Assembly: GCA_003990765.1 (NCBI GenBank)
Contig: RBNJ01000339.1
Coordinates: 1-32,675 of the forward strand
DNA from: Jimgerdemannia flammicorona
Taxonomy: Eukaryota
Direction: 5' to 3'
Length of the DNA stretch: 32,675 bases
The notes beneath the pieces were generated by a model. It ran no database searches. It was not told where the DNA came from and saw nothing but the letters and a program-made list of their open reading frames with translations. How positions within the stretch are numbered: the stretch's first letter is position 1; every line of letters starts with the position of its first letter. This document shows, piece after piece, positions 1 to 32,675 of the stretch. A program made the translations under genes and the position numbers.

Positions 1-397
1 GGAACCTAGACTATATAGGCCAAAACCCTCCCCCACCACCCACTGAACAATATCCCCCCATTAACCTAGGCTACTAAATTGTCCAGCAGTCCCACCGCTC
101 CAGCTATGCCTGTCGAACACCGGCTACGTCAACCCCAACGACATAGACTAGACTTGTCTGCTCACCAGGGCTGGATCATCATTTACACGCGAGAGCACAC
201 CTACACGTCAGATCTAGCAGTGCTGGGACTGAATAAAGAATAGCCCCCCGAACCCCAAAAGAAAGCCCGAGGCAAAGAAAAACCCCCCAACCAACCAACA
301 GAGAGCAAAGTAGATTCAAAGCGGGTGAGTAAAGGACTTATATGCAGCACCTTCCCCAAAGGACTTACACATGGGCTAGGGCCTGAAAAGACCCCAC

Positions 398-553
398 TCC
401 CACTTCCCGAGCCTGCGGGCCTCGATCACGTTGCCGTGTCAGCTCCCGGTTCCAGTCGGGTACTGCCAAATGAGGAAGGTCCCACTCCCAAGCCTGCGGG
501 CCTCGATCGCGTTGCCACGTCAGCTCCCGGTTCCAGTTGGGTACAGCCAGAAT
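398..553 (+). repeat. Tandem duplication, 81-bp period (27 codons)
   Basis: 'agcctgcgggcctcgatc..gttgcc..gtcagctcccggttccagt.gggtac.gcca' starts at 410 and at 491. It reads PAGLDHVAVSAPGSS / PAGLDRVATSAPGSS in ORF 325..690. Confidence 0.85.
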
Positions 554-652
554 GCTGGCCCCTGCACCACCCCACCCCCCACCAGCCAATCGAAAGGCCC
601 TACCGAAATATTGTCCGCCCCAGCCCCGATGACTGCCCCCAGCCTGGCACCC

Positions 653-2184
653 CACTGGTTCACTGTAATCGCCCTTCCTCCTATCTGTGACGGCTATCTC
701 CCCTCCCATCCCGACATCACCCGAAAAGCAGTCACCTACGCCAGAACCGTGCTCGCCGGGAAGCTCGCCAAAGCCAGAGGGCCCCACCACAGGCACCAAG
801 GATCTGCAGGTAACCTATATTGAGCACTTGACGCCCAAGGTCAGCCGACTCCCTACATAGCCCGAGACACACCGAGACAGCACCTTGTTGACGACGGCAA
901 AAGGAAGAAGGCGCTGCACCAAAACGGATGCACTCCAGACGCAGCCGAAGACACCAGAAACCACAAAAAAGTGGAGAAGACACCGATCCGACACCGATAA
1001 AGGGGCAACTCATCACCATTGCCCTCCTCCCACCATGCCCCTGCAGGTACAGCAAACCAATCCGAGATAGAGGGGGTAATAATAGGGGAAAGGAGACTCG
1101 GAAGGTCGCCTACCAAACCTTGTGATCAGTAAGGTAGCGGAGAAAGGAGCTGGAGCACCACCTCCCCTCTCAAGGCTCGTCTTACCCTTTCCCTCAGCAG
1201 CACCAGCCCTAGAACCAGCCAGCCACCCACTCTCCTTAACCTTGTCTATAAAGCTCAGGAGACCAGATCTTCCCCTATTGCCACTGGACACCAGTCTCCC
1301 TCCAGAGTCTTCTTCACTCTTTGGCCCTCTGAAGGCTCTCATTCCCAGGCCATAACCCCTCCTCACCTGCTGCTAGTCGAAGGCCCTAGGTCCACCCGAC
1401 CTAGTATATACACCTGCATGTTCATTGCTTTCCATATTGCTAGTTGCCTTATACCAAAAACATTGTCAAAAGTATTGTCTGAGTCTTGTGTCACCTGAAT
1501 GTTACTCATAGATTCTTGTGCTTGCTAGTGTATTTTGTATAATTAGGTGATCTCTTGAGTAACTTGTTTTGTAGTCTCACATGTAGTTTCCAAATTAGTT
1601 CTGAGGATGACATGTGATTTTGGTGGCTTGTTCAAAGGGTGATGTATGATTTCAGTGGCTTAGAAATTGTGTGCTTATACTACTGATTTACCATTATCAC
1701 CCTTTCTTCTATCTATAATGGCTATCCCTTCTCTCATCTTGATAATATCTGAAAAGCAGTCACCTATGCCAGAACCACACTTGCCAGGAAGCTTGCCAAA
1801 GCCAGAGGGCCTCACCACAGATACTAAGGACCTATAGATAACCTATACTGAGCACTTGATGTCCAAGGTTGGCTAACTTCCTATATAGCCCAAAACATAC
1901 TAAGACAGTACCTTGTTGGTAATGGCAAAAGGAAGAAGGCACCACACCAAAACAGATGCACTCCAGATGCAGCTGAAGGTATCAGAAACCATGAAAAAGT
2001 GGAGAAGACACTGATCTGATATTGATAAAGGAACAACTTATTACTATTGCCTCTCTTCCACTGCCCTGCAATAGGTACAGCAAACCAACCCAAGGTAGAG
2101 GGGGTAATAATTGTGGAAAGTGGACTTGGAAGGTTGCCTACCAAACCATTGTGACCAGTAAGGTAGCGGAGAAAGGGCCCGGAG
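653..2184. repeat. ~500-bp direct repeat (653-1155 and 1681-2184), probable remnant of an unidentified mobile element
   Basis: Copy A 'cactggttcactgtaatcgcc...gaaaagcagtcacctacgccagaacc...ccaaaccttgtgatcagtaaggtagcggagaaagg' aligns with copy B 'tactgatttaccattatcacc...gaaaagcagtcacctatgccagaacc...ccaaaccattgtgaccagtaaggtagcggagaaagg'. Copy B is enriched in C>T/G>A changes. The ORF-track pairs 853..1116 and 1881..2144 are paralogous for this reason. Confidence 0.85.
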
Positions 2185-3189
2185 AGGTATGGTACCAGTC
2201 ATATGTAAATTTTTATGTTACGCGTCACGGGAACCCGCACTGTGTACTTTTAATAAATACATCCTAAATTTTACGTCACGCGTCACGGGTACCAGTCACC
2301 AGATCCACTAAAGAGTTGGCTATCCATGTGGTCTGGAAACTGATGGACACCAGCATGAGTGGAGTTCATCTGAATATGAGGAACGTCGATTTTATTCAAT
2401 CCTGGTCCTGGATTACGTAGATCTGGCTTATGAAGCTGGCTTCCCACACGCAAAGAAACTCACCGTCTCCTCGGACTCCAGGCACTTGACAGCGACAGCG
2501 CGCGGACTTCGGGTGAGAAGTGCTACAAGCCTTGGGTGAAGAATTCCTAATTGTGAGAAACAATATTAAGAAAGGCTCGTACAGCCAAAAATAAAAGCCA
2601 TGCCACTCGAGATAACTCCCTACCTTCGTCTCTCCCGTGCCACTCTCACGGTCTCAGCAACTTCTCGAAGTCATTCTGGAACAGGCCGAAGAGCAACGGC
2701 AGTGGGACCACAGGATACCCTGCAAGCGTTCGGAGGTCACGTTGCCTTTGCTTTATGTGTCAGAAGAGAATAGTTTACTTGTGTACCCACATTCCGAACA
2801 TTTCCCCCTCCACGTCCCATGTGGTAGTTTGTGAGCCACAAGGATAACTATCGACTTGCTGCGGATGGCATAGATGGGGTAGCGTAGCTAATTTTTTTTT
2901 TCCACAACTCCCAAAAATCTGGACCCCATAACCACATAGGCCCAAAACAGCCATTAATATGTCCCCGTCTTCCAATATACCCTAAGCACCACCAAGAGGG
3001 TGGGAGCCTTTGCCAAACCTTTTTTTTTGCCCAGGATGCATGTGGCCGCTGGTATCGCTGATAGCGTTCCGATCTTACAGTATATATATATACATGTCAA
3101 CTTGGACGTGTGATTGTAGACCTTAAAATTAGAAAATAACCATACTGATTAGGAGTAAACTTCTGCAAACTAGAGGTGATATATTGAGT

Positions 3190-3242
3190 TTTGAGTTTAT
3201 AAATATTATATATATTTTATTAAAATAAGTAAGAGAAGAAGA

Positions 3243-3298
<56 letters not shown>

Positions 3299-3640
3299 GT
3301 GGAATAAATCTAGCTGATAGTTTGTAAGAAAACTTCTATTAAATTTAAATTTAAAATAATCTGAATATTAGATTTTATCTATCTAATAAGAATATTTATA
3401 AGTAACATATAAATTATAAAAAATATATTAGTAAAACTAATTTTAGTTTAAAAGAGCTAAGTTATAAAATATAAATAGTAATAAATAGATAATAATTAAA
3501 TAGATAATAGAGAATTATTAATATATTTACTTTATAATAAGTTATTTTTATAGTAATATATCTAATTATTATTAATAAAAGAAAAAATATCTTAATTGAA
3601 AACTTGATGATTAAAACTAAAAATTATTTAGATAAAGATC
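3190..3640. repeat. Extremely AT-rich eroded repeat remnant containing a 52-nt poly(A) (3245-3296)
   Basis: Abrupt drop in G/C, no CpG, many TAA/TAG codons, and a long A tract. The family is not recognisable. Confidence 0.6.
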
Positions 3641-4026
3641 ATACAATGATTGATAGACAATATGTCAAATTTCTAATCCTGGATAATGAAACTTGATGTT
3701 TCTGGGCTTACTTGATCTCGGTAACAATAAACGAGGCGGAAACCAGAAGATTTTGAATTGGAAAATCAGACGTTTATTATTTTGCGACTTTGCAAGGCTG
3801 CTTGGCCAATCCAAACACGGCAAGGCGGCGTTGGAAATCATAAACTTGACTCACCAAAAAAAAAAAGCTCCTCCTTGCGACCCCCTCGAGCCTCTTTGTA
3901 ACACCTACGAAAGCCTGCGAAGTGAGACGTCACAAAGAGTTCTTGAATGATTGTTCACTAGCTTGAGCAACATGATAGTTCGCGTCCAGTTTCCTTGGAA
4001 ATAGCATAAATATTTGGCCCATTTAT

Positions 4027-4156
4027 TTGACCATCAAATGAGGTGACCACTTTTAAAAAGATACTTCCTGTTTTTTTAATCATACTTAAGCCACCAGAGG
4101 TAACATTTTTAAAAGTGGCTGCCTCAAATAGTCAACGAGGTTCTTAAACCTCGTTG
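4027..4156. repeat. Short foldback element: ~42-bp imperfect inverted repeats plus an abutting perfect 10-bp hairpin
   Basis: 4027-4070 'ttgacca..tgaggtgaccacttttaaaaagatacttcctg' pairs with 4095-4135 'cagaggtaacatttttaaaagtggctgcctcaaatagtcaa'. The hairpin caacgaggtt-ctta-aacctcgttg spans 4133-4156. Confidence 0.65.
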
Positions 4157-4547
4157 TCATTGGAACTCAAAGTAATTATTGTAACATTTATAGGTATGCG
4201 AAGGAGTCTGTGCGTAGGCATTCCTTTTTTGAGCAGTTCCTATCTTGCGAGCATCTTTCCACGTGTTATGGTAATGATGTCGAAGGGGAAAAAAGGCTAA
4301 GAAAACTGCGATCTACTTACGGTACGGCAGAAAGTGCAGGACTGCTGTTTAACGAAAAGGGGCTGGCTCCCCGGTAGTACGGATCATTCAAAACGAGCTA
4401 AGACACTCCTTTTTCGGTATGCATACCTCGGCTATAATTAATAGTTATGCCACACTGTGTACCAAACAATACCACATGTTTAGCTCGTCCATGGAATTCT
4501 TCACCTCATTCAACCTCTTTTACTTCCGCAACGATCTCAAAACGAGC

Positions 4548-5526
4548 ATGAAGTTGACCACCGTGTTTGCCATACTTTCGCTCACGCTGGCCATAGTGGT
4601 GGCCGCTACGACGCCTGCGGAGACTACGAAGCCTGCGAAAACGTCAACATCATCAAGTCCCATGCCCATAGTGTCGACGTCGACGTGCCTGTCGTATTTG
4701 GACACTTTTCGTCCGTTTCAAACAACGTGAGTCTATCTGTCCTTCATGCAAGACGTTTGTCGCCAAAAAGCCAATCGCCCTATTCCTGACTCACAGAACG
4801 TCGTTCCTTGTTCCATCGACCTCCAAACACAGCCTCCAACTATGCGCCGGCCCCTTCCCGAAAGGCATTTCCTTCGTCACTAATTCCCTCACCTACCTCC
4901 AGGTAACCCTCAACAACTTCTGCCCGAATCAGCCCAAATGCGCAACAAGCGACATCCGCGCCGCCCTCCAACAGCTCCTCACAAACTGTCCCACGCTCTC
5001 GCCAAACGTCATCTTCGAGGCTGAATACATCTACCGCGCTAACCTCATCCCGCCGGCCTGGTGTGCCATGGACACGGTGGGACAGTACTGCCAACTCAAG
5101 ACCGGCCAAATTTCGCCGGATATCTCGGGGAACGTAACGACCGACACTACCATGTTCTGTTCGGACTGCTACAAGGCCGAGATGCGGCTCGCTGCCTCCT
5201 ACCTGATTGCCAACCCGCCCTCCTCCTACCCGATTGTGGGGAAGAACGAGTCGCGCACCTTCGACGACATCTACGGCAGGCTCTACAATCGGGCCCTGGT
5301 CCAGTGTGGCCAGCGGTTCATCTCGGATCTCCCCACCATCGAAAGCGTCATATCCCAAGCGAGCACCCCAACGAGCACCCCCACGGGCATCCAAGTCGCA
5401 GGTCCTATTTCCACGTCAAGTGATGATATTTTCGTGTCACGTAATGGCGGTGCTAGTGCTCTGACTCCTTGGCTTATGACAACGGCCTTTTACGCCTTCA
5501 TGATGACTGCCATACTTTTTACGTAA
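4548..5526 (+). CDS. Secreted Cys-rich, probably GPI-anchored cell-surface protein (~290 aa, 2 exons: 4548-4726, 4833-5526)
   Basis: N-terminal signal peptide MKLTTVFAILSLTLAIVVA. A GTGAGT...ACAG intron (4727-4832) joins the frames cleanly. Ten Cys including CSDC, an S/T-rich stalk, then a small-residue omega-like site (NGGASA) and a hydrophobic C-terminus (LTPWLMTTAFYAFMMTAILFT). Confidence 0.85.
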
Positions 5527-6240
5527 ACCTTAATATGTGTAAAATACTTGTTCAGATAGCGATTGATACAATTTTGAGCTTGCCATTGCTAATATTAATG
5601 CATACCATCATCTCTCAAGTAGATATAGACTAGCCGCTTTTGACCTTGTGGTGATCCCCACAAAATGGTCCGTCATGTCATGTAAAGTTTTGATATCTAC
5701 GTTCCGTCAAAGTGCGGACACGCATCGAAATCCATTCATTGGGCCTAGCCGCCGAACGATACAGCTCTGTCAGAGTGTCAGAGTTCCATTTGTCGAACCA
5801 TGTCGGGCGTGGCCCATTTAAATGCCGCCCCATGCACCCTATTTTTTTCAACCTCGCGCCCGCACCGAAGCAACCCGGGTACTGTGTTGATTGGCGCCAA
5901 CGTCGTTGGGAAGGTCACACGACCCAGGGTGAGGGAATGCTGCAGCATTTCAGGCGATTCGCGAGGTTACATGTCATTGAATGGATTTTTGGGTCATTAC
6001 TTGCGCGTGTGTGTTGTTGTATGAATATGTGAATCGGGTTCAAGATTTTTTTTGTCGTGATAGATTGATGGTATATAAACATGGAGAACCAGGTATTGCG
6101 AAGTCCTATGGATCTGCTGCACGTTCCAATTTTTGACGCGATCGAAAATCAATAATAAAAAACTTTCATTAGAAAGCTAGCACCAATCAAGATATCAAGA
6201 GAGCTCTTAATACAACACAGTTACAAAACCGAGCTGACTT

Positions 6241-7588
6241 CTACGCCGTCAGCTTCTCATCGCCAATATCCGCCGTCTTCTCCGAATGTGCCAGATCCAC
6301 GGCGGACACTGCCGGCGACACGTTCTCTGAGGGTGTGGGCAGCTTCTCGCCATTAACATCATCGGCGGCGACTTCAACGTCGGCGCCGCGACTGCGACGT
6401 CTCGGCCCGCCTTGATTACCGTTGTACCACACGAAAAAGTAATAGAGCACGATCATGCCGATGTCGCAGACCGCGACCCCAACGTAGTTGGCCGCGGCGA
6501 GAGCATCGAAGGACTGGGCGCTGAAGGCTGGTAAAGTTCAATGGTTGGTCAAGGGAGAAAGAAAAGACGGTACCAACCGGTTTCGATTGTAGTCGTGAGG
6601 TGGCGGCAGTGGGAGAGGGGGAGGAGGGGGGGAGGGGGAGGAAGGTACTAGGATCAATTTGCTCATATATTTATGATTGATTATGTCGAGCAAAAAGTCA
6701 AGGGACGGAAATACTTGCCGAGGCTAATGATCGAGAAGACTGCGCCCAAGATGTCAAAAGTGACGAAGGCGTAGGAGATACCATGGACCTTGCGATCGGC
6801 TGTGAGGAAATCAATCAAGGTAGAGAGATTAGTTCAATATTTTTCCACAAGTCAACCAGCTGTAACAAGTCCAAGATAAAAACTGTAATGTATATACAGA
6901 GAATCTCCCAGTATTGCGGAGCGAAACCGGCGAGGATAAGTACCATCGAAATAGTACCACCTAGTGTCGGTACCCATTCAAGATTATTTTCTATCCCAGC
7001 CTATTGGGGGTAAGACATATGCAATATTTTTAGGCTATAAATACAAACCAAGTTAACTGGCGAATCCACCCGACTTCAGTTTCAAAATGTAAAATTATCT
7101 CGACCAAAGAGAACACGCTCATACCCGATACGCATACGCTAATGCGGTCTGACCAACGCCCATAATAACGCAAAGCGCCGCCAAAACCGCCCACGACTTT
7201 GCCATGGAGAACCCTCGACCATAGTACAGAGTTTGGACGTAGCAGACGAGGGCGATGAAGCCGAAAAGTTGCGGCTGGATCATGAGCGGGATGGAGAGGT
7301 TGCGGGCGATGCCATAGGCGCCGTATAGAAAGGAGGAGAGCGCGAATATTATAAGCATGGCGGGGGAGAGGCCTACGGTTGAATGGGTCCGATAGTTTTT
7401 CCAGGCTGGCAAATGGAGGAATCATAGTGTTGTGGTTAGTTCAGAGCTCAAATATGTTGCATGTAGCAGCGATTGAGGTGGATTAAATACAAACCTTGAG
7501 GGGCCAGCTGGAAGGACCAGAATACAAGACCGATCGTGGCGAAGACGGTCTCTAGAAGATCGTAGTTGGCGGGTCTGGAGTCTGACAT
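6241..7588 (-). CDS. PQ-loop repeat membrane transporter, yeast YDR090C/Ilt1-like subfamily (281 aa, exons 7588-7495, 7405-7125, 7000-6898, 6799-6719, 6527-6241)
   Basis: Spliced translation has two PQ motifs (FWSFQLAPQAWKNYRTHSTVGLS; ILAGFAPQYWEIL..RKVHGISYAFVTFDILGAVFSIISL), NLSIPLMIQPQLF and multiple hydrophobic segments. Exon lengths total 846 nt, a multiple of 3. Confidence 0.9.
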
Positions 7589-8430
7589 GTGTATTGGATA
7601 TCTTGGATGGTTGGAGGGTGAAGACATGGGCAGATTCGGTTTATATATCTCAACTCCGCTGATTCGAGGGATTTATAATCTGCTACGATAGATTTTCCAT
7701 TATCAAAGCACATGATGTCATTCGGTAATGACTCACCACACGACAACCTGCATGGTCTACTCTCGTTCCGCCAAACCGAGATCAACCCCAGGGCCGCTAG
7801 TCCATTTTGGGTACACTTTAAGGGCACGTCACATCAGAAATCGATGATCGTAGCGCGCATCACGTGATCCATTCGAAAAAAAATAAGCATGTTTGGTTTT
7901 CTCCGCACACAACTCCTTCGAAATAGCAACGAACAGAAACGAACGGCCCATTCAAAAGAATAGGCTTGCCGGTATGGATCACGCCTTCCTTGACCAGGTC
8001 GGCCTCGACGAGCTCGAGCCGCGCGCCTTGTATTTACTGCATAGTGTTCAGCAGCCGCTCGACGATGTAGGCGGCGTTAAAAGCGGCGGCCCCGGCTCAC
8101 TAAGGCTACCATTCGCATTCACTAGAACAATTTTAGTGGTGTCAAGTATAGAACAGTCGTGGCTGGCGGTTTCGATACTCTGCGACAGAAAGAACCTCCA
8201 CCATTCCATAATCTAGGGAAATTTGTATATTCGAACACCAGAATAAATGAGAATCGGTTTATTTATCTCTTAATGCTTCCAATGCTTAAGTAAGCCCGAT
8301 CGACCGGAAATCATAAGCCAAAAGGAAGTAGTCCCATTTTCACTCGTCGGCCACAACACCTCACCTCTTTTCAGGTTGCGTGATCGTGATATATACAAAA
8401 AATTCATCTCATATCAGCACCAGGTCGTCG

Positions 8431-10779
8431 CTACTCCTCCAAATGCATCTCCTGGCTCGCAAGCATGGCCACCAGCGCCGCGCCCACGCCACTCCCATCT
8501 GGAGAAAAAAACAAAAGGTATCATGGAAGTCAGAAATACAGGCCAGCGAATTGAAACGTATGCGGCGAGAACATAATAAAGCTTATGATCAAAAATACCT
8601 TCAGCATGCACGAAAACTATTCGTTTTGCTTCTTCCTCGCCAAATATTTTGCACAACGTCTCTTGCATGCGCTCCTTGAAATACGGGTACTTGTTGACGA
8701 GTGTTCCTGAGCAATAGACGAGAGAAGATCAGATGCAATCTGTACGCTCTCGGTCCAATGTCACAATATACATGCATCATATCCCAACCTATTATGCCAG
8801 CTAAAACCATGGCCTCAACTCCACCGCGCACATACATACCGTCAACAGCCACATGGCAGGTCTTGTGTCCCTCGATCAAGTTCCGCTTCCGCACAATGGC
8901 GGCGACACCAAGGGCGGACAGCGTGGCGGCGCGCCGCCCGACGAGTTGGCACACGCGCTGTATCAGCTGGCGGTCGCGCAGGGTCGACGGCTGGGTGAAA
9001 GGAGTCATGAGGATGTGTTCGGTGTGGGTGAGGTTAGGAGTGGTATCGCTAGCGGGTTTACAAAGTTGAGGAGGAGAGATGGTAAGATTATCAGAAAATG
9101 ATTGTGTAGATACATGTGCCCCCAAATTTTTGACTGAAAATACATACACCACCGCCCACACCCCAAAGCACTCACCTCTCTACGGCGCTCATATTCGCCG
9201 TCAGCCAAGCCTCGTACTCGCGATCCCAAAACTCTCTACGTCTCCTCCGCTCGTCCTCGCCCTCTTCTACGTCCGCGAACAAGATACCCTGGTTCATCAG
9301 GTCGACGAGAGCCAAACGCGCGATCTCGCCGAGATACATGCCAGAGATCATTTTCTCAAAGGCCTGCGTGCGCGGGTGGACGGAATCGGCGTCGAGGGTG
9401 TGGTCGTACTTGGTGCGCGGGAGAACCTGTGAAAATGTGGGCGCGACGAAACGAACAGTTATACGGTCGTGGATGAGAATAGTGGGAGACAGTGTCCCCG
9501 TCAGGTTCACGATGGAAAAAATTAGAACCAATCGGTTCTCCTAAGTTGTCCCAGCCACTTGCTTCCTAATACACACAAAACTTACCACATCATCATTATC
9601 CAACGCTCCCCACTCGGTGTTTACCACCATCTTCGCCCTGTGTCCGTGCTTCTTTAGCTTTTCCTTGATGGTGTTGGCCTCTTCCTCTTTCAAACATTTG
9701 TGCATGGCGCCCAACTCCTCAACGTAGGCGGCGTTGGTACCCGTCCCAAAGATGAGACCCACGTTCGCGTCGGCATCGGTGTAGTTGGTCGCGACCAGGG
9801 CGCCTGTCGTGTCGTTAATGATTGCAACAACGGTTGCGTTGACATTCTGTGGATTAAGGGGGGAGAGGGAGAGGTCAATGAGAAAGAAATGGGAATGCGA
9901 GACAAATCGGAAAATTTGCATACCTTACGGTCAAGGGCATCCTGAAGAAGCTTAGCGATGTTTTGGCCGACGGCGTCGGGACAGTTGAAGCCCTTGGTCC
10001 AACGGAGGAGGGTGCCGTGGTTAACGTGAAGTTGTCTTTTGGAGATATGTGGACAAATGTCAGCATAGGGTATGGTACGTCATGCGATATAGTTTCATGA
10101 ACTTAAGAGCTCATTAATGGGTCCCATTATACACCGTATCTTCCAACATCCAATTCCGCACTCCCGCGACACATACTCAACCGGAAAACTGAACGTGAAC
10201 CCAATCTTCCACCCACCCTGCCCCTGCGGGTGTCCATCGCTACAATTCGAACTAATGAATGTGCTCACACATCCGGCGATGTAATCAAAAAGATCCATCG
10301 CGCGGGCGAGCTTGAGCTCTTCGGAGATCATGTACTTCTCTTGATGTATCTCAAATTTGTGATTTCCCAACAGGTCGACACGACAGACGCGCAAATTCGT
10401 GCCGCCCAGATCGATGGCGAGGTATGTGCCCTTCTCCTTGCCCGTGGGAAGGCGGTAGATGTAAGTGGGGATCATGGGAACCTGGTGAGTGCGAACGAAC
10501 AGAGAGAAGTTTGACGAGTATGCTGAATTTTAGGACGTGCACAAGATTCACAAAGGCAAGGCATAGGCTGAAAACAACAAACCAATTGATTGATATCGAT
10601 TGCTCCAGCCTGCGAACCAAGGGTTCTTTGATGCTTACAGAGTGGCCATGGGTTCCCAAGCCCTTGTCGAACTCGCGAATGAATTCTTCAAGTATTATGT
10701 TGAGGGATTCCGTTGGGATGTCAAAGTCTTTCTCAAGGCGAGTGACGGCTTCATCGTATTGTGGGTCGGTAACTGTCAT
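8431..10779 (-). CDS. HXK: Hexokinase (8 exons)
   Basis: Canonical motifs across GT-AG spliced exons: VPMIPTY, LAIDLGGTNLRV, GFTFSFPV, LLRWTKGF, INDTTG (catalytic Asp), LIFGTGTNAAY, NTEWG, FEKMISGMYLGEI, RRAATLSA, VAVDG, AEDGSGVGAALVA. Stop TAG at 8431-8433. Confidence 0.96.
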
Positions 10780-11619
10780 GGTAATGAAAGGAGGATAATT
10801 TCGGCGAGGGTTTCTCCGCCGCCAATGTTGACGTGACCAGCAGTCACAAATTCGCCCTCGGCGTTGATTGCGATGATTGTCCAGAGCTAAATGCGTTAAT
10901 CTATGTATATAGTATTCTCTGGTGTCAATAATTTTATTCAGACAAAATGCCGAAGTGCACGTGTTAGAAACAGTCGATGCATTTGAGACAAGTAAGCAAG
11001 TGTTGGAGTGGCACCTCCTTATCTGTCGTCCATAAAATTCGATGGGTATGGCTTTTCAACACATATCTGCTATCTCCGTCGTTCAATTTTTTTTTTTTTT
11101 GCGGAGTTTCTATATTCATAAGCTACCTTGCATTTTGGTATTTCACGTCTCGTGATCGTATCTTTTCTGTTTATCTCTCCACGTCAAACATGAAGCTTCG
11201 TGCGCCATTCCCACATTATGCTAAGTTTCCAATGTAGAGCATAAACACACGCAAACGTTTCTAGAAGACTGATAAACATGAAACTGAGCGCCTCCAACCC
11301 AAAGTAAGGGCATAATGGCATCGCCAGTAGGCGAGCTTAATTAATGTTGGGTTCTGTGCCTGGAGACCTTTGGTCTCGACCCTGTTACCGATTCTCTGCG
11401 GGACGAACAGGATTAGCTAATGCAACACGATATATATTGAAATATATAATGAAAGAATAAGAAAATGTAACTTCACAAGGTATCATTGATGCGGTAGATG
11501 TGAGTTACCTAAATGTGTTTGTGTATGTACAGGAAGTATCCTCGCAAAATATTGATGATCCCCTCACACTCCAATATACATTGTCAATCCTCCTCGATGC
11601 TTGACTCCGACAAATCCGT

Positions 11620-12440
11620 CTATGGGCCCATCTTCGCCATATCTTTTGTCACGACAACTTCCACCGAGTCCTCTGTGTATGACTCTATAGAGTTCTGTAG
11701 TCGCGGTCGGGATAGCCTCGGTAGCACAAACGAAAGGACGAAGATAGTGCAGTCCAAGACGAAGACGGAAATGTAACTGAAGGCCGCGAGGGTGTCGAAG
11801 GGGAGTTCATGGAAACCTGCGTGACGATTGAAACAGAAATACGGAAAGAGGACTAGACAGAACAAAGATTTCCAATCTGTCAAAAGGATGAATCCTCGAC
11901 TTACTCAAACTGACAATACTGAGCCGCGCCGGTCATATCCATCACCAAAAATATCCTGCTCACGCCTTGCACAGCTCTTGTCTGGTAAACGCGACAAAAA
12001 TTGTAAATGAAGTAGATTCCGGAATAAACCGGACCGAGAATTATATATACATTACTATGCAATAGAAACTTACGATATATATCAACGAATTGAGGAATAA
12101 ATCCAACAATCCACAAAACGACGGGAATGACACCCGTTGCGGTCATCGGCCAGGGTGACACCGAGTTCTGAATAAAATCCAAATTAACCCACCAGCCCCC
12201 ATCCCCGTGGACGCGATCACAAACACCACCACTCCAAACCATAGGTCTCTGGTCTTCTTCTCCTTTCCCACACCAGGTATACCCCAATCGCCTCCGTAAC
12301 ATACGCATTGTGCCCAACAAGCGTTTGAGAAAAATGTAAAAATATTGGGCTGCGCAATGGTCGGAATAGAGAGGTTGAGTACAATTGCATAGGTGGTGTA
12401 AAAAACAGAGCCGATCGACCAGATGAGCATCATGGCGGCC
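11620..12440 (-). pseudogene. Degenerate PQ-loop transporter paralog
   Basis: Homologous segments: AMMLIWSIG..YAIVLNLSIPTIAQPNIF; WIVGFIPQFVDIY; AVQGVSRIFLVMDMTGA; FDTLAAFSYISVFVLD. There is a frameshift near 12170. Exon 11905-11981 is 77 nt versus 81 nt for the equivalent exon of the intact paralog. No recognisable first PQ exon. Confidence 0.75.
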
Positions 12441-12669
12441 TGGAGGTGAGTTTGAGTCACGTTTATGCCGCGTGAGGAAATGTGACGGGTTGCAGAAATT
12501 GGGAACTTGCAGCTTGGGTCTGTTGTCGTCATTGCTTTTATGCGTGAAATGTCCGGTAATTGTCGCGAAGCTTCAAGTTAATTGCTGGCAGTGGTTGAGA
12601 TACGTCGCCACAGAGCGTATGTTTCGGTTGTCTTCCGTCGTTCCAAAGTGATACTAAACGGATAGTACT

Positions 12670-13893
12670 TCAATAACAACTACCCGAGGTGCTTCTTAAA
12701 TATTTTTGCCCGACCGACGTACCGGAGCTTTGTCGAAGATCTTGTGTTTCTTTTCGTTCTTTATTTGTGGCATGACATTGGTCCCGAGGTTGAGTGCTAC
12801 GGCAGCAGTGATGCAATTGCCCCTCGGTCACACCTCTCAGCCATTGTTCCGACAAACTGGGGGTGGGTAATGGATCAGCACGGGATTTTTGGACGGATAG
12901 GACGTTGATTCCCTGATTTTCATCCGACGTATGACCTATTCGACCTTGTGCATCAGTCCCACGTACATACGATACGTATGTGAAATTTTTGCAGAATATT
13001 TCATCCGTTTGCACATACATACAAAGTTGGTGTGACATTTGTTCTTGCACAGAAGAGATGAACAATTCAATAGACCAAGTTCTCGATTTCTCGAGCCACA
13101 CGCAGAAGTGACTGAGAAGTTGCCTACGTATGTTGATGCGTCCAATATTATCCATGTCTACGTCACATCTCCATGATCTTGGGAGTATTGTATATATTCA
13201 AGTTGAGGGACGATCCAAATTTCTGTCGTTATTGATTGTTATTGGTGCATGTATATATATCTACGGAAAAAAGGGTCATCTGAGTTAACATGGAACCATA
13301 CTATGGAAATCAAATATTAGCGTGCGAGACATTGTAGTCTTAGTGGAAGGGGGAAAGAGAGAAGAGCGTCGATCCCACCATAAATTCCAAAGATAGGAAA
13401 TCAATCAGGTTCAATTGTGTATTAATAATCGATCCCTCATCACAGGTTGGGAATAATGCATATGCTACGTGGCCACTCGGATCATAAAAGTAAATATCGT
13501 ACGGAGCATTTCTAAGGGCCACGCCAACATGCCAGCTAGGTTTGCTGCAATGGAGCAAAAATGTGTATCGAGGCTGACAATATCGATCGCAGTGAGCGAA
13601 TTTGCATAACAGTTTAATGTTGTGGTCGCCAGTCGACCGTTAGCATTTGCCGTGAAAAGCCCAACGCCGACACAAGCAACTATACACATCATGGGATGGT
13701 TTCGCGTGTTTGCAGGGAGGAGGCGTATGACCATGTTATCTAAGCGTTTTGTGGTAGAAATAGAAATAGGGAAAGTGCGAATGAATCGTTTAAACCGACA
13801 CCAACTTTTGGCTTCGGTAAAACCAAAAGCATAATTTAATAGAAAAATGGCGCCAAGATGATAAATCATAAGCACAAAGGTGTATCCCATCAT
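12670..13893 (-). other. Possible degenerate or unspliceable gene fragments of unknown family (some hydrophobic segments)
   Basis: Several overlapping minus-strand ORFs (13465..13893, 13340..13558, 12936..13145, 12670..13155) and GTATGT donor-like sites. I could not assemble a coherent model or recognise a domain. Confidence 0.2.
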
Positions 13894-13978
13894 TGTCCCC
13901 TATAAATAGATGGAGACACGAATTAGCACCGTATCCATATTACGTAACAGCAATTACGTTGTTACAACATACATACTG

Positions 13979-14020
<42 letters not shown>
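13979..14020 (+). repeat. Poly(A) tract, 42 nt
   Basis: Directly visible homopolymer. Confidence 0.95.
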
Positions 14021-14022
<2 letters not shown>

Positions 14023-14620
14023 GGAAGGGGCTCCTAAGCTGAATGTTCCCGACGGGGGCCTTGATCAACGTTGCGTTGCAGTTATGCTCTGGTTTACGAA
14101 CCGCACTTAAACCTTTTTTAGATCCAATAGCCATTTTGAGGTGTAGTTTTAGAAAACAGGGTTCATTCCGAATTGGGTTGGGGGTCACGCGGCGCGGGGT
14201 TGACGTATCCCTTCCAGTTTTGTTTTACAATATACCATTATACAGCATATTGAGTGTCAACTCATACTTCTAGGATACGATACGACATTTGGCAGTCGAT
14301 AATGATTTGTATTTTGGATTTTCCTTCGAACTTATCCAGTCTCCATTGAAATTACAAAGGAATATCAGTATTATCCGGATGAACCATATATTGCACGAGC
14401 AAGGGAGAAAACGACCGCAGATATGTACATAATTCGGGGTCTCCTGACACCCGCCTACATTCGTCTAAAATAATCACACCCTGATATATAAAACAAAGTA
14501 AAAAAAAAAAAACTCCAGCATCTCTATTCAAACTGAATGGACCCTAACCCTAACATTTGTGGGTATCATTTCTCCAAATTAATCCAACCGAACCCTCCAA
14601 CGTCCATGCCCATCTAGCAT

Positions 14621-17567
14621 CTAGCCCCTTCTCCCACCGCCTGCCTCCGTCCTCCTCGTCAACGCCTCCTGATCCTTTTGCAGATTGGCCAGATCGCGTT
14701 GCAGCTCCTCGAGCATCTTGGCGGGCGACCTTGCTGGCAGCGGGGGAGGGGTGGTGACGCCCATGGACTGCGGGCTCTGGGTGAAAGGAGGCGGGGAGTA
14801 GATCCTCTGCTGCTGGACGAAGGCCGCGGCCTGAGTGTGGTAGGCGAGTGGAGAGGAGGCGGCGGAGTTTGAAGAAGAGGAAGCGCGGGAGACAGAGGAG
14901 GCGCGGGAGAGGGAGGGGGGGGAGGAGGAAGAGGTAGAGAAGAGCTGCTGGCGTGGGGGGAGAGGCGGGGGACGGGTGGGAGATGGGGCGAGGAGGTCGA
15001 GGACGGCGGTGGTGTTTGGTGGGGGGATGGAGTCAAGGCTGCGGACGTGCTTGAGGCGGGCGGGTTTGGTGGTTTGGGGTGGGAGCGGAGGAGCAGGAGC
15101 GCCCTTTCGGTTGGGAAGGGAGTTGGTTTGTTTCGGTTTCGGTTTCGGTTTCGGGGTTGCAGATGGGGTTAGGGATAAGGAGGTCACGGACAAGGAGGCG
15201 GCAGTTTCGAGAGCGTTGAGGTCTGGAAAGCGTTCGTTGAAGGGGAGTTCGGGTTCCGGGGAGAGGACGGGTTGTGGGGTGGATGGGGCCTGGATGGGGG
15301 TTGGGACTGTGGTGGCAGGGGTTTGTTGGCGTGGAGGAAGAGGTGGTGGTGAAGAGATGATTGCTGGGGATGGTGGAGAGGCGAGCACGGTCTGAGCTCG
15401 GGCCTGAGCCTGAGCCCGAGCCTGGGCCTGGGCTTGAGCCTGAGCCTGGGCCTGAGTCTGAGCCAGTGTTTGAGCCTGAGCCAGTGTTTGAGCCTGGGCC
15501 AGTGTTTGAGCCTGAGCCAGTGTCTGTTGCCCCACCGCTTGCGTCGGCCCTGGCACCGCGATCCCTCCTCTCCCAAACTCGGCCAAATCGGCAAATAGCC
15601 CCGAGGATTCCTTCCTCCCTGGCGCCGCAGGCCTCTGCCTCGTGTCCCTCACTCCAGATGATGCACCGCCCTCGGACGTCTGTCTCAGGAATGTGAACGG
15701 ATTCTGGGCATCCGTGGGGGAGGGCGATACCTCGTCAGCGGATTTGCGTACCGTCATCATCATCCGCCGGAAGGCGTCCGGGTCGAGCGAGCTGCGCGCA
15801 GCGTGACCCGGTCGCGACGGTTTTTCTGGGGCGAGCGGGGTGGTTGGAGTGGTTGGCGTCGCGGATTTCGAGGCGAAAGGCGAGGACGGTGCCATCGTAA
15901 GTCGCCGGAAGGCGTTCGGGTCGAGTGAGCTGTGCGCAGCGTGACCCGGTCGCGATGGTTTTTTCGGGGCGAGCGAGGTGGTTGGCGTGGTTGGCGTCGC
16001 GGATTTCGGGGCGAAAGGCGAGGACGGTGTCGTCGGGGTGGTGGGTTTGGCGGGCGGCGAGGTGAAAATCGAGAAGGGGGAGGAAGTTGGGGATGGGGAG
16101 GTGGTGCGGGAGGAGGAAGAGGTAGAGTTAGCGGTGGCGGCGATGGTGGTTTGGATAGCAGGCGGTTTGGGTACGGGCCCTTTGGACATGCTTTCGGGTT
16201 CAGATGCGGGCGACTGAACCGGGAACAATGACAAAATGGACTGTTTCTGCTCCAACTGCTGGCGCTGTTGCTCCTGTTGCTGCCTCTGTTTGTGGGAGAA
16301 GAATTCCGACTCCGACCCTGCCGTCAAGGACGCCGCGGCGCCCACCGGCTTCTCGGGCTTCGTGTTGGCAGAGAGCCATTTAGAGGCGGATTCTGGCTCC
16401 GTCGCTGGTGTGGAAGGGGACACGGCGCTGTAGAACGGGTTACCAGGCGAGATGGGTGAGGGAGACGTGGCGGCGGGAGTCGAGGTAGGAAGCGGGGCGA
16501 GCTGCGCCGGGGGGAAGTAGCTCGTCGCGGCAGTCTCGAGCGGCTTGGGCGTGCGCGGCCGATTCAAGCTCGCGGGTATGGTCGCCGACGACTTCTGCGG
16601 CTCCGACACTAGCGACTCCCACCACTTATCCGACTCCCCCGTCGCGGGGTTATGTGTCTTCGCCGGCACCGGGGCTGACGCGAAATCGCCCAGCAGGTCG
16701 ACTTCCTTCTCAGGCTCGTTCGCGACGGGGGCGTTGAACATCCACGGATGAGCCGTCCGCGCGTTGGCAGTACGCGGTGGGGGATCGTCGCGAAAAGCGA
16801 AAGGAACGGGCGGCGTAATTACGTAGCCGGTGTGGTTGGGGCGGAGGGTGGGCGTTGCGGTGGTGGGAAAAGCGTATGGCGATTGAACGGGAACCGGAGA
16901 ACGAAATGTGGAGGATTCGAGATAAGCGTCGACGGGTTGGAGTCGGAAGCGGGGGACGGGAGCTGTGAGGGTGAGTTCCGAGTCGATTGTTAATATATGG
17001 GATGAATAAGAGAATGTGTAGCTGAGCGAGCGGGCACTTACCTTCAATGAAAACCAGGTTCGGTGATATCACGCGGCCGTTCTGCGCGTGAGCGACAAGC
17101 CTGAGGATGGCGTAGAACTGGCCTTCAGAGAGGCCGTCGTGGGCGCTGTCGAAGAAGGCAAATATCTGCGGTGGGAGGTATGATTGATCGATCAGCGCCA
17201 AATTAGTTTCCGTGACATCACCAGGGTATCCTTTCGCACTTTGGTAACCGATATTTCTGAGCATACCCACCTCAGCCAAAGTCTCCGAGGGCAGGTATGC
17301 ATTTGTGAGGAACCTCAGCACGGCGGCGTTGGAGACAGACGCGCCCATGGAGAAGGGGTCGAGCTCATTGAACCAGGAGTGGTAGGGGCCGCGCTCGCGG
17401 TCCGACAGGGAGGAGCGCGGGAGGTGGGGTGTGGCCGCCGGAACCTGATACTGGTACTGGTGCTGGTGCTGGTGCTGGTGCTGGTGCTGCTGTCGCTGTT
17501 CGGCGGCGGCGGGCTGGGCGTACCTGTTGGCGGCAAGTGGGAAAGGGTTGTCCAGGTCGAAGTACAT
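14621..17567 (-). CDS. EH-domain protein with a long Pro/Ser/Thr-rich disordered tail; endocytic scaffold-like (exons 17567-17271, 17165-17042, 16962-14621)
   Basis: N-terminal EH-like fold (YHSWFNELD...AVLRFL...LPSETLAEIFAFFD...LSEGQFYAILRLVAHAQNG). Three NPF motifs, DLL motifs, PPPLPPR SH3-ligand motifs and a C-terminal short coiled coil. GT-AG introns 17270-17166 and 17041-16963 keep frame. Confidence 0.85.
15392..15521 (-). repeat. Coding minisatellite (AQAQTL x4 then AQ repeats)
   Basis: 18-bp unit 'gagccagtgtttgagcct' and 6-bp 'tgagcc/tgggcc' units. Confidence 0.9.
15760..16030 (-). repeat. In-frame 138-bp (46 aa) tandem duplication inside the EH-protein gene
   Basis: 'cgccggaagg' at 15765 and 15903. 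PSSPFA.KSATPTTPTT.LAP.KPSRPGHAA.SSLDP.AFRR occurs twice. Confidence 0.9.
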
Positions 17568-18865
17568 GGCGCTTTCATGCGGGTAGTGTCGAGAAGAGGG
17601 CAGGTTGAGTCCGGGGAATAAGGGGCGTTCTTCCGGGTCTTACGGATCGGAGAAGACGACGTTTTGCCGCTTGGCCAGTCACAGCGGAAAGTTTCATTTG
17701 CACTTATCGGTCGCTCCTATTTCGGTTTGCCCTATGACATCATGCCTGTCCACAAACCTTTCATGTAGCCATACCCACCCACTCTACTCTCCTGCCAAGC
17801 TTCCTGGTGAATTAATTCATTTGATCCATTTCGATCACCGCCCTCATGTCCTTGGTCCTTTGGTCGCTGCGAATCTCTTGGCACACATCTCTGCCTGATT
17901 TGATCGTGCCAAGCCCATCTACCATAACATTCAGCTGTGATTCCCTCTTCCGCTTGGAAAGAGAGATTGCAGCCTCATTCGTCAAGCACATCGTGGGCAC
18001 AGCTTCCTTTTCCGCCGCCATCCCTCCAAACGATGGGTCACAAGGGATGTCCGGTGGGCGTCGATCCCTAGCGCCCGCAGATCAGATCGGGGAAGGCTCT
18101 TAGGGAAGCCTTTTCGAAGGGATGGGATACATTAGTATAGGGCTACGTTATTGTAATACACTACCCAAGAATACCTTACTGCAGTTGGAGGCTTGCAATT
18201 ATGTTTTTCTATCTTAAGATAGGCACAGTGATTTTTGACAAGAGGACTGCCAATGACATTTAAAGAGAACAGGATTTCGCGTCGCGCCAGTTTCACTGTG
18301 TTTCGCAAGCACGTATTTTAAAAACCCGTGCGAACACAAGAATTCCGGAAATACATGTCATTGCGGCTCTGGGCTCCAGGTCAATTTCAAGGTCATGGAA
18401 TGTGTTCAAAGTACATTGTTCACGAATCCGACATGCAAAGAAAGATGAAAGATAACAACAGCAGACCAAGCATAAAAAATGCTGACGGATGAACGCTCTG
18501 TGATAATGTCATGCAATGTCGGTCATTGTGCCTTCTATCTGGTCACAGACACACGAGGGCACGAGCAACGCATGAACGCGTAGAGAGGCTAGGTAGAACG
18601 CGGCAAGCCGTGGCTGTTTTGGTCCTTCACATGACATTCATGTGCGCGGGTGTGACGTGCATCGATGACTAGCAGTCACGTTATCGTGGCTTATTTTCAT
18701 ATATATAGTATCTCCTCCTCCTTCCTTGTCTTCTTTCTTCCCGCTCTCTGCATTACCTCCATCCTCTCTCTTACACCTACCTTTGAACGGCCGTCCTGTC
18801 AGCCGACACACGCTCGTTGAATCCTCCTCTTTTTTCCCTGCAAGGCCCTGAACCCCCCCGCAACC

Positions 18866-21647
18866 ATGTATCGAATCACCCCGCAGCTCTACGACAAGAT
18901 TAAGCACTTTGCAAAATTCCCGCAGACAGGGGTGTCATTGCGCCAGATGGTTATGTTTGGTATGCCGCCTTTGTCCTGGGATTCTCTGGGTGCTTGCTGG
19001 TTGACTAGCGCGAGCCATTGAACAACTCAGTGACAAGGTGCCCGTCACAGTGACAAACACAACCCTAACTCCCATCTTCTTCCCTCTCCCTTCCCCCCTC
19101 CCCAACTACGCCTCGACACCCCCGACCATCCAGGCCAGAAGCCGACGCAGGGTACCCTCCTCAAGGCCAGTCAATTTCTCCACGGTACGTCCTACTCCCG
19201 ACATACCGGTTTTGGACATCAGCCGTCCCGATCTTTCATCTCCGATCTTTGATCCTGATCACGCACTTCCTAACCCACCATACTCACAGAGGAACTCCCG
19301 ATCCGGCTCGCACACCGCGTCAAGGAGCTTGAGGAGCTTCCGCACAACCTCAGCGACATGCCCTCTATCACCAAGGTGAAACAGTGGTACGCGCAGTCGT
19401 TCCAGGTACGCGAACCCTCCCTTCAATTCGACCCATGACACCGTCCGGGGCATTCCATTCCGGATGGCCCCTGCCCCGATCCAACCTTTTCCACCCTCGT
19501 CACATGACGCGCGCAGGAACTCGTCGACCTCCCGCCCCCGGAGCTCTCGCAGGCCGTCCGGCAGAACCTCAAGGCCATGGCTGTCAACATCGAGCCCATG
19601 CAGCTGCCACCCAACACTCCCAATTTGGCCATGGAGGACAACCTTTACGGCCGGGCGCCCGTCGCCGCAAACGGCGTTATGTCCGTACCTTTGGGGCATA
19701 GGTGGGTTAACCCTTCTTCGCTATGGATGCTTCTGTGACGGGGTTGTATTTTACTTGAACGCTGATGGTTATAGTTGGATTGTGGGTTAGGTACTACACC
19801 GGTGTGGGCGATTTTGACTACCCGCCTGAGGTCGTCAACTACAATGAGCGGTTCGTGAAGACGATTGAGATGATCAAGCGGAGACACGATCCTGTTGTAA
19901 CTACCGTGGTACGTGTTACGGGTATGGTGTAGAGAAGGCAACAAGCAACAAGCACAACCCCATTTCATTTTGGTTGTTTGGATAATCGCTTACCTTGGTA
20001 TCCCGCCGTCTCCTTCTACATCGGATTATGTCGTTGGTATCACCTCCCTATAGGGTAAGTATCACTTTTTTTTCTCTCATCCATACACCTATGTGTCAGG
20101 CTCTACGCGATCACTTGCGATCGTACAGCTTCAATCTTATGAATGAATTCACGAACCGATCCAATGAACAACAGCTCAGGGTATCCTCGAGTTCAAAACG
20201 CACCGTAAGTCGCCACACATTGACACGGACGTGCAGGCGTTCTTGGACCGGTTCTACATGTCGCGTATCGGGATTCGTATGCTGATTGGTGAGTGTGCTA
20301 GGTGTATTTCGGGCGCACATGGCCAGCGTGAGGGAGGGGGGATGGGAAATTCAGAGATCACGCCGCGTCCTCAGGGACTTACCGCAACCGATCCCACTCC
20401 CAGGCCAACACGTCGCCCTACACCGCGGCCCGCCGCGACCTGACTATTGCGGGGTGATCTGCATCAAGACGAACCTTTCGGAGATGGCGCAGGAGGCAAC
20501 GGACAACGCGCGGTTTATCTGCGAAGATTACTACGGGCTTTTCAAGGCGCCTGAGATTCAGCTCTTCTGCCGCCCGGACATCGAGTTCATGTACGTCCCC
20601 TCCCATCTCAGCCACATGCTGTTCGAGTTACTCAAGAACTCCTTGCGCGCCGTCGTAGAGACCTTTGGCACGGAGGCCGATAAGTACCCGCCCATCAAGC
20701 TTATCGTCACCGAGGGGAAAGAGGTCGGTTGTTGGGTGAAGGGGGGAGGGGATGCGGGGTGGTGTCGGGTGAGGTGGCCGGTTTGGAATGAATGAACTAA
20801 CTGTTGATTGCCTCGTTCTTTCAGGATATCACAATCAAGATCTCGGATGAGGGAGGCGGCATCCCGCGCTCCGGCATTCCTCTCGTGTGGACATACATGG
20901 TGCGTTCCGGAGACTCGGGCGAGAGACGTAGTTTTCCTAAGAGAGGGCGTGATATGGTTTATCGGGTTTATCGTAGTTTCATTTCTTTTTCTTTCTTTTT
21001 TTTTTACTTGTTTTATGTTTAACCTACACCCATATACATTATGCCATATTAATATACTCACTACGACTTTGTTTCCTGGCGAGGTTCTTGGAATATATAC
21101 ATGAGATATTAATCGTTTCATCTTTCCGTTTGCTCGCTCGAACAGTACACCACCGCGGAGGCGCAGTTGCTCGACCCAGACTACAACAAGTCGGATTTCA
21201 AGGCGCCGATGGCCGGATTCGGGTACGGGCTACCGATCTCGAGGCTGGTACGTGTGTGGGGATGGGCGCGGTTGTACTGTCAGTGAGAAAAGCGAGGATG
21301 GGGTCGCGAGAGTGTTTTGTTTGTCTTGTGTGGGTTGGTGTTCGTGTGCGTGGCTGACACGGGCGTGACCGGTCGTTTCGCATCACAGTATGCACGGTAT
21401 TTCGGTGGCGATTTGAAACTGATATCCATGGAGGGGTAGGTATCTCTTTATGTTTTGTCACGTTCGATTCATACACCTCTTGTGGCTTTGGGGTCCGTAT
21501 TACCACGATTGTTAGTGAATTGCGACTCTCATGTTCTGATTGAATAACGTCCCGTCGATCAACGCGATCCAACATCGTCGTAGCTACGGCACGGACGTAT
21601 ACCTGCATCTCAACCGTCTATCCAACAGCGACGAGCCGTTGTGGTAA
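18866..21647 (+). CDS. PDK: Mitochondrial pyruvate dehydrogenase kinase (PDK/BCKDK family, GHKL ATPase); 11 ordinary exons plus a predicted 1-nt exon at 20054
   Basis: Motifs [127 protein letters not shown]. Stop TAA at 21645-21647. Confidence 0.96.
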
Positions 21648-22044
21648 TCCCTCCCCCTACCCTCCCACCCCATCCCACCCCACCCGAGTGAGCGTGGGAT
21701 CGGGCGTGGATAGACATTTGCTTCGATTCGGATCTTCTTTAATTATGTTGTTGTAAGTGGGAGGATATCTATCTGGACTTGGGAAAAGTGTATTTTAACT
21801 ATGAACCTCCTTTGGAAAGGGATTGTTCCTTTTAGGAGCGTAAAGCCCCACACATATGTACAGATTTTTGACATTCATGATGTATTGGACGATGCTAACT
21901 AGTGTAGCCATGCTTGACACATAAACAGGTTGAAAGGTCAAGGGCGGACCTCTTCACGATTTCATTTTATTATAATCTGAGATGCTATATGGGGCATGTT
22001 GCAACAAAACCAGACAAAGTGAACATTTAACATTGATGTTGGAA

Positions 22045-22652
22045 TTACTTCCTTATTTTCAATCAAGGTTATTTTTTAATCTCAATTTGAGCAGTTAGTT
22101 AACCATTCTGTTGTAATTGGGCTTTTAACTCATTGATTTCAATAATTAGCTTTTGCGGGGTGAGTTTTTTTAATCTTTCCACTTTGGCTTCTAATTCCTT
22201 TATTCTATTCAACAACTCTTGTTTTTGTCTTTTGCTCCACTCCTCCAATGTTTCTTGAAACTTGGTTATTTCTTCTCTTTCAACTTCTAGTGTCTCCTTA
22301 GTAGCAGATAGTTCTTTTTCCAACTCTTTGGTTTTGTTTTCTAGGTGAGAACTATAAGAATTAGCAGCTAACTTTTCTTTTGAAATTGGCTTATTTGATT
22401 TATCTTTCTCTAAATAACAAAAGCACCTATTTTGGTTTCTTTTTATTCTTCTGCACTCTTCACATCAAGATAAATTGTTGTTTTCAAAATCTTTTTTATA
22501 ATCCTCACAAATAAAAACTATGTCAAAAAACCCACCAGTTTCTTTATTATGTACTATCATTTTATAGATTATAAGAGTGATCTTGAAATTAAAAGTTGGG
22601 TTTTAAAATCTAGCAAACAGAAGTTATATTTTTGTAATTCTCTCTTAGCTAT
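22045..22652 (-). pseudogene. Intron-less Cys-cluster plus coiled-coil gene relic, MRE (Mycoplasma-related endobacterium)-like
   Basis: Reconstructed (M)AKRELQK.NFC...ICED...CEEC...CFC...ELEKELSATKETLEVEREEITKFQETLEEWSKRQKQELLNRIKELEAKVERLKKLTPQKLIIEINELKAQLQQNG*LTAQIEIKK*P*LKIRK*. Contains frameshifts and transition-derived stops. The family call rests on my recall of MRE protein style, not on a search. Confidence 0.55.
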
Positions 22653-23601
22653 TGGAATTATATTGTAATCTAATTTTATAAGCCTATTTGCTCTTTTGTA
22701 AGATATAAGTATTGAGCCTTTTCTTTTACTTTCTTTGCTGCATGTTTGATTTTTGAAAGCCTACTTACTTTTTCTTCTCTTAATTCCTTTATTTTTTTCT
22801 CTTTAACAAATACAGTATATTCTAAACTACACACTCTTCTTAAAAGTTCATTGGCTTGCTTGTCAAACTGGTCAACTATTTTATTGAATTGTCTTTTCTT
22901 TCATTCATGGGATTTTTCTAAATATTTGTCAAATTCTTTCTACTCAATTTTTATACTTTCTTTTAGTTTTTCTACTTTTGTCTCTAACTCTTGCTACTTT
23001 GTTTTTAGTTCTTTAATTCATTGAACTTTATTTTCAATAATATTTTTAAGGATGATGTCTTTAGCAGGTTTGCCTCAAAGTTAACCTCCTGATTTTATTT
23101 GCAGCATAATTTTAGCCTTATCTTTATATAGTTTTTAGTCTTTTATCACTACTTCTCTATAATACTCAGTTGATCTCCAATAATCTACAATAATTTTCTT
23201 GATAATTTTTTCTAGTCTTTTCTTATTTTCTTTCTTCATCTATATATTGTAATTTGTAAGTACATATCTGTAATATATTATTTATAAATAGTAGTTATAA
23301 ATTGAACTCTTAATGATTTACTAATCAGTTCTCTTAAATATTTCTCTATGTTTTTGACAACATTGAAATAAGAAGTTCTTTTAACTGTCTCTGCTATTAT
23401 TTGATTAACTTATTCACTGACTTCTTGCTTGAATTCAGCTTTCTCTTGTTTAGTGATTAGTATTGACTTTTTTAATTCTTGATTTTTCTTTTTGATTTCA
23501 TCATTTTCTTGTTGTTTATCTAACAATTGCTTTTTCAGTAATTTGATTTCATTTAGTAATTCTTTGTTTACATGTTGTTATACTTCTAAAATATTTACCA
23601 T
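22650..23601 (-). pseudogene. Intron-less Lys/Glu-rich coiled-coil gene relic, MRE-like
   Basis: One frame from ATG 23601 (MVNILEV*QHVNKELLNEIKLLKKQLLDKQQENDEIKKKNQELKK...KEFDKYLEKSHE*KKRQF...KIKHAAKKVKEKAQYLYLTKEQ) runs ~315 codons, interrupted only by stops one transition away from CAA/CAG/CGA/TGG. It shares an E-W-x-K-R-Q-like segment with the downstream gene. Confidence 0.55.
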
Positions 23602-25380
23602 AATTTTTTCTCTTATATCCTTTTTATAAAGATATATAAAATTATTTTAGCAATATTTATAAAAAACTTATTAAAATTAATAAAGATAATTAATTTTCTT
23701 TTAAATGTTTTATTCATTGTCATTATGTTGGTCTTGGACAAGTAATATCTTTAAATTGATCTCTAACAAATGAGCAAATATTGTAATAGAGGTACTCTTG
23801 GTATTTCAATTTCATAGGAAGAGGCTTAAGCACTAGAAATAATAAGACTTTGATTTTTTCTATAGCTTGAGGAGTTGTGGATTTACTAGTCTTTAATAAA
23901 TTAAATTTCTAAAAAAGACCATTTGTGACTTCTTGGACTTTGATAATACCTAGATTTGCTTTAGTAAAAAGAAAATGTTAAACCTTTTGCAGACTAAGTA
24001 ATTTTCTAAAATAAGTTTCTAGGCTACTGAGAATGTCATAATATTAAAACCCTTCATCATCATTATAATATTGAGCTTTATTTAATCTGGCAATGCTGGA
24101 CCTTTTTATTACATCAATGACATTATTTATAAAGTCTACTATAGTCTTGTGATAAAGTCTTTTGATCAGTCTGAAGCTTCTATCATATTTGAATTTAGTA
24201 TAGCCTAGAACTATAAAGTTCAATTTAATACTTTCATAATAACTGGCAATCACCAGATATAGGTAAAACCAAAGAATAGTATTATTTTTATTTTGTCCAT
24301 CTGTATTATTGCATATAACTTTCAGATACTTCTCACTTTTATTCAATTGCTTAATTCTATTAAAGGCCAGACTAAGCATATCATTCAGATCCTTTTTGAT
24401 GAGCTCATTCTTATCCAGTATGTAATTAATTTGCTTATACACTACTTCATCTTAGATACCAAATAAATATACTTTGCAAGTACTAAGATAATATACTTTG
24501 CCAATCTATTGATCTGAATAAGGCACATAGATATTTTGAGCTCAGTCATAACTGTAATAGACCACTGTATCAATATTATAGTATTGTATCTCACTATTTA
24601 GTATAGAATTATTCTGGTCAATGAGTTTCCTCTATTCTTCAGCCAACTTGGTATTTTTGTTATAATAATGTCATTCCAACTTGACTTTGGTCAGATGCTT
24701 TTTATATCTTTTTAATAAATTCTAGATCTCTTCTTCTTTATAAACTTTGAATTATAAGTCATTCTGCAAATATTGACAGATATCACATAAATTAGTTTGA
24801 GGACTTATGACTTAAATATATAGAGTTAGTTAATACCACAATTTACAAAAGGCATAATATTTAGAGGTATATAATTTACTATCTTCTTTTAGATCAGCTA
24901 AAAAGTTCTGGTAAATGAATTTATAGTTCATTTCTATAGATAAAAAGATAATTGACTGAGTGACTTAATTAATATTTCTGACTAAGCTAAATAAGCTATG
25001 AACTTTGGTATAGTTTAGCAAAAAATTCTTAACAGTAATAGTAATATCAATATTGATGACCATCTTGATTTTTCACTATAGTATTCTCTTATATTACTAT
25101 AGACTTGTAACAGAAGACCATTCTTGAGCAAGTAATTTCAGATATTTTCAAAATGATTATGGCCAATACTAAGCATATTGAGATAAGTTTTTTGATAAAG
25201 AGATATATTATAATTTCAGTAGTAGATAGTTCTCTTATTGATATAAGTCTTGTTCTTGAGATATTAACTAGTATTGATCACTCCTCCATCTATGGCTTTG
25301 AGTTGGGCTATTAAAAATATATTTTGTTCTGACTTGGAAAGTACTTGAAAGGCTTCTTATAATTTGGTAAACTCTTCTTT

Positions 25381-25783
25381 TGTAACATTTTAGCATAGTT
25401 TATTCCTTTTCTTTGTCTTTCTTCAATATTCTACAACCTTCTGATACTTTCTGAATGCTTAGAAATCCTTTCTTGGTGCCGAGCATTAACTAGTACTTAT
25501 TTAGTTAGTCACTGAATGTCCTGGAAACTTGTAGAACTTTATTTGTCACTATTTGTCATCTTTGCTGAGAACTTTCCTCTTGGTATTTTCCTTTGATTTC
25601 TCAGATCCTTCTGGATCCTCCTTTCAGATCTTGTATAAATATCCCCTTTGTTCTTATGAATAAAGTCTCAGAATATTTTCTCCCAGAAATCCTTTGAGAA
25701 CACTTGAATCCTTAGTATCTCTTCGAGCTACTTAGGACTACCAGAATTAGTCACTTCCTCATTTAGAAACTAGAACCATTACA
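25381..25783 (+). repeat. 5' LTR (403 bp)
   Basis: tgtaacatttt...gaaccattaca, with tataaat and aataaa signals. About 21 substitutions versus the 3' LTR by manual alignment. Confidence 0.97.
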
Positions 25784-25785
25784 CT

Positions 25786-25796
25786 TGATAGCAGTG
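25786..25796 (+). promoter_or_regulatory. Degenerate primer-binding site (TGATAGCAGTG, two transitions from TGGTAGCAGCG)
   Basis: Lies 2 nt after the 5' LTR. Resembles the TGGTAGC-type complement of an initiator-Met tRNA 3' end. Confidence 0.5.
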
Positions 25797-25851
25797 GTGA
25801 AGTTATACCTAGCCTTATCAAGACACCTCTCAAGATATCAGTCACAACACT

Positions 25852-28800
25852 ATAGAGGACAATGGGTGGAACCCTTCATACAGTACCTACGATCCAAGCA
25901 ATGCCTCTTACCACCAGCAAGAAGAAGAAGAGGAACAGCCAATCTCCACCCAGTCAACTGGGTCCATCGAGAGTCTTTTGCAAACTGCATTAGCTCAGAT
26001 CGCCTAACTTTAAGAACGCATAGAAAGAAAGGAAAGCAAGGCCTCCACTCATACCTCCATACCTCCACCGACATCAATACATCCGACAGTAGTCACTATC
26101 AAGCCTCAGAAGCCTGACACCTTTAATGGTCAAAGAGGAGGACTGTCTACCAATGCCTGGCTTTTCCAATTGGAGCAATATGGAGAACTGACCAATTTGG
26201 AAGAAACAACACTAGTCCAATTTGCCGCCACACTCCTCCAAGAGAATGCTGCAATCTGGTGGCAAAATCATGTCCAGAATACCAGATTCTCTGGCCGAAT
26301 CAAGACCTGGGGCGAATTCTCTGATGCTATTCAAGGCCAATTCAAACTGGTCAACAGCACCAAGGCTGCGCGAGACCATCTGGCAAACGTCAAACAACTC
26401 AAGTCTGTACAAGCATATAATGCACAATTCCTGTCAATTCTGCTAGAATTACCACATGTCACTGAATATGAGAAGGTTGACAAGTACATCTGAGGTTTGA
26501 AAGGCCAAACCCGAGTTCATGTTGAACTAGAAGAACCCAAGGACCTAGACACAGCAATGAAAATTGCTGATAGGTTTGATGTCATCACCTATGGTCACCA
26601 CTTCGAATAGAAGAGACCGCCTTTCAACAACAACAACCACAGAAGGGAGGAACCCAAAGTCAGAACTATTGGACCTGCCCCCATGGACCTAGACACTATT
26701 GACAAGAGCAAGAAAGGAAAACTTACACCTGAGGAAAAGGAGCACCTCAAGAAGGCTGGAGCCTGCTTCTTTTGCCGCTAGCCTGGTCACATTGCAACCA
26801 AATGTCCCAAGAAAACTGCAGAACCAAAGAGGATCCTGGTCCTGTCCAAAGATACTCAAGGTCAACCAGTCAAATAAGAAGTTGTACTCAATTTTATACG
26901 AGTCAACCCCAAGGCCCAGATCCCTCAAGTACAGTCAGAAGGAGCCATTGGTTTGGACCTTCAAGCAGTACAACAAGTCACTATTCCAGTACATGAAAGA
27001 AGGCTCATTCCAACTGGCCTTTCAGTCGAAATCCCCAAGGAACATTATGCAAGAATTGCACCAAGATCTGGCCTCAGCTTCAAGCACTCATTAGATGTTG
27101 GTGCTGGAGTCATAGACCCTGACTTCTGAGATGAAATGCAAGTTCTGCTAGTCAACCACAAGAACCAGCCATATACTGTCAATGAAAGAGATAGAATTGC
27201 ACAGCTCATTCTGGAGTAAGCCACCCTACCAGTTGTCAAAGAAGTTACCAAGCTATCTTCCACTAAGCGAGATCAGAAAGGCTTTGGCAGCACTGACAAA
27301 GTTGCAAGCATAGCTGAGAACCAAGCCAATTCAATACTCATTTTCAAAGGTCTAGTTAAGGGACAAGAACTAGATGTTCTCATAGACAGTGGAGCTATTG
27401 GGAACTTCATCAACAAGAACCTCATCGATAAGCTCAAGATTTTCACCAAACCAGCTAGTAAGAATGGTGGAGTTATCACTGCAGATGGCACCACCTTACC
27501 AATTGACTCAATTGCCACTAAACTTTCCCTCAAGATCCAGAAGTACTGGGAACATTTAGATTTTGAGGTAGTACTACTAGGAGACCATGACCTGATCCTA
27601 GGCAAACTCTGGCTTATGCGGCACAACTCCTAGATTAATTGGACCAAGAATGAAGTCACCTTGATTCAAGATGGAGCCAATATTACCATCAAGCCAGACA
27701 AGACTCAGACAAGAACCCCAATTGCTACCCTTTCAGCAATCCAGTTCAAGAAGGCCCTCAAGAAAGCTACCTGTGCCTTTGTGGTACTGATCTGACCAAA
27801 GAAAGAAAACAAGAAGCTATCAATTGATGAAAGCGTCAAGTTACTGCTGAACAAGTACAAGGATGTCTTTCCAGACAAACTACCTGGTCTACCACCTTCA
27901 AGAGACCATGACCACGAAATCAAGTTGGTACCTGATGCAGCTATACCTAAGAAGAAAATGTACCGCATGTCTCAACTTGAAATTGAAGCAGTCAAGAAGG
28001 AACTCAATAAACTCATTGAATGAGGAGCCATTCAGCCAAGCAAGTCACCCTTTGGCTCCCCAGTCCTATTTGTCAAGAAAAAGGATGATACTCTGCAAAT
28101 GTGCATAGACTACCGAGCACTCAACAAGATCACTGTCAAGAACCACTATCTGCTACCACTCATAGATTAAATCTTTGATATGCTCAAGAATGCAAAGTAC
28201 TTCACCAAGATTGATCTCATCTCTGGGTATTACCAAATTCGAATCAAGCCAGAAGATATACCCAAGACTGCCTTCATGACACTCTTTGGACTCTATGAGT
28301 TTCTAGTCATGGCCTTTGGTCTCACCAATATGCCAGCAATCTTTCAAGACCTCATGCAAACTGTCTTCAAGGATCAGCTCTATATCTTTGTACTTGTGTA
28401 CATTGATGATATCCTGATCTTCAGTAGCACCAAAGAAGAACACCTCAAGCATATTGAACAAGTCCTCAAGATCCTCTGTGAGAACAAGCTCTATGCAAAG
28501 CTCAAGAAATGTGAATTTTTTAAGGATCAAGTCGAATACCTTGGACACATTGTATCAGCCAAAGGAATTCAAGTAGACCCAAGGAAAATACAAGCCATTG
28601 AACAGTGGCCTGTACCCGCAAACCTCACTGAACTTAGGTCCTTCCTTGGTCTGGCTGGATACTACCATCGATTTGTCAAGAACTTCTCTGGCATTGTAGA
28701 ATCTTTGACAAACCTCCTGCGAAAGGAACCCAACTCTGACCTCTTTATTCCCTACATCTGGGATGCCTTCTGTCAACAAGCCTTTCAAGAACTCAAGAAC

Positions 28801-30684
28801 CGCCTGACCCATGCACCTGTCCTTAGAAACATGGACCCAAACTTAAAGTTCACAGTCACTACAGATGCATCTAACTTTGCCATTGGTGTAGTCATTTCTC
28901 AAGATGATGGTCAAGGACACCGACCTATTGCCTTTGAGTCAAAAAAATTGTCCCCAGCAGAACAAAAGCTGGCTACTCACGAAAAGGAACTCCTGGCAAT
29001 CATACATGCCCTCAAGACCTGGTGATACTATCTAGAAGGAGTTGAGTTCAATGTGATCACTGATCACAGATCCCTTCAGTATATCAACACTCAACCAACC
29101 CTTTCTTACCAACAAGCCAAGTAGAGTCAACTGCTTCAGATCTTTACCCCAAATATCATCTACAAGCCTGGCAAAACTCTAGTTATACCAGATGTACTTT
29201 CAAGGAGACCTGACCTTGCCACAATTTTACAAGTCACCATGGCACCTGAATTCCTCAACCAGATCAAGAAGGCATACAAACAAGACTCTCTGGTTCTACA
29301 AAGGAACACTAAGGAATTCAAGGAAAAGTATACCATCAAGGACAACCTCGTGTACTATCAAGACAAAGTATGCCAACCCTGAACTATGATACAAGATTCT
29401 CCATGAACACCATGACTCTCCACTAGCTGGCCACCTTGGAACTGAGAAGACCATCAAGAATATCCAACGAGACTACTACTGGCCAAACATGCTCAAGGAA
29501 ATCAAGGAGTATGTCCAAAGCTACAATCTTTGCCAAAGAAACAAGTCAAGCAACCAAGCACCTGCCAGTCTTCTACAACTCTTGTCAATTCCAACCAAGA
29601 AGTTCGAACAAGTCACAATGGACTTCATTGTATAACTTCCATGAACCAAAACAGGCTATGATGCTATTGTTGTGTTTGTGGACCGTCTCACCAAGATTAT
29701 AATTGCCGAGCCAACCACAACCAATGCCACTGCCCCAGAAATTGCAAGAATCTTCTTCAAGACTGTCTTCCACCATTATGGACTTCCCTGAGTAATTATC
29801 AGTGACCGCAACCCCAAGTTCACAAGTCACTTCTGGCAAGCACTCTTCAAGACCCTTGGAACCCAAATTGCTATGTCTACAGCTTTCCATCCTCAAACTG
29901 ATGGACAGACAGAGCAAATGAACAGAACACTTGAACAAATGCTCAGAAACTACGTGTCCTATGAGCAAGATGATTGGGACCACTATCTGACTTACGCCAA
30001 GTTCACCTACAATAATACCAACCAATCATCAACTGGCCTTTCCCCATTTCAGCTACTTTATAGTCAAAACCCGAGACCCCTGCAAGTCTAGTCCAATTCC
30101 AGCAATCCAGTCACACACAAGTCTCCACAGCCCAGAACCTTATCGACAAAATGGATTCCCTTCTCAAGATTGCCACTACAAACCTGCAAAAGGCTCAGCA
30201 ACATCAAGCTAAGTATACAGATAAGAAGTGGCGAGATGTCACATACAACATTGGCGATATGATTCTACTCAAAGCTGACAACATCAAGGCTCAATCTCAA
30301 GTCAACCGCCAGTCAGCCAAATTCCAGCCCAAGTACCTTGGACCCTTCGAGATTACCGAGCAAGTCTCTATATGGTCTTATCGTCTCAACTTGCCAACAA
30401 CCATATGTATACACCCAGTATTCCATGTGTCACAACTCAAGGCCTGGAACCAGTTACCCCCATATCTTGGCCAAATTCCGATGCCATCAGCACCAGTCAT
30501 AGTTAAAGACCACATCGAGTATGAAGTTGAGAAAATTTTAGACAAACGAGTCTGATACTGTTGCACAGAATACCTAGTCAAGTGGATGGGCTACCCTGAA
30601 TATGACGCCACCTGGGAACCTGCCGCCAACCTCAAGAACTCCCAAGATCTCATCCAAGAGTTTGAGCAAAAAGGAACTCATTGA
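25852..30684 (+). pseudogene. gag-dut-pol polyprotein with premature stops and two frameshifts (near 29373 and 30090)
   Basis: Frame +1: KPDTFNG...AWL (Gag), GPAPMDLD, CFFCR*PGHIATKC (26764-26805), LIDSGA (27379-27396), YIDD (28399-28410), TDAS and EKELLAI (RNase H). Frame +2: HDSPLAGH, VTMDF, ISDRNPKF, HPQTDGQTE. Back in frame +1: YLGPF and YEVEKIL...YLVKW.GY...TWEP (chromodomain), stop 30682-30684. Confidence 0.95.
26881..27297 (+). pseudogene. dut: Trimeric dUTPase domain embedded in the retrotransposon polyprotein
   Basis: All five motifs in order: AIGLDLQA, IAPRSGLS, AGVIDPDF*DE, DRIAQLI, RDQKGFGSTD. In frame with Gag and protease; stops at 27127 (TGA) and 27217 (TAA) are single C>T changes. 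Confidence 0.93.
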
Positions 30685-30984
30685 CTGCCCGTGAGGTTCT
30701 CTCCTTGGATAGTAGATGACCTACTGTGCTGATCAGGCACATTATGCATTGGGGCTCTCTAAGGGATACAGCATCAGAAGCAAGAGATACAGGAGAACCC
30801 TATAAATCCTACAACCAATGAGGTTCAAACCAGTTCTCATCTGATCAAGATGATACTTTGGCTCTCGCCTTATACAAGGATGGCCAATCCTTGCCAATGA
30901 GTTGGTATATTTAATTTGAAGTTTCTTTTAGTTTTATTGTTTATTATATATAACTTTGAGAATTCAACGAGGACGTTGATTCTT

Positions 30985-30997
30985 AAGGAGGGGGAGA
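30985..30997 (+). promoter_or_regulatory. Polypurine tract
   Basis: aaggagggggaga abuts the 3' LTR and is preceded by a small hairpin tcaacg-agga-cgttga. Confidence 0.9.
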
Positions 30998-31400
30998 TGT
31001 AATATTTTAGCATAGTTTATTCCTTTTCTTTGTCTTTCTTTAATATTCTACAACCTTCTGGTACTTTCCGAATGCTTAGAAATCCTTTCTTGGCGCTGAG
31101 CATTAATTAGTACTTATTTAGTTAGTCACTGAATATCCTGGAAACTTATAGAACTTTATTTGTCACCATTTGTCATCTTTGCTGAGAACTTTCCTCTTGG
31201 TATTTTCCTTTGATTTCTCAGATCCTTCTGGATCCTCCTTTCAGATCTTGTATAAATATCCCCTTTGTTCTTATGAATAAAGCCTCAGAATATTTTCTCT
31301 CAGAAATTCTTCGAGAACACTTGAATTCTTAGTATCTCTTTGAGCTACTTAGGACCACTAGAATTAGTTGCTTCCTTATTTAGAAACTAGAACCATTACA
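30998..31400 (+). repeat. 3' LTR (403 bp)
   Basis: tgtaatatttt...gaaccattaca followed by the TSD tcttt. Confidence 0.97.
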
Positions 31401-32025
31401 TCTTTAGGTACTTTGGAAGAATAACTATAACTATAATCTACTTTCAAGAACTTAATTGCTTTTTTATATTCAGTCATCATAACTATATAATATATTTTAT
31501 GCATAGTTTGTCTGGTTTTGTAAAATTTCTTCTGTGCAGTATCTTAAAAAATACATAGAACTATTTCTATATACTTTACTCTTTATATTTTTATTTTTTT
31601 CTTAATTCTTCAAATGTTTTTGGTAATTTTTGCTTCTTAGAATTTAACTCTCCTTGACTTCATCTAGAAATCTCTTCTTGGAAAGTGATATTTATATTTC
31701 TATTAAAATTGACATATAATTGCTGGTAAATTTCATAAATAATTTTCTCTTTATCTAAATATTCTTGAATAGCTTTGGTATCAGATATTTTGAAAACATA
31801 TGGGGCAATTTTCTCACCTTGTTCTTGTTTCAAAATGCTCCTGATGGTACTATAGTTTTTCGGTTCCATAGTGGATTTAATATAAACTAATTTCATATTT
31901 ATATATTTACATAGGGATAATCTTACATATGTCCCATAACGTAAACTCATTGAGAAAGTCAAAAATTATTTTTTCTAAGCCTCCGCCCACGTGACTGTTC
32001 GTGTCACCACTTTAATCACGTCAAC

Positions 32026-32675
32026 ACGAACGCGAGGGCCGCCTACTTCCATGATACCGAACCTTCCAAATGGTCTCTTCTAGATTTCTTAAACTGGGCC
32101 TCGAGCTCAGTAGGATTTCGAGGAAAAGATGCTGAACATAGCGCATTCAAGGCTCTCATCAAGAACATTGCCAAGAACGATAAAGATGATTTCAGAGTCG
32201 AAAAAGCGCAAAAACTACTTGACGGCTGGAAGGTAAGTGAATAGTTTGTTCAATTGCTGGGCCAAGGGCTTGGCGGTTGCACGGTCTACAACGGGACTTG
32301 TTGACGCACTTGACTGGCCAGGAGCTAGTTCAAGTGTAGGGCCAGGAGCTTGTCGCAGTCCAATCGGCAAAACATTGTTTTGCAGCCAAGAGCTTCGAAC
32401 GTTGTGGAAGGCCTGTGACCATAGCTACGACACACTTTGAGTGGCCAGGAGCTAGCTTAAAGTGCATGGGCCAGGAGCTCCGTCGTAGCTCACCACAGAA
32501 CCGTCACTTACATATACTCTCTTCTACTATACATTCTTCCAAGTTGATTAAGGAGTCCGAAAGTGTCACAACGTTCTGGAAGTTATGGAATAATAGGAAG
32601 GTTCAACGTCAACTGAATAACTATAAATTACAAAGGACGGAAAGAATATTGCAGGCTGAATTGCACGATGTAAGT
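32026..32675 (+). CDS. 5' part of a spliced gene or pseudogene of unknown function running off the window (exons ~32026-32232, 32553-32669)
   Basis: Open, protein-like frames ..AYFHDTEPSKWSLLDFLNW...KAQKLLDGWK|GTAAGT and AAG|ESESVTTFWKLWNN...LQAELHD|GTAAGT, both phase 0. No nearby in-frame ATG; ACG at 32026 sits where a start would fit. Confidence 0.55.

Follow-up and report, generated by a model that had tools for sequence, protein, structure and literature searches.

RNA contigs support a one-nucleotide exon in a pyruvate dehydrogenase kinase gene of Jimgerdemannia flammicorona

Introduction

Recursive splice sites of the form AG/GTAAGT (slashes denote splice boundaries throughout) act as zero-length exons in long animal introns and leave nothing behind in the mRNA. 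Fungal genes also contain stwintrons, or spliceosomal twin introns, as described in the parts of that literature consulted here (e.g. PMC5587772). Exons consisting of a single base form a small set in our literature search, comprising those of APC11 in Arabidopsis (Guo and Liu 2015, PMC4674806) and of the Fusarium gene CYP621A (Nelson and Syed 2026, PMC12940212) and thirteen 1-nt exons in a long-read annotation of Coprinopsis cinerea (PMC12230235), each taken from the passages of these papers that deal with such exons. The same search returned no published report of a one-base exon for pyruvate dehydrogenase kinase (PDK), Endogonales or Glomeromycotina.

Here we analyse a contig of 32,675 nucleotides from Jimgerdemannia flammicorona (RBNJ01000339.1, hereafter the window), in which a sequence-only reading had predicted that the G at position 20054 is an exon of a PDK gene. 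We find that G20054 is very probably a constitutive one-nucleotide exon between two U2-type GT-AG introns, A and B, that are removed in separate reactions.

Results

A single G separates two canonical introns in the PDK gene

Both domain content and structural similarity predict the gene product to be a mitochondrial protein kinase of the PDK/BCKDK family. The public protein model with 100% identity over exon 8 (P0001, named at source as a Jimgerdemannia flammicorona BCKD kinase) contains PF10436 (BCDHK_Adom3, N-terminal; 7e-44) and PF02518 (HATPase_c; 1.6e-9), exon 7 matches PF10436 with an E-value of 8e-9, and the human PDK3 structure 1y8n matches the orthologue P0006 with an E-value of 3.8e-81. 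The relevant features of the window are as follows.

18866..21647, plus strand: PDK/BCKDK-family pyruvate dehydrogenase kinase gene; coding sequence of 12 exons including the one-base exon, 428 aa
19702-19790, plus strand: intron before exon 5, GT..AG in the RNA joints of runs X1 and X2
19791..19908, plus strand: exon 5, ending in phase 0 at ACC GTG; RNA pieces stop at 19908 in X1, X2 and X3
19909..20053, plus strand: intron A, 145 nt, GTACGT...ctccctaTAG, canonical ends, no RNA contig coverage
19922..19927, plus strand: rejected donor GTATGG, used by P0001
20054..20054, plus strand: probable one-base exon, a G that opens the Ala codon GCT of V-A-Q-G
20055..20174, plus strand: intron B, 120 nt, GTAAGT...aacaacAG
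20175..20288, plus strand: exon 7, CT CAG GGT..., coding for (A)QGILEFK...RIGIRMLI(G); RNA pieces begin at 20174/5
20175..20179, plus strand: rejected acceptor CAG/GG at 20179

On rechecking the sequence, the coordinates, motifs and phases given by the sequence-only reading (19908/19909, 20053-20055, 20174/20175) all proved correct. Exon 7 starts at 20175 with CT CAG GGT, its first codon lacking one base, and no single canonical intron joins the flanking exons in frame to give the conserved protein. The missing base is found within the 266-nt gap (145 + 1 + 120), where TATAG/G/GTAAGT at 20049-20060 leaves one G flanked immediately by an acceptor AG and a donor GT, both canonical; G20054 is the sole AG-N-GT site within 19909-20174. 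When the exons are joined by coordinates, the coding sequence of 1287 nt is a single open frame, and it is open only with G20054, since omission of this base leads to a stop at about codon 224. The nine PDK introns outside the gap all have GT..AG ends, three of them backed by RNA joints, and introns A and B contain only loose CTRAY matches to branch-point motifs. The sizes of the two introns had been put forward as typical of this gene, which is true but makes a weak argument, as an intron elsewhere in the gene measures 246 nt; we dropped intron size from the case because this intron shows that it does not discriminate.

RNA contigs from three studies retain exactly one G

In three of the four runs examined (X1, X2 and X3), each from a separate study, spliced RNA contigs connect 19908 with 20174/5 and retain a single G. 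X1 provides a 1679-nt contig whose two flanking pieces match without differing letters, X2 a 618-nt contig from a variant roughly 97% alike, and X3 a 151-nt contig with 39 nt on its shorter side. X5 has no contig across the junction, and its single nearby contig was set aside as another gene or organism on account of 86 foreign letters. The contigs are assembled sequences that represent mature mRNA and drop rare variants, and PDK parts lacking RNA coverage were left out of the evidence. The resulting mRNA, GTG + G + CTCAGGGT, reads V-A-Q-G as had been predicted.

Two single introns with canonical ends would also keep the frame, one from donor 19909 to acceptor 20179, at the cost of AQ, and one from donor 19922 (ACG G/GTATGG) to acceptor 20174, which adds VRVT. 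The sequence-only reading had recognised the first and named its acceptor as the outcome that would speak against a one-base exon, but overlooked the second. No contig of X1, X2 or X3 contains a joint using donor 19922 or acceptor 20179, and the latter is absent from every RNA contig. The VRVT form is the one deposited as P0001, which reads TTVVRVTAQG at the junction, in line with the expectation that gene predictors miss one-base exons; this model is also wrong elsewhere, skipping exon 2 although the RNA contigs contain it. Furthermore, in 157 of 199 homologues exactly two residues separate the V-position residue from the G-x-x-E-x-K motif, and the alignment with human PDK3 crosses V-A-Q-G free of gaps. 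Minor isoforms of either kind would be compatible with the contigs, but as the main form a single canonical intron is refuted by the RNA and we consider it next to impossible.

The mature mRNA alone fits a one-base exon, a single non-canonical intron or an assembly deletion alike, and other results therefore have to decide between them. A single intron of 265 nt (GT..CA at 19909-20173 or TA..AG at 19910-20174), removed in one step with the internal AG/G/GTAAGT as a coincidence, predicts the identical mRNA and agrees with how the contig joint itself is scored, namely as 19908>20174, skipping 265 and reading GT..CA, with one letter that fits both sides. The three further joints in the aligned stretch are all GT..AG, as are the other PDK introns, and to our knowledge introns with GT-CA or TA-AG ends are virtually never used. 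The donors of the two gap introns are GTACGTGT and GTAAGTAT. U12-type introns, which are removed by the minor spliceosome, have the donor consensus RTATCCTT and a branch site TCCTTAAC near the acceptor; neither gap donor resembles this consensus and we rejected a U12-type intron, which also leaves the 265-nt intron with a donor, GTACGTGT, that is not U12-like.

A coincidental internal site can be weighed by its expected frequency. Across the two strands of the 32.7-kb window, the only occurrence of YAGGGTRAGT is the one at G20054, against an expectation of 0.21 per window from shuffles, of which 21 in 100 contained at least one; rescaled arithmetically to one strand of 266 nt, the expectation is about 9e-4. 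Shuffling the gap itself 200,000 times gave AGGGTRNGT with a probability of 0.0036 and YAGGGTAAGT with one of 0.00036. With an internal site at a chance level of 0.0004-0.004, and its recurrence amid dissimilar intron sequence in a relative (L025, below), the single 265-nt intron appears very improbable.

We also considered nested introns and RNA structure. One G is kept in the mRNA, position 19910 begins TA and 20172-73 are CA, so that no [D1,2]- or acceptor-type stwintron nesting with canonical ends fits the gap. The predicted fold of 19895-20190 is no stabler than that of shuffled sequences (z 0.46), and structured RNA therefore does not explain the site. Comparison of 19600-20500 with Rfam returned a single weak match, which was below threshold and located outside the introns.

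The site recurs in a relative and coincides with gene-model errors

An independently assembled metagenome contig, L025, carries the same arrangement, reading ...ACC ACA GTG/GTATGT, 70 nt, TTTTAG/G/GTAAGG, with the remaining intron sequence unlike that of the window. This contig is AT-rich (29% GC), comes from a Glomeromycotina-like fungus and is most similar to the Funneliformis model P0067 (79%); it stops 21 nt past the G, before the downstream acceptor and exon. The sequence-only reading had proposed conservation of AG-G-GT in orthologues as a check, and L025, as a single genomic relative, shows the element after a phase-0 donor and amid diverged intron sequence. A related, mostly spliced transcript (L053) with 87% identity over exon 5 reads GTG GCT CAA GGA. 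Searching genome contigs with a 10-residue peptide pattern gave no matches; the looser pattern HDPVVTT hit at least 120 bacterial or archaeal loci, none of them PDK-like by blastx, and these were discarded as chance matches.

In other fungi, this position is occupied by an ordinary phase-1 intron. Of 70 fungal matches, 21 show the form NNN G/GT...AG/CN, including the loci L012, L061 and L067, which are Mortierellomycotina-like, and the donor context G/GTAAGT and acceptor AG/CN CAR GG of intron B match this intron. A one-G deletion would thus mimic the locus, and an assembly error, in which one G of a GGG run was lost from a true GTG G/GTACGT...ACAG/CT with an ordinary phase-1 intron, has to be weighed; the only run that could be DNA, X4, has 0.06 of words. 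Such an error would require the perfect internal site to be a coincidence, whereas the independent assembly of another organism, L025, shares both the phase-0 donor and AG/G/GTAAG.

Public gene models provide a further argument against a lost G. Exact deletion of the two residues AQ is seen in 5 of 199 homologues, from Geosiphon, Ambispora (two models), Funneliformis and Bifiguratus, and a phase-1 donor would not produce this in the models of five other genomes. Bifiguratus is classified in Endogonales by NCBI and the other four are Glomeromycotina. Of the 16 models named Glomeromycotina, only P0042 reads V-AQ-G, and the other 15, including the four that delete exactly AQ, are erroneous, truncated or absent at the junction; the Acaulospora and Paraglomus models that read VGK or MGK are compatible with either architecture. 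The Endogone model P0002 breaks at the same junction. Taken with the evidence from L025, we judge an assembly error to be highly unlikely. The low chance of AG/G/GTAAGT, its recurrence in L025 and the AQ-deleting models together favour the one-base exon over both the non-canonical intron and the assembly deletion.

Origin and spread of the arrangement

The comparison suggests that the one-base exon is common to Endogonales and many Glomeromycotina, a spread that, on the Glomeromycotina side, is read mostly from gene-model errors plus the DNA of L025. The arrangement seems to be common to arbuscular mycorrhizal fungi too, and the one-base exon is probably ancient. We infer that the ancestral phase-1 intron survives as intron B and that intron A, the younger of the two, was inserted one base before it, stranding the G. 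Possibly, the exon instead arose when an exonic G was lost and a cryptic AGGGT within the intron made up for it. Introns A and B resemble neither each other nor the rest of the window, and there is thus no sign of a tandem duplication or an introner-like element.

To a single origin before the split of Endogonales (Mucoromycota) and Glomeromycotina we give an even chance; a second intron would have been inserted one base upstream of the older phase-1 intron and kept in both plant-symbiotic groups, with only the ordinary intron in Mortierellomycotina. A gene tree built by a quick method from 41 hand-chosen rows out of 199 proteins plus the product of the window recovered the subphyla and left the order among them without resolution, and it is therefore compatible with one origin or two.

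Discussion

We propose that introns A and B are spliced out separately and that the G would then join GTG and CTCAG, completing the Ala codon of V-A-Q-G. Since the acceptor of A overlaps the donor of B, the two could presumably not be recognised at once, which argues for stepwise removal. This would proceed sequentially by intron definition and might take place in either order; if A were removed first, the splice would recreate GTG G/GTAAGT, the setting in which other fungi have the donor of their ordinary intron.

The PDK one-base exon is an RNA-supported addition to an already published phenomenon. What sets it apart is that the junction is shown by three runs from three studies, that the exon lies within a motif aligning gap-free to human PDK3, and that comparison points to its derivation from an ordinary phase-1 intron. 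In practical terms, the deposited protein of Jimgerdemannia flammicorona and most arbuscular mycorrhizal models are wrong here, and pipelines and alignments inherit the error. If shared by descent, a one-base exon can be stable across very long times; should the single origin hold, no known single-nucleotide exon would be more deeply conserved, and the locus would be a clean natural case of two introns at positions one base apart.

Among the known systems, recursive splice sites likewise place an acceptor next to a donor within an intervening region that is removed in steps, but they serve very long introns, whereas PDK keeps one base and its introns measure 145 and 120 nt. Stwintrons, in the account consulted, share two successive splicing reactions in one apparent intervening sequence and intron positions one base apart; in them an inner intron breaks up a splice signal of the outer one, and the mRNA retains no exonic base from between the two, whereas the PDK introns would be independent and the G stays. 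The Coprinopsis cinerea annotation shows through long reads that a single fungal genome can hold several one-base exons, and differs in that the passage concerned gives a catalogue count without gene-level or comparative analysis. As described, the Arabidopsis APC11 exon resembles that of PDK in being constitutive, flanked by two spliceosomal introns and initially mis-annotated, but it is an A ('A333') in a plant gene and was proven with reporter constructs, while the PDK exon is known from sequence and RNA contigs. For Fusarium CYP621A, the sections consulted describe an identical AG/G/GT core in a fungal gene, a G that completes a codon in a conserved motif, flanking phases that are otherwise unjoinable, conservation in orthologues, support from RNA reads and omission by predictors. 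CYP621A is a P450 gene of Ascomycota with conservation shown, in those sections, inside one genus, whereas the PDK case is found in Endogonales and a Glomeromycotina-like contig, with a downstream intron that we identify as the probable ancestral phase-1 intron.

The kinase gene and its deposited model

The intron-rich fungal gene in the window (CDS 18866-21647, + strand) encodes products that match the PDK/BCKDK kinase family. Its deposited model P0001 (source name Jimgerdemannia flammicorona, an Endogonales species) is 100% identical to exon 8 of the window and carries the Pfam domains PF10436 and PF02518, and for P0006, an orthologue of full length, the match to human PDK3 (1y8n) has an E value of 3.8e-81. 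With G20054 included, the 12 exons join into an open frame of 1287 nt (428 aa); when it is left out, the frame hits a stop near codon 224.

Besides the junction around G20054, P0001 contains errors at three places. It lacks exon 2 (19134-19184, GQKPTQGTLLKASQFLH), the 3' end of which is present in RNA contigs as loose ends before 19289, it includes 22 residues translated from intron sequence (from 20900), and it misses the last exon (21584-21647). Intron 10 (21248) and the intron starting at 19909 have their first eight letters in common (GTACGTGT), with no further similarity found between them.

A single G between two splice signals

The sequence-only reading had proposed G20054 as a one-base exon in the following arrangement.

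19909-20053, + strand: intron A, 145 nt
20054, + strand: the single G
20055-20174, + strand: intron B, 120 nt

The sequence is as that reading described it (slashes mark splice boundaries): exon 5 ends in phase 0 with ...ACC GTG at 19908, followed by GTACGT; ctccctaTAG runs to 20053, with G at 20054 and GTAAGT from 20055; and aacaacAG runs to 20174, with CT CAG GGT from 20175. G20054 is the sole base of 19909-20174 preceded by AG and followed by GT, and its site is strong, comprising a pyrimidine run, TAG, G and GTAAGT. In shuffles of this span, the chance of AGGGTRNGT was 0.0036 and that of YAGGGTAAGT 0.00036, and YAGGGTRAGT occurs once in the whole window, both strands considered, against 0.21 expected. 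The branch-point candidates in introns A and B are only loose matches to CTRAY, the usual consensus.

Of five sequencing runs found, the contigs of four (X1, X2, X3 and X5) were aligned to 19250-20750. They are spliced, with GT..AG joints 19406-19516, 19702-19790 and 20289-20403 in X1 and X2. A fourth joint, from 19908 to 20174, skips 265 nt with one letter fitting either side and is found in three of the four runs, each from its own study: in X1 in a 1679-nt contig whose two flanking pieces have no differing letters, in X2 in a 618-nt contig of a variant about 97% alike, and in the root metatranscriptome X3 in a 151-nt contig with a shorter side of 39 nt. No X5 contig spans the 19908/20175 junction. 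In the mature mRNA, GTG and CTCAG are therefore separated by exactly one G, and the encoded motif is V-A-Q-G, as predicted. The run data are contigs, which cannot show splicing intermediates or rare isoforms.

A third canonical in-frame model, absent from the sequence-only reading, joins donor 19922 (ACG G/GTATGG) to acceptor 20174 and inserts VRVT. This is the model in P0001, so that the deposited protein is wrong in a way that reading did not foresee; no RNA contig uses the donor. Likewise, none uses acceptor 20179, the AQ-deleting alternative that had been put forward for checking in mRNA.

Three readings are compatible with this mRNA, and the evidence favours the one-base exon. A single non-canonical intron, GT..CA or TA..AG, would give the same product, but all nine other introns of the gene, outside the gap, are GT..AG (three confirmed by RNA), and the internal AG/G/GTAAGT is improbable by chance (0.00036-0.0036 in the shuffles). 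Loss of one G at the donor during assembly would likewise be expected to give this mRNA, and here the comparison with other genomes is informative.

Recurrence in metagenome contigs

Metagenome contigs were scanned for DNA encoding a 10-letter exon-5 peptide, yielding 71 loci and 73 matches, 70 of them scorable (at least 20 nt downstream), with some contigs listed twice.

Sequence following the V-position residue (V, I or M)
Direct run into A-Q-G (mRNA or no intron): 48/70 matches
Ordinary phase-1 intron, NNN G/GT...AG/CN CAR GG: 21/70 matches (acceptor located in 20/21; locus L043 too short)
Phase-0 donor like the window: 1/70 matches (locus L025)

L025 (29% GC; best match the Funneliformis model P0067, 79%) reads on its minus strand ...ACC ACA GTG/GTATGT, 70 nt, TTTTAG/G/GTAAGG, and the contig stops 21 nt later. 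Its intron is unlike that of the window except at the splice signals. L053, a largely spliced transcript contig that is Glomeromycotina-like and derives from a related fungus, contains GTG GCT CAA GGA and shares 87% identity with L025 over exon 5. The one-base-exon arrangement recurs in L025, a Glomeromycotina-like genome fragment, and is in this sense independently conserved. Since L025 belongs to a second, unrelated assembly and shares with the window both the phase-0 donor and AG/G/GTAAG, a slip in assembling the window cannot account for it. With the unique AG-N-GT in the gap, the RNA joint in three of four runs and the same layout in L025, the original interpretation is supported, and G20054 very probably forms a one-base exon flanked on each side by a GT-AG intron.

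On the minus strand of L053, about 40 nt past a stretch coding for 16 residues, 11 extra letters ending TTTTTAG stand at the next exon junction and shift the frame; they look like the result of splicing to an alternative acceptor further upstream, or of incomplete processing.

Gene models of other fungi

We compared 199 PDK homologues for the spacing between the V-position residue and G-x-x-E-x-K. It is exactly two residues in 157/199, the motif region is missing in 27/199, and it is zero (AQ deleted) in five models: Geosiphon P0020, Ambispora P0035 and P0043, Funneliformis P0067 and Bifiguratus P0009. All are Glomeromycotina except Bifiguratus, which is Endogonales incertae sedis. Such a deletion is the outcome when a predictor meets a phase-0 donor and is forced onto the following AG in frame, whereas it would not result from a phase-1 donor.

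Sixteen models carry source names of genera taken as Glomeromycotina, an assignment checked for two genera and presumed for the rest.

The junction in the 16 models
V-AQ-G read: 1/16 (P0042)
AQ deleted: 4/16 (P0020, P0035, P0043, P0067)
Exon extended into the GTA... donor: 2/16 (P0119, VVWSQG; P0122, VVTQG)
Later acceptor used or region dropped: 2/16 (P0121, P0070)
VGK or MGK, compatible with either architecture: 2/16 (P0111, P0124)
16 residues inserted: 1/16 (P0028)
Region absent or truncated: 4/16 (P0013, P0074, P0099, P0112)

The two residues are present in the transcript-derived proteins P0046, P0061 and P0069, and the Endogone model P0002 reads TTVA/YRK, skipping QGILEFK. Judged indirectly, from gene models, the one-base-exon arrangement would explain why mycorrhizal fungi are systematically misannotated at this junction.

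Ancestry of the two introns

Loci L012, L061 and L067 have an ordinary intron (GTC or GTT, then G/GTAAGT or GTAGGT ... AG/CN, roughly 130-230 nt) and are 73-85% identical to models that we take to be Mortierellomycotina; the ordinary phase-1 intron also occurs in loci with Met or Ile before Ala. Because its donor context G/GTAAGT and acceptor AG/CT CAG GG equal those of this ordinary intron, intron B is probably the ancestral phase-1 intron, and intron A would be a gain, inserted after the Val codon and ahead of the G. Alternatively, an exonic G may have been lost and splicing rescued by a cryptic AGGGT within the intron, the origin proposed for the Fusarium case (PMC12940212). No similarity was found among intron A, intron B and the rest of the window.

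A gene tree was built by the 'quick' method from 41 rows selected among the 199 proteins, together with the product of the window. Mucoromycotina (96), Glomeromycotina (99) and Mortierellomycotina (100) each come out as a group and the window pairs with Endogone (100), so the gene is vertically inherited. The tree does not fix how the groups branch and is equally compatible with one origin or two of the arrangement.

Proposed splicing mechanism

Two standard splicing reactions would remove introns A and B. As B's donor has the acceptor AG of A within its exon-side context, and a single base falls far short of what exon definition requires, recognition would be intron-wise and removal sequential. 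Either order would yield a normal substrate: with A out first, the donor would be GTG G/GTAAGT, which is how it reads in fungi carrying the ordinary intron, and with B out first, the acceptor would be TATAG/GCTCAG.

Other features of the window

Features outside the kinase gene
3245-3296: pure A run, 52 bases, inside an AT-rich block (GC 0.28)
8604-9179, - strand: exon-sized frame, Hexokinase_2, E 9e-15
11904-12572, - strand: exon-sized frame, PQ-loop, weak, E 1e-5
13979-14020: pure A run, 42 bases
14621-17068, - strand: 815-codon stop-free frame, GC-rich (0.63), strongly GC-skewed
15402-15526: 6/18/36-nt tandem repeats, inside 14621-17068
15765-16029: 138-nt repeat, inside 14621-17068
22001-26000 and 31001-32000: AT-rich blocks, GC 0.24-0.34
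28171-29022, + strand: open frame, domains of reverse transcriptase and RNase H (PF00078, PF17919, PF17917)

The frame at 28171-29022 is a retrotransposon fragment. The Hexokinase_2 and PQ-loop frames are neighbouring genes on the strand opposite to the PDK gene, and the 815-codon frame had no Pfam match.

Comparison with known systems

The site can be likened to a recursive splice site, from which it differs in keeping one base. Its donors are not U12-like, and it is not a stwintron, as defined in published abstracts, since one base stays in the mRNA. Our literature searches on single-nucleotide exons turned up none described in PDK, in Endogonales or in Glomeromycotina. One-base exons have been published for Arabidopsis APC11 (PMC4674806) and for Fusarium CYP621A, described there as the second known case and the first fungal one (PMC12940212), and a long-read annotation of Coprinopsis cinerea contains thirteen 1-nt exons (PMC12230235). 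The PDK site is an RNA-supported addition to these very rare exons, and it has the same AGGGT core as that described for Fusarium CYP621A (PMC12940212).
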